Positions 1 to 64,000 of a DNA stretch of 64,000 nucleotides are shown here, piece after piece. Below the pieces are notes generated by a model that made no database searches, was not told the DNA's origin, and was given only the letters and a program-made list of their open reading frames with translations. The stretch comes from Myxococcota bacterium (GTDB taxonomy: Bacteria > Myxococcota_A > UBA9160 > UBA6930), in the NCBI GenBank assembly GCA_965223705.1, contig OZ245015.1, forward strand, positions 3,488,001 through 3,552,000, given 5' to 3'. Numbering within the stretch: the first letter of the stretch is position 1; the number at the start of each line of letters is the position of its first letter. The position numbers and the translations under genes are program-made.

Positions 1-422
1 GCGATGGCCTCCTCGAAGGACTCGAACCCGGGAGTAACCGCATCCACCATCAAGCGATGAGCGCAGTTGGGAACACCGGCAAGCATCTCGCCCGCCGCGT
101 CAGCAAGCGCACTCGAGGTCACGACGACGTCGGCACCGCAATCGTCCACGATGTAGGCCGCCTCTTCACCTGTCAGATAGCGATTGACCGTCGTCAGGTA
201 GAGCCCCGATCGAATCGCAGCCCAGTAGACCTCAAAGTATCGCGGGTGGTTTTCCATGAAGAGCGCGACGTGATCGCCGGGTCGCAACCCGCGCTGCCAG
301 AAGAGCTGGGCCGTTTGATTCGCTCGGTCGTCGAGTTCTCTGTAGGTCGTGGTCGTGCCGCGACCCGCCATCACAACTGCCAGCTTGTCGGGTGAGCTCT
401 GGGCGTAGGTTCCAGGGTGCAT
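1..422 (-). CDS. Acyl-CoA synthetase / AMP-binding enzyme, N-terminal part; runs off the window start
   Basis: Not in the ORF track. Manual translation from ATG at 422 gives MHPGTYAQSSPDKLAVVMAGRGTTTTYRELDDRANQTAQLFWQRGLRPGDHVALFMENHPRYFEVYWAAIRSGLYLTTVNRYLTGEEAAYIVDDCGA, a typical ANL-family N-terminus. GAGG RBS upstream. Confidence 0.88.
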   Translation of the reverse strand, partial: MHPGTYAQSSPDKLAVVMAGRGTTTTYRELDDRANQTAQLFWQRGLRPGDHVALFMENHPRYFEVYWAAIRSGLYLTTVNRYLTGEEAAYIVDDCGADVVVTSSALADAAGEMLAGVPNCAHRLMVDAVTPGFESFEEAI

Positions 423-449
423 TTTTCCTCCCGGGCGGTGCCCCCGGGC

Positions 450-1409
450 TCAGCTCGGCCGAGGCAGCCCCACCCACTCGCGACTCCGATCATAGAGTGC
501 TTCCGCGAGTTTGGCGTCGTGTGCGTGCGGGTTGGGGGAACGCATGGGCCATCCACCCGGGCGATCCTGTTTTTCCGGGTAGAGGATGCTGTGCTGGCTG
601 AAGTAAGCGCCGCTGTGCTTCGGTGCTTCGTCGTCGAGCAGACAGTGGAGCGTGGTCTGGGCCCCTTCATCTGGTGAGATGATCGCGAGAAGGCCGCTAA
701 ACGGCCGCATCAAGACGTTCTGGACCCACGTCGGAGCCGTGTGTTGAATCAGGTTCGAGCGCACCCAACCGGGGTGAACGGAAAACGCGGAAACCCCCGT
801 GCCCTCTAGACGTCGCGCCAGTTCGCTCGCGTGCAGAACATTCGCCAGCTTGGACTGACAATAGGCAGCCGTTTTGTCGTAGGGTCGCCGCTCGAAATGG
901 GGATCTTCGAGATCGATCTCGCCCGCCTGCTTGCTCATCCCGACGTGCGCGACACTCGACACGCAGACGATGCGAGCGGGAGCGCTCGCGTTCAGACGAT
1001 CCAGCAGGAGCTCCGTGAGAAGGAAATGCCCGAGGTGGTTCACGCCGAACTGCGTTTCGAACCCATCGGCCGTCTTGCCTTCCGGACAGGCCATGATACC
1101 CGCGTTGTTCACCAGCCCATCGAGCCGGTCGTATGGAGCGAGAAACTCGCTCGCGAATTTTCTCACGGACGCGAGATCGCCGAGATCGAGTGCCATCACC
1201 GAAATCGATCCTCGAAGCTCGCCCAAGTCCTTGATCGCTTCCTCCCCAGAGGCGACGCGCCTACATCCGGAAACGACGGTCGCCCCCTGACGAGCGAGCT
1301 GAGCGGCCGTAGCGAGGCCTACCCCCGAATTGGCTCCGGTGACCACGTAGACTCGACCCGTGAGATCTTTCTCGAGCAATGCAGGGTCACAAGTGCGTGT
1401 CGTTAGCAT
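450..1409 (-). CDS. SDR oxidoreductase (retinol dehydrogenase/WWOX-like)
   Basis: TGANSGVG, NNAGIM, VNHLGHF, YCQSK (YxxxK), VHPG motifs. Confidence 0.92.
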   Translation of the reverse strand: MLTTRTCDPALLEKDLTGRVYVVTGANSGVGLATAAQLARQGATVVSGCRRVASGEEAIKDLGELRGSISVMALDLGDLASVRKFASEFLAPYDRLDGLVNNAGIMACPEGKTADGFETQFGVNHLGHFLLTELLLDRLNASAPARIVCVSSVAHVGMSKQAGEIDLEDPHFERRPYDKTAAYCQSKLANVLHASELARRLEGTGVSAFSVHPGWVRSNLIQHTAPTWVQNVLMRPFSGLLAIISPDEGAQTTLHCLLDDEAPKHSGAYFSQHSILYPEKQDRPGGWPMRSPNPHAHDAKLAEALYDRSREWVGLPRPS

Positions 1410-1511
1410 GGACGACTCCCCGGCGTTCGCGGTTGCTGAGGGATATCGCGAGGCCCTACGGGTTGGTCACGTTAAGATAAGCTGGTTCGCCAGTTTTTTG
1501 CGAGGCCCAGC

Positions 1512-2741
1512 ATGACCGATCTGTTCACGAACCCTCACCGCTTCGGCGATCTCGACGGCTGGCGCCGGGCCGCCCTCGATCTTCACGCGAGGGGCCCGAT
1601 TCATCGGGTCGAAGAAGACGGCTTCGTGCCGTTCTGGGCGGTCATCGATCTCGAGGAACTTCGTGAGGTCGAACGCCAGGCGGACCTCTTCACGAACCGA
1701 CCCGAACCGGTGCTTGCCCGTACCGCGGATCGCGAAGCACAACTCGCGCAGGGTGGGCAGGTCAAGTCGCTGATCCACATGGACGACCCCGAGCACCGCA
1801 AGTATCGAAGCCTCACGAACGATTGGTTCAAGCCGGCGAGTATCCGGCGCATGGCGGACGACATCGATGCCTTGAGCGTCGAAGCTCTCGCGACGCTCGA
1901 ACGATTCGGAGGCGAGTGCGACTTCGCCAAGGAGATCGCCCTGCCCTACCCGCTGCAGGTGATCTTGAAAATCCTCGGCTTGCCCGAAGAGGACTACGGG
2001 CGGATGTTGGTGCTGACGCAACAACTCTTCGGTGCCGACGACCCCGATCTTCAACGAGAGTCCTTGGGCCCCGAGAAGCTCGCCGACGTTATCGCCGATT
2101 TCTACCGTTACTTCGCCGCACTGACGAAGGAGCGCCGGGCGAATCCTACAGACGATCTCGCAACGCTGATCGCGAACGGGAAGATCGACGGCGAGGACAT
2201 GCCCGAGCTCGAGCAGATGGGCTACTACCTGATCGTCGCGACGGCAGGGCACGACACGACGTCGAGCGCGATGGCCGGCGGGCTCCACGCGTTGGCAGAA
2301 CATCCCGCGGAGCTCGAGAAGCTGCGTGCCGATCCCGAGCTGCTACCCAACGCCATCGAAGAGATCATCCGCTGGACAAGCCCCGTCCGGCATTTCCTCC
2401 GGACCGCCACCCGAGACACAGAAATCGCGGGACAACCGATCCGAGAAGGCGACCGCATCTACCTCTCCTACCTCGCTGCGAACCTCGACCCCAAGGTTTT
2501 CAAGGATCCGCTGCGCTTTGACGTCGCGCGGGACGACGCCGACCGCCAGATCGCGTTCGGCTACGGCGTTCACTTCTGTCTGGGGTCTCACTTGGCGCGC
2601 ATGGAGCTGCGCTCGTTGTTCGGGCATCTCGTGCCGCGCCTCGCATCTCTAGAGGTCGCCGGACCGGCGCCCGCCTCCAAGACGCCGTTCGTCGGTGGCC
2701 TGAAGAGCCTGCCGATTCGATATCGGCTCGAAACGGCTTAG
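1512..2741 (+). CDS. Cytochrome P450
   Basis: AGHDTT I-helix, EEIIR (ExxR), FGYGVHFCLG heme motif. Confidence 0.95.
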   Translation: MTDLFTNPHRFGDLDGWRRAALDLHARGPIHRVEEDGFVPFWAVIDLEELREVERQADLFTNRPEPVLARTADREAQLAQGGQVKSLIHMDDPEHRKYRSLTNDWFKPASIRRMADDIDALSVEALATLERFGGECDFAKEIALPYPLQVILKILGLPEEDYGRMLVLTQQLFGADDPDLQRESLGPEKLADVIADFYRYFAALTKERRANPTDDLATLIANGKIDGEDMPELEQMGYYLIVATAGHDTTSSAMAGGLHALAEHPAELEKLRADPELLPNAIEEIIRWTSPVRHFLRTATRDTEIAGQPIREGDRIYLSYLAANLDPKVFKDPLRFDVARDDADRQIAFGYGVHFCLGSHLARMELRSLFGHLVPRLASLEVAGPAPASKTPFVGGLKSLPIRYRLETA

Positions 2742-2755
2742 CGCCTGAGGACGCT

Positions 2756-3248
2756 CTAGGTCGCGTACTTCGAGAGAATTTCTGTGACCGCCGCAGGGGC
2801 CTCGATCTTGCCGGGGTGGTACCACGGAGTCAGCGTCCGCAGATAGCGTGGAACGACATTCGGCATCAGCGGAATGTACGGCGCGCGTGAGGGCGCACCC
2901 AACTCCGAGAGCAAGCACGTCGAGAACCGGTGGCCGCCCACGAGGTGCTCATAGGCTTCGAAGGTCACGGTCCGATGCTCGACCTCTTCCGCCAAGTGCC
3001 ATTCGAAAAGCCGCCGAAAATCCGGGGTGCACGTCTCGGGCATGTCGACCGCGAAACAGGTGAGCGCCATGGCCGACGTCATTGCCTCGAACCCCTCGCC
3101 GTACCCAATATTGAGCCGAAGCGACTTCTCCGCGGTGAAGCGTTGGTAGTCGGCTTCCAGATCTTCTTCGGTACTCCCCCGGGATGATCTCGAGGCCCCG
3201 ATTGTCGGCGAAGTCGAAGCGCAGCTTTCGGACCGTGATGTCGGCCAT
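2756..3248 (-). pseudogene. Remnant of a predicted metal-dependent hydrolase, internally deleted and frameshifted
   Basis: N-terminus MADITVRKLRFDF..IIPGE is in one frame. The sequence continues in another frame as EEDLEADYQRFTAEKSLRLNIGYGEGFEAMT..LFEWHLAEEVEHRTVTFEAYEHL..TLTPWYHP. About 160 codons in total, much shorter than the usual family length. Confidence 0.7.
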
Positions 3249-3346
3249 GTTTCGGACCTCTGTGACGGAGGTTAGCATCCGCGGCGAACGGCTCCGCTAG
3301 GGGTTGCTACCCTGTATGGAACGATCACAAAAGGCAGAGTGAGACA

Positions 3347-3895
3347 ATGAGACCGGAAGAATGCGTCCTGTTCAGTGGTGCCGCCATCGGTGCCGAAGCT
3401 TGCTTCGGCGCCGCCGCCGAACGATTCGGCATCGAAGAGGTCAACTACACGTTCGAAGGACACAAGGACGCGCGGTCCCGCGGCCTCCGCGTTCTGACCC
3501 AAGCTGAGCTTCTGCAAGGCGACGTCAGTCTGCGCTATGTCAGCAACCTGATGCATCGCAAGTACCGCGATACGCCGCTGTTCAAGAAGGTTCTCCAGAG
3601 TATCTGGCACGAGATCAATAGCGGGCAGGAGATCTACGTCGTCGGAACGATTCTACAAGACGGCACCGTTCGCGGCGGCACGGGCTGGGGCGCAGAGTTC
3701 GCCAAACTCTGCAACAAGCCGCTCTTTGTCTTCGATCAGTCCAAGAACGCGTGGTTTCACTGGACGGAGCAAGACTGGGCGCCCGTCGAGTCGCCGCGGG
3801 TAGAGCACCCGCACTTCACCGGGACCGGCACCCGCTTCCTCGAAGCCAACGGCGAGAACGCCATCGCAGATCTCTTCGAAAGAAGCTTCGGCTAG
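3347..3895 (+). CDS. Conserved hypothetical protein, probable SLOG-superfamily nucleotide-binding fold
   Basis: LFSGAAIGAE at the N-terminus and GGTGWG..AKLCNKPLFVFDQ match the SGGAxGxD / GGT signature pattern of SLOG proteins. Confidence 0.6.
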   Translation: MRPEECVLFSGAAIGAEACFGAAAERFGIEEVNYTFEGHKDARSRGLRVLTQAELLQGDVSLRYVSNLMHRKYRDTPLFKKVLQSIWHEINSGQEIYVVGTILQDGTVRGGTGWGAEFAKLCNKPLFVFDQSKNAWFHWTEQDWAPVESPRVEHPHFTGTGTRFLEANGENAIADLFERSFG

Positions 3896-3913
3896 GCCGG
3901 GTACCCGTCGGCT

Positions 3914-4456
3914 GTGTCCCATCTCGCTCTCTTCCCAACGCCGCTCGGCGACTGCGGTATCGCGTGGCGTGACAATGCGGTCGTCGCGACACAGCTGCCC
4001 GAAAAAACTTCTGCCGCGACGGCTGCGCGATTGGCGGCGCGAACCGGTGCTTCCGACGGGGAGCCCCCGCCCGAGATCGGACGCGCGATCGCGTCGATCA
4101 CCGCGTTGCTCGAAGGGCAACAGGCCGACCTCACCGAGATCGCCTGCGACTTCCGCGGAGTGGACTCGTTCGCGGCCGAGGTCTACGCGGCCACGCGCTG
4201 CATTCCCGCCGGCGAGACGCGGACTTACGGTGCGATCGCTTTACAACTCGGCGGCAAGCAGCTGGCGCGAGACGTCGGCAGAGCCCTCGGTCGCAATCCT
4301 TTGCCCATCATTGTTCCGTGCCATCGCGTGGTGGGCGCGAACGACAAGCTCACGGGCTTTTCGGCGTACGGCGGCATCGAGACAAAACGGAAGATGCTCT
4401 CAATCGAAGGTGCGCCGATCGGCGGCGCGCAGGGGCAGCTCTTCGGTGATCTCTAG
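3914..4456 (+). CDS. ogt: Methylated-DNA--protein-cysteine methyltransferase
   Basis: IPAGETRTYG, VGRALGRNP, IIVPCHRVV active site. Confidence 0.93.
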   Translation: MSHLALFPTPLGDCGIAWRDNAVVATQLPEKTSAATAARLAARTGASDGEPPPEIGRAIASITALLEGQQADLTEIACDFRGVDSFAAEVYAATRCIPAGETRTYGAIALQLGGKQLARDVGRALGRNPLPIIVPCHRVVGANDKLTGFSAYGGIETKRKMLSIEGAPIGGAQGQLFGDL

Positions 4457-5049
4457 CGCCGGGATCGCGCCGTAGAACGCCGAACCGTTCGGGTCACGAC
4501 CCACTTGTGCTTTCCGATCTGCCGCGAGCGCTTGAAGCCCAGACGCTCAAACGTCGACAGAGCGCCATTGAAGAGGAACGCGGGCGAGGCTTTCCGGCCC
4601 TCGATGTTCTCCGGGTAACCCTCGATCCGCCCGCCGCCGAGCTTCCTGATTTGATCGATTGCACCTTCGAGCGCGGCCGACGCCACACCTTTGCCCCGAT
4701 ACCCTTTGCCCGAGAAGAAGCACGTGATCCGCCAGTCGGGAAGCTTCGGATCGATCGACAGGTAGGCGCGCTGATTGTGAATTCGCGGAAGCTCTTCGGG
4801 CGAACCGAACTGGCACCAACCGACACAATCCTTGCCATCGAAAACAAGCGACGCATGAGCTCGCCCTTCTCGAACAAGGCACTGCTTCGCTTTGCGCTTG
4901 ACCGCTGGGGCGTCGTCGTCCGCGCTTTCGCCCTTTCCGTGGTACCACATGCACCAGCACCCGCCCCAAACACCGTTGTTCGCGTCGACCAGACGCGCGA
5001 AGTCACGCCAGGTCTTCGCACTGAGTGGCTTGGTCGCGTATTGCGTCAC
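4453..5049 (-). CDS. GNAT family N-acetyltransferase
   Basis: GGCWCMWY, VGWCQFG, ITCFF, YRGKGVA acetyl-CoA motif. GTG start at 5049 overlaps the upstream P450 stop (GTGA). Confidence 0.85.
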   Translation of the reverse strand: MTQYATKPLSAKTWRDFARLVDANNGVWGGCWCMWYHGKGESADDDAPAVKRKAKQCLVREGRAHASLVFDGKDCVGWCQFGSPEELPRIHNQRAYLSIDPKLPDWRITCFFSGKGYRGKGVASAALEGAIDQIRKLGGGRIEGYPENIEGRKASPAFLFNGALSTFERLGFKRSRQIGKHKWVVTRTVRRSTARSRR

Positions 5050-6260
5050 GGGCGTTCCCGATCCATTTTGGGGCCCGGTCGGAAACGAACGGGTATTCGG
5101 GTCGGACCGCTGATGAAGTTCGACGCGAGCCACGCCACCTCTCCATCGAGCTCGATGTCGTGCATGCGGCGAAGGATCTCATCGAAGAGAGCATCGATTT
5201 CGATCCGCGCCACATGGGAACCGAGGCAGAAATGCGTGCCGTACCCGAACGCCACATGAGGGTTCGGGTCGCGGCCTAGATCGAGACGGCCGGCGCTGTC
5301 AAACGCACCGGGGTCGCGGTTCGCCGCACCGTAGTAGAGGACGACCTTGTCGCCGGCCTTGAGCTGCGTGTCGTGGAACACGACGTCTCGCGTCGCCGTC
5401 CTTCGCATGTACACCACAGGGCTTTGCCAGCGAAGCAGCTCCTCCCGTGCCGCCGGCCACGCCTCGGGTTCTCTTCGCAACCGATCGAGCTCACCGGGAT
5501 TCTGCAGGAGCGTCAGCAGTGCACCCCCGACGAGATTCCTCGTGGTGTCGCCACCAGCGTCCACCAACAGCGCGAAGAACAGCTGAAACTCCGGATCGGT
5601 CAACTTCCTCCCGTCGACCTCGGCCGCGAGAAGTCGAGAAGCGAGATCCGAGCCAGGGTGCGATCGCTTCTCTTGAGCGACCCGGAGGCCGTAGTCGGTG
5701 AGCGCCTGCGCCGCTCTCATCTGGGCGCCTTCGGGAAGGGTCTCGGGCGCGGCGTGGACCTGCTCGGTGTACTCGTACAGCTTACGACCGTCCTCGAGCG
5801 GCAGCCCCATCAGCTCGGCGATCACGTAGGAAGGCAGCTCGCCCGCGACCTCGGACACGAATTCGCATTCGCCTCTTTCGATGACTTCGTCGACGATCTG
5901 CGTTGCGAGTTCGGCGATTCGCGGCCGCATACCTCGCGCGGGCTGCGGTTTGAAAGCGTCGCTGACGAGTTTGCGAAACGCTGTGTGTTTGGGCGGATCC
6001 ATGGTCAGCATCATCTGGCCAGCACTCTCACTCAGCAGCGAACCGGGTTCGGGATCCGGAATGAGGATGCTCGGCTCCGAGGAGAAGTCGCCGGCGTTCC
6101 GACTGATGGCGCGCACGTCGTCGTACCGTGTGACGGCATAGAACCCGGCGCCGCCGGGCTCGTGGTGTCGGTAGAACGGTGCGTTCGCGCGAAGCCAATC
6201 GAACTGATCGTGGGGCTGCCCGCCGTCGAAGCTCGCCGGAGAGAGGAGGTCGATTTCCAT
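5046..6260 (-). CDS. Cytochrome P450 (CYP125/124-like)
   Basis: AGGDTTRN, EELLR, FGYGTHFCLG. ATG at 6260 taken as the start. Confidence 0.93.
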   Translation of the reverse strand: MEIDLLSPASFDGGQPHDQFDWLRANAPFYRHHEPGGAGFYAVTRYDDVRAISRNAGDFSSEPSILIPDPEPGSLLSESAGQMMLTMDPPKHTAFRKLVSDAFKPQPARGMRPRIAELATQIVDEVIERGECEFVSEVAGELPSYVIAELMGLPLEDGRKLYEYTEQVHAAPETLPEGAQMRAAQALTDYGLRVAQEKRSHPGSDLASRLLAAEVDGRKLTDPEFQLFFALLVDAGGDTTRNLVGGALLTLLQNPGELDRLRREPEAWPAAREELLRWQSPVVYMRRTATRDVVFHDTQLKAGDKVVLYYGAANRDPGAFDSAGRLDLGRDPNPHVAFGYGTHFCLGSHVARIEIDALFDEILRRMHDIELDGEVAWLASNFISGPTRIPVRFRPGPKMDRERP

Positions 6261-6375
6261 GCGGGCTATCAAGCACCAAGGAGCACTCGGATGTCAATCG
6301 AAGCAGTAGCTGCGCGAAGTCGCCCAAAAGTGCCAAACTGTGGCGGTGAGCCAACCGGAGAATAGGAGACGCCCG

Positions 6376-7524
6376 ATGCACTTGAGCCGCGATCGAATTC
6401 TGACGACCCACGTGGGCAGCCTACCCCGTCCACCGCGCCTCAGTGAGATCCTCCTCGCCAAGGAGTTCGGCGAAGCGTTCGACCCGGACGAGTATCAAGC
6501 TGAAACACGACGTTCCGTGCTCGCCGCGGTGAAGCGTCAACGCGAAATCGGCATCGACATCGTGAGTGACGGCGAGATGAGCAAGATCGGCTACGCCACG
6601 TACATCACCGACCGATGCACGGGTTTCTCGGGCGAAAGCCCACGCAACCCGCCGGCGGATCTCGCCCGATTCCCCGACTACATGAAGCGCTCCGTCGAAG
6701 AAGGGCAAGCGCCAAAGATCGCGCGTCGCATGTGCACGGGGGAGATCACCGTCCGCGATCGGACGGCCCTCCAAACCGACCTTCGGTTCTTTCGCGAAGC
6801 CCTCGATGAGATCGACGCGCCCTTTGCGTTCATGAACGCCGCGTCGCCGGGCGTCATCGCCGCCTTTCTCCCCAATCGCTACTACCCGAGCGAGGAGGCC
6901 TACCTCGAGGCGCTCTCAGCCGTGATGCGAGAAGAATACGAAGCGATTTCGAATTCGGGTTTCCTCTTGCAGATCGACTGCCCGGATCTCGCGATGGCGC
7001 GACACATCTGGTACAAGGAGCTGTCCGACGCGGACTTCGTCAAGCGGGCGGAAATGAACATCGACGTTCTGAACGCCGCCCTCGAGAACGTGCCCGCGGA
7101 TCGCGCGCGGCTACACCTCTGCTGGGGAAACTACGAAGGCCCCCACGACTGCGACATCGATGTCGCGAAGATCGTCGACGTCGTCACGCGGGCGAAGCCG
7201 CAAGCCATCTCCTTCGAGGCGGCCAACCCCCGCCATGCGCACGAGTGGCGAAGCTGGAGCGAAGCTTCCATTCCGGACGACAAGGTCCTCATGCCCGGCG
7301 TGGTCGACTCGACGTCGAACTTTATCGAACACCCGGAATACGTCGCAGAACGGCTCGGCCGGTTCGCCGACATCGTCGGGCGCGAGCGCGTCATCGCGAG
7401 CACCGATTGCGGGTTCGGGACCTTCGCGACCTACGGACGCGTCGACGCCGACATCTCCTACGCAAAGCTCGAGACGCTCGCCGCCGGTGCTGCGATCGCG
7501 AGCGATCGGCTCTGGGCTCGCTAA
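6376..7524 (+). CDS. Cobalamin-independent methionine synthase II family protein (single catalytic barrel; epoxyalkane:CoM transferase-like family)
   Basis: ILTTHVGSLPRP, HLCWGN zinc motif, TDCGFGT. AGGAG RBS before ATG 6376. Confidence 0.88.
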   Translation: MHLSRDRILTTHVGSLPRPPRLSEILLAKEFGEAFDPDEYQAETRRSVLAAVKRQREIGIDIVSDGEMSKIGYATYITDRCTGFSGESPRNPPADLARFPDYMKRSVEEGQAPKIARRMCTGEITVRDRTALQTDLRFFREALDEIDAPFAFMNAASPGVIAAFLPNRYYPSEEAYLEALSAVMREEYEAISNSGFLLQIDCPDLAMARHIWYKELSDADFVKRAEMNIDVLNAALENVPADRARLHLCWGNYEGPHDCDIDVAKIVDVVTRAKPQAISFEAANPRHAHEWRSWSEASIPDDKVLMPGVVDSTSNFIEHPEYVAERLGRFADIVGRERVIASTDCGFGTFATYGRVDADISYAKLETLAAGAAIASDRLWAR

Positions 7525-8747
7525 GTCGCGAGCTCCTGCGCGACGTCGTCTTTCCGCGGATCGCGGAGCCCGGTGCGACCGTGGTGACGGTCGGCGACCT
7601 TGTAGCCGAGCGCGTCCTCGGCGATCAGGATCTTCTGGACGTTGGCCGTCCCCTCTCCCGTAAAGAAGAGGTCCGCATAGGACTTGAGCCACGACACGCG
7701 GTACTCGAGCGAGAGGCCGTAGCCGCCGAAGATGAGCTGCGCTTTGTCGGCCACCGTCTTCGCCACCTCCGAAGCGTGGTACTTCGCGAGAGACGCGATT
7801 CGGTTCGACGGGAGATCCGCGTCCATATACTGCGCCGCTTTGTAGACGAGTGCTCGACTCGACTCGACGGCCACCGCCATCTCGGCGATGTCGGATTGGA
7901 TCATCTGGAACCTGCCGATGGGAGCGCCGCGCAGCTCGCGCTCGTTGGCGTAACGAACGGCGTCTTCGAAGCAGGCTCGGGCGACGCCGAGCGCCTTCGC
8001 CGCGACCGTCACTCTTCCGGGCTGGAGCGCCCGCATGACGATCTTGAACCCCTCTCCCTCTTCACCGAGCCGGTTCTCGACGGGTACGACGAAGTCGTCG
8101 AGGAAGACCGCCGTCGTGCGGAGTGCCTTCGAGAGGCCGTGCATCTCGATCGGTTGCGCCTCGAAGCCCGGATATTTCTTCGGCTCGACGATGAAAGCGG
8201 TTACGCCCTTCGCTCCCGCTGCGGGATCGGTCTTTGCCAACAGCACACCGACATCGGTCTCGTTCGCGAGTGACGCGTACATTTTGGAACCGTTCAGCTT
8301 GTAGACGTCGCCGTCTCGCACCGCCGTCGTCTTCATGGCGCCCACCGCGTCGGAGCCACCCCCGGATTCGGTGAGTGCCATCATCCCGATCGTCTCACCG
8401 GCGAGGAGCGACGGGACGTATTTCATCACTTGTTCGGCGGTGCCGCCCGCGTAGATACAGTGCGGGCAGCTCGATCCCTGCTGGTTGTTGCAAGCGGCAA
8501 AGCGCACGTCGTTTCGGGCGAGCTCTTCGGTGACCACGGAGGCCGCGACGTAGCCCAAGTTCGTGCCGCCCACCGACTCCGGAAACACCGCTCCAAAAAG
8601 ACCCGCAGCACCCGCTTTCTTGACGAGCTCGCGCGGGAACTCGCCCTTGCGCTCGATCTCGTCCATGTACGGATTCACCTCGGTCTCCATGAACCGATTG
8701 ACGTTCTCGCGAATCGCGGCGATCTCGGGGGGTAGCAGTTCGTCCAT
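7521..8747 (-). CDS. Acyl-CoA dehydrogenase
   Basis: ALTESGGGSD, LNGSKMY, FQMIQ, IFGGYG, GEGTANVQK. Confidence 0.93.
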   Translation of the reverse strand: MDELLPPEIAAIRENVNRFMETEVNPYMDEIERKGEFPRELVKKAGAAGLFGAVFPESVGGTNLGYVAASVVTEELARNDVRFAACNNQQGSSCPHCIYAGGTAEQVMKYVPSLLAGETIGMMALTESGGGSDAVGAMKTTAVRDGDVYKLNGSKMYASLANETDVGVLLAKTDPAAGAKGVTAFIVEPKKYPGFEAQPIEMHGLSKALRTTAVFLDDFVVPVENRLGEEGEGFKIVMRALQPGRVTVAAKALGVARACFEDAVRYANERELRGAPIGRFQMIQSDIAEMAVAVESSRALVYKAAQYMDADLPSNRIASLAKYHASEVAKTVADKAQLIFGGYGLSLEYRVSWLKSYADLFFTGEGTANVQKILIAEDALGYKVADRHHGRTGLRDPRKDDVAQELAT

Positions 8748-8759
8748 GGACGTTCCTTT

Positions 8760-9788
8760 CTAGGATGGCTCGAAGAAGGCTTTTCCGGTCTTCTGCTCGT
8801 CGAACAGTCGGTAGGCCTCTTCCGCGTCGTCGAGCTTCCATCGATGTGTGAACAGGCTGTCGATGTCGATCTTGCGCCCGGCGACGAACCGAGCGCAGTC
8901 CGCTTGCCCGACCTTGGAAAAGGTCTGGTGACCGACGAGCGTCATCTGGCGCCGAATCAGATCCGTCAGTACATCGAAGGTGACCTCCCCTCCGACACCG
9001 ACGAAAACAGCGGCCCCGAACGCTCGCGTACAAAGGACGGCATTGCGCCGAGCGTCCGGTGAGGACGTGGCGTCGAAAGCCTTGTCCGCGCCTTCGCCGT
9101 GGGTGAGGTCGCGAATCGCCTCTGCGGGGTCCTCCGCGACGGGATCGATCACGACATCCGCCCCTCGGACGCGCGCCATCTCGCGGCGTTCTTGCGACGG
9201 ATCGATCGCCACGACCCGTGCCCCCATGGCCACCGCGAGTTGGGTCGCGGAGAGACCGACGGGGCCCTGGCCGAAAATCGCGATGGTCTCGTCACCCGCG
9301 AGGCCCAAGCGCTTGAGCGCGCCGTAGGCCGTGCCGGTACCGCAAGCGATCGCCGCGCCCGACTGGAAGGAGAGATCATCCGGCAGAGGCACCACGGTGT
9401 GCGCCGGCACCAGCATGTACCTCGCGTGTGCGCCGTGTCCTCCGCGATTCCCGTAGACGACGGCTCCATCGAGACACTGCTGAGTCCATCCGGTCTTGCA
9501 GTGCCGGCAGGCACCGCACCCCTCGTAGTGGTGGTTCATGACGCGATCGCCAATCCGGGCCTCGCGTTCTGAGACGGACGAGCCGACCTCGGCGACGACG
9601 CCACAGGGCTCATGCCCAGCGATCAGAACTTCGGGAACGTCGCTTGACGGCCGACGGTACAAGCCGAGGTCAGAGCCGCAGATACCGGAAGCGCGAATCT
9701 CGAGGACGACATCGCGTGGCCCGGGAGTCGGGTCCGGGAAGTCCCTGAGCTCGAGCTTTCGATCACCGAGAAAGACGACTCCCTTCAC
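8760..9788 (-). CDS. Zinc-binding (MDR) alcohol dehydrogenase
   Basis: GICGSD, GHEPCG, CGACRHC..C structural zinc site, GQGPVG. Confidence 0.93.
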   Translation of the reverse strand: MKGVVFLGDRKLELRDFPDPTPGPRDVVLEIRASGICGSDLGLYRRPSSDVPEVLIAGHEPCGVVAEVGSSVSEREARIGDRVMNHHYEGCGACRHCKTGWTQQCLDGAVVYGNRGGHGAHARYMLVPAHTVVPLPDDLSFQSGAAIACGTGTAYGALKRLGLAGDETIAIFGQGPVGLSATQLAVAMGARVVAIDPSQERREMARVRGADVVIDPVAEDPAEAIRDLTHGEGADKAFDATSSPDARRNAVLCTRAFGAAVFVGVGGEVTFDVLTDLIRRQMTLVGHQTFSKVGQADCARFVAGRKIDIDSLFTHRWKLDDAEEAYRLFDEQKTGKAFFEPS

Positions 9789-9810
9789 TGATGCTCCTCC
9801 ACCGCTGCAG

Positions 9811-11919
9811 CTAGTCCTCGACCGCCGTCACCAGTGCATCGACCGCCAAGGTACCGCCCCCTTCGGGCATCACCATCAGCGGATTAATCTCGAACTCGGC
9901 GACCTCGGTCATCGCGAGGAACATGTCGCCGAACCGAACCGCGGAATCGACGAGTGCGTTGATATCTGCGCGCGGCGCGGCGCGGAACCCTCCGAGCAGC
10001 ATCGACAGCTTGAGCTTTTCGAGGGCCCTGCGTACCTGCGCAGCATCGGTGGGCAGTGCCAGATAGGCCACGTCTCGAAATAGCTCGATTCCGACGCCGC
10101 CGAGGCCGATCGTCAGGACGGGTCCGAAATCCGTGGCGCGGAGGCAAGAGAGAACCGCTTCGACGCCTCCTTCGACCATCTCCTGGACGAGGATCTCGGC
10201 GTTCGGCTTGCCCATGATGCGCCTGAGAGCGTCGGCCTGTGCATCGACATCCTCCGGCGACCTGACCCGCAACCTGACGAGGCCGAGCTCGGTCTTGTGT
10301 TCGGCATCGCCGGGCAACGCCTTCACCACCACGGGCCAGTTGAGACCGTGGCAAGACTCCGCAGCACCATCGCCATTGCGGAGGACCCTCCACCTCGGTG
10401 TGCCGATTCCGCAGTCCGCGAGAGCGGCCATGGTTTCTTCCCAGCTTCCGGGGCCCGGCCGTTCCGTCTGCGGTGCGCGTACCTCTGCGTCCGGTCGCGC
10501 CAAATACCTCGCACTTCGGTAGAGCCACTCGAGCGCTTTCATGGCGGCCATTGGATCCTGGCAAGCCAGGACGCCCGCCTCGCGCAACGCCCGCAACGGC
10601 TCCTCGGGCGGTCCCTCGCCGGCAAAGCTCAGGACGACGGGCAGTCGTTTGTCCCGCGCCAAGGCCTTGAAGTGCTCTCCCTTCTCGTCGAGATCGCGCC
10701 GTCCACTGCTCGAGAACTGCATGATGAACGCCTCGGTACGGGGATCGTCGGCGATGAGCTCGAGGCTCTCGTCGAACATCTTTGGCTGCGCCCGCACCTG
10801 CCCCGTCATGTCGGCCGGGTTCTCCGCCCGGGCGAAATCCGGGAACAGCGCCTCGAGAGCTGCGCCGACAGAAGGGCTGAACTCCGCCATCGGAACACCG
10901 AGCTGCTCCGCGTGGTCGGCGAGTAGCGCGCAGGCACCGCCGGACAGGCTCAGGGCCGATGCACCGCCGCGGAGGTCGTCCGTGACGCGCGGAGGGGACA
11001 GGTACGTGAGCGCTTCAATCGCGGAGACGACATCTGAGAGCGATTCGATGGCGACAATGCCCGCCTGCTCCCAGACGTCACGATAGATCGCGTGGGGTGA
11101 GGCGACCTTTCCGGTGTGCGAGCGGGTCGCCGATTGACCGAGCGACGAGTTGCCGGACTTGAGCGCCACGATCTGGACCCCGTTGGCCCGAGCGCGCTCG
11201 GCGATCTGCAGTATTCGGGAACCTCCCCTTAGCCCTTCGACGTAGAGCACGACGACCCGAACGTCCTCTTGCTCGATGATCCAGTCGAGGAAGTCGAGGA
11301 GCCCGAGTTGCGTTTCGTTACCGACGCTGACCATGTAGGCGCAGCCAATGCCGCTGCTTTGGAGCTGAAAGCCGATGGCTCCGGCGAGAGCACCGCTCTG
11401 GCTCACGATCGCAACCGGCGCGTGGGTCAGATGCTCGAGACGGAGGGCGGCCGCGCCGAAGGACAGCACCGTCTTCCGCCGCACGGACCAAGCGCCTTGG
11501 CAGTTGGTTCCGAGGAGTGAGACACCATTGCGGTTGGCGGTTTCGAGCACCTTCGCAGCCAACGCCTTGCCCGACTCCATCTCCTCGAAACCGGCGCTAA
11601 AGACGACGGCTGCGGGAATTCCCTTCGCACCACACGCGTCGATGACGTCCGGCACCGTGTGCGACGGAGTGATCACCAGCGCCAAGTCCGGAGCCTCCGG
11701 CAGGGCCAAAAGGTCCGGGTAGCACCGAATTCCCTCGACTTCCCGATGCCGCGGGTGGACGGGGTAGACTGTTCCCGGGAAGCCGGTCTGAACCAATACG
11801 CGAACGATCGAGTTGCGCGGGGTGCCACGATCCGGCGACGCCCCGACCACGGCGACGCTCTCTGCCTTGAAGATGCGGTCGAGCGCCTGGAAGTCGGAAG
11901 ATGAGGAGGTCGTTGTCAT
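9811..11919 (-). CDS. ADP-forming acyl-CoA synthetase (acetate--CoA ligase family, alpha/beta fusion)
   Basis: VAVVGAS, SQSGA, VSVGNE, SHTG phospho-His, NPADMT, HKTELG, EINPL. Start chosen at ATG 11919 (uncertain). Confidence 0.9.
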   Translation of the reverse strand: MTTTSSSSDFQALDRIFKAESVAVVGASPDRGTPRNSIVRVLVQTGFPGTVYPVHPRHREVEGIRCYPDLLALPEAPDLALVITPSHTVPDVIDACGAKGIPAAVVFSAGFEEMESGKALAAKVLETANRNGVSLLGTNCQGAWSVRRKTVLSFGAAALRLEHLTHAPVAIVSQSGALAGAIGFQLQSSGIGCAYMVSVGNETQLGLLDFLDWIIEQEDVRVVVLYVEGLRGGSRILQIAERARANGVQIVALKSGNSSLGQSATRSHTGKVASPHAIYRDVWEQAGIVAIESLSDVVSAIEALTYLSPPRVTDDLRGGASALSLSGGACALLADHAEQLGVPMAEFSPSVGAALEALFPDFARAENPADMTGQVRAQPKMFDESLELIADDPRTEAFIMQFSSSGRRDLDEKGEHFKALARDKRLPVVLSFAGEGPPEEPLRALREAGVLACQDPMAAMKALEWLYRSARYLARPDAEVRAPQTERPGPGSWEETMAALADCGIGTPRWRVLRNGDGAAESCHGLNWPVVVKALPGDAEHKTELGLVRLRVRSPEDVDAQADALRRIMGKPNAEILVQEMVEGGVEAVLSCLRATDFGPVLTIGLGGVGIELFRDVAYLALPTDAAQVRRALEKLKLSMLLGGFRAAPRADINALVDSAVRFGDMFLAMTEVAEFEINPLMVMPEGGGTLAVDALVTAVED

Positions 11920-11952
11920 TGACCATCTAACCATGGCACATCGCGGGGAAAC

Positions 11953-12741
11953 GTGTCCCAAGACATTCTACTGACCGTCGAAGATGGCATCGCGACCATC
12001 ACCTTGAACCGACCCGAAAAGCGGAACGCGTTTACCGACGACATGCTCCTCGACTGGGTCCGAATGCTGGACACGTGCCAGGAAGACCCCGAGACCAAAG
12101 TCGTCGTCATCACCGGGGCCGGAAGTGGATTCTGCGCCGGCGGTGACATCGGCCGCATGAAGGAGAAGGCGGCCCACGGCCCCGTCGGAGCGAAAGGCGA
12201 GATCTCGAAGATCACCCAAGCTCTTCCGCGAAAAGTGAGCGGGTTCGCCAAACCGCTGATAGCGGCGGTCAATGGAGCGGCCACGGGGGGTGGACTCGAC
12301 GTCGCGCTGATGTGCGACATCCGACTCGCCAGCCAGAGCGCGGTCTTCGCGCAAACCTATGCGAAGCTCGGTCTCTTCCCGGGTGTAGGCGGCGCCTACT
12401 ACCTACCGCGACTGATCGGTGCGGCGAAGGCACTCGAACTGCTCTGGACATCGCGCTTTCTCGATGCCGAAGAGGCGCTCGATCTCGGTCTCGTCAACCA
12501 CGTCTATCCCGACGATGCGTTCCGCGCGCGCGTGCACGAATTCGCGCTCCGCATCGCCCGCGCAGCTCCTCTCTCCGTCGGCTACATCAAACGCGCTCTC
12601 TACCAGGGCCTGGAGACCGATCTGGCGACGCATCTCGACCAGGCATCTTCGCTCGTGGCCATGCTGCGAACGACCGACGATCACCTGGAAGCGGTCGCCG
12701 CATTCCAGGAGAAGCGTGCTCCGGTTTTCAGAGGTGAGTGA
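11953..12741 (+). CDS. Enoyl-CoA hydratase/isomerase
   Basis: LNRPEKRNA, FCAGGD, AVNGAATGGG, AFQEKRAPVF. Confidence 0.93.
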   Translation: MSQDILLTVEDGIATITLNRPEKRNAFTDDMLLDWVRMLDTCQEDPETKVVVITGAGSGFCAGGDIGRMKEKAAHGPVGAKGEISKITQALPRKVSGFAKPLIAAVNGAATGGGLDVALMCDIRLASQSAVFAQTYAKLGLFPGVGGAYYLPRLIGAAKALELLWTSRFLDAEEALDLGLVNHVYPDDAFRARVHEFALRIARAAPLSVGYIKRALYQGLETDLATHLDQASSLVAMLRTTDDHLEAVAAFQEKRAPVFRGE

Positions 12742-13558
12742 AGACCAATCGCGCCTCCACTACCGCGTTGCGGGGAGAAGCGACGGCCCGGTGTTGGCCC
12801 TCTCGCATGGTCTCATGTCCTGCAACGCACAGTGGCTGGTCAACGAGGAAGTGCTCGGGCGGAATTTCAAGCTCGTCATGATCGAACTGTGGGGTCACGG
12901 AGGCTCACCGGCTCCGCAAGATCCGGCCGCCTACACGGTGGGCCGATACGTTCGCGAATTTGAAGCGATTCGAGGCGCCGTGGGGGCCGCGGCGTGGACG
13001 CTGGTGGGCCAGTCCTACAGTGCGGGCCTGATGCTTCAATACGCGCTCCGTCACCCCGAGTCCTGTCGCGCGGTCATCACCACCAACTCGAGCTCGGCCT
13101 TTGGCGCAGCGGAGGCCAAGCGCGCCGCGCGGCCCGACAAGCGCAACGTTCCATTGATGGATCCCGACGTTCCGTTGCACGAGCTCCCCTTTCACCCGAA
13201 ACACGCGCGCCGTCTTCCGCCGCACGTGAAGGAACCCATGGTCGCAAAGGCCGACCTCATTCCGCGCCGCGCCATCACCCAGAGCGGCAACCTCCTGCGC
13301 GACCTCACGTTTCGCGAGCGTCTCGACACAGTGCCGACACCCGTGATGCTTGCGAACGGTGTTTACGAGAAACCGTTTCAGGCAGACGTGGCCTACCTCG
13401 AGTCGCGCTATGCGGGCCTCCGCGTCGTGCCGATGGAGGGTGGTCATTCGGTGAACATCGAAGCCTCCGATGAGTTCCACGTTGCGGTAACGGGCTTCTT
13501 GGAGGCTCTCGAAGACGGAGACCGCGCCCCGAAAGTGAGTCGTCGCGCCGACTCGTAA
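12734..13558 (+). CDS. Alpha/beta hydrolase
   Basis: LSHGLM, GHGGS, GQSYS nucleophile elbow, GGHSVN catalytic His. GTG start overlaps the crotonase end. Confidence 0.85.
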   Translation: MSEDQSRLHYRVAGRSDGPVLALSHGLMSCNAQWLVNEEVLGRNFKLVMIELWGHGGSPAPQDPAAYTVGRYVREFEAIRGAVGAAAWTLVGQSYSAGLMLQYALRHPESCRAVITTNSSSAFGAAEAKRAARPDKRNVPLMDPDVPLHELPFHPKHARRLPPHVKEPMVAKADLIPRRAITQSGNLLRDLTFRERLDTVPTPVMLANGVYEKPFQADVAYLESRYAGLRVVPMEGGHSVNIEASDEFHVAVTGFLEALEDGDRAPKVSRRADS

Positions 13559-13623
13559 AAGCGGTTGTACTGGGGCGGCACCTGATCAATGCTTGCGCAA
13601 AGAGACCACGCACCGAGGGAACT

Positions 13624-14478
13624 ATGACAGAACATGCACTCCAGACCCTTGCCGACGGCTTCGTCGTCCTCGAGACCCCGCGCTGGCGGGGCGACCGGCT
13701 GTGGATGTCGGACGTCTTTGGCGAAGCGGTCTACACCATGACCGAAGACGGGAAGAGCACGCTCATTGCGAAAGTTCCGGGACGCGCGGCTGGAATCAGC
13801 ATCCTGCCGGACGGCCGGTGCGTGGTGGTGTCCCAGGCCAACCGAAAGTTGATGCTCGTGGGCGACGACGGGGAATTGAGCGTGTACGCAGATCTGACAC
13901 CCTTCGCCCAGTACGATTTGAACGACACGGTTTGCGATGAACTCGGCAACATCTACGCCGGACATTTCGGCTACGACCTCTACAACGACGCCGAACCCGA
14001 GCCGGCGACGCTGATCATGGTCACGCCGGAACGAGAATGTCGCGTAGCGGCCGAGGGTGTCTATTTTCCGAACGGCACGGTGATCACCCCGGACGGGGGG
14101 ATGCTGATCGTCGCCGAGACTTTCGTCGGAAGATTGACCGCATTTGATCGCGCACCGGACGGAACGCTGTCCAACCGGCGCGTCTGGGCCGAGCTCGGCG
14201 ACCGCACCCCGGATGGAATCTGCCTCGATGCGGCGGGCGCGGTTTGGGCCGCATCGTTCCTGACCGGCGAGTTCGTCCGGGTAGAGGAAGGTGGCAACAT
14301 CACCGACGTCATTCCCGTTCCGGGTAAACGCGCCATGGCTTGCACGTTGGGCGGCTCCGACGGGAAAACCCTCTTCTGCATGACCTTCGAGGGTACGCTG
14401 GAAGATATCGTCGCGGGCCACAAAGGGGCGCGCGTCGAAGTGTGTCGCGTAGACGTGCCGGGAACCGGCTCGCCCTAG
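13624..14478 (+). CDS. SMP-30/gluconolactonase/LRE family protein
   Basis: ETPRW, LNDTVCD, FPNG, PDGICLDAAGAVW. Confidence 0.92.
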   Translation: MTEHALQTLADGFVVLETPRWRGDRLWMSDVFGEAVYTMTEDGKSTLIAKVPGRAAGISILPDGRCVVVSQANRKLMLVGDDGELSVYADLTPFAQYDLNDTVCDELGNIYAGHFGYDLYNDAEPEPATLIMVTPERECRVAAEGVYFPNGTVITPDGGMLIVAETFVGRLTAFDRAPDGTLSNRRVWAELGDRTPDGICLDAAGAVWAASFLTGEFVRVEEGGNITDVIPVPGKRAMACTLGGSDGKTLFCMTFEGTLEDIVAGHKGARVEVCRVDVPGTGSP

Positions 14479-14506
14479 AGCCACTTAGAAAATAGGCGGT
14501 TCAATC

Positions 14507-15724
14507 ATGAACGAGCTTCCCACGCACGTCCTCTCCGGTATGAAGGTTCTTGACCTCACCCGGGCCCTCGCTGGCCCGAGCTGCACGCGCATGTTCGCCG
14601 AGATGGGAGCGGAGGTGATCAAGGTCGAGGCGGGCCCAAGCGGTGATATGACCCGCAACTACTCGAAGAAGAACGATCGGAGTCTCTACTACATCCAACA
14701 GAACCTGAACAAAAAGAGCGTCTGTCTGGACTTCCGCAAGCCGGGTGCGCTCGAGATCATCAAAGAGATCGTTCCTCACGTCGACGTCGTCGTCGAGAAC
14801 TACAAGCCCGGGGTGATGGCCGATATGGGGCTCGCGTACGAGGATCTCACCGAGCTGAAAAGCGACATCATCCTCTGCTCGATCTCGGCCCTCGGGCAGA
14901 GTGGTCCGCTCGCTTCAAAGCCGGGTTACGACTACATCGCGCAGGCGTATGCGGGGGTGACCTCGATGATCGGGGAACCCGACGACGCTCCCTACATCCC
15001 CCTGGTCGGCGTGGGCGACGTCAACACCGGCGTCACCGCGGCACTCGGCGTGATGGCCGCACTCCGTCATCGCGATCAGACTGGAAGAGGGCAGCACGTC
15101 GACGTCGGTCTTCTCGACGTCTACTTCCATTGCCACGAGATCAACGTGCACCAGTACTCGGGAAGCGGCGGCGAGATCGAGCCCACCCGTACGGGCCGTC
15201 ACGTCACGTACCTGTCGCCCGCCGGCGTCTTCCGGGGCACGGGCGGCTGCGTCGTCATCATGGCGTTCCAGAATCACTGGAAGGACCTATGCGCCGCGAT
15301 GGAGCGACCGGATCTCCTCGACCACGAAGTTTTCGGCGAAGACGCGACCCGCGTCGAGCACAAGGCCGAGGTCGTCGAGATCGTCGAGGCCTGGCTAAAG
15401 GGCTTTCCGGACACCGATACTCCGGTGAGGAAGATGGAGGAGCACGGGGTGCCCTGCGCGCCGGTCCTGAGTGTCGCGGAGGCCGTCAACCACCCGCATC
15501 TTCGGGCACGCGGCACGGTCCGTACCGTGAAGGACCGGATCGCCGGCGAGTTCGATATTCCCGGTCATCCAATCCGCTTCTCGGGCGTACCGGGTGACCC
15601 CGGCTATCAAGCCCCGCTTCTCGGCGAGCACAATCGCGAGGTTCTCTCGGGGTGGCTCGGCAAGAGCGACGCCGAAATCGCCTCGCTCCGCGAATCGGGC
15701 GTGCTGATCGAGGGTGACGTCTAA
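14507..15724 (+). CDS. CoA-transferase family III (CaiB/BaiF)
   Basis: LSGMKVLDLTRALAGP, GAEVIKVE, VENYKPG, GYDYIAQA, APLLGEH. Confidence 0.94.
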   Translation: MNELPTHVLSGMKVLDLTRALAGPSCTRMFAEMGAEVIKVEAGPSGDMTRNYSKKNDRSLYYIQQNLNKKSVCLDFRKPGALEIIKEIVPHVDVVVENYKPGVMADMGLAYEDLTELKSDIILCSISALGQSGPLASKPGYDYIAQAYAGVTSMIGEPDDAPYIPLVGVGDVNTGVTAALGVMAALRHRDQTGRGQHVDVGLLDVYFHCHEINVHQYSGSGGEIEPTRTGRHVTYLSPAGVFRGTGGCVVIMAFQNHWKDLCAAMERPDLLDHEVFGEDATRVEHKAEVVEIVEAWLKGFPDTDTPVRKMEEHGVPCAPVLSVAEAVNHPHLRARGTVRTVKDRIAGEFDIPGHPIRFSGVPGDPGYQAPLLGEHNREVLSGWLGKSDAEIASLRESGVLIEGDV

Positions 15725-16137
15725 GAAGGCGCCTCGCCTTCAACAGGTAAGAAGTACGGAAGCGCGAAGCGGTCGTCGAACCGGACGACCTCGCACTGAA
15801 GCGGCATCCCCACGCGCAGCGAGACCTCCCTTCCGGGGGGAATCCCGCTGACCATGCGCACGCCTTCTTCCAGATCGACCAGCGTGATGAAGTAAGGAAC
15901 CTGCGGTGCGAGCATCGGATGCACGGGATGCTGCACCTCGGTAAACGAGCCCAGCGTCGCCCTGCCCGAAGCCGGCTTCCACGCCGTGTTGAAGGATCGG
16001 CACTTCGGACAGATCGGCCCCGGTGGATGATGCGCCGCACCGCAATCCTCACAGAACTTGAGATGCAGCGTTCCCGACGCCAAGTGGCGCCAGTACGGCA
16101 TGTCGAGATACTCGTCGCTCGGTCGGATGACGGTCAT
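15721..16137 (-). CDS. DUF35 zinc-ribbon/OB-fold protein (ChsH2 C-terminal-like)
   Basis: CEDC..CPKC zinc ribbon, VDLEEGVRMVS. ATGA overlap with the upstream thiolase-like gene. Confidence 0.9.
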   Translation of the reverse strand: MTVIRPSDEYLDMPYWRHLASGTLHLKFCEDCGAAHHPPGPICPKCRSFNTAWKPASGRATLGSFTEVQHPVHPMLAPQVPYFITLVDLEEGVRMVSGIPPGREVSLRVGMPLQCEVVRFDDRFALPYFLPVEGEAPS

Positions 16138-17303
16138 GCGCGCCCCAACACCATGGAGCTGGCTCCGCGCAGCGTGACGAAGATCGTCTCCGCCTCGACT
16201 TGGTTGGGGGATTCTCCGCGAAGTTGGCGAACCCCTTCGGCGATCGTGTTGAGGCCGTGGAAGTACCCTTCTGAGAGCAGACCGCCGTGGGTATTGATGG
16301 GAAGTGCTCCGCCCGGGGCGTGGCCGCCCGACGTCAAAAAGTCGGCGGCTTCGCCGCGCCCGATGAAGCCAAAGTCCTCGAGCGCGATCGGCACCATCAT
16401 CGACGTCGCATCGTAAATCATCGCAACGTCGATATCCGAGGGGGAGATTCCCGCTTTTCCGAAGAGCTCCTTTCCGACCTCTTCTGGCGCGAGGCTGTAG
16501 GTCTTCGGCGTGTAGAGCAGCATCGGAACCGAACCCGGGTACGCGTACTGACCCGCGGCGAGGACATCGACGTGTTTCGCGCGAAGAGAACGCGCCCGTT
16601 CGCGGGAAACGATCACCATGGCCATGGCTCCGTCGGTCTCGAGGCAGTAGTCGTAAATGCGAAGCGGGCTGCTGATGACGCGACCCGCGCGGTAGTCGTC
16701 CATGGTGAGCGTGCGATCCCGGAGCAGTGCGCGGGGATTGCGATTGGCATAAGCCCGCTGGGTCACGGCCACCGACCCGAGCATCTCGGTCATCGCTTCT
16801 TCGTCGAGGCCGTAGTTTCCGGCATAGCTCTGCGCGTAGAGGGCGTGATGTTGTCCGGGAACCAGCAGGCCGAACGGTGCGGAATAAATGTCGCCGGGCG
16901 GCTCCGGCTCGCGACTGATGAGCCAACCATCCTTGGGGTCGAGCACCCGCTCACCCCTCCCCAGCCGAACACCCGACCGCGCGTTGAGCGCCCGGTAGAA
17001 AACGATGCAGCTGGCCAGGCCGGCCTCGATCGCCGCGGAAGCTTGCGCGACGGCGCCGCAGCAGTTCACGCCACCGAACTCGGTCTCGCCGTAGTATTTG
17101 ATCGAGGGCAGACCGAGCGCGTTGACGATCGCCGCTTCGCTCGTGTGATCCCAGGTGTAGCGGACCAGTCCATCGATATCATCGATTTCGAGCCCGGCAT
17201 CACCGAGGGCGGCGACAATCGCTTCAACTGCCAGTCGCAGCTCGCTCCGACCGGAGTTCTTCGAGAACTCGGTCTGTCCCAGTCCTACAATGCTTGTCTT
17301 CAT
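16134..17303 (-). CDS. SCP2-type thiolase / lipid-transfer protein (Ltp2-like)
   Basis: IVGLGQTEFSKNSGRSELRLA, DYCLETDG, IYDA, NTHGGLLSEGYFHG, VRQLRG. Confidence 0.9.
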   Translation of the reverse strand: MKTSIVGLGQTEFSKNSGRSELRLAVEAIVAALGDAGLEIDDIDGLVRYTWDHTSEAAIVNALGLPSIKYYGETEFGGVNCCGAVAQASAAIEAGLASCIVFYRALNARSGVRLGRGERVLDPKDGWLISREPEPPGDIYSAPFGLLVPGQHHALYAQSYAGNYGLDEEAMTEMLGSVAVTQRAYANRNPRALLRDRTLTMDDYRAGRVISSPLRIYDYCLETDGAMAMVIVSRERARSLRAKHVDVLAAGQYAYPGSVPMLLYTPKTYSLAPEEVGKELFGKAGISPSDIDVAMIYDATSMMVPIALEDFGFIGRGEAADFLTSGGHAPGGALPINTHGGLLSEGYFHGLNTIAEGVRQLRGESPNQVEAETIFVTLRGASSMVLGRA

Positions 17304-17424
17304 GAACCGTCGCGCTCCCTTCGCTGGTCAAGGCGACGCTTCCCATGCTACACCGAGTGAGGTGCGCGCTCGTCCGGTTTCTCGGATCCCACGATCGCGT
17401 TACCCCCGATGAGGAGTCGAGACC

Positions 17425-17781
17425 ATGACCGTACGAACCATCGCAATCCTCGGGCGCGCCCCCGGTATGTCGTTCAAGGAGTTCGATCGCTACTGGCGAG
17501 AGGTGCACGCACCGATTGCGGCCGAAGTCCCCGGCGTCAGCCGCTACGTGCAGCGGCATATCGTTCCCGAAGGCGATGAGCCCAACAATGAGTTCGGCAT
17601 CGACGGCTTCGCGGTCCTCGACTACGAAAGTGTCGAGGCGATGGAAGCCGGCTGGGCCAGTGAGAAAGGGCAGCGGGCCCTCGCGGACGTTCCGAACTTT
17701 CTCGGACGTCACGACGTCGTGGTGCTCGAAGACCATGTCGTCGTCGACCGGGACGGCGACGGCTCGAAGAACGGGCACTAG
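17425..17781 (+). CDS. EthD family protein
   Basis: PGMSFKEFDRYWREVHAP..YVQ..DGFA..ADVPNF. Confidence 0.85.
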   Translation: MTVRTIAILGRAPGMSFKEFDRYWREVHAPIAAEVPGVSRYVQRHIVPEGDEPNNEFGIDGFAVLDYESVEAMEAGWASEKGQRALADVPNFLGRHDVVVLEDHVVVDRDGDGSKNGH

Positions 17782-17787
17782 CGCGGC

Positions 17788-18564
17788 ATGCCGCTTCCCG
17801 GGGTCAAGCAGTTCGATCTCACCGGAAGAGCGGCCATCATCACCGGTGGGTCGAAGGGCTTGGGCTTCGCGATCGCATCGGGTCTGGCCTCGGCGGGCGC
17901 CGACGTCGTGCTGAGCAGTCGCGACGCCGAAGAGGCGACCGCGGCCGCGGAAGCCATCGGCGCCGACTTCGGTCGCCGCGCGCTCGGGTTCCGTTCGGAC
18001 GTCACGTCGCCGGAAGATTGCGACGCCCTCGTCGCGCAGACCCTCGACGCGTTCGACCGAATCGACATCCTGATCAACAACGCGGGAATCGTTGTGAGAG
18101 GCCCGATCGACGAAGTGCCGTATGAAGCGTTTCGCGAAGCGCAAGCGACCAACGTCGACGGAACGTGGCTTCTGAGTCGTGCCGTGGTGCCTCACATGAA
18201 GCGAGCGCGCTACGGCCGCATCGTGAACTTGTCGAGCACCCTGGGGCTCGTCGGCCTCGAAAACCGGACCCCCTATGCGGCCAGCAAAGGGGCCGTCGTG
18301 CAGCTGACCCGTGCTCTAGCGCTCGAGCTCGCGCCCTACGAGATCACCGTGAATACCGTCTGCCCCGGTTCCTTCCTCACCCCGATGAACGAGCCATTCG
18401 CCGATTCCGAGCCGACGCTCAAGTTCATCGCGCGAAACGTTGCACTCGGGCGTTTCGGACGGCTCGAAGAGATCCAGGGCGCCGCCATCTTCCTGGCCAG
18501 CGCTGCGGGCAGCTACGTCACCGGGAGCGTGTTGACGGTCGACGGCGGTTGGACGGCGCGCTAA
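17788..18564 (+). CDS. SDR oxidoreductase
   Basis: TGGSKGLG, NNAG, YAASK, DGGWTA. Confidence 0.93.
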   Translation: MPLPGVKQFDLTGRAAIITGGSKGLGFAIASGLASAGADVVLSSRDAEEATAAAEAIGADFGRRALGFRSDVTSPEDCDALVAQTLDAFDRIDILINNAGIVVRGPIDEVPYEAFREAQATNVDGTWLLSRAVVPHMKRARYGRIVNLSSTLGLVGLENRTPYAASKGAVVQLTRALALELAPYEITVNTVCPGSFLTPMNEPFADSEPTLKFIARNVALGRFGRLEEIQGAAIFLASAAGSYVTGSVLTVDGGWTAR

Positions 18565-18565
18565 G

Positions 18566-20059
18566 TCAGGCGACGAGTTCCGCTCGGTTGAGCGCGTCTG
18601 CGCCCGAACGGAGGCGCACCGACCGCCCGATTTGATTCCGGGTCATGAGCTCGGCGTACGTATCGGCATCATCCGGCGCATTAGCGACGAAGCGCTCGCC
18701 CTCGGCGGTCCGCCCGTAGACGATGGCGCGCACGGGCGTTCGGTCTCGCGCAAAGATCACCGTGTAGGTTTCGATCGTTCCGAGCCCTTCCGGTGCGTCG
18801 TCGATCGCGACCGGCGGGTCCCCCGCTTCGGGCCGAGCCGCATCTTCGAGGTCTCCTCCCAATGGACCGTCGCCGCGCGGGGTCGCGCCGTAAATTCCCA
18901 CGGCGTACTTGTGCATGAACCAGCCGAGTGCAGTGGTCATCCCGAGTCGGTAGCGGCCGTCGGCGATCGCCTCCGCGGTGGTCGCGATTCCGTGGAGTGC
19001 GTAGTTGCTACCCGGCCCACCGAAGAACCCGAGACCGCCGGTGAGTGTGAGCGGACGCGGGTCGCCGTCGTCGATGCCGAGCTCGCGGCGAGCGACCGAC
19101 ACCGCGCAGGGGAAGCAGCTGTAAAGGTCGAAGCAATCGACGTCTTCCACGCGAACACCCGCGCGCTCCTCCGCCAATCGGGCGGCCCGAGCCATCGCGG
19201 GGCTCCGAGTAAAATCCGACTTCTCGACCATGAAGCGCTGGCGGTCCTTGGCGTAGCCACCGCCCAGGAAGTAGACCGGGCGTCCACCGCCTCCGCGGGT
19301 CGCCCGCGCGCGTTTTTCCGTCGTGAGGATGATCGCGGCGCCGAGGTCCGCCATCACGAGCGAAACCATCCGTTTGGTGTACGGGAAAGCAATCGGACGA
19401 TTGTCGGGACCGGGCGTCACGATCTCTTCCGCCGTAGCCGGATGACGCGTCCACGCGTTGGGATGGCGAGCGGCCACCTCGCTGAACCCCGCCCACGTCG
19501 TCCCGACGCGCGCCAACCATGCGTCGCGATCCAGACCCGATTGCGCCCACAACGCGTTCTCGAACAACGGGAAGCCGTGAATCGGAAGCGTCAGACCGTG
19601 GCGCGCCTCGAGCTCGCTACTCCCGACCGCGTCCTCTTCGTCGTAGTCGCTCGGAACGCCCTGAATGAGGGCTTGCTCGCCGCGAACGGCGTCCGCAGAA
19701 CGGGGGTAGTAGGTCTCTGCACCGCAGATCAGAACCGTTTCGGCTTCGCCGCGCGCGAGTAGGCCTGCCGCCTCGTTGACGAACTGCTGCGGGACCTGTC
19801 CCCCGATCCCCGAGACCCGGACACGTTTCGGTGTCGCCCCCAACCGAGCGGAGAGTTCGCGACCGACATCGGCGAGATTGCGGCTCTGGGTGCGAACCAA
19901 GAGAAGCGTATCGATGCTCTCGAGAACGCCGACGCCCGCGATTGCGCCCGCTTCGCGAGCGGCTGCCTCCATCAAATCGACGGGGTCTCGATACGGGGGC
20001 TGCGCATCTTTCCGTTGCGTCGCGTGCCCCCAACCCGTGACGACGACCTCGTCGGGCAT
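18566..20059 (-). CDS. Thiolase-like protein (acetyl-CoA acetyltransferase superfamily, TLP-type, with an extra C-terminal domain)
   Basis: GIGGQVPQ, IAFPYTK, DLYSCFP, TGGLGFFGGPGSNY, IETYTV. ATG 20059 overlaps the LLM stop. Confidence 0.85.
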   Translation of the reverse strand: MPDEVVVTGWGHATQRKDAQPPYRDPVDLMEAAAREAGAIAGVGVLESIDTLLLVRTQSRNLADVGRELSARLGATPKRVRVSGIGGQVPQQFVNEAAGLLARGEAETVLICGAETYYPRSADAVRGEQALIQGVPSDYDEEDAVGSSELEARHGLTLPIHGFPLFENALWAQSGLDRDAWLARVGTTWAGFSEVAARHPNAWTRHPATAEEIVTPGPDNRPIAFPYTKRMVSLVMADLGAAIILTTEKRARATRGGGGRPVYFLGGGYAKDRQRFMVEKSDFTRSPAMARAARLAEERAGVRVEDVDCFDLYSCFPCAVSVARRELGIDDGDPRPLTLTGGLGFFGGPGSNYALHGIATTAEAIADGRYRLGMTTALGWFMHKYAVGIYGATPRGDGPLGGDLEDAARPEAGDPPVAIDDAPEGLGTIETYTVIFARDRTPVRAIVYGRTAEGERFVANAPDDADTYAELMTRNQIGRSVRLRSGADALNRAELVA

Positions 20060-21225
20060 CAGCTCGAGAACTCGGGGATGAGCTTTGCCAATGCCTCGAC
20101 CTGCTCCTTGACCTCGCCGATCGGTAGTAGCCCCTGATCGCAAAACACCAGGAAGTACTCCGGATCGAGCTGTTCCTTGACCGCCGCTAGCTGGCGCCGC
20201 ACGTCGTCGACCGTGCCGACGAAGCCGACGCCCGCCTCCATCACGGGCTCGATCGTCGTGGGGATGTTCGGATAGAAGCGCGAGTGATACATGCCCAGCA
20301 GGTACATGATGCCGCGCCGTGCCGTGTCGATCGCCTGCTCGCGGGTCTTTCCGATCGACACGATGCGGGCCAGGCCCACACTCTCGCCGAGCTTGAGGTC
20401 GCGCCCCGCCGCCTGCGCTTCTTTGCGATAGAACTCGGCCCCCTGGATCGCGACGTCGGGGAACGGCAAGAAGATCATCGGCACGATGCCTTCCCGGGCG
20501 CTCCAACCGATCGTCTCCTGGGTGAGCGTCATCGCTTGGAGAAGCAGCGGGTGCGGTTTCTGGAAAGGTTTCGGAATGGGCGAAACCTTGCGCAACCAGC
20601 CGTCGTCGTCGATTTCGCCGGGGGCGCAGAACTGGCGCGCCGCGTCAGCCGCGGGCCACTTCATCCCCTCGGGCGGGCTCGGAACCTGAATGTGCTTTCC
20701 CGCAAAAGAGAAGGGCTCGTCTCCCCAGCAGAGCTTCATCACCTGAAAAATCTCCTGAGAAACTTCGCGGTTGTGAAGCTCGATTTCGTTGCCGAGCACG
20801 GAGGGCTGAACCCCGTAGCGCTGCCCGAGGGTGTTCACCCAGTGCGGGAACACACCGCGCGCGAAACCGGCGACGCTCCGTCCGCGCGTCATTTGGTCGC
20901 ACCAGGCGATCTCCTCAGCCAGGCGAATCGGATCCCAGGTGGGAAGGACATAACCGAGCGGGCCGATCTTGATGCGCTCGGTGTGTGCGGCCAGGTTCAT
21001 CAGGTGCGGCGTCGGACTGTTCCCAGCGATCAGCCCGTCGGAGAAGAAGTGGTGCTCCGAGTAGGTGAGGATCTCGAACCCGCCCTGCTCGGCGAGCTGC
21101 GCCAATTCGACCATCTCGTCGATCATCTGCTGCACGCGATCGGTTCGGTGCGCGATCGGCCGGAGCGCGGCGCGTTCTTCGGGAGTTCCAGGAACGACGG
21201 GCCCGAGATGCAGGATGAATTTCAT
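20059..21225 (-). CDS. LLM class flavin-dependent oxidoreductase
   Basis: SEHHF, LPTWDPIRLAEEIAWCDQMTRGR, PKPFQKPHP. Confidence 0.92.
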   Translation of the reverse strand: MKFILHLGPVVPGTPEERAALRPIAHRTDRVQQMIDEMVELAQLAEQGGFEILTYSEHHFFSDGLIAGNSPTPHLMNLAAHTERIKIGPLGYVLPTWDPIRLAEEIAWCDQMTRGRSVAGFARGVFPHWVNTLGQRYGVQPSVLGNEIELHNREVSQEIFQVMKLCWGDEPFSFAGKHIQVPSPPEGMKWPAADAARQFCAPGEIDDDGWLRKVSPIPKPFQKPHPLLLQAMTLTQETIGWSAREGIVPMIFLPFPDVAIQGAEFYRKEAQAAGRDLKLGESVGLARIVSIGKTREQAIDTARRGIMYLLGMYHSRFYPNIPTTIEPVMEAGVGFVGTVDDVRRQLAAVKEQLDPEYFLVFCDQGLLPIGEVKEQVEALAKLIPEFSS

Positions 21226-21273
21226 GCCTTCCCCTTTTGCGGGAAGGTTACCACGGCATCTCTTGGCGAATCG

Positions 21274-22017
21274 CTAGCCCGGTAGGTAGACGCCGCCGTT
21301 GATGTGGATCGTCTGTCCCGTGATGTAGGCCGCGTCTTCCGACAGCAGGAACGACACGAGCGCCGCGATCTCCGCAGGCTTTCCGGCCCGGCCCGCTGGT
21401 ATCGGTCGCGCCATCTCCTCGATCTCCGCATCGTTGAACGCGGCCTTGAGACCATCGTGCAGGATCAGGCCCGGCGCGATGGCGTTCACGGTGACGCCGT
21501 GCGCCGCCAGATCCAGGGCGACGGACCGCGTGTAGCCGGTCACCCCGGCCTTGGCCGCGGCGTAAGGGCCCTGTTCCCCGACCGCTTGATAAGCCGACTG
21601 CGACGCGATGTTCACGATGCGTCCGAAGCCGGCGTCCTTCATGGCGGGAGCAAACGCGCGCGTCAGGAAAAAGGTGCCATCCAAATTCACCCGCATCGTT
21701 CTCGCCCACACCCGCGATTCCTGACCCGCCCCGTGAATACCGGCGTTGTTCACGAGGTATGCGACGTTCGCGTCGTCGGCCCGCAAGGCGTCGGCCAGGT
21801 CGACGACTTGCTCTTCTCGACCGACGTCGAGTGGGTAAAAGCCGAGTCGGCTCCGTTGGTCGGACGGGAATTGCGCAAGCCATCCTTGCGCGCTCTCCTC
21901 CGCGCGGTCGCAGGCGATGATCGTATGACCCTCGGAGAGAAGGCGGCGAACCATCGCGGTCCCGAGCCCGCCGATGGCACCGGTGATCAAGACCTGTCCT
22001 TGGGGTCGTTCGGGCAT
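21274..22017 (-). CDS. SDR oxidoreductase (FabG-like)
   Basis: TGAIGGLG, NNAG, YAAAK, ITGQTIHINGG. GGAGGAG RBS before ATG 22017. Confidence 0.9.
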   Translation of the reverse strand: MPERPQGQVLITGAIGGLGTAMVRRLLSEGHTIIACDRAEESAQGWLAQFPSDQRSRLGFYPLDVGREEQVVDLADALRADDANVAYLVNNAGIHGAGQESRVWARTMRVNLDGTFFLTRAFAPAMKDAGFGRIVNIASQSAYQAVGEQGPYAAAKAGVTGYTRSVALDLAAHGVTVNAIAPGLILHDGLKAAFNDAEIEEMARPIPAGRAGKPAEIAALVSFLLSEDAAYITGQTIHINGGVYLPG

Positions 22018-22083
22018 AGGCTCCTCCGGCATGAATCGAGGGTACCCTGGGTCTGCTACCCGTGTCCCAGGAGGCAAGCGGAC

Positions 22084-22566
22084 ATGACATCGACGGTTGG
22101 AGCGATCACGGGGTTCGTCCACGCGCAGATCAACGTGAGCGATCTCGACCGATCGATCGCGTTCTACGAGAAGCTGGGATTCGAAGTGATCAGCAAAGGC
22201 ATCATCAAGGACCCACAGATCTTCGCGAGTTTGGGCCTCGAAGCCGGGCGTCTGGCGGGCGCGTTCCTGCGCATTCCGGGGAGGAGCACGAAGGTCACCC
22301 CCATGCTCGACATGATCCAGTTTCTCGACCCAGAGCCGGTGGGTTCGCCCTACCCCTCACTGAACCATTTGGGCATCAACCGGCTGTGTTTTCAGGTCGA
22401 CGATCTGGAGGCCGCGAAAGAAGCCCTGATCGCCCGCGGCGTCGAGCTTGTGGGCCCGGTTGGGGAAATCGTGACCAAGCCCAACGGTCTGCGCAGCAAA
22501 GTCCTGTGCTTCCGGGATCCCGACGGAACCGTTCTCGAGTACGCGCAGGTCGGCGTTCGGGACTGA
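22084..22566 (+). CDS. VOC/glyoxalase family protein
   Basis: HAQINVSDLDRSIAFYEKLGF..FRDPDGTVLE. Confidence 0.9.
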   Translation: MTSTVGAITGFVHAQINVSDLDRSIAFYEKLGFEVISKGIIKDPQIFASLGLEAGRLAGAFLRIPGRSTKVTPMLDMIQFLDPEPVGSPYPSLNHLGINRLCFQVDDLEAAKEALIARGVELVGPVGEIVTKPNGLRSKVLCFRDPDGTVLEYAQVGVRD

Positions 22567-22622
22567 CCCTCGAGGCACGATCCGCGGTAGGATGGGCGAG
22601 ACTTGATCAACTGGGGCTTGTC

Positions 22623-23042
22623 ATGACGGACGACTTCTCGACGCGCTTGCAGATTCTCGAAACCGTGAACCGGTACGCGTGGAGCTACGACACGCGGGAC
22701 CTCGAGCTCATGGGTGAGTGCTTCGCTCCCCAGGCTGTGTTCGAGATCCTTCTCGAGGGCCACGAAGGCTGGGGGCCCTACAAGGGCCGGGACACCATCC
22801 TCGACTGGATGGGCTCGGTGATGGAATCCCAAAACGACCAGCGGCGTCACTGCGTGACGAACGTGATCTTCCGCGAGGTCACGCCGAACAAGGCGTTGGT
22901 CGAGTCCTACCTGCTGCTGACCGCGGTCGAGAACGGAAACCTGAGCGTCGTCTGCACCGGCACCTACCACGACGAAGTGGTGAAGGAAGGCGACGCGTGG
23001 TTCATCGCGCGGAAGACGCTTCGCCTCGACAACCCGTTCTAG
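22623..23042 (+). CDS. SnoaL-like / NTF2-fold protein
   Basis: RYAWSYDTRD, RRHCVTN, GTYHDEVVKEGDAWFIARK. Confidence 0.88.
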   Translation: MTDDFSTRLQILETVNRYAWSYDTRDLELMGECFAPQAVFEILLEGHEGWGPYKGRDTILDWMGSVMESQNDQRRHCVTNVIFREVTPNKALVESYLLLTAVENGNLSVVCTGTYHDEVVKEGDAWFIARKTLRLDNPF

Positions 23043-23054
23043 ACCGGTTCTCCG

Positions 23055-24098
23055 ATGAACTCTCCGTTGTTCTCGCCCCTCGGGCTGCGCGGGCTCACGC
23101 TGAAGAACCGTATCGCCATGTCTCCCATGTTGATGTACATGGCCGGCGAGGACGGCCGCGTCCGCGATCGTCACTTCGTTCACTACGGTGCCCGGGCGCT
23201 GGGCGGTGTAGGTCTCGTCCTGACGGAAGTCGTCGCCGTGTCGCCGAGGGGGCGGATCAGCGCGAGCGACCTCGGGCTCTGGGACGACCGTCAGATCGAA
23301 GGCGTGAAGCGCGTCTGCGGCTTTCTCCACGAATGCGGAACGGCACTCGGCGTGCAGTTGGCACACGCCGGTCGGAAGTCGGCAGCCGGCGGCCGTCCAC
23401 AGGCGCCATCGGCCGTTGCGTATCCCGGGTTGGATGTGCCCGAAGCGATCGATAAGGACGGCCTCGCTGTACTTCGCGAAGCCTACGTCGCAGCGGCCAA
23501 GCGCGCGGCAGCGGCGGACGTCGACCTGATCGAGATCCATGCGGCTCACGGCTATCTCTTGCATAGCTTTCTCTGCCCGCTGACGAACTCTCGCACCGAT
23601 GCGTACGGCGGCGATCTCACCGGACGCGCTCGCTTTGTGCTCGAGATCGTCGAGGCCGTGCGCGACGTGTGGCCCAGCGAAAGACCGTTGGCCGTCCGCA
23701 TGACGGCGATCGACCACCACGAAGGCGGCGTCACGGAAGAGGAAGGCCTGTGGCTCTCTCGACGACTCGCTGAACTCGGCGTCGACCTCCTCGATGTGTC
23801 GACGGGCAACCTCATTCCGGAATACTCGGCGCCCGTCTACCCGGGGTACCAGGTTCGGTATGCGGAGAAGATCCGGCGCGAAAGTGGATTGGCGGTCGCT
23901 ACGGTGGGCTCCTTGGCTTCTGCGGATCTCATGGAAGAAATCATCGGAGCGGAACGCGTCGATCTCGTCTGTGTCGGCCGTGAACTGATCCGCAACCCCA
24001 ACTGGGCGATCGAATGCGCCCGACGGGCCGGCTCGACGCTCGAGCTCCCGATCGAAACGTATGCGCGAGCCACCGATGCCTATGAGCGCGGGTTCTAG
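23055..24098 (+). CDS. NADH:flavin oxidoreductase (Old Yellow Enzyme, YqjM/NamA-like)
   Basis: LKNRIAMSPM, QLAHAGRK, HAAHGYLLHSFL, NSRTDAYGG, PGYQV, GRELIRNP. Confidence 0.92.
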   Translation: MNSPLFSPLGLRGLTLKNRIAMSPMLMYMAGEDGRVRDRHFVHYGARALGGVGLVLTEVVAVSPRGRISASDLGLWDDRQIEGVKRVCGFLHECGTALGVQLAHAGRKSAAGGRPQAPSAVAYPGLDVPEAIDKDGLAVLREAYVAAAKRAAAADVDLIEIHAAHGYLLHSFLCPLTNSRTDAYGGDLTGRARFVLEIVEAVRDVWPSERPLAVRMTAIDHHEGGVTEEEGLWLSRRLAELGVDLLDVSTGNLIPEYSAPVYPGYQVRYAEKIRRESGLAVATVGSLASADLMEEIIGAERVDLVCVGRELIRNPNWAIECARRAGSTLELPIETYARATDAYERGF

Positions 24099-24122
24099 CG
24101 CGGGCTTTCTGGAGGACCAGGG

Positions 24123-25265
24123 TTGACCGTCACGAAAGGGGAACTGATCGAACGTACCGAGGCGCTGCTGCCCGGAATCGCCGCGCGCGCGCGGGAGAGC
24201 GAGGAGCAGCGGCGACCTCACGACGACACGATCCGCGAGCTGATCGACGCCGAGATCTTCCAGTCGTTGGTCCCTGCGTGCTACGGCGGGCACGAACTGA
24301 ACCTCGACACGCACGCGGAGATCGTACGTCGTCTGGCGAGTGCCTGTATGTCCACCGCCTGGGTGGCGGCCTTCTATATCGGCCACAACTGGATGCTCAC
24401 GAAGTTTCCGGAACAAGCACAGCGCGACGTCTTTGCCGATCGGCCCTTCACGCTGACGCCGATCCAGCCGTCACCCGGCATCGTCGCCAAGGAAGTGCGA
24501 GACGGTTACGAGATCACCGGCCGCTCGAGCTTCAGCTCCGGAATCATGCACGCCGATTGGGTGATCATCGCCGGAGCCGGCGCACCGGACTCGCGTGCCT
24601 TCGTCGTACCCGTTGGCGATTGCGAAGTCGATGATGTGTGGTTCATGAGCGGCATGGCCGGCACCGGAAGCAACGACGTCGTCGTCGAGAATGTGTTCGT
24701 CCCGGCGCACCGGACCATGCTCGCGGCTGACGTCTTCAACACAGTGGATTCGATTCACCCGAATCCGCTCTACCACATCCCCTTGCTGCCCTTTATCTAC
24801 TGCGAAGTCATGGGCGTCTACACCGGCGGCCTCGCGGGCGCTCTGGCCGTCTACGAAGCGCATGTTCTGGAGAAAACGATGACCTGGGGCGGCGACGCAA
24901 TCGCGGGCAAGCAAGCGACGCAGGTGAACCTCGGCATCGCCCACGCGCGCGCGAATGCCGCGGCCTTCTTGTACGACCGTCTCGTCTCGGACACCATGGC
25001 CACGGCCGTGGCGTCGGGCTTCACCCTCGACCGACGCCTCGAGCTCAAGCTCCTCGCCGGCTTTATCGGCGACACCTGTCGCGAGGGGGTCAACGCGATG
25101 ATGGCGCGAGCCGGTACGAAGAACTTTGCACTGGATGCACCCCTACAGCGTTTCTTTCGCGACATGAACACGCTCGCTTCTCACGCGTTCATCGACTGGG
25201 AAGTCTCCGCGGAACTCTACGGCCGGCACCGGCTCGGGCTCGAGCCGAACTCGCCGCTGGTATGA
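24123..25265 (+). CDS. Flavin-dependent monooxygenase oxygenase component, acyl-CoA dehydrogenase fold (HsaA-like)
   Basis: FSSGIMHADW, WFMSGMAGTGSND, FVPAHR, LQRFFRD..H. Confidence 0.88.
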   Translation: MTVTKGELIERTEALLPGIAARARESEEQRRPHDDTIRELIDAEIFQSLVPACYGGHELNLDTHAEIVRRLASACMSTAWVAAFYIGHNWMLTKFPEQAQRDVFADRPFTLTPIQPSPGIVAKEVRDGYEITGRSSFSSGIMHADWVIIAGAGAPDSRAFVVPVGDCEVDDVWFMSGMAGTGSNDVVVENVFVPAHRTMLAADVFNTVDSIHPNPLYHIPLLPFIYCEVMGVYTGGLAGALAVYEAHVLEKTMTWGGDAIAGKQATQVNLGIAHARANAAAFLYDRLVSDTMATAVASGFTLDRRLELKLLAGFIGDTCREGVNAMMARAGTKNFALDAPLQRFFRDMNTLASHAFIDWEVSAELYGRHRLGLEPNSPLV

Positions 25266-25290
25266 TCTAAGGGGCCTGCAGGAGGATGAG

Positions 25291-26511
25291 ATGACCGAGC
25301 CTTTACACATCGATCCCTGGGCGTGGCGCAGCGAGACGCCGGGGGCCGACGACTGGCCGCGCACGGCTCGCCCGAACGACCCGAACAAGTTCTTCATCGC
25401 GTCCGCCGACTGTCACGCCAACGAGCCCGGCATGCTTTGGCACGAACGCATGGACGCGGCGTACCGCGACCGGCTTCCCCGGGTCGAAAGGGACAGCATG
25501 GGAGCGACCTTCCAGATTACGGAAGGCTTTCGCCCCCTGCGTCTACGCGACGTCAAGTACGACGGCGAGGACGGGGAGCGGAACGCAGCCGGAAGAACGC
25601 CCGAAGAACGCCTACAGGATCACTTGCGCGACGGCATCGACGCCGAGCTGATCTTTCCGAACAAGGGCCTCGCCATGTGGGCGACGCCGGATGCGCGTTT
25701 TGCGAGCGCACTTTGTCGCTGCTGGAACGACTGGGCGTGGGAGACCTTTGGGCCTTACAACCACCGGCTCTCTCCCGTCGCTTGTATCGCTCCGGGTGAT
25801 CTCGACGGCGCAATCGACGAGGTGAAGCGCACCGCGAAGCTCGGGTTCCGCTCGGTGTCCCTCCCCTGCAAGCCCGTGTGGGGACCGCCGAGCCACGAGC
25901 AGGCCAACTACAACCTTCCGGAGTTCGATCCTCTGTGGTCGGTGATCCAGGACGTCGGCCTGCCCATCACCTTTCATATCTCGACAGGCCGAGATCCCCG
26001 CACGGCGCGAGGAAACGGCGGAGCGGTCGTCAACTACGCGGTGCATTCTCTCTCGCCGACCATCGAGCCGATCGCGAATTTCTGTGCTTCGGGTTTGCTG
26101 GAACGATTTCCGGAACTCCACTTCGGCACGGTCGAGGCCGGCATCGGGTGGATCCCCTGGGCTCTTCAGGCGATGGACGAGGCTTACAAGAAACACCACA
26201 TGTGGGTGCGACCCAAGCTCAAGCAATTGCCGAGCGAGTATTTTCGCAGCAACGGCTTCGCGACCTTCGGTGAGGACGAAGCCGGGCTCGCCGTGGCGCG
26301 GGAATTCGACCTGGTCGAGAACTTTCTCTGGGCCAACGACTACCCCCACCACGAGGGGACGTGGCCGCACTCGCCCGCGGCGATCGAGCGGACGATGAGT
26401 GGACTCGCCGACGGGGAACGGGCCAAGATTCTCGGCGGGAACGCGGCGCGGATTTTCGGCTTCGAGCCGCGGAGGCTCGAGTCCTCGGAAGTTTCGGCGG
26501 CCGTCCCCTAG
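25291..26511 (+). CDS. Amidohydrolase family protein (amidohydro_2)
   Basis: SADCH, FH, VEAGIGW, WANDYPHHEGTWP. Confidence 0.9.
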   Translation: MTEPLHIDPWAWRSETPGADDWPRTARPNDPNKFFIASADCHANEPGMLWHERMDAAYRDRLPRVERDSMGATFQITEGFRPLRLRDVKYDGEDGERNAAGRTPEERLQDHLRDGIDAELIFPNKGLAMWATPDARFASALCRCWNDWAWETFGPYNHRLSPVACIAPGDLDGAIDEVKRTAKLGFRSVSLPCKPVWGPPSHEQANYNLPEFDPLWSVIQDVGLPITFHISTGRDPRTARGNGGAVVNYAVHSLSPTIEPIANFCASGLLERFPELHFGTVEAGIGWIPWALQAMDEAYKKHHMWVRPKLKQLPSEYFRSNGFATFGEDEAGLAVAREFDLVENFLWANDYPHHEGTWPHSPAAIERTMSGLADGERAKILGGNAARIFGFEPRRLESSEVSAAVP

Positions 26512-28112
26512 CCCAACACGAAGCCCGGGTAACCCTGCGACGCCACCTCGATACATTTCTCGCGGAAGGCCGGCGCGCCGCCCGCATAGAAAAGGAAGGT
26601 GCGTTTCTTCCCCGGGACGTTCGTTCCCATGAACCAGGAATCGGTCTTGGTAAAGATCATTCCCTCGGTGAGCGACTCGGCGTGCTCCGTCCAGGCCTCT
26701 TCCGCTGTCGGATCCGCTTCGATTCGCCGAAAGCCCTTCTCGTGCATGAACTCGATGCAATCGCTCACCCATTTTGTGACGAATTCCGCGCAGCGCGTGA
26801 AGTTGCAGAACACGGCCCCGTTCACGATGAAGAGGTTCGGGAACCCTGCGGTTTGGAGCGTCAGATAGGTGCTCGGGCCATCGGCCCACTTAGCGCCTAA
26901 GGACTCCCCGCCTTCGCCGCGGATGTCGATGCGCGCGAGCTCGCCGGTCACCGCGTCGAAACCCGTCGCGTAGATGATGACATCGAGCTCGTGTTGGGCG
27001 CCGCTCTCGAGCTCGATACCGGTCTCCGTAACCCGAGCGATCGGATCCTCTCGAACATCGACGAGGCGGACGTTGTCGCGGTTGTAGACCTCGTAGTAGT
27101 TCGTCTCGAGAGGGATGCGCTTCGAGCCGAACGGATGGTCCTTCGGCACGAGCTTCTCGGCCACAACCGGATCGTGAACGCGCGCCCGGATCTTGTCCCG
27201 GACGAATTTCGCGTACTCTTCGTTGGCCTTTTCATCGGTCATGACGTCCTGGAAGCAGCCGAACCATTTGTGGAACCCGGGCTTGGCCCAGATCTCCTCG
27301 TAAAACGCGAGGCGCTCCTCGGGTGGCACGTCGAAAGTGTTCCGCGGGTCGAATTCCTGCATGAACGCGCCGAAGGTGCGATCGCAGACCTCGAAGGTCT
27401 TGGGGTAGTCCTCTTTGATCCGCTGTTGCGTCTCGTCGTCGATCTCCCCGTTGCGCAGCGGACAGCAGTAGTTCGCCGTACGCTGAAAAACACTCAAGTG
27501 ACCGACCTGCGGAGCGATCTCGGGGATGAGTTGCACGGCGGTCGCGCCGGTGCCGATCACACCGACGCGTTTGCCGGAAAAGTCGACCGGATCCTTCGGC
27601 CACCGAGACGTGTGGAAGGATTCGCCTCGGAAGTCGGAGACTCCCGGGATGTTCGGCATCTGCGTGGCGGACAGAATCCCGACGGCGGCGATCAGGAACT
27701 TCGTGCGCGCGCGGTGCCCGTCTTCGGTTTCGACGTTCCAGCAGTTCTCGTCGGCGTCGTACTCGGCGCGGGCGATCCGCGACCCCAAGCGGATGTGGGG
27801 CCGAAGCTCGAACTTGTCGGCAAAGTAGTTGAGGAGCCGTTCGTTCTCGGGTTGCCCTGAAAAGTGCTCCTTCCAGTCCCACTCCTCGAGGAGTTCGTCG
27901 GAAAACGAGTACATGTAGGAGTAGCTTTCTGAATCGAAGCGGCACCCGGGGTACCGGTTCCAGTACCAGGTACCGCCCACGCCGTCGCCGGCCTCGAAGA
28001 TCCGAGCGTTCACTCCCGCCTGGCGCAGAAAGTAGAGTTGAGCGAGGCCTGTCACCCCTCCGCCGATGATGAGTGCCTCGAGCTCTTCGGTGTCGGCATC
28101 GTATTCGTTCAT
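26508..28112 (-). CDS. Baeyer-Villiger monooxygenase (cyclohexanone/steroid monooxygenase-like)
   Basis: GGTWYWNRYPG, FRGESFHTSRWP (FxGxxxHxxxWP fingerprint), IGTGATAVQ, ATGFD. Confidence 0.94.
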   Translation of the reverse strand: MNEYDADTEELEALIIGGGVTGLAQLYFLRQAGVNARIFEAGDGVGGTWYWNRYPGCRFDSESYSYMYSFSDELLEEWDWKEHFSGQPENERLLNYFADKFELRPHIRLGSRIARAEYDADENCWNVETEDGHRARTKFLIAAVGILSATQMPNIPGVSDFRGESFHTSRWPKDPVDFSGKRVGVIGTGATAVQLIPEIAPQVGHLSVFQRTANYCCPLRNGEIDDETQQRIKEDYPKTFEVCDRTFGAFMQEFDPRNTFDVPPEERLAFYEEIWAKPGFHKWFGCFQDVMTDEKANEEYAKFVRDKIRARVHDPVVAEKLVPKDHPFGSKRIPLETNYYEVYNRDNVRLVDVREDPIARVTETGIELESGAQHELDVIIYATGFDAVTGELARIDIRGEGGESLGAKWADGPSTYLTLQTAGFPNLFIVNGAVFCNFTRCAEFVTKWVSDCIEFMHEKGFRRIEADPTAEEAWTEHAESLTEGMIFTKTDSWFMGTNVPGKKRTFLFYAGGAPAFREKCIEVASQGYPGFVLG

Positions 28113-28121
28113 TGCATCCTC

Positions 28122-29306
28122 CTAGTAACGGACCGGCAGGGTACGCGCGCCACGGATCCAAAGCGTCGGAAGCCAGTCGGTCGTTTCGTCGATCCGTCGG
28201 ATGTCGGGCATGCGAGCCAGGACGCGCTCGAGGGCGATCGCGACCAACCGTCGACCCAGGCCCGCCCCCGGACAGAAGTGTGGACCGTGCGAGAACGAGA
28301 GGTGACCGCGGGTGTCCCTCTCGATATCAAAGCGGTCGGGGTCGAGAAAGAAACGCTCGTCGCGATTGGCCGAGCTGATGTAGGACAAGACATAAGCGCC
28401 CTCGGGAATCTTGACGTCATGGAGCTCGATTTCTTGCGCCGCCGTCTGGAACACGAGGTGAACAGGAGACCAAAATCGGAGGGTTTCCTCAACCAGTTTG
28501 GGAATGAGGGCCGGGTCGTCGCGCACGGCGTCGAGGAGCGGAGGATTCTCGAACAGCGCGATGAGGGAGCTGCTGATCAGGTGCGATGGGGTCTCCGACC
28601 CGCCGAAATGCGTCAAGATCGCGATACTCAGGACCTGAATCGGCGACAGCGTGTCCCCCTCTTCCTCGGCCTTGACGAGAAGCGACAGGAAGTCGTCGGT
28701 CGGCCGCGCACGTCGTCGCGCGATTTCCTTTTCGAGGTAGGCCCGCAACTCCGAGACGCTCGCGCGGATCGTCTCGACCTCGGAGTCCGGCAAGCTCGCC
28801 CGGTTCGCGGCCTTGAGCAGATCGGACGTCCAGTTCTTGAAGTTCTCGTGCTCCCCGCGGTCGACTCCGAGGAGCTCCGCCGTGACGCTTACCGGCACGT
28901 AGGCCGCGAAGTCATTCACGAAATCGAACGAGCGGTCCGGGCCCTCGACGCCGTCGAGAAGACCGTCGACGATGCGAACGATCTCGGGCTCGAGGTCGCG
29001 AATAAGCGCCGGTTTGAATCCCTGGGAAGCGAGCTTTCTGATGGGCGTGTGTGCTGGCGGATCCATCGCGATGATCGAAGGGACTTCCGGCACGGGATCT
29101 AAATCGCCAAACGCCTGCGCGATAAAGTCGCGCGCCGAGTACTGCTCCGGATGCGTGAACGTGTTCTTGCAGTCTTCGTAACGAGTCAGCGCGAAAGCCT
29201 TGAGGGACTCGATCCAATAGACGGGTGCCTCGTCCCGCAAGCGGCGGTAGTAGGGATACGGGTCCATTTGAACGTCGTGACGTGTGGGATCGAATTCGAC
29301 GCTCAT
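28122..29306 (-). CDS. Cytochrome P450
   Basis: GGSETP I-helix, EETLR, FSHGPHFCPG heme motif. Confidence 0.92.
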   Translation of the reverse strand: MSVEFDPTRHDVQMDPYPYYRRLRDEAPVYWIESLKAFALTRYEDCKNTFTHPEQYSARDFIAQAFGDLDPVPEVPSIIAMDPPAHTPIRKLASQGFKPALIRDLEPEIVRIVDGLLDGVEGPDRSFDFVNDFAAYVPVSVTAELLGVDRGEHENFKNWTSDLLKAANRASLPDSEVETIRASVSELRAYLEKEIARRRARPTDDFLSLLVKAEEEGDTLSPIQVLSIAILTHFGGSETPSHLISSSLIALFENPPLLDAVRDDPALIPKLVEETLRFWSPVHLVFQTAAQEIELHDVKIPEGAYVLSYISSANRDERFFLDPDRFDIERDTRGHLSFSHGPHFCPGAGLGRRLVAIALERVLARMPDIRRIDETTDWLPTLWIRGARTLPVRY

Positions 29307-30045
29307 CGCGGAGCCTCTCCTTCCTCGGGCGGCGGCGCGAGCCAGAATTTCACCTGGGGCTCGGCTCCGCCGAGCTGGATCGCCACGTCGCGGAAATTCC
29401 AGTAAGTGAACTCGCGCACGACGCGCCGGTTCTTGTAGGCGTGAAAGGTCATGCCACGCGTGTGGGTGGTCTTTCCTTTGGCCGGAAGCCCAGGAAATCC
29501 ATGTTGTGCTTCGCTTTCCACACCCAGTTCATGACGGCCCACTCGTCGTAATCGTAGTCGGCACCGACGCGTGTGTCGGAGCTCCAGGTCGCCCATTCGG
29601 GAGCCGTGTAGTTTTCGGGCGCCTCGTCGCGTCTCCAACCGCGATGCGCCCCGGCATCACCCCCGTCGTAGCGGATCACATCGAACTGATGGATACCGGC
29701 CGGCGCGTCCGCCCCCGCGTCGTTGAAAGGGAGGAACGCGCGGTAAAGCGACGCTTTGTCCGTGATGGTCTGGAAGAGAGTCACGTCCTCGAAGACGAAC
29801 TCGTCGGCGTAGTAGTGGATGATGGCCTCGGCGCCGCCGGTAAAGAAGGTGTCGATCCAATCTTCGCCGGTGGAAGGCCCCATGGCGCCTTCGCCCCTGA
29901 AGCCTCGGTGCGTCGCCTGCCCGGCGAGCGCGGACCCTCCCAGGCCGGCCATCAAGAGCGAGGCGCCGGCGCCTTTGAGGAGCGAACGTCGCGTGGCCGA
30001 GAAGGCGCTGGAGGAGCGCATGGCATCGAGATAAGCGAGGTGCAT
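29303..30045 (-). pseudogene. Tat-signal SnoaL/ester-cyclase-like protein split by a single-base frameshift near 29490 (true pseudogene or sequencing error)
   Basis: TRRSLLK twin-arginine motif. The 5' ORF ..WVWKAKHNMDFLG joins the 3' ORF LPAKGKTTHTRGMTFHAYKNRRVVREFTYWN if one G is added to the GGG run. FLGLPAKGK is a typical SnoaL motif. Confidence 0.75.
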
Positions 30046-30047
30046 GC

Positions 30048-30623
30048 TTAGGACCTTTCCAGATAACCGCGGACGAGCGAGTGCACGGTGTGAACGACCT
30101 GACGCCGATCGGCTCCCGAGAAACGCATCTGCACGATCATGTGAGCGAGTGACACAACGACCCGGGCGGCGTCGGCGAGATCGAGATTCGCAGCGACCGA
30201 ACCTTCCGCCGTGCCGCGCGCGAGGAGGCGTTCAATCCCGCGAAGCGCCTCCCGGTAGAACGCGAGGTAGTGCTCCCACAAGCCCTCCCGCACCGCGATG
30301 CTCCATTCGAGCCAGACCTGTACGTGGTGTGGATGCGAATCGATCGCGTCGCAGAAGGTCATGAGCACCGACTCGATCGCTTCGGGTGCCGACACGTCGC
30401 TCTCGAGGTGAGATTCGAGGATCTCACCGATGAGAAAGCGCGTGACCTCACGCAGTGCGGCCTCGACGAGCTCGTCCTTGGTCGGGAAGTAATGGAATAC
30501 CGTCGGAAGGGCGACCGCGGCCTCGCGCGCGAGATCGGTGTGGCTCGTTGCGCCGATTCCTTTACGCGTGAACGCACGCAGAGCGCACTGAATGAGTTGC
30601 TCACGGCGTTCGGCCGGAGCCAT
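30048..30623 (-). CDS. TetR family regulator, HapR/SmcR/LitR-like
   Basis: HTH segment GIGATSHTDLAREAAVALPTVFHYFPTKDELV and C-domain VWLEWS..REGLW. First in-frame ATG is 30623; the true start may be slightly upstream. Confidence 0.88.
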   Translation of the reverse strand: MAPAERREQLIQCALRAFTRKGIGATSHTDLAREAAVALPTVFHYFPTKDELVEAALREVTRFLIGEILESHLESDVSAPEAIESVLMTFCDAIDSHPHHVQVWLEWSIAVREGLWEHYLAFYREALRGIERLLARGTAEGSVAANLDLADAARVVVSLAHMIVQMRFSGADRRQVVHTVHSLVRGYLERS

Positions 30624-30672
30624 CCGACTGGCGCGAGCGCGCCGCTTCTCGGCAACTCGGGTGGTGATGACG

Positions 30673-31893
30673 CTACCCCTTTGCGCGCTCGATACGGACG
30701 GGCAGCGCCTTCGGTCCACGCAGGTAGAAAGCGTCGCACCACTCGATCTCGGGCGTCGTGATTTCGATGCGGGAGAAGCGGTCGAAGAGCGCGTTGACCG
30801 CGACGTCGCCCTCCACGAGTGAAAGCGCGCGACCGAGACACATGTGGACTCCCCATCCAAAAGCGAGGCTCTCACGAAGTTCGCTCCGCGTGACATCGAT
30901 CCGGTCGGCGTCGCGAAAAACCGACTCGTCACGGTTCGCGCTCGCAAACATCGGAACGACAATCGAATTCTTCGGGATGGCGACACCGGCGACCTCGGTA
31001 TCCCGCGTCGCTTGGCGAAAGATCATCTGCACGGGAGCGATGAAACGGAGGCTCTCGTCCAGAAGGCCAGACACCAGCGCGCGATCGGCCCGCACGGCCG
31101 CTTCCTGGTCCGGGAACGCGCGAAGACAGACCAGTAGGTTGGAGAGCAGGTTGGTCGTCGTTTCATTCCCCGCGATGAGGAGCAGTACGCACATGGCGAG
31201 CACCTCGTCCTCCGAGAGTTTCTGGCCATCCTCTTCGGCCGCGACGAGGGCCGAGATCAGATCGTCGCCCCGTTCCTTTCGGGAACGCTCGATCCGATCG
31301 AGGAAGTAGGCGCGGAACTCGTCGGCATCGCCCCGGATTTCCGCTCTCTGGCTATGGTTGAGCGCTTCGGCGTTCCCCCCGGCGGTCACGCTGTTCGACC
31401 AACGCCGAAAGGAAGCGTGCATCCCGCTCTCCACACCCAACATGTCGGCGATCACCGACACGGGAAGCGGAGCCGCGAACTCGCCGGTGAAGTCGAACTC
31501 GCCCTTTTCCTCGAGCACGTCGAGGAACTCCGCTACGCGTCGTGCGATCTCGTCGCGCATGCCGGTGACGTAACGACGCGAGAAGGCTTTGTTGACCAGC
31601 CCCCGAAGACGGGAATGGTCCGGCGGGTCGGTGGCGATCATGTAGGGTGCGCCCGGCGCGGGGTCGAAGGCCCCGAACGCGATCCGGATCAACGGTGCCG
31701 AGGAGAAGCACTCGTGGTCGAGGAGCACCCGGCGGACGTCCGCGTGACGGCTCACCGCCCAGGCGTCGAGGCCCGGCAAGTGCTTGACCGGCTCGTGGGC
31801 GCGCAAGTGAGCGTAGTAGGGATAAGGATCGGATCGAACCACCGGAGAGAGCGGGTCGTACTCGGCGAGGGTATCGGGGTCAGGTGCCGCCAT
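30673..31893 (-). CDS. Cytochrome P450
   Basis: AGNETT, DESLR, FGWGVHMCLG. AGGAGG RBS. Confidence 0.95.
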   Translation of the reverse strand: MAAPDPDTLAEYDPLSPVVRSDPYPYYAHLRAHEPVKHLPGLDAWAVSRHADVRRVLLDHECFSSAPLIRIAFGAFDPAPGAPYMIATDPPDHSRLRGLVNKAFSRRYVTGMRDEIARRVAEFLDVLEEKGEFDFTGEFAAPLPVSVIADMLGVESGMHASFRRWSNSVTAGGNAEALNHSQRAEIRGDADEFRAYFLDRIERSRKERGDDLISALVAAEEDGQKLSEDEVLAMCVLLLIAGNETTTNLLSNLLVCLRAFPDQEAAVRADRALVSGLLDESLRFIAPVQMIFRQATRDTEVAGVAIPKNSIVVPMFASANRDESVFRDADRIDVTRSELRESLAFGWGVHMCLGRALSLVEGDVAVNALFDRFSRIEITTPEIEWCDAFYLRGPKALPVRIERAKG

Positions 31894-31927
31894 GTGTCTC
31901 CTCCTGTGACCGAGTCACCGTACGCGC

Positions 31928-31977
31928 TATTGAAGTCATCATCAATAAAAAATGTGCAGAGTGGGATACGTCCCACT
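31928..31977. promoter_or_regulatory. Two palindromic operator-like sites in an AT-rich divergent promoter region
   Basis: TATTGA-N8-TCAATA (31928-31947) and AGTGGGA-TACG-TCCCACT (31960-31977). Confidence 0.6.
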
Positions 31978-32062
31978 TTTTCAATGGACAGCTTTGTGGT
32001 TGCGGTCCCACCAGCTCCGGCAGAACAATCGAGTCGCCGTTGCCCCGGACGGGAGAAGCGTC

Positions 32063-33469
32063 GTGACCGATTCCCGCAGCCCCGAGCCCACCCTCCTCGA
32101 TGCGATCGCCGGCTACTGCCGCGCCACCGGCCTCGCGGAGTCGACCTTCGGCCGGCAGGCGGTAAACGACGGCAAATTCGTTGCCCGGCTCCGGAATGGA
32201 TCGCGCATCACGCCCGAGACGCTGACTCGCGTCACCGAGTTTCTCCGCGAACACGGGGGGCCGGAGACCAGCGCGACACCACCCGAACTGATGCCCCTAC
32301 TCAAGGTCGCTTCGCCCGATCGAGCCGCGGACGGAGCCGGTGCCGCCCCGGAACGATCGTTTCGGTTCTTCGACAATCGCCAAAAGTATCTGCTGTTCGT
32401 CAACACCTGCGGTGAAAAAGAGGTCGTCGCTCAACGGGTCGGTCACGAGCTCAGCCACGTTCACCCGGAGCCACCGGCGCTGCGCGTTTTTGACGCGGGG
32501 ATGGGCGACGGCTCGGTGCTCGCAAACGTGATGCGCGAGATGCACCGTCGCTTCCCGACGATGCCCTTCTACATCGTCGGCAAGGAGATCAGCCTGGAAG
32601 ACGTTCGGCTCTCTTTGCAGAAGGCCGTCGATCGCTTCGCCGAACACCCGGCCACGGTGCTGGTCGTGACCAACATGTACTACTCCGAGGCCCCGTGGCT
32701 CACGCCCAAGAAAGTCGAAGCCGCGACCTCGATGACGTGGGAAGAGGTCCCGCTCTCGGGCACCACAGCGCATGATTTCGCCGAGCAGATCAACGCCCTC
32801 GAGCCGCTGTTGACGGATTCCTGGAAAGCGCGGCACAGCCCGCGGACAGGCAACCCCATCTACGAACGCCCGACGGCGCTGGTTCTCTACCGAGAGGACT
32901 ATCGCTTTCTTCTGAACGACGTCATCCCGAAGCGAGGCGCTGCGTTGGCGGATTTCGATCTGGTGATCGCTTCGCAGCCCTACCGCGCGCGCGTGAGCGC
33001 GGAATTCAAAGCGCAAAAAGTCATCGCGCCGTTGGTGCGCGCCCTTCGACCCGGCGGCCGTCTGATCGGCATTCACTCGTGCGGCGACGACCCCGGACTC
33101 GAAATCGTCCAACAGGTCTGGCCCGGCGAGGATCCGTTCATCAACGGGCGACACGATGTACTGCGCGCGCTCAAGTCCGAGCTCGGGCGCGACGCGCGTC
33201 GTTACAACTTCAATGCCTACTCGGACGCCCGAGCGCGCTTCCGCTACGAGATGCACACGCTGCCGAGCGAGGTGGAGTCGAGTATCGGCACCTCGACCCT
33301 CTTCGCCGCGTGGAACGCCGCCGTGTACGTCGCCCAAATCGACGACGAGCGGCTCGGCGCCGTCATGGGCGACCGAGGTTACTTGGACGCGACTCGCGAC
33401 GTGCTCCGACGCCACGCCAAGTTGTGGTTCCGGGATGAGTCCTACACCGTCTCGCGCAAGCGGGATTGA
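32063..33469 (+). CDS. Hypothetical protein: N-terminal Cro-like HTH fused to a class I SAM-dependent methyltransferase-like domain
   Basis: N-terminus LLDAIAGYCRATGLAESTFGRQAVNDGKFVARLRNGSRITPETLTRVTEFL; motif I-like VFDAGMGDG, acidic GKEIS, FDLVIASQPY, ALRPGGRLI. GTG 32063 follows GGGAGA. Confidence 0.72.
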   Translation: MTDSRSPEPTLLDAIAGYCRATGLAESTFGRQAVNDGKFVARLRNGSRITPETLTRVTEFLREHGGPETSATPPELMPLLKVASPDRAADGAGAAPERSFRFFDNRQKYLLFVNTCGEKEVVAQRVGHELSHVHPEPPALRVFDAGMGDGSVLANVMREMHRRFPTMPFYIVGKEISLEDVRLSLQKAVDRFAEHPATVLVVTNMYYSEAPWLTPKKVEAATSMTWEEVPLSGTTAHDFAEQINALEPLLTDSWKARHSPRTGNPIYERPTALVLYREDYRFLLNDVIPKRGAALADFDLVIASQPYRARVSAEFKAQKVIAPLVRALRPGGRLIGIHSCGDDPGLEIVQQVWPGEDPFINGRHDVLRALKSELGRDARRYNFNAYSDARARFRYEMHTLPSEVESSIGTSTLFAAWNAAVYVAQIDDERLGAVMGDRGYLDATRDVLRRHAKLWFRDESYTVSRKRD

Positions 33470-33479
33470 GGCCGGCGAT

Positions 33480-34373
33480 TTGACCGAGAGCGCGGAGGCT
33501 CGAGCGGAAGAACGAGGACGACCTTCGCGAATTCGCGACATCAAGGCGCGGCTCGTCGCACGCGGATCGGTCGAAGTCGCTGCGGGCCGGCTCCGAAAGC
33601 TCGGCGAGTCGGTGCCGCTTCTCCCGGAAGGCTGCTCTGCGTACGTGCCCGCTCTGCCGGGTCAATCCTTCGACACGACCCTCGCGACGATCACCGCCCT
33701 TCGCGCCGCGGGGCTTCACCCGGTCCCGCATCTCGCCGCGCGCCAGGTCACATCGCGCGACGCCCTCCGAGCGTTCCTGCGCTCAGCGGTACGCGAAGCC
33801 GGAGTTCGCCGGGTCATGTTGGTCGGAGGGGATTCGCGAGAGTCGGGAATCTACCGCGATAGTCACGAGCTGTTGCGCGACGGCGTGCTCGCGAGTGAGG
33901 GTGTCGTCGAGATCGGGCTCGCGGGCTATCCCGAGGGCCACCCCTTCCACGGCGATGGCTTGTCGCTGCTCGCTGAGAAAGTGAACCTCGCGAGCGACCA
34001 AGGGTTGGACGCCTCCGTCGTCACGCAGTTTTCCTTTGCACCCGAACGCGTCGCGGCGTTCGCGCGCGAATCGGAAGAGCGGCTTCCCCGCGTGCCGCTG
34101 CACATTGGTATCGCGGGACCCACCGATCCCGTGGCGCTGCTTCGCTACGCGAAGCGCTGCGGCGTAGACGCTTCGCGCCGGGCGGCTCGACACCTCGGTC
34201 TCGGTGCTGCGCGCCTCGCCTTTCACACCGATCCCAGCGAACAGCTCGACGAGCTCGCCCGTCTCTGCGACGAGCGGCCCCATCACTCCGTCGCGGGTGC
34301 CCACTTTTTCGGCTTTGGCGGCTTGCTGCGAACTGCGCGGTTCATGGACGGCGTCGCGCGGGCGTCCCAGTAG
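33480..34373 (+). CDS. metF: Methylenetetrahydrofolate reductase-like protein (MetF family)
   Basis: SVEV, PVPHLAAR, VGGD, AGYPEGHP, VTQFSF, GIAGP. TTG start 10 nt after the upstream stop. Confidence 0.82.
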   Translation: MTESAEARAEERGRPSRIRDIKARLVARGSVEVAAGRLRKLGESVPLLPEGCSAYVPALPGQSFDTTLATITALRAAGLHPVPHLAARQVTSRDALRAFLRSAVREAGVRRVMLVGGDSRESGIYRDSHELLRDGVLASEGVVEIGLAGYPEGHPFHGDGLSLLAEKVNLASDQGLDASVVTQFSFAPERVAAFARESEERLPRVPLHIGIAGPTDPVALLRYAKRCGVDASRRAARHLGLGAARLAFHTDPSEQLDELARLCDERPHHSVAGAHFFGFGGLLRTARFMDGVARASQ

Positions 34374-34375
34374 CT

Positions 34376-34489
34376 TCAATCGAGCTCTTCAACAAAGCGT
34401 TCGATTCGGCGTGCCACTTCCGCAGTGCCGTCGCCGAGAACGATCGTGTAGTGGTTCGTATCCGCGAGCGGTCGAACGCTCGGGACGCC
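34376..34489 (-). pseudogene. C-terminal remnant of an alpha/beta hydrolase
   Basis: Translates as GVPSVRPLADTNHYTIVLGDGTAEVARRIERFVEELD*, with an NHYTI catalytic-His-type motif and a terminal helix. No start codon. Confidence 0.5.
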
Positions 34490-34969
34490 CTACTCGGTTC
34501 CGTCTCTCATCTTCTCCGCAGCGGCAAGAACGGAATCGACGATGAAGTGATACCCGGTACAGCGACACAGGTTTCCTGCGATGGCGTGACGCACGTCGCC
34601 CTCACTGGGATTCGGGTTGTCGCGCAAGAGCTGGAGCGACGAGAGAATCATCCCCGGCGTGCAGTAGCCACACTGAAGCCCTTGGTGCGTCGCGAAGGCC
34701 TCTTGCACCGGATGGAGCGCCGCTCCGTCCGCAACGCCTTCGATCGTCATCACGTCTTGCCCGTTGGCGTCGAGCGCGAGAACACAGCACGACTTTGTCG
34801 TTTCCCCGTTCAGCATCACGGTGCAAGCCCCACAGCTGCCTGTACCGCACCCGATGTGAGTGCCCGTCAGACGCAGTTCATCACGAAGGACTTCGGCCAG
34901 CACGGCGCGCGAATCGACGAGAAGCTGCTCGCGGCGCCCGTTTACGGTCAATTCGAGGACGGACTTCAA
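34490..34969 (-). CDS. (2Fe-2S)-binding small subunit, CoxS/CutS family
   Basis: GCGTGSCGACTV, QCGYCTPGM, GNLCRCTGY. Confidence 0.94.
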   Translation of the reverse strand: MKSVLELTVNGRREQLLVDSRAVLAEVLRDELRLTGTHIGCGTGSCGACTVMLNGETTKSCCVLALDANGQDVMTIEGVADGAALHPVQEAFATHQGLQCGYCTPGMILSSLQLLRDNPNPSEGDVRHAIAGNLCRCTGYHFIVDSVLAAAEKMRDGTE

Positions 34970-35820
34970 GCGTCGCTCCCGGATCGTTCGAGCGCCTTGC
35001 GAAGCGCTCGCTGGCTATAGAGGCGCGCCATCTCTCGGCGGTACGGTGTGCTTCCGTTGAGATCCTCAAGTGCCGATGCCGCCGCCGCAAACGCGCGCTC
35101 GCCAACCGCGGCGAACGCCTCATCGTTCGGGTCGGACGCGACGACATCCGAAACATCCAGCAAGACCGGGATGGGGCCTACGCCGCCCAGCGCGACCCGA
35201 GCCCGGCGGCCGGGCTCGAACAGAGCCGACGCGGTCACGATCGGGAAAGCGCCCTCGACACGACGCAGCCGTTCGTGAGCGGTCCCGGCGTCCGCGGACA
35301 CTTTCGGAATCTCTACCTCGACCAATAGCTCGTCGGGCGAGAGGCACGTGGTCATGATGTCCGTAAAGAAATCGTACGCTTCGACCACGCGCTCTTCGCC
35401 CTGGCGGGCGAGTCGAAAACGTGCGCCGAGGACGAGCATCGCCGGCGGGTAATCGGCCGCCGGGTCGGCGTGGGCGAGGCTGCCACCGAGGGTGCCCCGA
35501 TTCCGAATCTGGACATCGCCGATACTCGCGGCGGCTTCCGCAAGCAGGGACGCGTGCGTCCGAATCAGCGGATCCGTTGCGACGCTCTTGTGCCGAAGCA
35601 GCGCACCGAGGTGGAGCGTACCGGACGCCTCCTTCACACCGTCTAAACCGGGAAGATGATTGAGGCTCACCACTGCGGACGGGTGGGCCAAACCGAGGCC
35701 CATGACGGGAACCAGGCTCATGCCCCCGGCGAGGACCTTGGCTTCATCGTGACGCGCCAACAGCTCGAGCGCTTCATCGAGCGCTTGTGGCGCGAAGAAC
35801 TCGAATTCGGCGCCGATCAC
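34966..35820 (-). CDS. FAD-binding medium subunit, CoxM/CutM family
   Basis: LAGGMSLVP, QIRNRGTLGGSLAHADPAAD. GTG 35820 overlaps the large-subunit stop. Confidence 0.92.
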   Translation of the reverse strand: MIGAEFEFFAPQALDEALELLARHDEAKVLAGGMSLVPVMGLGLAHPSAVVSLNHLPGLDGVKEASGTLHLGALLRHKSVATDPLIRTHASLLAEAAASIGDVQIRNRGTLGGSLAHADPAADYPPAMLVLGARFRLARQGEERVVEAYDFFTDIMTTCLSPDELLVEVEIPKVSADAGTAHERLRRVEGAFPIVTASALFEPGRRARVALGGVGPIPVLLDVSDVVASDPNDEAFAAVGERAFAAAASALEDLNGSTPYRREMARLYSQRALRKALERSGSDA

Positions 35821-38201
35821 GCCGAGCGCTCCTGCGCTTTGGCGATCGCCGCCCATAGCTTCTCAGGTGTCAAGGGCAACGCGTCGATGCGAACGTCAAA
35901 CTCTGCGAGCGCACTCTCGATCGCGCCGCACAGTGCTCCCAGTGGACCACTGACGCCCGACTCGCCGACGCCCTTCATGCCGAGAGGCGAAAACGGCGAA
36001 GGCGTCTCCTGGTGCGCGATCTCATACTTCGGCAACTCGACTGCCGTCGGGAGCGTGTAGTCCATGAATGTCGTGGTGAGGAGCTGCCCGCCTTCGTCGT
36101 AGACAAGCTGTTCGTAGAGTGCGCCGCCGATTCCCTGCGCCGTGGCGCCGTGAACATTGGCTTCGGCCGTCAGCGGATTGATGACAACTCCGGAGTCGTG
36201 CACGCCGCAGTAGCGGAGCACCTTCACCATGCCGGTCTCCGGATCGACCTCGACGATGCAGGCCACGGATTGGTTCGGCCACGCGGGGTACGCGTTGTAG
36301 CGCCCCTGGGTCTCGGGCTGGTGGTAGATGTTGCCGTGCCGGAAATAGCGCGTCGATTCGAGCCCGGGCTCTTCTTCCAGAGCCGCCGCTCCGTGGCAAT
36401 CGCGGTAGACCTCGGAGACGACATCCTTGATGGAAATGAACCGCGCCGGCGCGCCCCGGAGGACGATCCGTCCGCGCTCGACCTCGAGGTCTTCCGTCGC
36501 AACTTCGAGCATTCTTCCCGCGACGCGCAGGAGCTTCTCCCGGAGTTCTGTCGCGGCCATGTGTGCCGCCGAGCCACCCATCATCACGCCTCGTGAGCTG
36601 TAGTTGCCGAGCCCGTAGGGGCAGCTTTCTGTGTCGCCCTGAATGACGCGCACTTGCTCGAGATCGACACCCAAGGTGTCGGCGGTGATTTGAGCGATGG
36701 CGGTCTCGTTGCCGCTGCCCGGCGACGTCACGCCGGTCAGGACGGTGACTTCGGACGAAGGACTGATGCGCACCGTGGCGCCGTCGTATGCGCCGAACAT
36801 CTGGGAACCCGAAAGTCCGCAGCCCTCGGGCGTGAGTTCTTGTCCCAAACCGATGCCGACAAATCGACCTTCGGCGCGTGCCTCCGCCTGCAGCTTCGGG
36901 AACCCTTCGTAGTCGACCAGCTCGAGCAAGCTTCGAAGCGCCTTCGGGTAGTCGCCGCTATCGATGACCGCGCCGGAGTTCTGCGGGTAGGGAAACTCAT
37001 CGGGCTGGATGAAGTTGCGCAGTCGAACCTCCGCCCGGTCGAGCCCCGTCTCACGCGACACGGCGTCCATCACGCGGTCCATCAAGAACGCGCAGGATTC
37101 TTTGCCGTAGCCGCGGTAGGCGTTCCAAGGACACTTGTTCGTCGCGACGGAAAACAACTCGACGTCTGTGTTCTTGATCTTGTACGCCCCCGGAAGGGCG
37201 AACGCCGTCACGAAGGACATCCCCCACCCCGCCAGTGCGGAAGGTGCGCCGACGTCGGCGACGTAGCGAACACGTAGCGCGGTCACGCGGCCGTCCGCCT
37301 CGTAGGCAGCCGACCAGCGGAAATGGCCCTCTCGCGCGTGGCCCCCGGCGAGGAGATCCTCGTGGCGCTCGGCGACCCAGCGCACCGGGCGGCCGAGCAG
37401 GCGAGAGAGTTGTGCGATGAGGGGTTCTTCCTGGAAGTACGGAATCTTCAAGCCGAATGCACCGCCGACATTCGGCTGCACGACGCGCACGCGGTTCTCG
37501 GCCAAGCCGAGGGTCGCCGCGAGGAGGGTACGCAGCGGGTGCGGGTTTTGGGTCGACGCCCAGAATGTGAGCTCGCCTCGATGCGGGTCGTAGTCCGCCA
37601 AATAGGCGCGCGGTTCGAGTGCAGCGCCGGTGTAGCGGTGATGACGCAGCTCGCCTTCCACTGCGTGTGGGGCCTGAGCAAACGCGGCGTCGACATCACC
37701 GGCTTCAAACCGCGTGTGGAAGAGCACGTTATCGCCCCAGTCGGGCTCGACCAACGCCGACCCTTCCTCGAGCGCACGGTGCGCATCGACGACGGCTTCG
37801 CTTTCCTCGTAGTCGATGTCGACGAGCGATGCGGCGTGCTTCGCGGTGTAGGGATCGTCGGCCACCACCGCGACGACCCCCTCTCCCGAGAACCGGACGC
37901 GGCCGCGCGCAAGCGGATACACGCCGGCCTTCTTGTAATCGACGCCGGCTCCCATCGCCTCGACATCGAGAGGCGCGATTTGTTCGGCGATTTCGTCGCC
38001 GGTCACGACGAGAAGGACGCCGGGGATGTCCTTCGCCTCACGGCTGTCGATGCTGCGGATCCTCCCGGCGGCGATCGGCGCGCGCACGATCGAGACGTGG
38101 GCCATGCGGTCGAGCTTGACGTCTGCCACGTAGGTCCCTGCGCCGGCGACGAGCTTCCGGCTCGTCATCGCGGGGACGTGGGCTCCGACGAGGGGCTTCA
38201 T
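35817..38201 (-). CDS. Xanthine dehydrogenase family molybdopterin-binding large subunit (CoxL-like; not form I CO dehydrogenase)
   Basis: VGGAFGLK, AYRGYG, GNYSSRG, GMKGVGESG. ATGA overlap with the cupin gene. Confidence 0.92.
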   Translation of the reverse strand: MKPLVGAHVPAMTSRKLVAGAGTYVADVKLDRMAHVSIVRAPIAAGRIRSIDSREAKDIPGVLLVVTGDEIAEQIAPLDVEAMGAGVDYKKAGVYPLARGRVRFSGEGVVAVVADDPYTAKHAASLVDIDYEESEAVVDAHRALEEGSALVEPDWGDNVLFHTRFEAGDVDAAFAQAPHAVEGELRHHRYTGAALEPRAYLADYDPHRGELTFWASTQNPHPLRTLLAATLGLAENRVRVVQPNVGGAFGLKIPYFQEEPLIAQLSRLLGRPVRWVAERHEDLLAGGHAREGHFRWSAAYEADGRVTALRVRYVADVGAPSALAGWGMSFVTAFALPGAYKIKNTDVELFSVATNKCPWNAYRGYGKESCAFLMDRVMDAVSRETGLDRAEVRLRNFIQPDEFPYPQNSGAVIDSGDYPKALRSLLELVDYEGFPKLQAEARAEGRFVGIGLGQELTPEGCGLSGSQMFGAYDGATVRISPSSEVTVLTGVTSPGSGNETAIAQITADTLGVDLEQVRVIQGDTESCPYGLGNYSSRGVMMGGSAAHMAATELREKLLRVAGRMLEVATEDLEVERGRIVLRGAPARFISIKDVVSEVYRDCHGAAALEEEPGLESTRYFRHGNIYHQPETQGRYNAYPAWPNQSVACIVEVDPETGMVKVLRYCGVHDSGVVINPLTAEANVHGATAQGIGGALYEQLVYDEGGQLLTTTFMDYTLPTAVELPKYEIAHQETPSPFSPLGMKGVGESGVSGPLGALCGAIESALAEFDVRIDALPLTPEKLWAAIAKAQERSA

Positions 38202-38734
38202 GCGAGGGGCGCCGCGTTCACCAAGATGAAGGCGACACGACACGGCGCATCGTTCCGAACGCTCCAAGAATGCATCGTTCCGCGCTGCACGAGCACGTCC
38301 CCCGCTTTGAGGCAGGTCTCGCCCTCTTCCATCACCGCCCAGACTTCGCCTTCGAGGACGATGGCGTAGTCCGTCGTCGTGGTGACGTGCATCATCGGAT
38401 CGTCGCTGCCTTCGGCGACGGCGTGTCCCGCGCCGATCGAATCGAACCCTTCGTGCCCGGACGTGACGTTGTCCTTCCAAGTCGAATCCGGAGGAAATTC
38501 GACGACGCGAAAGACCGTGCCGTTCGGCGGTGGCTCGAGGCGGATCGGTCGGTCGGCGTTGTCCGCGTCGCCGCTGTTGTCCGCGGGGGCGCCCTTCGTC
38601 TCCCAAAGGTCGGTCACGAGGAGCCCGGGCATCGCAGCCATCTCCATAGAATTCGGCGCCGGGCCGTCTTTCAAGATGATGGATTTACCCTGTGCGTTGT
38701 GACCCGTGATAACGCGTCGGACTTGCTTTGCCAT
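38198..38734 (-). CDS. Cupin domain protein
   Basis: VRRVITGHNAQGKS, MHVTTTTDYAIVLEGE, GDVLVQRGTMHSW. AGGAGA RBS. Confidence 0.9.
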   Translation of the reverse strand: MAKQVRRVITGHNAQGKSIILKDGPAPNSMEMAAMPGLLVTDLWETKGAPADNSGDADNADRPIRLEPPPNGTVFRVVEFPPDSTWKDNVTSGHEGFDSIGAGHAVAEGSDDPMMHVTTTTDYAIVLEGEVWAVMEEGETCLKAGDVLVQRGTMHSWSVRNDAPCRVAFILVNAAPLA

Positions 38735-38828
38735 GATCTCTCCTAACCCTGACGGCGGGCATCCAGCGCGCCGTTTGCTTTGCACTCACACGCTGGCGCA
38801 GGACGCCGAGCGCTGCCAGAGGAGACCC

Positions 38829-39242
38829 TCACCTACCGCTCCTCTTGTTGAATCCGGACCCGTATGGGAAGTCGACGAGACCGGTGTCGAGCTTCTCGCG
38901 ATCGAAGGTCCAGTATTGGCGGATCTCTGCGATTCGGTCGTCCTCGAAGCGGTAGTGCTCCGAGCCACGAACCGCGAAATCTCCGTGGGCCGAGCGACCC
39001 GTCATGGTCCACTCGATTGCCGCGGTGTCGCCGTCGCTCACACAGGTATCGACGAGCCACACCGCACCTTCCCAGCGGTCGCGCACCTTCGCCCAGAATC
39101 CGCCGATGGTCGCGGCGCCGCGGACCGGCGGGTGGTTCGTGTCGAACACGACCGCGTCCCTCGTAAAATGCGAAGCGATGTCGTCCGCGGTGCCTTCGGA
39201 ACACGCGCGAAAGTACGCTTCGATGCGTTCACGATGTGTCAT
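38829..39242 (-). CDS. SnoaL-like / NTF2-fold protein
   Basis: IEAYF, AAIEWTM, RGSEHYRFEDDRIAEIRQYW. Confidence 0.85.
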   Translation of the reverse strand: MTHRERIEAYFRACSEGTADDIASHFTRDAVVFDTNHPPVRGAATIGGFWAKVRDRWEGAVWLVDTCVSDGDTAAIEWTMTGRSAHGDFAVRGSEHYRFEDDRIAEIRQYWTFDREKLDTGLVDFPYGSGFNKRSGR

Positions 39243-39297
39243 TCTGATAATCTACCTCGAAGAGGACGTCTTCAGCCTCCTTCTACGCGAGGACGCG

Positions 39298-40593
39298 ATG
39301 AGCGAACGACGTGACACGCCGGGTTGCCCGATGAGCGCTGCAGCCCGGAACTTCGACCCCTATGACGAGGACTACCTGCAAGATCCGTATCCACACTTGC
39401 GGGCCGTCCGAGAACAAGAGCCGGTATTCTACGCCCCGGACCTCGATTACTGGATTGTATCCCGGCACGAGGACGTGAAGCGCTGCTTCATGGATCAAGA
39501 CGCTTTCTCCGCGGCGCCGGCGCTCGACACGATCGTCCCGCCCTTCCCGTCGACGATCGAGATCATGCAGAAGTACCAGCTCGCGCCCGGTCCATCGATG
39601 GTCAACGAGGACCCGCCGCTCCACCGTCCGCGGCGTCAGCGCTGTCAAAAGGCCTTCTCGCGACAGCGCATCCATGCCCTCGAACCCTTTGTCCGTGACC
39701 TCGCAACCCGCTTCATCGATCGGTTCGTAAAACGCGGTGAGGCGGATCTCGTGGCCGAACTCTTCTACGAGCTCCCGGCATTGGTCGTGTTCAAACTGTT
39801 CGGCATTCCCGACGATGAAGTCGAAGAGGTCAAAGCCTACGCCGGACCGCTGGCACTTTTTGGCTGGGGCAAGCCGAGCGAAGCCGAACAGAACCGTTTG
39901 GTCGAGATGGTCGGTCAGTACTACCAGTACGCCTGTCGGCATCTTGAACGGCTGAAGGAGAACCTCGGCGACGATATTGCAAGCGACATGCTGCGCGCTC
40001 ACCAGGAAGATCCCGAAACCTGGCCGATCTCCTACATCGCGTTTTTGCTTCCGAACTTTCTCTATGCCGGGCACGAGACGACGACCAGTCAATCCGGCAA
40101 CGCGCTGCGGATTCTTCTCGAGCACCCCGACCAGTGGGAGCGCTTGTGCGGAGATCCGTCCCTCGCGGAGAGCGCGGTGGATGAGTGCATCCGCGCGGTT
40201 TCGTCGGTGATTGCGTGGAGGCGCCGCACGAAGAAGGACGTCACCGTCCGCGGCGTCGACATTCCGGCGGGAGCGAACTTGCTGATCTACAGCGGCGCCG
40301 CCAACCGCGACGAGAACGTGTTCGAGGACCCCGATCGCTTCGACATTACCCGAGAGAACGCGAGACAGTCGCTGTCGTTTGGCTTCGGTGCGCACCTGTG
40401 CATGGGGGCGCCGCTCGCGCGGATGGAGCTCAAGGTGATGCTCGAAGAGTTCTCGCGCCGCCTGCCGCACATGCAGCTCGTCGAGGGGCAGTCGTGGTCG
40501 TACTCGGCGAACACCTCGTTCCGCGGCCCTCAGCGGTTGTTGGTGCGCTGGGACGCCGAAGCGAACCCGGTTGCCGCGGACCGCCCGTCGTAA
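39298..40593 (+). CDS. Cytochrome P450 (CYP116-like heme domain, stand-alone)
   Basis: GCPM N-terminus, MVNEDPP, AGHETT, SSVIAWRR, FGFGAHLCMG, NTSFRGP..WD. Confidence 0.92.
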   Translation: MSERRDTPGCPMSAAARNFDPYDEDYLQDPYPHLRAVREQEPVFYAPDLDYWIVSRHEDVKRCFMDQDAFSAAPALDTIVPPFPSTIEIMQKYQLAPGPSMVNEDPPLHRPRRQRCQKAFSRQRIHALEPFVRDLATRFIDRFVKRGEADLVAELFYELPALVVFKLFGIPDDEVEEVKAYAGPLALFGWGKPSEAEQNRLVEMVGQYYQYACRHLERLKENLGDDIASDMLRAHQEDPETWPISYIAFLLPNFLYAGHETTTSQSGNALRILLEHPDQWERLCGDPSLAESAVDECIRAVSSVIAWRRRTKKDVTVRGVDIPAGANLLIYSGAANRDENVFEDPDRFDITRENARQSLSFGFGAHLCMGAPLARMELKVMLEEFSRRLPHMQLVEGQSWSYSANTSFRGPQRLLVRWDAEANPVAADRPS

Positions 40594-40614
40594 ACGGCCC
40601 GTGCGGCGGCGCTG

Positions 40615-41997
40615 TCATGCGCCCACCGATCTCTCATTGGCGAAAGCTCTTGCGGGATGGTCGTCCGAGAGGCGCGGGCATCCGGGGCCAGAAAAGCGCT
40701 CCCGCAGTGTTTTGCCTTCATACGCGGTACGGAAACGACCGCGCCGCTGGAGCTCGGGGATCACCAGGTCGACGAGGTCGTCGAAACCACCCGGCTGGAC
40801 GTTCGGAAGGACGTTGAACCCGTCGATGCCCGTGTCTTCGACCATCCTCTCCATGCGATCGACGACCTGCTCGGCGGTCCCGACGATGACGCGCTGCATG
40901 CCCCCGAGGCGGACGTTCTCCGCGAGATCGCCAAACGTCGCGTCCGGCCCGCCGGCGAGCTTCGAGAGAAGCCCGCCGACCGACTCGATGCCGCTGCTCG
41001 AGAAATCTCGAATGGGATCGCTCATCGCGTAGGGAGCCAGATCGATCCCACTCCAGCCGCCGAACAACGCGAACGCGCCTTCCGGACTTCCGTGGGCGCG
41101 GAGCACGTCGAGCTTGGTCTTCGCCTCGGCTTCTGTCTCGCCAACAACGAGACACAGACCGCTCAGGAGTTTCACGGAATCCGCGGCACGGCCTGCGGCT
41201 TCGGTGGCTTCGACGACGGCTTCCTTGGTCGCGCGCGGGTGGGGTCCACCCCCCAAGGTCACGAACATCGCCTCGGCGTGGCGCGCGGCGAAGGAGATGC
41301 CTCGTGGTGAGGTGCCAGCCTGCACCAGGAAGGGCGTGCGTTGCGGTGAGGGTTCGCACATGTGCGGCCCTTCGACCGCAAAGTGTTCATTGTGGTGGTG
41401 GATTTTGTGGACCCGAGCGGGATCGGTATGAACGTCCGCTGCCGCGTCGCGAACGACCGCGCCCTCGTCCCAACTCTGCTCCCAGAGTTTACCGACCACC
41501 TCCATGAATTCATCTGCGCGGTCGTAGCGCGCGTCGTGAGGAAGCGCTTCCCCTCCCAAGCCGTTGCGGTACGCGCTCTCGAGGTAGCTCGTCACGATGT
41601 TCCAGCCGACCCGTCCGCCGGTGAAGTGGTCGAGCGACGAGAACAGCTTCGCCGTGTGAAAGGGTGGGTAGTACGTCGTCGAGTGGGTGATCACGAAACC
41701 CAGGCCCTCGGTTTCCCTCGCGAGCAGCGGAAGCAACACCGACGGATCGTTGCCGGGGAACTGAACGGCGTGACGAACCCCCGCGTCCATCGAGCCACCG
41801 TAGATGTCGTACACCCCGTGAATGTCGGCGAAGAACAATGCATCGACGAATCCGCGGTCGAGGGTCCGTGCGATATCCAACCAGAACTCGACGTCGCGAT
41901 ATCCCGGGGAGGAGCGATCTCTCGGATTGCGCCACTGCCCCTTCGCCTGAGGACAGGGAGAGCACTGGGAGAAAGCACAAATATGGATGTGTCCCAT
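40615..41997 (-). CDS. NtaA/DmoA/SoxA family FMN-dependent monooxygenase
   Basis: LFFAD, LDHFTGGRVGWNIVTSY, RYDRADEF, PSPQRTPFLVQAGTS, IPELQRRG. Confidence 0.92.
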   Translation of the reverse strand: MGHIHICAFSQCSPCPQAKGQWRNPRDRSSPGYRDVEFWLDIARTLDRGFVDALFFADIHGVYDIYGGSMDAGVRHAVQFPGNDPSVLLPLLARETEGLGFVITHSTTYYPPFHTAKLFSSLDHFTGGRVGWNIVTSYLESAYRNGLGGEALPHDARYDRADEFMEVVGKLWEQSWDEGAVVRDAAADVHTDPARVHKIHHHNEHFAVEGPHMCEPSPQRTPFLVQAGTSPRGISFAARHAEAMFVTLGGGPHPRATKEAVVEATEAAGRAADSVKLLSGLCLVVGETEAEAKTKLDVLRAHGSPEGAFALFGGWSGIDLAPYAMSDPIRDFSSSGIESVGGLLSKLAGGPDATFGDLAENVRLGGMQRVIVGTAEQVVDRMERMVEDTGIDGFNVLPNVQPGGFDDLVDLVIPELQRRGRFRTAYEGKTLRERFSGPGCPRLSDDHPARAFANERSVGA

Positions 41998-42110
41998 AGC
42001 CCTTTCAGCGTAGCGTGATCGCATCCTGAGAGCGGTCTTCCCATGTGAGCTATATACGCCGCCGCCGGCGTCACCATCGTGCGTCGATGCTCGAGCTGAG
42101 GAGACGTTCG

Positions 42111-42399
42111 ATGTCCTCTATCCGTCGCGTCGTGACCGGTCACGATGCTTCCGGTCGTTCTGTCATCGCGAGCGACGCGGTCGTCTCCGCGCTTCGACCG
42201 AAGGACTTACCGGGTCTCGAAATGACACCGCTCTGGCGAAGGCCGTATCATCCTCGAGCTCGACGACGGTTCGAAGACCGAGCTCCGCGCGGGCGACTGC
42301 GTGGTTCAAAGCGGCACGATGCACGCGTGGCGCAACCCCTTCGGCGAACCGTGTCGCATCATCGGAGTGGCGATCGGTGCGGGGTGGCAGGCCGGCTAA
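42111..42399 (+). pseudogene. Internally deleted, frameshifted cupin; paralog of 38198-38734
   Basis: MSSIRRVVTGHDASGRSV..PGLEMTPLW, then a frame change to EGRIILELDDGSKTELRAGDCVVQSGTMHAWRNPFGEPCRI..*. The middle segment containing MHxTxTxD is missing. Confidence 0.8.
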
Positions 42400-42426
42400 G
42401 AGAGGACGAAGAGAGGAACCCAAGCG

Positions 42427-42819
42427 ATGAACGAGAACGACCCGATCGCTCCCTACGATGGGCACGGCGACCGCCTGCTCTTCGAAAACGATGACATTGC
42501 CGTGTGGGAAGAGGTTTTCGAGCCCGGGACGCCGACGAAGCCGCACCGTCACGTGCGAGACTACATCGCCGTCGCGCTCGACGAGGGCGAGCTTCGGATC
42601 CAATCGTTTTCGCAGGAACCGGAAGTGTACGAACGACTCGCCGGCCTCCTCGATGCGACCGATGAAACGGACGACACCAAGCGGGTTCGATTCAGTGCCG
42701 GCACGGTCCTGCACGCGGCCCAGCCCGCGGGAGGCCACGCGCACCGCGCAGAGAACGTCGGAGGGCGGCCGAGCCGTGTCTTGCTGATCGAACTGAAGCA
42801 CAGCGGAGTCGGGCGTTGA
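42427..42819 (+). CDS. Small cupin domain protein
   Basis: LLFENDDIAVWE..PHRHVRDY..HAHRAENVG..LLIELK. Confidence 0.8.
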   Translation: MNENDPIAPYDGHGDRLLFENDDIAVWEEVFEPGTPTKPHRHVRDYIAVALDEGELRIQSFSQEPEVYERLAGLLDATDETDDTKRVRFSAGTVLHAAQPAGGHAHRAENVGGRPSRVLLIELKHSGVGR

Positions 42820-43598
42820 GACTCAAAGACCGGAAAGCGTTGGTCACAGGTGGCGCCAGTGGAATCGGCGCGGCGATCGCTCGCCGACTTGCGGCAGAGG
42901 GTGCGCGAGTCGGGCTCGTCGATCGCGACGATGCACAGACCGTCGTCGACGAGATCCGCGGTCGCGGTGGGGAAGCGCACGCCCTGCGTGTCGATCTCTC
43001 CGAGGTTTCGGCCTGCGAGCGCGCCGTCGATGACGGCGCGAAAGCGCTCGGCGGGCTCGATGTCCTCGTCAACTGCGCGGGTCTCTTTCGGGGCGTGCCT
43101 TTCGAAGAACTCTCGGAAGAGATCTGGGAACTCCACCACCGCGTCCTGGCGCGCGCGCCGATCTTTCTCTGCCGCGCCGCCCTCCCCCATTTGAAAGAGA
43201 GCCACGCCGCACGCATCGTCAACGTGACCTCGGTCGCGGCTCACTTCGGCGCTCCCGGAACCGTCGCGTATAGCGCTGCCAAAGGCGCGTTGCTGTCGTC
43301 GACGCGAGCGCTCATGACCGAGCTCGCTCCGCTGGGAATCAGCGTGAACGCCGTCTCGCCGGGCAACGTCCGCACACCACTCAACGCCGACCTACGCGCC
43401 CTCAAAGGGTACGAGGCGAAGTGGACCGAGCTCACACCTTCGGGCCAGGGCTTCCTCGAGCCCGAGTCGATCGCCGGCGCGGTGGCGTTCCTCGCGTCCG
43501 ATGACGGTGCGATGATCCACGGCCAGCAGATCGTGGTCGATGGCGGCGTGACGGCGGGGCTCTCAAGCGCCGCCATCAGCCTGGCGAGCGACGAGTAA
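42816..43598 (+). CDS. SDR oxidoreductase
   Basis: TGGASGIG, NCAG, YSAAK, VVDGG. Confidence 0.92.
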   Translation: MRLKDRKALVTGGASGIGAAIARRLAAEGARVGLVDRDDAQTVVDEIRGRGGEAHALRVDLSEVSACERAVDDGAKALGGLDVLVNCAGLFRGVPFEELSEEIWELHHRVLARAPIFLCRAALPHLKESHAARIVNVTSVAAHFGAPGTVAYSAAKGALLSSTRALMTELAPLGISVNAVSPGNVRTPLNADLRALKGYEAKWTELTPSGQGFLEPESIAGAVAFLASDDGAMIHGQQIVVDGGVTAGLSSAAISLASDE

Positions 43599-43683
43599 CC
43601 ACCGCAGACGGAGTACACCGAGTTTCGGTGGCTTTCGCGCGCACTCGTGTGGCAAGGTGGTTTGTATCCACAGGAGGATTCCC

Positions 43684-44844
43684 ATGGCGACACCCCCCGC
43701 TTCCGTGGCCGGCGCCATCGACGCCGACGGTCATATTCTCGAACCTGCGGATCTTTGGGAGACCTATCTCGAAGAAAGGTATCGCGACCGCGCCCTGCGA
43801 ATCCGAACCAACGCCGAAGGACTCGAAGTCATCGAGATCGACGGCAAGCCCACGTGGACGGGATACCCGGGCTTTCCCGGCCTACTCGGCGGAATGGGTC
43901 GCGAAGATCTCATTCCCGGGCCGGACGTGACCTACGAAGGTTCCGCACCTCCGGCCGCGATGGAGGTGGGTGCGCGACTCAAGCGGATGGACGCCGAAGG
44001 GGTCGACAAGTCCATCCTCTACCCGACGCTCGGCCTCTTCCTCGGCGAAATTCAGGACCCGGAGCTCTTCACGGCGCACTGCCGCGCTTACAACCGTTGG
44101 ATCGTCGAATTCTGCAAGGGAAGCGGCGGACGATTGGTTCCGATCGTACAGGTTTCACTTGAGACCGATCCGCAGGAGGCGGCCGCGGAGCTCGAACGGG
44201 GCGTGAAAGCCGGCGCCAAAGGAGGCTTCTTTCTCCCCTTCACCTGGAAAAGGAAGTCGCCGGGGCACCCCGACTACGACCCGCTGTGGGCGAAGGCCGA
44301 AGAGCTCGGCGTTCCCTTGGCCATCCATCCCACCGCCGACCCAGCGCCGCTCGATGTACACAAGCGCTTCGACGAACTCGGGCAGAATGGCCCGAACTTG
44401 AACCTCACTTGGTATTTCGACGTACTGGTCTCGCAAGGGATGATGCAATCGTTCGTTTCGCTCTTCCATTACGGCTTATTCGATCGATTCCCCACCGTCA
44501 AAACGGTGGTGCTCGAATCCCAAGCGGGTTGGATCGGGTTCTTGCTCGACCGCATGGACGCGGTCTTCCGCACCGGCCTCGGGCAGACCACGCATATGAA
44601 GGAATCGCCGAGTACGTATTTCAACCGGCAATGTTGGATTTCCGCGGACCCCGATGAACGCGCGCTCTCCCGCGTGATCGATCACGTGGGCTCCGACCGC
44701 TTCTTCTGGGCCTCGGACTTCCCCCACCCCGATCACGGCGACGACTACATGAACGAACTCGCGGAGTTGGTCGCGCCGCTCTCCGACCGGAGTCGACGCC
44801 AAATCCTGTGGGAGAACGTCGCTACCGTCTACGACCTGGGATAA
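43684..44844 (+). CDS. Amidohydrolase family protein (amidohydro_2)
   Basis: DADGHILEP, LYPT, IHP, WASDFPHPD. AGGAGG RBS. Confidence 0.9.
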   Translation: MATPPASVAGAIDADGHILEPADLWETYLEERYRDRALRIRTNAEGLEVIEIDGKPTWTGYPGFPGLLGGMGREDLIPGPDVTYEGSAPPAAMEVGARLKRMDAEGVDKSILYPTLGLFLGEIQDPELFTAHCRAYNRWIVEFCKGSGGRLVPIVQVSLETDPQEAAAELERGVKAGAKGGFFLPFTWKRKSPGHPDYDPLWAKAEELGVPLAIHPTADPAPLDVHKRFDELGQNGPNLNLTWYFDVLVSQGMMQSFVSLFHYGLFDRFPTVKTVVLESQAGWIGFLLDRMDAVFRTGLGQTTHMKESPSTYFNRQCWISADPDERALSRVIDHVGSDRFFWASDFPHPDHGDDYMNELAELVAPLSDRSRRQILWENVATVYDLG

Positions 44845-44857
44845 GCGAGGAGGTCCA

Positions 44858-46141
44858 ATGGAGGAATCGGTTCGAGATGTGAATCTTCACGATCTCGCGC
44901 GCATGGCCACCCACGGGTACCCCTGGGAAGGGTGGGACCGACTGAGGCGGGAAGCTCCGGTCTTCTGGTACGAGCACGATGAAGTCGAGCCCTTCTGGGC
45001 GGTCACCAAACACGCCGATGTGTTGGAGGTCTCGAAGCGTTCGGACATCTTCATCAATGGCGGGCCGCGTCTGCGGTTCATGCTCAAAGGACAGGTCGAA
45101 CCGCTGCGGTTTCTCGACCCGTTCGGCGAAGAACAGGGTTGGGACCCCAACGAGCCGTCGGACTTCGTGTTCATGGACGACCCGCGCCACAAGAAGATGC
45201 GTGCGATCGCGAGCCGCTCTTTTACGCCCGCGCGGATCAAGGAATCCGAGCCCCATTTCTTGAACCTCGCCAAGGTGTTCGCCGCGGAATTCGAACGTCA
45301 GCTGGCGGAGGGCCCGAAAGATTTTGTTCGCGATTATTCAGTCAAGCTCCCTCTCGCGGCGATCGGCGAGATGTTCTCGCTGCCCCCCGACGATTGGCGC
45401 CAGATTCTGGCCTGGACGAACGCCACCACGGGGGATTTCGAAGAGGGGTTTGTCCGCGAGGGGGAACTCTCGTCGGAAGCGAGTGTCCGGGCGCTCAAGG
45501 AGTTTCGCGGCTACCTAAACGAGCTGGTGGAGCGCCGCCGTCGCGAGAAGAGCGACGGCGACAGTCTTCTCGACCAAGTCATCGCCGGACGAGTCGACGG
45601 CGAACCTCTGACTGAACAGCAATTGAACGGGTACCTCGTGCTGCTCATCGCCGCCGGCAACGAGACGACACGCACGGCCACCACCGGAGGCCTGTTGGCG
45701 CTCCTCGAGCACCCGGACCAACTCGAGCGCCTGTGCGCAGAGCCCGATTTGTTGGATTCGGCGCTCGAGGAGATCCTTCGATTCACCTCGCCGGTCTACC
45801 ACTTCTTTCGGACCGCCACGGAACCCTACGAATTGTCTGGCGTGAAAATCGACGCGGGAGACACCGTCGGGATGTTCTACCCGTCGGCCAATCGCGACGA
45901 AGAAGTTTTCCCCGACCCCTACCGCTTCGACATCGCGCGGGACCCGAACCCCCACCTCGCGTTCGGGGGCTACGGGGCCCACTTCTGTCTCGGGGCTCAT
46001 CTCGCGAGGGCTGAGCTGCGCGCCTCGTTCCGGTCGCTCCTTCCTCTCTTGCCGAGGCTTGAACTGGCCGGTCCGCCGGTCAGAAACCCGCATCTCCACG
46101 CGCCGGGTTACCACTCCCTGCCCGTGGCGCTCAAGAGCTGA
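44858..46141 (+). CDS. Cytochrome P450 (CYP125-like)
   Basis: AGNETTRT, EEILR, FGGYGAHFCLG. Confidence 0.94.
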   Translation: MEESVRDVNLHDLARMATHGYPWEGWDRLRREAPVFWYEHDEVEPFWAVTKHADVLEVSKRSDIFINGGPRLRFMLKGQVEPLRFLDPFGEEQGWDPNEPSDFVFMDDPRHKKMRAIASRSFTPARIKESEPHFLNLAKVFAAEFERQLAEGPKDFVRDYSVKLPLAAIGEMFSLPPDDWRQILAWTNATTGDFEEGFVREGELSSEASVRALKEFRGYLNELVERRRREKSDGDSLLDQVIAGRVDGEPLTEQQLNGYLVLLIAAGNETTRTATTGGLLALLEHPDQLERLCAEPDLLDSALEEILRFTSPVYHFFRTATEPYELSGVKIDAGDTVGMFYPSANRDEEVFPDPYRFDIARDPNPHLAFGGYGAHFCLGAHLARAELRASFRSLLPLLPRLELAGPPVRNPHLHAPGYHSLPVALKS

Positions 46142-47165
46142 CCGGGCTTGCGCGACGACCGCGGTACGCCCCGGGTGAGATTCCGAACCAGCGCTTAAAC
46201 GCCTTCCCGAAGTTCGCGGGGTTGTCGAAACCCAACGCGCCAGCCACCTCTTTGATCGTAATCTCGTCGTTGGCGAGTAGCTCAGAGGCGCGCACCTGAA
46301 GGAACTCGTCCGTGATGGCCTGGTAGCTGGTACCCAGGTTACGCAACCGCCGGATCAAGGTTCGCGGCGCCATGTGCAGGTAGTCGGCGACGACGGGGAG
46401 CGTGGGGAGCGGTCGCGTTCGGTTCTCGTCCTCGAAGGCGCGGCACAAGAAACTCCGCACCTGACCCAGCGTCTCGCGTTCCGGCGAGGAAGCCATCGTG
46501 GTTTCGCACTGGGTGAGTGCGTAGCTCCACGTCGAAGCGTGGAATCCCAAATTCTCAAGCGAGCGCCAATTCGCGGGGAAGACCAACGCATTGCACGAGG
46601 ACGCGAAGCGAACTGGACAGCGGAAGAACTCCCCGTAGCGCGTGGCGTGGGGTGTGGGCGGATACGTCAGGACCAGCTCGGCTTCGGCGAAATCGACGCC
46701 GTAGACCGTAGCGAGGTGCTGCTGCAAGATCAGGAGCGGCGTCTCGACCAGGAGCGGGAGCGATCCGCCGAGATCAATCACCGGGCAGAGTTCCGCGAGG
46801 AAGCGACCTTCTTCGCTGCGCCCCTGCATATGCATATACGGAACACGACTCGGAAAGAACCGCAGGAACGCATCCACCCCGGCCCCCAGATTCGGAGCCG
46901 AGAGCAGCGCGATGCTGATCGGGCCGTGGAAGTGGTCTGTCAGGCTGCTCGACCAGGCGAGATACCAGGCGGGGTCGCGGGCCAGCGCCTCGGTGTTGCG
47001 AATATATTGGAGCGCCTGACGCACGGTAATGCGGCGCTCAGCATCTTCGAGCTCCTCGGCGGAGAGACCGGTGTGTGCGAGCAGCTGGTCGGCATCGAAG
47101 AGGCGCAGCAAATGGCGGCCGTAGGTGGCGGGCATGGGTAGGCCTTCGACAACACCTCTGTCCAT
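46131..47165 (-). CDS. AraC family transcriptional regulator with an N-terminal ligand-binding domain
   Basis: C-terminal double HTH (VADYLHMAPRTLIRRL..EVAGALGFDNPANFGKAFKRWFGISPGAYR). Start uncertain (47165 or 47135). Confidence 0.9.
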   Translation of the reverse strand: MDRGVVEGLPMPATYGRHLLRLFDADQLLAHTGLSAEELEDAERRITVRQALQYIRNTEALARDPAWYLAWSSSLTDHFHGPISIALLSAPNLGAGVDAFLRFFPSRVPYMHMQGRSEEGRFLAELCPVIDLGGSLPLLVETPLLILQQHLATVYGVDFAEAELVLTYPPTPHATRYGEFFRCPVRFASSCNALVFPANWRSLENLGFHASTWSYALTQCETTMASSPERETLGQVRSFLCRAFEDENRTRPLPTLPVVADYLHMAPRTLIRRLRNLGTSYQAITDEFLQVRASELLANDEITIKEVAGALGFDNPANFGKAFKRWFGISPGAYRGRRASPVSS

Positions 47166-47181
47166 GAGGTGCCATTTTCGC

Positions 47182-47213
47182 ACATTTTGTCACCAAAAGA
47201 ACAAATGTTGTCA
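47182..47213. promoter_or_regulatory. Probable AraC-type operator
   Basis: AT-rich tract with TTGTCA direct repeats at 47187 and 47208 (21-nt spacing) between the divergent AraC gene and the LEH operon. Confidence 0.5.
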
Positions 47214-47297
47214 TGAGATGATTTCGCGCTCGCGGCCGGCGCGGCCGTAGAATCCGAGGCCAAGCGGCGTGTTGCCGTGCAACGCAAAGGAGCTGCG

Positions 47298-47711
47298 ATG
47301 TCTGACCCCGCGATTGTCGAGCGAAACGTCGCCAAGGTTCGAGAGTTCATCGACGCCTGGGGTGCGGTCGACTGCGATGCCGCCATGGCCTGCCTGTCGG
47401 ATGATATTGAGTACATCAACCTGCCCCTCGAGCCCCTCATCGGCCAAAAGGACGTTCGAAGAATCGTCGACGGCATCATGAAGCTCTCGGTGAAGGTTCA
47501 CTGGGAGCTCATCAACATCTTCGGCCACGGCAACGTCGTCACCACCGAACGTCTCGATCACTGGGATTTCGACGGGAAGGGCTGGGGCCTGAAGCTCCCT
47601 TGCATCGGCATGTTTGACGTGAACGACGAAGGGAAGATCTGCGGCTGGCGCGATTACTTCGACAACCGCATGTGGTTCGAAAACGGCGGACCCATCCTTC
47701 ATCTCGACTGA
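47298..47711 (+). CDS. Limonene-1,2-epoxide hydrolase family protein
   Basis: YIN, TERLD, WRDYFD catalytic pattern. AAGGAG RBS. Confidence 0.88.
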   Translation: MSDPAIVERNVAKVREFIDAWGAVDCDAAMACLSDDIEYINLPLEPLIGQKDVRRIVDGIMKLSVKVHWELINIFGHGNVVTTERLDHWDFDGKGWGLKLPCIGMFDVNDEGKICGWRDYFDNRMWFENGGPILHLD

Positions 47712-47724
47712 GAGGAACTGCCCA

Positions 47725-48135
47725 ATGGACGAAAAAGCCACGATCGAACGCAATATCGGGGTCGTCAGAACCTTTCTTCGGGGCTGGGACGAGCGCGACG
47801 TAGACCTCTGCATGTCGCAGTGCACCGAGGACATGGTGTACTGGAACAAGCCCCTCCCTCCGCTCAAAGGCCCGGACGTCCGCACGATGATCGCTTCGAT
47901 CTTCGAGCCGGCGAAGCGAGTCGAATTCATCCTTCACAACATTTTCGGCCACGGGAACAAGGTCATTACCGAACGCCGGGACCAGTGGGACTGGGATGGC
48001 AGCGGAACGTGGCAGCTGGTGCTCCCCGTGTGCGGCATGTTCGAGCTCACGGACGACGGCAAGATCTACGAATGGCGTGAGTACTACGACAACGAGCACT
48101 GGACCCAGCACGGCGGTCCGAGTCTCGAGCTCTAG
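47725..48135 (+). CDS. Limonene-1,2-epoxide hydrolase family protein (tandem paralog)
   Basis: YWN, TERRD, WREYYD. Clear similarity to the upstream gene (NIFGHGN, CxGMF, HGGPSL). Confidence 0.86.
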   Translation: MDEKATIERNIGVVRTFLRGWDERDVDLCMSQCTEDMVYWNKPLPPLKGPDVRTMIASIFEPAKRVEFILHNIFGHGNKVITERRDQWDWDGSGTWQLVLPVCGMFELTDDGKIYEWREYYDNEHWTQHGGPSLEL

Positions 48136-48146
48136 GAGACCTTTCC

Positions 48147-49988
48147 ATGGCGTTGGCTCCCAAAGTCGGTGGTGACAAGCCCCGCATTCCGACGGCGAAC
48201 GAACTCGGCTTCGATCCCGATGCGTTGCGCCGCAAATACGCGGTGGAACGCGAGCGACGTCTGCGACCCGACGCCGAAGCGCAGTACCAGCAGACGGACG
48301 GCCAGTTCGAGCGCTACAACGAAGATCCGCACGTCACGGAGCCGCTTGCGCGCGACGCGGTCGACGAGGACATCGAGGTGGCGATCCTCGGCGGCGGCTT
48401 TGGCGGCCTCTACATGGCAGCCCGTCTCCGGGAAGCGGGAATCGACTCCTTCCGGATCATCGAACGCGGCGGCGACTTTGGCGGAACGTGGTACTGGAAC
48501 CGTTACCCGGGTGCTCAGTGCGACGTCGAGTCCTACATCTACCTGCCTCTTCTCGAAGAGACCGGCTACATGCCGAAGGAGAAGTACTCCTTCGGACCGG
48601 AGATCTTCGAACACGCCCAGCGGGTCGGGCGCCACTACAATCTCTATGAACGCGCCTACCTTCAGACGCAGATCACCGAACTCCGCTGGAACGAAGGCGA
48701 GAACCATTGGGTCGTTCGGACGGACCGGGGCGACACGATCCGTGCCCACTACGTCATGATCTCGACCGGATCTCTCAACCGACCGAAGCTTCCCGGTATT
48801 CCGGGGCTCGCCGATTTCAAGGGCCACACGTTTCACACGAGTCGCTGGGACTACGACTACACAGGGGGATCGCCGGAGGGGGAGCTCGAAAAGCTGGCCG
48901 ACAAGCGAGTGGGCATCATCGGCACCGGCGCTACCGCCATTCAGTCGATTCCCCATCTCGGCGCGAGCGCGAAACACCTCTACGTGTTTCAGCGCACGCC
49001 CTCATCGGTGGACGAGCGCCGCAACAAACCCACCGACCCCGATTGGTGGAAGACCCTCGAGAGCGGCTGGCAAGTTGCGCGCAACGATAATTTCACCGCA
49101 CTCCTCGTCGGTCAAGAAGTCGAAGAAGACCTCGTGAACGATGGATGGACCGATCTCTTCAAGTCGCTGGGGGAACTCCTGGCCGGCGATGACGACGCGC
49201 AATGGACCACGGAGGAATTGAAAGAGCTCGCCGAGATCGTCGACTTCCAGCACGACAATCGGATACGAGACCGCGTCGTGGACACCGTCGGCGACGCCGA
49301 AACGGCCGGCAAGCTCAAGCATTGGTATAGGCCCTGGTGCAAGCGGCCCACCTTTAACGACGATTACCTGCCGACCTTCAATCGCACGAACGTCACCCTG
49401 GTCGATACCGACGGCAAGGGCGTCGAGCGCCTCACGGAGAAAGGCGTGATCGTCGGCGGCGTCGAGTACGAGGTCGATTGTCTGATCTTCGCGACGGGCT
49501 TCGAAGTCAACCGCGCCAGCTACACCCACCAGGCCGATCTCGAAATCATCGGTCGCGATGGCCGAACGCTTGGGGATCACTGGGCGGATGGCATGCGCAC
49601 GTACCAGGGCTTCATGAGCCATGGATTCCCGAATCTTTTCCATATGGGATTCACCCAAACGGGCTACACACCGAACTTTACCTACATGACCGAGAACCAG
49701 TCGCGCCATCTCGCAGCGGTGGTAAAGGATGCGAATGAGCGAGGTATTCGCGCGATGGAACCCACGGCCGAGGCCGAAGCCGACTGGGTGGCGCTCGTGA
49801 CAGAGCCGAATCAGATGACCGACTACCTCGCCGCCTGCACCCCCGGCTACTACAACGCGGAAGGCAAGGGCAAAGGTCACGACGAAGGATTCCTGCAGGG
49901 GCACTACCCTGAGGGGGGCCTTCGCTTCTACGAAATGCTCGCCGAGTGGCGGGCCGCCGGAGAGTACGCCGGCCTAGAGATCCGTTGA
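48147..49988 (+). CDS. Baeyer-Villiger monooxygenase (long, cyclododecanone/cyclopentadecanone monooxygenase-type)
   Basis: GGTWYWNRYPG, FKGHTFHTSRWDY, IGTGATAIQ, CKRP, CTPGYYNAEG. Confidence 0.94.
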   Translation: MALAPKVGGDKPRIPTANELGFDPDALRRKYAVERERRLRPDAEAQYQQTDGQFERYNEDPHVTEPLARDAVDEDIEVAILGGGFGGLYMAARLREAGIDSFRIIERGGDFGGTWYWNRYPGAQCDVESYIYLPLLEETGYMPKEKYSFGPEIFEHAQRVGRHYNLYERAYLQTQITELRWNEGENHWVVRTDRGDTIRAHYVMISTGSLNRPKLPGIPGLADFKGHTFHTSRWDYDYTGGSPEGELEKLADKRVGIIGTGATAIQSIPHLGASAKHLYVFQRTPSSVDERRNKPTDPDWWKTLESGWQVARNDNFTALLVGQEVEEDLVNDGWTDLFKSLGELLAGDDDAQWTTEELKELAEIVDFQHDNRIRDRVVDTVGDAETAGKLKHWYRPWCKRPTFNDDYLPTFNRTNVTLVDTDGKGVERLTEKGVIVGGVEYEVDCLIFATGFEVNRASYTHQADLEIIGRDGRTLGDHWADGMRTYQGFMSHGFPNLFHMGFTQTGYTPNFTYMTENQSRHLAAVVKDANERGIRAMEPTAEAEADWVALVTEPNQMTDYLAACTPGYYNAEGKGKGHDEGFLQGHYPEGGLRFYEMLAEWRAAGEYAGLEIR

Positions 49989-50009
49989 TCGAGAAAGAGA
50001 GACAAAATC

Positions 50010-50573
50010 ATGAGCGAAAAGCGACTCGAAAAGATCGAAAAACTGTTGTCGGAAATTTGCGAAACCCAAGCCGCGATCTGCCAGAAAGTGGAGCAGCTCG
50101 AACGGCGCACGGCGACCGGGGCTCCTTCTTGCGAGGAGACCGTTGCGTTCCTCGACCAGTTCCGGGCCGCCGAAGCGGACGCGGTGGGTTGGATCGGTTC
50201 CTGGATCGACGTCAGCGACGTCGACTGCCTGCGCGGTGGCCTGCGCACCGTCCAAAAACGCGAGGCGATGCACGCCGAACTCCTCGAGAGCCGCATCAAA
50301 GAGCTCGGCGGAGACTGCAGCTGCGAGTTGCCCGCGGCCGATCGCAAGCGCTACCGGGAGACCTTTGGCGGGACGACGTGCAGCGACGCCGAGAAGGTAA
50401 AAGCGCTGGTCGAGGAAGTCGGTGACATGGACGTTTTCCTGAAGCCGTTCGATGATTTCGCGAACCGCCTGGACGCCGACCCGGAGACCCAGTTCTTGCT
50501 TCGGACGATTCTCCAGGACGAGCGATCCACGATCCAGTTCCTGAACGACGCGTGCACGCTGCTCAACGGTTGA
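50010..50573 (+). CDS. Ferritin-like four-helix-bundle protein with an N-terminal coiled coil
   Basis: AAE..REAMH..RIKELGG..ILQDE helical pattern. Confidence 0.65.
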   Translation: MSEKRLEKIEKLLSEICETQAAICQKVEQLERRTATGAPSCEETVAFLDQFRAAEADAVGWIGSWIDVSDVDCLRGGLRTVQKREAMHAELLESRIKELGGDCSCELPAADRKRYRETFGGTTCSDAEKVKALVEEVGDMDVFLKPFDDFANRLDADPETQFLLRTILQDERSTIQFLNDACTLLNG

Positions 50574-50599
50574 CGAACGCTTCACCACGGGAGAACACC

Positions 50600-51106
50600 A
50601 TGGGACGAGTTTTTGACGATTTCGAGGGCTGCTACGGCGAATTCGTGACGGAAGGAACGATCGCCGAGCTCGGCGCTGTGCCGCTTTGTGTCGCGCCGGG
50701 CGAGACTTGCGTGGAACACAGCCACGAAGGCGTCGAAGAGTTGATGATCGTGAAGTCGGGCCGGGGTCAATTCGAGATCGAAGACGAATGGTTCGAGGTC
50801 TGCCCCGGATCGGTTGGGCTGGTTCGTTCGGGCGAGTTTCACGCCGTGCACAATACGGGGGACGAGAACCTCGAGATTCTCGCCGTCGTCAATGCGAACA
50901 TCGACTTCGACACCGTGCGTGTGAAGAGCCGTGCCGAGCACTTCGCCGGAAAGAACGGCCGCGCCGATATCGCCCAAGGCGAGCTCACCGACCTGAAGCG
51001 ACGACTCGCCAGTGTCACCGAGCTGCTTCACGGGGTTCGCGACGAGGTCGCGAACCTCCGCAAAGCCGCCAAGCCGAAACGCCCGCGAAGTAGCCGAGCC
51101 GCCTAG
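50600..51106 (+). CDS. Cupin domain protein with a C-terminal coiled coil and basic tail
   Basis: EHSHEGVEE..GEFHAVHNTG cupin metal motifs; tail ELTDLKRRLASVTELLHGVRDEVANLRKAAKPKRPRSSRAA. Confidence 0.8.
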   Translation: MGRVFDDFEGCYGEFVTEGTIAELGAVPLCVAPGETCVEHSHEGVEELMIVKSGRGQFEIEDEWFEVCPGSVGLVRSGEFHAVHNTGDENLEILAVVNANIDFDTVRVKSRAEHFAGKNGRADIAQGELTDLKRRLASVTELLHGVRDEVANLRKAAKPKRPRSSRAA

Positions 51107-51148
51107 CACGCTTTCGGGCTTTCCGTGGCCCTCCCGAGGAATAAGCAC

Positions 51149-52132
51149 ATGAAACTCGCCCTCTATCTTCCCAACTTCCGAGACCGGGTCACGGTCGAAG
51201 AGCTCGTGATGTTGACCCACGAGGCCGAAGAGCTCGAGTTCGACTCGATCTGGACGCTCGACCGAATCGTCGTGCCGGAGGCGTCGGACCAAGGAAAGCT
51301 CGAGAAGCCGTTCGGTTTCATGAAAGAGTTCCCGAAGCAGTTACCGGTGAGCGCTCGGGGAGAGTTCCTACACGGGCTACCGCTGGTCCCCTACCTCGCG
51401 GCGATCACCAGCCGTATTCGTCTCGGCGTGAGCATCATCGTGACGCCGTACCGTGCGCCGGGTGTTCTGGCCGCCGAGATCGCTACCTGGGATCACTTGG
51501 CCGGTGGCCGAATCAATGTGGGCGTGGGCTCGGGCTGGATGCCCGAGGAGTTTGCCGCATCGAGTGCGGCCGACACCTACGAGCGCCGCAACAAGCAGGT
51601 GATCGAAACGATCGAGATCATGCAGGGCATCTGGACCAACGAACTCTTCGAGTACCACGGTGAGTTCGCCGACTTCCCCAAGTGCGGTTTCGGCGTGAAG
51701 CCGGTCCAGAAACCCCGGCCTCCGATGTTCTACGGTGGGCTCGGTATTCCGAAAATTGCGGCGAGTCGCATCTCGAAATATGGCCTCGAGGGTTGGATCG
51801 GCATCATGGATACGCCCGATGCAATCGCGACCTGGCGAGAGGCGATCGGCAAGGAGCTCGACGCCGTGGGCAACTCAGGGGCACTCGACACGCTCGAAAT
51901 TTCAAGCATGTTGCCCTTCGAAATCACTCGCGAGCCGACGGACCAGTCCGACCAGGGAAAGCTCACCCCGACCCTCGTCGGCACGGCAGAGCAGATCACC
52001 GAGAACCTGAAGCGCTACAAGGACGCCGGGCTGACGATGCCGCTGCTGTGGCCTCCTTTCAGCGGCACGCCCACGGCGAAGACGATCGTCGACATGCGCC
52101 GCCTGGTCGAGGAGATCCTTCCGAAGGTGTAG
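51149..52132 (+). CDS. LLM class oxidoreductase, probably F420-dependent
   Basis: FDSIWTLDRIVVP, IRLGVSIIVTPYR, GVGSGWMPEEF, KPVQKPRPP. Confidence 0.85.
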   Translation: MKLALYLPNFRDRVTVEELVMLTHEAEELEFDSIWTLDRIVVPEASDQGKLEKPFGFMKEFPKQLPVSARGEFLHGLPLVPYLAAITSRIRLGVSIIVTPYRAPGVLAAEIATWDHLAGGRINVGVGSGWMPEEFAASSAADTYERRNKQVIETIEIMQGIWTNELFEYHGEFADFPKCGFGVKPVQKPRPPMFYGGLGIPKIAASRISKYGLEGWIGIMDTPDAIATWREAIGKELDAVGNSGALDTLEISSMLPFEITREPTDQSDQGKLTPTLVGTAEQITENLKRYKDAGLTMPLLWPPFSGTPTAKTIVDMRRLVEEILPKV

Positions 52133-52140
52133 GCGACGAC

Positions 52141-52166
52141 GTCCGCGGGCCTCGGCGGACTTGCTT
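52141..52166 (+). terminator. Possible intrinsic terminator after the LEH-BVMO-LLM operon
   Basis: GTCCGC-N8-GCGGAC stem followed by TTGCTT (weak U-tract). Confidence 0.3.
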
Positions 52167-52317
52167 CCGATAAACGACGCGCTCCGCGGACAAGTCGCGA
52201 CATCGAGCGCGTTGTTGAGCCGCGGGTTCCGCCGTTCCGCGATCTCGATTGCGGTTCTCGATGGGCCACCGCGCAGCGCTTCTGGCACAATGGCTCGGCG
52301 ATCACGACGCAAGGAGA

Positions 52318-53844
52318 ATGAGAGTGAGCGCCGCCCGCGGCGACCAAGTTCACGGGATCACCCCTCGGCAGATCGTCGCGCTGTTGTCCATCCTGCTGGT
52401 CGGGATCGTCCTCAGGTCGATCCTACTCGAAAAAGAAAGCCTGTGGTTCGATGAGGTCTTTTCGATCCGGCTGGCGCTTCAAGACCTCTCTTCCGTGCTT
52501 CAAGCCGAGCGCAGAAATCCGCCACTGCATTTTCTCCTTCTCCACTTCTGGATGAAGGCCTTTGGAGATAGCGCTGCCGCGGCCCGCTCTCTATCGGTCG
52601 TTGTGGGAAGCGTCAGCATTTTCCTGGCGTTCGCACTGGGGCGCCGCTTTTACGGAACCTACGTCGGACTCGCCGCGGCGCTCTTTACTGCGTTGTCCTC
52701 ATTCCAGATCTACTACGCCCAAGAAGCGAGGACCTTCGCACTGGTGCTGATGCTGCTGCTCGCATCGTCGCTGCTTATGGACATCTTCCTCCGGAGCTCT
52801 TCGCAACGCGTCCTGGTCCTCGCCGGCATCGGCTACGTCGCGACGAGCGCGCTCGCCTGCTACTGCCACTTCTACACCCCGTTTTACATCTTCGCGCAGA
52901 ACGTCTTCTTCGTTCTCTTCTGGAAAGATCACCGTCATCGGCTCGTGCCGTGGATCGTGGTACAGATCCTGATCCTCTTGCTGTTCGCGCCGTGGCTTGC
53001 CGTCATGTTGTCGGAGGCCGCCGCCGGCGAGGGTCTCGGAGACCGTCGACACTTCCTGCTCAAGGTCCCGCAGTCGCTTTTCAGCATGCTCGCGACCGAC
53101 ACGCTGATCCCCCTCGACGAGCGGGCCGTGAACGACGTTCGGGGGACGCTCGTCTCCCACGCTCCGGCGCTGATCTCGAGCACGCTGGTCTTCGCCGCCT
53201 TGGGGCTCCTGGCACTGCTGCAGACGAAGCGCTTTCCGCGTGGACATGCCCTCATGCTCTGCCTCGGTCTGCTGCCTCTCCTTCTCTCCTTCGTGATCTC
53301 GTTCAAGCTGATGATTCTTGAAGAACGCTACCTGATCGGATCGTCCGTCCCCCTCTATCTCTTTGTGTTGTCTCCGCTCCCCACCGCCTTGATGGAGTGG
53401 CGCGGCTGGCCGCGGATCGGGGCCGTTGCGCTCGCCCTCGGCGTTTCCGTCCTGAGTTTCGTGGCGCTCTACAACTATTACTTCAACCCGCGATTCGGAA
53501 GAGATCAGTGGCGTGAAGCCACGCAGTGGGTGGAAGAGCGCGCGCAGCCCGACGACGTCATCGTCTTTCTTCCGGAACACATCGGTATTTGCTTTGAGTA
53601 CTACGCTCGTCAGTCACACCCGACCCTGCGTGTGAGGCGCCTTGTTTTCGATCCTGCGACCGACTGGTGGCGCTCCTTTCTCGAACAGTTGAGAAGCTAC
53701 AAGAGCGGCTGGATTGTTCGATCGCGTTACGCCGATGAGTCCGTGGTCGAAGGCCTGGCGGAGTACTTTGTCGTGCGAGAAGCCATGGAGTTTCCGCGTG
53801 ACAAAGGCATCATCATCTACCGGGTAGTCGTCGAGGAGCCCTAG
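52318..53844 (+). CDS. GT-C membrane glycosyltransferase (GT39/PMT_2, ArnT-like)
   Basis: SLWFDE, NPPLHF, YYAQEARTFA, ERYL motifs and many TM segments. AAGGAG RBS. Confidence 0.88.
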   Translation: MRVSAARGDQVHGITPRQIVALLSILLVGIVLRSILLEKESLWFDEVFSIRLALQDLSSVLQAERRNPPLHFLLLHFWMKAFGDSAAAARSLSVVVGSVSIFLAFALGRRFYGTYVGLAAALFTALSSFQIYYAQEARTFALVLMLLLASSLLMDIFLRSSSQRVLVLAGIGYVATSALACYCHFYTPFYIFAQNVFFVLFWKDHRHRLVPWIVVQILILLLFAPWLAVMLSEAAAGEGLGDRRHFLLKVPQSLFSMLATDTLIPLDERAVNDVRGTLVSHAPALISSTLVFAALGLLALLQTKRFPRGHALMLCLGLLPLLLSFVISFKLMILEERYLIGSSVPLYLFVLSPLPTALMEWRGWPRIGAVALALGVSVLSFVALYNYYFNPRFGRDQWREATQWVEERAQPDDVIVFLPEHIGICFEYYARQSHPTLRVRRLVFDPATDWWRSFLEQLRSYKSGWIVRSRYADESVVEGLAEYFVVREAMEFPRDKGIIIYRVVVEEP

Positions 53845-54932
53845 CGTCGAAAGGCCAGCGTCTTGCTTCCGACAAAGTTGAAGATCGTCGAAAGCACGAT
53901 GCCGATCATGCTCGCGAGGATGTACCAGCGTCCGCTGCCCATGAACGTGTTCTCGATCAGCGCGTGCATCACGAGGACGCGAAGGCCGAGGCCCACAAGG
54001 CAGATCAGTACAAAACTCCCGTAACGACGACCGGGACCGAACCCGAGGCCAAACTTGAACGTCCAGGCGCGATCGAGCACGTAGTTCGAGGTCACCGCCC
54101 CGGAGAACGCGATGATCGCGGCGAGCCTCGGATCGAGCCCGAAGAGCTCGGCCGCGATCAGAAGCAGCGCGGTATCGACGAAGAGTCCGGACAACCCGAC
54201 CAGACAGAACTTGATGAACTCGTTGACCGTGGGGACCTTGAAATCGTAGAGCTGCCAGAGGTGACGGAGATAGTCGAGCTGGACCTGACCGGTTAGTTTG
54301 CTCTCGCCGTGGAGTCGATCGGCGAATACGATCGGAACTTCCTGCACCCGGGCATCCGCTCGGGTGACGACCTCGAGCACGATCTTCCAACCCACCGGCG
54401 AAAACGTGTTGTTCTCGATCACGGTCCTGCTCACCGCCATGAAGCCCGTCGTCGGATCGGAGAGCTTGGTGAAGCCCAGGGCGAGCGCCCCAGCGGCGCG
54501 GCTGACAATTTTTCGATGCAGGGGCCAGCTGTCGCAACCACCCCCGGCGATATAGCGGCTACCCACCGTGATGTCCGCTTCACCGTCGAGAAGAGGCCGG
54601 ATCATCTCGGGCAGCTTCTCGATCGGATGGCTCATATCGGCGTCCATGACGACACAGACCTCGCCGTCGGCGGCGGCGAACCCCGAGAGAACGGCGGTCG
54701 CCAAGCCGCGCTCATCCATCCGGCAGAGCACTCGAACGGCGAACGTCTCAGCGAGGTCCCGGGCGACGCCTGCGGTTCCGTCGGGCGAGTTGTCGTCGAC
54801 GACCACCACCTCACCATCGATTCCGGCGGCTTCCAGGACGTCGAAGATCCGGGGGACAATCACCGGAATATTCTCCGCTTCGTTATACGTCGGAAGTACG
54901 ATGGTCGCTTGTACAGCGCGCTCGTCGGCCAT
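53841..54932 (-). CDS. Polyprenol-phosphate glycosyltransferase (GT2, DPM1/Ppm1-like) fused to a GtrA domain
   Basis: PTYNEAENI, VDDNSPDGT, MDADMSHP, GSRY, GESKL; C-terminal FIKFCLVGLSG..WTF GtrA-like TM region. Confidence 0.92.
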   Translation of the reverse strand: MADERAVQATIVLPTYNEAENIPVIVPRIFDVLEAAGIDGEVVVVDDNSPDGTAGVARDLAETFAVRVLCRMDERGLATAVLSGFAAADGEVCVVMDADMSHPIEKLPEMIRPLLDGEADITVGSRYIAGGGCDSWPLHRKIVSRAAGALALGFTKLSDPTTGFMAVSRTVIENNTFSPVGWKIVLEVVTRADARVQEVPIVFADRLHGESKLTGQVQLDYLRHLWQLYDFKVPTVNEFIKFCLVGLSGLFVDTALLLIAAELFGLDPRLAAIIAFSGAVTSNYVLDRAWTFKFGLGFGPGRRYGSFVLICLVGLGLRVLVMHALIENTFMGSGRWYILASMIGIVLSTIFNFVGSKTLAFRR

Positions 54933-55103
54933 GGGTCTCCGGGGTTGTCCTTGCCAGAATCCTGTTTTCGGCGGCTCTCGGGTCGCTCTTCAACGAAAGG
55001 GCATGGTCGGCTCCGCGTCGCGGCGATCGGCTCGCCCGGGCGATGTCGGAGTGTTTCTAAAAGTTTAGCGCCAACGGTATGTTGAGCCGGTATCCTGCCG
55101 GTC

Positions 55104-56275
55104 CTATCCGGACGACGACTGAGCCAGCGCCTGGGCGACGTCGTCGATCAGATCGTCCGCGTCTTCGACCCCTACGGCCAGTCGCACAAGACTTTCCTCT
55201 ACGCCCATGCGACGCCTTTCCTCTGCGGGAACAAGAGCGTGCGACACGACAGCAGGGATCATCACGAGCGACTCGACGCCGCCGAGGCTCGCCGAAGCAG
55301 ACACCACCTGAAGAGCTTCGACGAACTTCCTGGCCTGAGCTGTTCCGCCTCGGAGCTCGAAGCTGAGTAGCCCGCCCGCTGAACCGCCAAAATACGTGAG
55401 GGCCTTCTCGTGATCCCGGTGAGACTTGAGACCTGGGTAGTGGACCTTCCCGACTTCGGCTCGCGACTCGAGGAACTCGGCGATTCGCTGGCGGTTCTGT
55501 TCTGTTCGGTCACCCGCAATACCAACGTTTTCAATCCGCGCTCGAACAAGAACGCAGCATGTGGATCGATGTTCCCGCCGAGGGTCTTGGAAAGCAGGTT
55601 GGCGGTTTCCATCAGCTCGCTGCGACAAGACACCACGCCTGCCGTCAGATCGGAATGGCCGTTCAAGTACTTGGTGGCGCTGTGGATCGAGAAGTCGAAG
55701 CCAAACGGAATCGGCTTGAAGAGCACCGGGGTGGCGAACGTGTTGTCGACAAGTGACAGCAGCCCGTGAGACTTGCAGACATCGACGACGCCTTGAAGAT
55801 CGGTCACGGACACCACGGGATTGCTCAGTGACTCGACGTAGACCGCTTTCGTGTTGGGTTTGATCAAAGGCGCAATCGATTCGCTCGCGTCACCCGTGTC
55901 GAAAAAGTCGACCTCGATCCCGAACCTCGGGAGCAGGGTATCGAACAGGGTGAACGTGTTTCCGTAGAGACATCGTTGGGCGATCAGATGATCACCCGAT
56001 TGCACACATGTCAGGACACCGGTCGCGATGGCGGCCATGCCACTCGCAGTCACCAAGGAAGCCTCCGCTTCCTCGGCGTCCGCCAGCCGCGCGTGCAACA
56101 CGAGCTGATTGGGGGTGTTGTTGAAGCGCGGATACCGCACGTCTTTGTAGTCGGTCGCGTAGAACGTAGCGCTCTGGAAAATCGGTGTGACGACAGAGTC
56201 GAACGCATTCTCTTCGATCTTCCCCGTGTGGAGCAGACGGGTGTTGAGACCGTTCCTTCGGTCACTCGTTTCCAT
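55104..56275 (-). pseudogene. PLP-dependent cystathionine gamma-synthase/lyase family gene with a single-base frameshift near 55490
   Basis: TPIFQS, ASGMAAI, VDNTFATP, HSATKYLNGHSD in the 5' ORF; VHYPGL, SLGGVESL, RLAVGVE in the 3' ORF. Adding one C (GCCAG to GCCCAG) restores ..EQNRTAQRIAEFL.. Confidence 0.85.
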
Positions 56276-56762
56276 GGCTGCCTTCTCTCTTCGGTGGGGT
56301 GTCGAGTTCGACGATCACGACCGGAATCTCGCGCTCGGTCCGTGTCTGATACTCGAGTTGAACCGGCTGCTCCGCGGTGACGTGACTCCACCACCGAGCC
56401 CTTTCTTCGCCGGTCGCGGTACGAGCCGTGGCCTCGCTTCGATGCGCACCGATCCAGACCTCGCACCGGGGCTGCGCGAGGAGGTTCAGATACCAGACGG
56501 GGTGGTTCGGAAGGCCGCCTTTCGACGCGACCACCGCGTACTGACCGTCCCTCTCGTAGTACTGGAGCACCGAGTTGCGCGAGCGACCGGACTTCCGTCC
56601 CCGATGGAAGAGCAGGAGACACGGAACCGGGCCGCCCGGTACGCCGATGACGCCGGGGTCCCACCAATGCGCTGCCTCGGGGTCCTGTCGGTACTGCTCG
56701 TGGTGCGCCGCGATCTCGCGTCGCACCTCCTCGGGTAGCTCGTTCGTCAGATCGGACATCAT
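56262..56762 (-). CDS. Deazaflavin (F420)-dependent nitroreductase, Ddn family
   Basis: GRKSGRSR, VVASKGG..HPVWYLNL, YQTRTEREIPVV. Confidence 0.9.
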   Translation of the reverse strand: MMSDLTNELPEEVRREIAAHHEQYRQDPEAAHWWDPGVIGVPGGPVPCLLLFHRGRKSGRSRNSVLQYYERDGQYAVVASKGGLPNHPVWYLNLLAQPRCEVWIGAHRSEATARTATGEERARWWSHVTAEQPVQLEYQTRTEREIPVVIVELDTPPKREGSHGNE

Positions 56763-56946
56763 GGCCTCCGCGCGACCGATCCTAGTTCATGAAGGTGGTC
56801 ATCGGCACGGCCGACTCGAACTCCTGACGAGGCCCCCGTGCAATCCGCGCGAATGGGAACGAAACGTAAGTTTGTCGTCGCGTTTGTAACTTGTTCATTC
56901 TCTGGTCTCTCGCGAAACCGTATCGCGCACCTTCGACGTCATCGAC

Positions 56947-56964
56947 TTGGCACGCAACGTGCTT
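56947..56964 (+). promoter_or_regulatory. Putative sigma54 (-24/-12) promoter for the BON gene cluster
   Basis: TTGGCACGCAACGTGCTT has exact GG-N10-GC spacing with a TGGCAC -24 box, about 55 nt upstream of ATG 57018. Confidence 0.6.
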
Positions 56965-57017
56965 TCTGTCGCGCCCAACGTTCGGGCGCACGGAAGACGC
57001 CGATGGGAGAAACACAT

Positions 57018-58073
57018 ATGCAAAGACTACGCGCGACTCGGCTCGCTATTTCGGTGTCGCTCTGGGCTCTAGCCGTTGCCACCCCGGTTTGGGCAGACCA
57101 GCCCGAAGACGCCTGGATCACGACCAAGGTGAAGATGGCGCTCTTGACCGACGAATACGTCAATGCGCTCGATATCAACGTGGACACCACCGACGGGAAG
57201 GTCACGCTGCACGGCGAGGCATCCACCGAGGACGAGAAGGCCCGCGCCGCTCGACGCGCCGGTGAGATCGCGGGAGTAGGCGATGTTCGCAATCTGATCG
57301 CGGTCATTCCCGACGAAGCGCGCGAAGCAACCTCGGTTGCCGATGAAGCCCTGGCCCAAGATGTCAAAGCAGCACTCGCTGCAGATCGTGCGCTCCAAGC
57401 GAGCGACGTCGACGTGAAGTCGGTCAACGACGGAGTCGTCGTCGTCGCCGGGAATGCGGAGACGCTGAGCGCGCACCACCGCGCGCTCGAAACAGCGCGT
57501 GAGGTCGACGGCGTACGTCAGGTCGCGAGCGAGATCGAGAGCCCCGACGAGCTCGGCGACGCCGAACTCTGGGAGGGGAACGACCCGTCGGACACTGCGA
57601 ACGACGTCGAGCGCTACGTATCGGACGCATGGCTCACGACGAAATCAAAGATGCAACTGATGACGGAAACGGGTCTCTCACCCCTCGCGATTAGCGTCGA
57701 TACATCGGCGGGCGTCGTTACGTTGTTTGGAATCGTCGAGGCCGAGGAAACGAAACAGCGCGCCGCCGCGACCGTCGCGCAGCTCGACGGCGTAAAAGAC
57801 GTCGAGAACTATCTGCAGGTCGTTCCCGATGTGGCGGCTGAGCGAATCGCGAAAACCGACGAGGATCTCGAAAAAGCGATTAGCGAGCGGGTCGCCGCGA
57901 GAGAATCGCTCGGCGACGCGAGCATCGACGTCGAGGTCAAGAATCGGGTGGCGCATGTCACGGGTACCGTGCAGAGCCAGCGAGATCGCCTGACGGTACT
58001 CACCCTGGCTCGAACGACGGACGGGATCGATTCGGTGGTCGACGGTCTCGACCTCGAGACCCCTGAGAGCTGA
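57018..58073 (+). CDS. Secreted BON-domain protein (OsmY-like, about four BON domains)
   Basis: Signal peptide ending VWA; repeated DAWITTKVK / DAWLTTKSK..V.V...GVVTL.G..V..V.N BON motifs. Confidence 0.9.
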   Translation: MQRLRATRLAISVSLWALAVATPVWADQPEDAWITTKVKMALLTDEYVNALDINVDTTDGKVTLHGEASTEDEKARAARRAGEIAGVGDVRNLIAVIPDEAREATSVADEALAQDVKAALAADRALQASDVDVKSVNDGVVVVAGNAETLSAHHRALETAREVDGVRQVASEIESPDELGDAELWEGNDPSDTANDVERYVSDAWLTTKSKMQLMTETGLSPLAISVDTSAGVVTLFGIVEAEETKQRAAATVAQLDGVKDVENYLQVVPDVAAERIAKTDEDLEKAISERVAARESLGDASIDVEVKNRVAHVTGTVQSQRDRLTVLTLARTTDGIDSVVDGLDLETPES

Positions 58074-58087
58074 AAGGACGATCTCAC

Positions 58088-58240
58088 ATGGGAACCATAC
58101 TACTGATCATCTTGATTCTTCTTCTTGTGGGTGCACTCCCGGTATTTCCTCACAGTCGCAACTGGGGGTACGGCCCCACCGGTGGCGTCGGGTTGATCCT
58201 CGTCATCGTCATTGTTCTGGTCTTGATGGGTCGGCTCTAG
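58088..58240 (+). CDS. DUF3309 family small membrane protein (50 aa)
   Basis: Not in the ORF track. MGTILLIILILLLVGALPVFPHSRNWGYGPTGGVGLILVIVIVLVLMGRL matches the family pattern. Confidence 0.88.
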   Translation: MGTILLIILILLLVGALPVFPHSRNWGYGPTGGVGLILVIVIVLVLMGRL

Positions 58241-58267
58241 GCGGGCCGTCAATAGAGGAGCCATAGG

Positions 58268-58441
58268 ATGAGACGCGTATTGAATACGTTGATCTTGAGC
58301 CTCGGCCTGCTGGTCTTCGCCGCCACGCTCGGCGGTTGCGAAAGGCAAAGCAGCGATCTCGATGAAGCCGTCGAAGAGGTAAGAGACGAGGCCGAAGACC
58401 TGAAGGAAGAAATCGAGGACGAAATCGACGACAACACCTAG
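58268..58441 (+). CDS. Small acidic lipoprotein (57 aa)
   Basis: Not in the ORF track. MRRVLNTLILSLGLLVFAATLGGC-ERQSSDLDEAVEEVRDEAEDLKEEIEDEIDDNT has an LGGC lipobox. GAGGAG upstream. Confidence 0.78.
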   Translation: MRRVLNTLILSLGLLVFAATLGGCERQSSDLDEAVEEVRDEAEDLKEEIEDEIDDNT

Positions 58442-58522
58442 ACCGGGCCGCGGATACCCGCTCGCGTGAGACCTCGCCCTTGCGCGAGCGGGGGCGGTAT
58501 CATGACCTGGCGAGGAGGGTCG

Positions 58523-59368
58523 ATGATGTCAGTGCTCGCCGGTCCGCGTTTTGAGACGCGGCGCATCCTGCACGCCGGGGTCCCGGTCTGGGTCGAGGTC
58601 GCGGGGGACGCGCTCGTCCTTCCCGATGGGCGACGGGTCCCAGAGACGGACGCTATCTACTTAGCGCCCTGCGACCCCACGAAGATTCTCTGCATCCACC
58701 TGAACTACGAGTCGCGACGCATCGAGTTCCAGGCGCCCGAGCTCGTAACGCCCACTTACTTCCAGAAGCCCACGACGGCACTGAACGCCCACCGCGGCGA
58801 ATTGTGCCGCCCGGCGGACTGCCAGTACCTGAACTACGAGGGCGAAGTGGCGGCCGTAGTTGGGCGGCCGATGCGCAACGTCGCGCGCGACGACGTCTGG
58901 GATTTCCTCGCGGGCTTCGCGCCCGCGAACGACGTGGGTGCACACGACTTCCGCGACACCGATGCGGGATCGATGCTGCGCGTCAAGGGACAGGACGGGT
59001 TCTGCCCAATCGGGCCCGGCCTCGTGCGCGGCGTCGACGTGCGCGAGAGCACTCTGCGCACCTACCTAAACGGCGAGGTCGTGCAGGAGGGCAAGATCGC
59101 GGAGATGACCTTCCCTATCGACTACATCCTCGCCGACCTCTGCCGCCACATCACGCTCCTTCCGGGCGACGTCATCCTGACCGGTACGCCGGCGAACTCA
59201 CGCCCGATGGCGCTCGGCGACATCGTCGAAGTCGAGGTGACGGGCATCGGGCGTCTCGCCAACACCGTCGGCGAATCGCCGGCACCCACCCATGCGGTGG
59301 GGCACCAGCCCACCGATAGCAAGGGCGTACGCGCAGTCGCCCTCGGTAGCGACTTCCGCAAGGTCTGA
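58523..59368 (+). CDS. Fumarylacetoacetate hydrolase family protein (HpaG-like)
   Basis: KILCIHLNY, FQKP, NYEGE, ANDV, KGQDGFCPIGP, GDVILTGTP. Confidence 0.92.
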   Translation: MMSVLAGPRFETRRILHAGVPVWVEVAGDALVLPDGRRVPETDAIYLAPCDPTKILCIHLNYESRRIEFQAPELVTPTYFQKPTTALNAHRGELCRPADCQYLNYEGEVAAVVGRPMRNVARDDVWDFLAGFAPANDVGAHDFRDTDAGSMLRVKGQDGFCPIGPGLVRGVDVRESTLRTYLNGEVVQEGKIAEMTFPIDYILADLCRHITLLPGDVILTGTPANSRPMALGDIVEVEVTGIGRLANTVGESPAPTHAVGHQPTDSKGVRAVALGSDFRKV

Positions 59369-59387
59369 TCCACAAGGGAGTAGAGCC

Positions 59388-60284
59388 ATGGCCGTGACCG
59401 AACTCGGTTACCTAAGCATCGGCGTCAAGAGCATCGCGCAATGGAAGGAGTTCGCGGCGGGGATCCTCGGGCTCGAAGTCGTCGACGATGGCGAGCCCGG
59501 GCGCTGCTACCTGCGAATGGACTACTGGCACCACCGCATCGTCGTCGAGGAAGACGGGAGCGACGACCTCCTCGCCTGCGGCCTTCGCGTAGCGGGCGCC
59601 GAGGAGTTTGGGGCAGTGCAGAAAACGCTCGCGGACGCCGGCATCGCTTACCGAGTGGCGAGCCGCCAAGAGGCCGACGAACGTCGAGTACTCGAGATGA
59701 TGCGTCTCGAAGACCCGGCCGGAAATCCGATCGAGCTCTTCCACGGACCGCTGATCCAGCCGGACAAGCCCTTCTACCCCGGTCGCCGCATGCACGGGCG
59801 CTTCGTCACCGGCGACGGAGGGCTCGGCCACTGCATCTTGAATCACGCGGGCCTCGACGTCACGCACCGCTTCTACGGGCTACTCGGCATGCGCGGCGGG
59901 ATCGAGTACCGCGTCCCCGGCCCGGGTGGTACGCCGATGGACATCTTGTTTATGCACTGCAACACGCGCGATCACAGTGTGGCGTTCGGACCGCCGGGCG
60001 AGAAGCGCATTCACCACGTGATGCTCGAGGTCGACAACATGGACGACGTCGGGCTCGCCCACGAGATCGTCGAGCGCGAGAAGATCCCGATCGCGATCAC
60101 GCCAGGCAAGCACGCCAACGACCACATGTACTCGTTCTACGTCCTCAATCCGTCGGGCTGGATGTGCGAGATCGGCTGGGGCGGGCGTCCCGCGACGCAC
60201 CAGTCGGAATACTACGTGCGCGACACCTACGGCCATGACTTCCGCCCCGAGGTGACGCACCCTGATATGAGCGCCAAGTCATGA
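59388..60284 (+). CDS. Type I extradiol ring-cleavage dioxygenase (BphC/NahC/HsaC-like)
   Basis: ELGYL, YLRMDYWHHRI, GLGH, HCNTRDHS, HHVMLEV, GKHAND, SFY..PSGW..E.GWG. Confidence 0.93.
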   Translation: MAVTELGYLSIGVKSIAQWKEFAAGILGLEVVDDGEPGRCYLRMDYWHHRIVVEEDGSDDLLACGLRVAGAEEFGAVQKTLADAGIAYRVASRQEADERRVLEMMRLEDPAGNPIELFHGPLIQPDKPFYPGRRMHGRFVTGDGGLGHCILNHAGLDVTHRFYGLLGMRGGIEYRVPGPGGTPMDILFMHCNTRDHSVAFGPPGEKRIHHVMLEVDNMDDVGLAHEIVEREKIPIAITPGKHANDHMYSFYVLNPSGWMCEIGWGGRPATHQSEYYVRDTYGHDFRPEVTHPDMSAKS

Positions 60285-61759
60285 GGACCGTCGAGCGCCC
60301 CGAGGTTTCACCGCGTCAGCACTTCATCGGGGGCACGTTTTGTTCCGCTCGCTCGGGGGCGACCTTCGACGCGGTAGATCCGGCGACGGAATCGGTCACC
60401 ACGACGGCGGCGCGCGGCGATGCCGCCGACATCGACGCCGCCGTCGGTGCCGCCCGAGCAGCCTTTGACGACGGCGCGTGGTCCCGGGCGAAGCCCGCGT
60501 TCCGGCGCGAGGTGATGTTCAAAGCGGCCGACCTGATGGAGGCGCGCTCCGACGAGATCATTCGACTCCAGGCGCTCGAGATGGGCGCCCCCCTCGGTCC
60601 CGAAACGAAAGGACCGCACCCGGTGATCGCGCGGTCGGCGTGGAACTTTCGCTTCTTCGCCGAGGAGCAGGAGCTCGCGGGCAACGAGTCGTTCAACCGC
60701 GATGACTCTCTCCTCACCTACACGATGCGGGATCCGGCCGGCGTGTTCGCGCTGATCACTCCGTGGAACGGTCCCTTCATGCTCTCGACCTGGAAAATGG
60801 CGCCCTGCCTCGCCTACGGGAATTCCGCCGTCCACAAACCGTCCGAACTCTCGCCGCTCTCCATCCAAGTGCTTTGCGAGATCTTTCTCGAAGCGGGTCT
60901 TCCCGAAGGCGTGTACAACATGGTGCAAGGCTACGGGGCCGAGGCCGGCGCGCCTCTCGTCGAGCACCCAGACGTTGCGGGCGTCTCCTTCACGGGATCG
61001 CCCGCGACGGCGCGCGACATCGCAGGGCGGGTGGCGACATCTCTCAAACGCACGTCCTTTGAGCTCGGCGGCAAGTCCGCGAACATCGTTTTCGCCGACA
61101 CCGATCTCAAAAGGGCCGTCCCGGCTGCCGCGATGTCGATCTTCATGAACTCGGGTCAGGCCTGCATCGCGGGCTCGCGCATCTTGGTGCAGCGACCGAT
61201 TCTCGACGAATTCCTCGCGGGCTTCGAGAAGGCCGCTGCGACGTGGAAGCCCGGGGATCCCTTCGACCGTTCGACGCGCTTGGGCCCGCTCGTCGCGAAA
61301 CGACAGCACGAGCGCATCCAGGGCTACCTCGATCTGGCCCGGGAAGAAGGGCGCATTCTGTTCGGCGGCGGGCGACCCGCGGGTCTCGACCGGGGCTACT
61401 TCGTCGAGCCGACCTGCATCGTCGACGCCGGGAACAGTGCGCGCATCTGCCAAGAGGAGATCTTCGGCCCGGTCGCCGTGGTGATGCCCTTCGATGACGC
61501 CGACGACGCGCTGCGGATCGCGAACGATTCGAGCTACGGGCTCGCGGGGTACATCTGGACGGACTCGCAATCGACGGGACACTACGTGAGTCAGCGCCTT
61601 CAGACCGCAATGATCTGGATCAACGCCGGCTTCGATCGCGATCTGCGCCAACCCTTCGGCGGACTCAAGGACAGCGGGCTGGGACGCGAGGGTGGTCAGT
61701 ACAGCCGCGAGTTCTACACCGACACACGCTTCACGTCGTTCCCCCTCGTTCCGCGCTGA
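60281..61759 (+). CDS. Aldehyde dehydrogenase (2-hydroxymuconic semialdehyde dehydrogenase-like)
   Basis: ITPWN, FTGS, ELGGKS, GQACIAGSR, EEIFGPV, DLRQPFGG. Confidence 0.92.
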   Translation: MRTVERPEVSPRQHFIGGTFCSARSGATFDAVDPATESVTTTAARGDAADIDAAVGAARAAFDDGAWSRAKPAFRREVMFKAADLMEARSDEIIRLQALEMGAPLGPETKGPHPVIARSAWNFRFFAEEQELAGNESFNRDDSLLTYTMRDPAGVFALITPWNGPFMLSTWKMAPCLAYGNSAVHKPSELSPLSIQVLCEIFLEAGLPEGVYNMVQGYGAEAGAPLVEHPDVAGVSFTGSPATARDIAGRVATSLKRTSFELGGKSANIVFADTDLKRAVPAAAMSIFMNSGQACIAGSRILVQRPILDEFLAGFEKAAATWKPGDPFDRSTRLGPLVAKRQHERIQGYLDLAREEGRILFGGGRPAGLDRGYFVEPTCIVDAGNSARICQEEIFGPVAVVMPFDDADDALRIANDSSYGLAGYIWTDSQSTGHYVSQRLQTAMIWINAGFDRDLRQPFGGLKDSGLGREGGQYSREFYTDTRFTSFPLVPR

Positions 61760-61782
61760 TCGAGCGGCCTCCCCTTTGCGCC

Positions 61783-62275
61783 CTAGTGGTCGACGTAGCG
61801 CCGCTCCTTCAGCAGGTGCTCTGCGAGGTTGAGCATCGCGCTAGCCCTTTTCGCGTCGGCCTCGTGATCCCGCGACGGCGGTGCGGGGCGAGTCTCGGAG
61901 TCACACACGACGAAAGTCTCCAACCGCTCGGGCAGCATTACCGTCAATCGGTCATCGACACGAGCAGCGTAGAGTTGCTTGCGGTAGATGAGCGGCGCGA
62001 GGTGTGGCACATCGTCGGAAGCGAGCACGCGAGCCCCAGCAAAACCGGACCCATCGTGAGGTACTGGGCGCCGATCGTCGCATGCAGTTCGCGGTCGAGG
62101 GCGTATTCGTCGCAAGGCCTTCCCGCAGATGGCTGTAGCCCAGGAGCGAAACGCGGGACACAAAGAGCGTAAACAGGAGAGCAGCCCAGAGGCGGAGAAA
62201 TGGGATCAGCCGCCCGCTGGCGCTCCGCAAGGTGGCCGAGAGCCACGGAAGAAATCCGCGAACCAGACTCTTCAT
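61783..62275 (-). pseudogene. Degraded membrane protein gene, possibly an LTA-synthase/sulfatase family remnant
   Basis: Three frame-shifted pieces: N-terminal TM (..LWAALLFTLFVSRVSLL), EYALDRELHATIGAQYLTMGPVLLGLA, and C-terminal ..LYAARVDDRLTVMLPE..AEHLLKERRY. Lies immediately after the TPR gene. Confidence 0.45.
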
Positions 62276-62288
62276 GCGGCCTCGGGAG

Positions 62289-62948
62289 TCAGCCCTTGCG
62301 CTCGATCCGAGCCAGTTTGTCTCGAGCTTCGGCGCGTCGTCCGGCGTCGGCCAGCGGACGTTGGGGACGGTCGGACGCTTTCAGGGCACGCTCGAGATGG
62401 CGTCGAGCGAGATCGTATCGCTCCTGCTCGAGCCAGTAGTCGCCGAGGAAGAAGTTGGCATCGATGCCGTCTGGAGAAAGCGCTACCGCCTTCTCGAGAT
62501 ACTCGAGCGCCAGCTGTTTGTCTCCGAAGCCGAGGGGGTAACCGGGCACCATGTAGTAGAGGGATCCCAAGGTCGTGTAGACCGAGCCATCGAGCGCTGT
62601 CGGGTCGATCGCTTCGGCCTCGAGCAGCAGGTCCCTCGCTCGGGTCACCTCGGGCAGCGCCGAAAAGAGTGACTGAATCCTTCCCATCGACCCGGCGTAG
62701 CTCGCCCGAGCGATCGCCTCCCAGATTTTCGCCTCAGCGCGATCCGGGTGACTTGCGCGGAGGGTCGAGACCTCCTGTACGAGCGCTTCGAAACGGTCGG
62801 CCTGCTTCGTTTTCGGCGTTTCGTATTTGATGGAGGCCCAGTCGCGCATGATGGACTGAAGGGACGAGTCGAAGTCTTTGGAAGCGGACGCATAGTCCGC
62901 CGCCCCCAGCACGAGGCATGTGGTCAGGCAAACGGTTATCCGAAGCAT
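62289..62948 (-). CDS. Secreted tetratricopeptide-repeat protein
   Basis: Signal peptide; WASIKY, ALDGSVYTTLGSLYYMVPGYPLGFGD, PDGIDANFFLGDY, RPLADAGR. AGGAG RBS before ATG 62948. Confidence 0.85.
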   Translation of the reverse strand: MLRITVCLTTCLVLGAADYASASKDFDSSLQSIMRDWASIKYETPKTKQADRFEALVQEVSTLRASHPDRAEAKIWEAIARASYAGSMGRIQSLFSALPEVTRARDLLLEAEAIDPTALDGSVYTTLGSLYYMVPGYPLGFGDKQLALEYLEKAVALSPDGIDANFFLGDYWLEQERYDLARRHLERALKASDRPQRPLADAGRRAEARDKLARIERKG

Positions 62949-62956
62949 TGTGACTC

Positions 62957-63361
62957 CTAGAGTTGAAAGAGAGACGGTCTGAACCAGACGCTCGAAAGGG
63001 TCACCCCGCACAGTACGAGCAGCGGCGACAGGCTCGTCGTCCAGGGATCGTGGAGGAGATGTGTTCCCACCGCGCCGATCAGCACGACGGCGAGGAGCAA
63101 CGCTCCCAGAAAGCAAGTCGACGGAGCGACGAGGAGTATCGCACCGACGATTTGCGCCAGCGCAGTCGCGATACGAAACCAGTCGGGGTAACCCCAGCGC
63201 CGGAAGTCCGCGACCAGTTCCGGGTTGCCCGATAGGTTCTGGTAGGCCAGGTAGACGAAGAACAGCGTCAGCAGCAATCGACCCGCTGTCGTGGCGAGCA
63301 CGAGCGATGACGTCAGCCCTTCTCCGTTCCAAAGGAGCGCGCGCACACTTTCCATGCTCAC
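62957..63361 (-). CDS. DoxX-like membrane protein
   Basis: FRRWGYPDWF..QIVGAILL..IGAVGTHL. Confidence 0.8.
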   Translation of the reverse strand: MSMESVRALLWNGEGLTSSLVLATTAGRLLLTLFFVYLAYQNLSGNPELVADFRRWGYPDWFRIATALAQIVGAILLVAPSTCFLGALLLAVVLIGAVGTHLLHDPWTTSLSPLLVLCGVTLSSVWFRPSLFQL

Positions 63362-64000
63362 TCCGCCTCGAGCCCAAAGCGCTCGACGATGGCCGACCTC
63401 GCGAAGGGCCGGGTCTCGTCGTTCTGGCGGCGGAGTGCCCTGTCGACCCAGCGCGGGAGAAGTGCGTTGACTCGGACGAAGAAGCTCTCGGGAAAGCCGA
63501 CGTAGGTCTCGGGCCTCCGGGAGTCCATCGCGGTGACGATGGCCTGCGCCACTTTCGACGGGTCGTCCATCCGCATCCCGACGTGCTCCGCCATGCGACC
63601 GAATTGCGTGGCGAGCTTCGTACGCGTCGCCCGCGGCGCCACGTAGCAGACACTGATCCCGCTGCCGTGAAGCTCGCGGCGCAACGCTTCCGAGAACCCG
63701 CGCATCGCGAACTTCGTGGCCGAGTAGGTCGTGAAGTAGGCAAAGCCAATCGAGCCGAAGATCGATCCGACGTTCACGATCGTTCCGCTCCTCCGATGCC
63801 GCATTCCCGAGAGGACGGCGCGGCTGAGGACGATCGGAGCGAGGACGTTGACCCGGAATTCAGTCTCGACCGCTTCTTCGGGAAGAGCTTCCAGTGGGCT
63901 GAAGTTCAACGTGCCGGCATTGTTGATGAGGATGTCCGGAGGATCGTCGGTGAGCGCTTCGCACAGTCGGTCGCGAGCGGCAGCGTCTGCGAGATCGCAC
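63358..64000 (-). CDS. SDR oxidoreductase; 5' part lies beyond the window end
   Basis: Frame is open to the window edge: DILINNAG, GSIFGSIG, YSATK, YVAPRATRT. Confidence 0.9.
   Translation of the reverse strand, partial: CDLADAAARDRLCEALTDDPPDILINNAGTLNFSPLEALPEEAVETEFRVNVLAPIVLSRAVLSGMRHRRSGTIVNVGSIFGSIGFAYFTTYSATKFAMRGFSEALRRELHGSGISVCYVAPRATRTKLATQFGRMAEHVGMRMDDPSKVAQAIVTAMDSRRPETYVGFPESFFVRVNALLPRWVDRALRRQNDETRPFARSAIVERFGLEAE

Follow-up and report, generated by a model that had tools for sequence, protein, structure and literature searches.

A conserved gene family joining a phage-type HTH-like head to a methyltransferase-like body: candidate SAM/SAH-responsive autoregulators of methyl-cycle operons

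The locus described here raises the question of what a protein with a Cro-like head and a methyltransferase-like body does when its gene stands directly ahead of an MTHFR gene: does it regulate the methyl cycle, carry out a reaction or do both? We refer to the gene as gene X, and to the whole 64-kb stretch of DNA that was analysed as the window. An initial annotation of the window had suggested either an independently evolved analogue of the sensor SahR or a DNA-tethered methyltransferase coupled to methyl-THF supply. The reading that we lean towards, with modest confidence and from comparative sequence analysis, is that X is a SAM/SAH-responsive autoregulator of a methyl-cycle operon, and that its body probably also acts independently of DNA, in a role that is probably catalytic. 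The features used in the argument are as follows.

31960..31977, no strand: putative operator O1, the perfect palindrome AGTGGGA-TACG-TCCCACT, with 7-nt perfect arms, conserved upstream of homologs
31996..32011, no strand: putative operator O2, a degenerate GTGGTT-N4-TCCCAC, 35 bp after O1 and over the putative -35 hexamer; at +35 in 46/67 O1-bearing homologs
32000..32029, + strand: putative promoter, with -35 TTGCGG (32000–32005), an 18-nt spacer and -10 AACAAT (32024–32029), predicted from aligned upstream regions
32063..33469, + strand: gene X, 468 aa, with a Cro-like head, a Pro/Ala linker and a class I methyltransferase-like body, as judged from the sequence
32087..32248, + strand: head, residues about 9–62, phage-type HTH-like (phrog_7669, E 1.3e-6)
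32357..33466, + strand: body, residues about 99–468, with motif I FDAGMGDG (143–150), K174-E175, ASQPY (303–307) and invariant E118 and D458, defined by column conservation
33480..34373, + strand: type 4-like MTHFR, 297 aa (S6MTHFR-like, methyl-THF-oxidising by similarity; PDB 7XG9, E 8e-39)

The open frame containing gene X spans 31952–33469, and its likely start is the GTG at 32063, preceded by GGGAG at 32051–32055. The resulting protein agrees with the ORF of about 470 aa first claimed, and every motif quoted for that ORF was found; the MTHFR gene begins with TTG at 33480, 10 nt past the gene X stop at 33469, exactly the spacing given for a metF-like gene. The X protein has no significant match in Pfam or NCBIfam, and neither the single sequence nor a 110-sequence profile has a sequence match in PDB; in Pfam, weak matches (E 0.01) occur for 2 of the 110 family members and none for the window protein. 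X homologs are found widely but are unannotated, in at least 8000 clusters (8000 matches among 8000 scored candidates); those among the matches listed (119 after the query) are 71–78% identical to X and nearly all unnamed. Among 301 Pseudomonadota genomes, the body was detected in 12, and a further one gave a weak match; it was also detected in 86/121 genomes of the family of genome G307, which includes the genome of a named Xanthobacteraceae record (L061), and in 4/151 genomes of the family of genome G319. The literature searched gave no description of the family, a result on which subscription papers and supplements could bear. We regard the module as genuine and conserved, and as apparently undescribed.

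X and the type 4-like MTHFR are both absent from 40 of the 40 relatives of the host genome that were searched, 24 of which have a completeness of 90% or more and a contamination of 5% or less; the pair therefore most likely reached this genome together. No island was seen in the GC content around the cassette, and gene X had no match among plasmids. Compared with their window counterparts over 70 loci, the bodies have a median identity of 75% and the partner MTHFRs one of 46%. We discarded a link with the P450, TetR and molybdoenzyme genes on either side, since neither the P450 ORF upstream nor the molybdoenzyme ORF downstream belongs to a neighbour cluster that recurs often across 80 X loci.

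The description of the downstream gene as metF was right about the adjoining MTHFR but not about its type, which is a type 4-like, predicted oxidising one rather than an ordinary MetF. In PDB its match to 7XG9 far exceeds those to typical MTHFRs (about 3e-5), and in Pfam it matches MTHFR at E 2e-7. The protein in 7XG9, S6MTHFR, is reported to oxidise methyl-THF, barely to use NADH and to be active as a monomer (PMC11868366). The catalytic residues Glu21, Asp107 and Gln175 are present in the window protein and in its homologs (57/57 aligned, 69/69 and 69/69), as are Leu48-Pro49, Cys219 and Phe269 (L-P, C and F in the window; 53/69, 64/69, 69/69 and 68/69 in homologs). Pro268 of S6MTHFR is replaced, by Gly in the window and by Ser (48) or Thr (19) in homologs, with Pro in 0/69, which is why we call the partner 'type 4-like'. 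An MTHFR gene is adjacent to or overlaps X in 69 of the 73 loci with room for one; it is 1.7 kb away in one locus and absent in three. The host also has typical MTHFR, metH, ahcY, MetE-like, GcvT-like, metK and fhs genes, so the cassette would provide a drain for methyl-THF and not a supply. The proposed coupling to methyl-THF supply thus finds no support in that form, as this MTHFR is by similarity of a methyl-THF-consuming type and the link would be to methyl-THF removal.

To our knowledge, type 4 MTHFRs have so far been known only alongside GcvT-fold or corrinoid demethylases. In Sphingobium SYK-6, ligM-metF-ligH pairs a type 4 MTHFR with a THF-dependent demethylase (PMC11868366), and Rhizorhabdus has a dmt-mthfD-dhc-purU operon (10.1101/537639). 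The X partner resembles the S6MTHFR (7XG9) of the former, but where both systems have a GcvT-fold demethylase (LigM, Dmt), X loci have a putative Rossmann-type protein, and a search of the 80 loci for a GcvT-like neighbour gave no match. Type 4 MTHFR is present in 9 of 12 X-positive and 28 of 289 X-negative genomes, leaving three X-positive genomes without it (G101, G212 and G307). The co-occurrence of type 4 MTHFR with headless X, that is, the body without the head, had also been considered as evidence (4/4 headless-only genomes); it is weakened by the background in the family of G319, where type 4 MTHFR is so common (140/151 genomes, with X in 4) that unlinked co-occurrence with headless X is uninformative.

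The head matches stand-alone proteins in 17 phage records, at 29–41% identity, and 11 of the 17 are annotated 'helix-turn-helix DNA binding domain protein'. These small phage HTH proteins make up PHROG family 7669, which has no assigned function; two that were inspected sit at or beside a divergent gene junction. The X head differs in being chromosomal and fused to a metabolic body. Its resemblance to HTH-annotated phage proteins is in keeping with the Cro-like N-terminus proposed at the outset, and, as the head has no match among Pfam HTH models, 'Cro-like' is used here for resemblance only. A tree of the family, from a quick search with a midpoint root and long-branch warnings and with one sequence left out as too short (L158), needs three gains or losses of the head, the order of which is not settled.

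Class I methyltransferases share the D-x-G-x-G-x-G sequence of motif I and have an acidic residue that follows beta-2. The corresponding residues of X (D144, G146, G148 and E175) are kept in 26–27 of 28 headed and 25–26 of 26 headless sequences, in a comparison dereplicated at 80% from which three unclassified sequences were left out. E118 is present in 54/54 sequences, motif I, E175, N204 and Q305 are kept alike with and without the head, and in the headless set E118, G146, G148, E175 and Q305 are each found in 26/26; both sequences with a broken motif I (P0136 and P0141) carry the head. With a headless homolog as the query, 10 of the 10 named clusters listed by the ESM Atlas are of class I methyltransferase type or without a common family, at scores of 0.81–0.86, which fall below 0.9 and provide a lead only. 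The kept motifs are in keeping with a putative Rossmann methyltransferase-like fold, as proposed for the body at the outset. Judged from spacing, E118, Q305 and D/N458 may be comparable in position to the pocket residues Glu28, Gln143 and Asn283 of histamine N-methyltransferase (HNMT; PMC9867436), from which X differs by an insertion of ~80 aa before the SQPY strand, its putative DNA-binding head and the absence of a PDB sequence match.

A perfect-arm palindrome had been noted about 85 nt upstream, and O1 does lie 85 nt ahead of the start. It is the sole exact copy of GTGGGA-N4-TCCCAC in the window and in the 4.56-Mb genome, where 11 places match with at most one mismatch; a one-mismatch site at C1:3466515, inside an amidase-like ORF, was judged to be chance. 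With two mismatches, the window has 6 matches, no more than chance would explain (mean 3.1), so the significance of O1 rests on its conservation. That conservation, which the initial annotation had singled out for checking, is found: among 80 GTDB loci, 76 of which carry the head and offer 330 nt of sequence ahead of the gene, the fixed pattern occurs with 0–1 mismatch upstream of 44/76 (23 exact). A palindromic matrix, R-TGGG-M-N4-K-CCCA-Y, trained on the same sites that it scores, reaches 12 or more in 67/76 loci as opposed to 0.07% of shuffles, leaving 9/76 without a scoring palindrome; genome-wide, O1 is its top match (24.2, with the next at 15.1). In 46 of the 67 O1-bearing loci a second site follows at a distance of exactly 35 bp, with a TTG hexamer in place of the left arm, and in 37 of these 46 TAnnnT occurs 16–18 nt after the hexamer, so O2 probably overlaps a -35 box. 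A consensus promoter scanner reported no promoter in the region upstream of gene X. The first reading of the window had missed O2.

A blind scan of one further genome (G043) returned three palindromes, two of them before family members, one of which marks a previously unseen copy heading X-type 4 MTHFR-metK; over five genomes scanned, the pattern was no more frequent than its control. In headless SAR11-like loci it was found in 0/56 upstream regions, which are related and AT-rich, and among five other headless loci it occurs at one only (L205), whose genome also has a headed copy. The clade in which X precedes metK-ahcY has spaced half-sites only, at the gene in 4/5, and two head-bearing loci (L207 and G431) have no half-site at all. 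Rfam gave no match in this region of the window at E up to 1 and, at gathering level, only a tRNA in seven homolog loci, so no riboswitch explains the palindrome. We consider it very likely that X binds DNA, and X dimers would occupy O1 and O2 upstream of their own gene.

The neighbourhood survey that had been proposed places X homologs with metF, metK, ahcY, MetE-like, fhs and purU genes. Gene orders include X-metK-ahcY-typical MTHFR (L073) and X-type 4 MTHFR-fhs (L079), with purU or fhs next in line at some loci, and the common neighbours of the 80 loci include no nuclease or mobile-element gene family. In genome G331, a headless copy leads X-metK-ahcY-type 4 MTHFR-purU, which mirrors the Rhizorhabdus operon, the place of the demethylase being taken by MetK, X and AhcY. 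Headless X occurs in 5 of the 12 X-positive genomes of the phylum sample, and of four genomes with headless copies only, three lack any homolog of the head. These copies are mostly unlinked to MTHFR genes; in SAR11-like contigs they are divergent from fhs (29/80) or lie behind a metY-like gene (17/80) and a hydrolase gene (22/80). The median pairwise identity is 48% among headless and 66% among headed proteins, some of the headless database proteins possibly being truncated gene calls.

SahR and SamR are described as regulators of the proteobacterial SAM cycle that respond to SAH; metK, ahcY and metF form the SahR core regulon, and a SahR regulon spans several operons (ahcY, metH, metF and metK) (Leyn et al. 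2014, PMC4239095). X shares with SahR the union of an HTH with a methyltransferase-type domain (both putative in X), a palindrome before its own operon and metK, ahcY and metF neighbours. However, its head is of a Cro-like phage type and not ArsR, its operator motif differs from the SahR box, and its 370-aa body lacks the Methyltransf_11/25 matches that are strong in the SahR-like protein of the host; that protein also matches HTH_5 and HTH_20, neither of which X matches. An hhalign comparison of X with SahR gave a probability of 0.7% over 18 columns, covering motif I only, and thus no detectable homology. X also has stand-alone headless forms, and coexists with SahR in this host and in 46/121 genomes of the family of G307. 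By these comparisons, X would work like SahR, having a palindrome upstream of its own methyl-cycle operon, but falls outside the SahR family.

The host carries an ArsR plus methyltransferase (SahR-like) gene directly before metH, and no operator-like site was found before its metF, ahcY or metH, so in this genome X would be a local regulator. None of the top 25 matrix matches lies near the host metK, and there is no such site before ahcY in four other genomes. The idea of a SahR analogue therefore does not extend to a global sensor here, but part of it stands in the distribution of the two proteins in one family. The family of G307 is alphaproteobacterial, and of its 121 genomes 46 have both, 40 X only, 34 SahR only and one neither; X is thus present in 40 of 41 SahR-less genomes, which are kin and not independent, and the split may reflect one loss in one clade. 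Twenty loci, which we chose from large contigs, comprise 8 from genomes with SahR, where X precedes type 4 MTHFR in 7, and 12 from genomes without it, where X precedes metK-ahcY in 9. Table S1 of Leyn et al. gives no MetJ, MetR, SahR or SamR for B. japonicum USDA 110, Bradyrhizobium BTAi1, R. palustris CGA009 and N. winogradskyi (PMC4239095), to which we infer that the SahR-less genomes are related. X is accordingly a candidate for this gap in the regulon table, where Bradyrhizobium, Rhodopseudomonas and Nitrobacter lack the four known methionine/SAM transcription factors.

We propose that the binding of X to DNA is most likely governed by SAM or SAH in the body, and consider such control of X probable. 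In this genome, the regulated unit would consist of X and its type 4-like MTHFR, predicted to convert methyl-THF to methylene-THF by oxidation; elsewhere, X heads metK-ahcY(-metF), an operon controlled by SahR in other bacteria. The persistence of headless forms with the full set of putative ligand residues argues that the body is probably more than a sensor. The fused form would most likely have two functions, as an N-methyltransferase that uses SAM and as the regulator of the operon in which it lies; we put the chances that the body is catalytic at about even. The proposal provides a function hypothesis and a predicted operator for a conserved family of at least 8000 clusters outside Pfam, NCBIfam and PDB and, if correct, would represent a second independent build of an HTH plus methyltransferase-fold regulator, from a phage-type head.

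X could instead be a pure, non-catalytic SAM/SAH-sensing transcription factor convergent with SahR, in which case headless forms would be decayed copies, subunits or proteins with another job. Such a sensor would explain the near-complementary distribution with SahR, including the takeover of metK-ahcY where SahR was not found and the X-metK-ahcY-typical MTHFR order of L073, which equals the SahR core regulon. Sites resembling the operator lie beside the sahR promoter in two of seven genomes (G041, 12.7; G117, 9.9), but none was found before sahR in the other five. The reading is weakened by headless homologs with intact motifs: these are more diverse than the headed proteins yet keep every motif and persist in streamlined SAR11-like genomes, and it is head-bearing proteins that have the broken motif I. 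We therefore regard a pure sensor as rather unlikely, but as the most serious of the alternatives. Eukaryotic MTHFR has a SAM-binding regulatory domain, and the X body might play that role in trans, by binding to type 4 MTHFR, or to a different enzyme of the methyl cycle, and tuning its activity, while the head adds autoregulation. The tight and often overlapping coupling with type 4 MTHFR (69/73) would suit such a partner, as would the high constraint on the body and its survival without the head; the mostly unlinked headless copies, the three X-positive genomes without type 4 MTHFR and the reported activity of S6MTHFR as a monomer (PMC11868366) count against it and make it improbable.

The amino-methyltransferase motif is [DNS]PP[YFW], and SQPY sits where it would be expected, so that X might be read as an HTH-tethered DNA or RNA methyltransferase resembling a restriction–modification methylase, with SQPY as an NPPY-type motif and a phage-like head. 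Yet the neighbours at the 80 loci are methyl-cycle enzymes without a nuclease or mobile-element family, and plasmids gave no match to gene X and PHROG none to the window body; we give this reading very little weight.

For the bifunctional protein that we favour, THF is an unlikely candidate for the methyl acceptor. If the body were catalytic, it could be a new methyl-THF source for type 4 MTHFRs in a route that uses methionine as a one-carbon source. The fullest version of this idea is speculative: the body would be an undescribed SAM:tetrahydrofolate methyltransferase that, with MetK, AhcY, type 4 MTHFR and PurU/Fhs, strips the methionine methyl group into folate, and through its phage-derived head the enzyme would control the operon that encodes it and fill the regulatory gap in the SAM cycle of alphaproteobacteria without SahR. 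Carbon would pass from methionine through SAM, methyl-THF and methylene-THF to formate, with homocysteine left over. The three X-positive genomes without type 4 MTHFR leave a strict methyl-to-folate role unexplained. In SAR11-like cells this chemistry would fall to the headless form; Pelagibacter is described as being without metH and metE (PMC5069961) and has been proposed to oxidise methyl-THF (PMC3160333). As a separate observation, the N-terminus of one headless protein, P0142, resembles, in our reading, a mitochondrial presequence.

Two copies of the HTH–methyltransferase gene (X) lie about 40 kb apart in one genome (G331). The headless copy (locus L205), consisting of the methyltransferase-like body only, retains the predicted operator (a GTGGGA-N4-TCCCAC-type palindrome) and is the first gene of X-metK-ahcY-MTHFR4-purU, in which MTHFR4 is the type 4-like MTHFR; the paralog with the Cro-like HTH head (locus L207) has no operator. 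This pairing may point to regulation in trans. Two further head-bearing paralogs, P0136 and P0141, are degenerate in both motif I and SQPY, and are candidate regulators that may be non-catalytic or have a different ligand. A headless homolog, P0142, has an N-terminal extension rich in Arg and Ser, similar to a mitochondrial targeting peptide. The homolog at L255 (G519), from the family of G319, contains a TAA stop inside the gene. Across that family, 140 of the 151 genomes carry a type 4-like MTHFR, so broad a spread that the 68 homologs of PMC11868366 would not lead one to expect it.

The genes and clusters considered below are as follows.

SahR-like, methionine-related and catabolic features
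G000:C1:2733949–2734896 (= L221:950–1897): host SahR-like gene (ArsR HTH plus methyltransferase domain), immediately 5′ of metH
L026:9714–10859, L073:6622–7809, L203:9677–10792: MetE-like genes near X, catalytic domain only (PF01717)
Window 22000–44000: dense catabolic cluster with three P450-like genes, a TetR regulator, flavin monooxygenases, amidohydrolases and a molybdoenzyme-like set
L081:7435–10001, ~50 kb upstream of the X locus: HTH plus kinase-like regulator and enoyl-CoA-hydratase-like gene

A palindrome-like sequence, GATATTCGGATATC, lies shortly ahead of the start of the host SahR-like gene. Upstream of sahR in two other genomes, operator-like palindromes adjoin the SahR box (L171:1500–1515 in G041; L228 in G117). 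MetE-like genes with only the catalytic domain are close to X, in either orientation, in 16 of 80 homolog loci; the host genome has several, one within the window at about 6400–7420.

Pfam confirmed one of the three P450-like genes in the catabolic cluster, and the molybdoenzyme-like set comprises three subunits convergent with the MTHFR gene. The L081 cluster is of the benzoate-box type.
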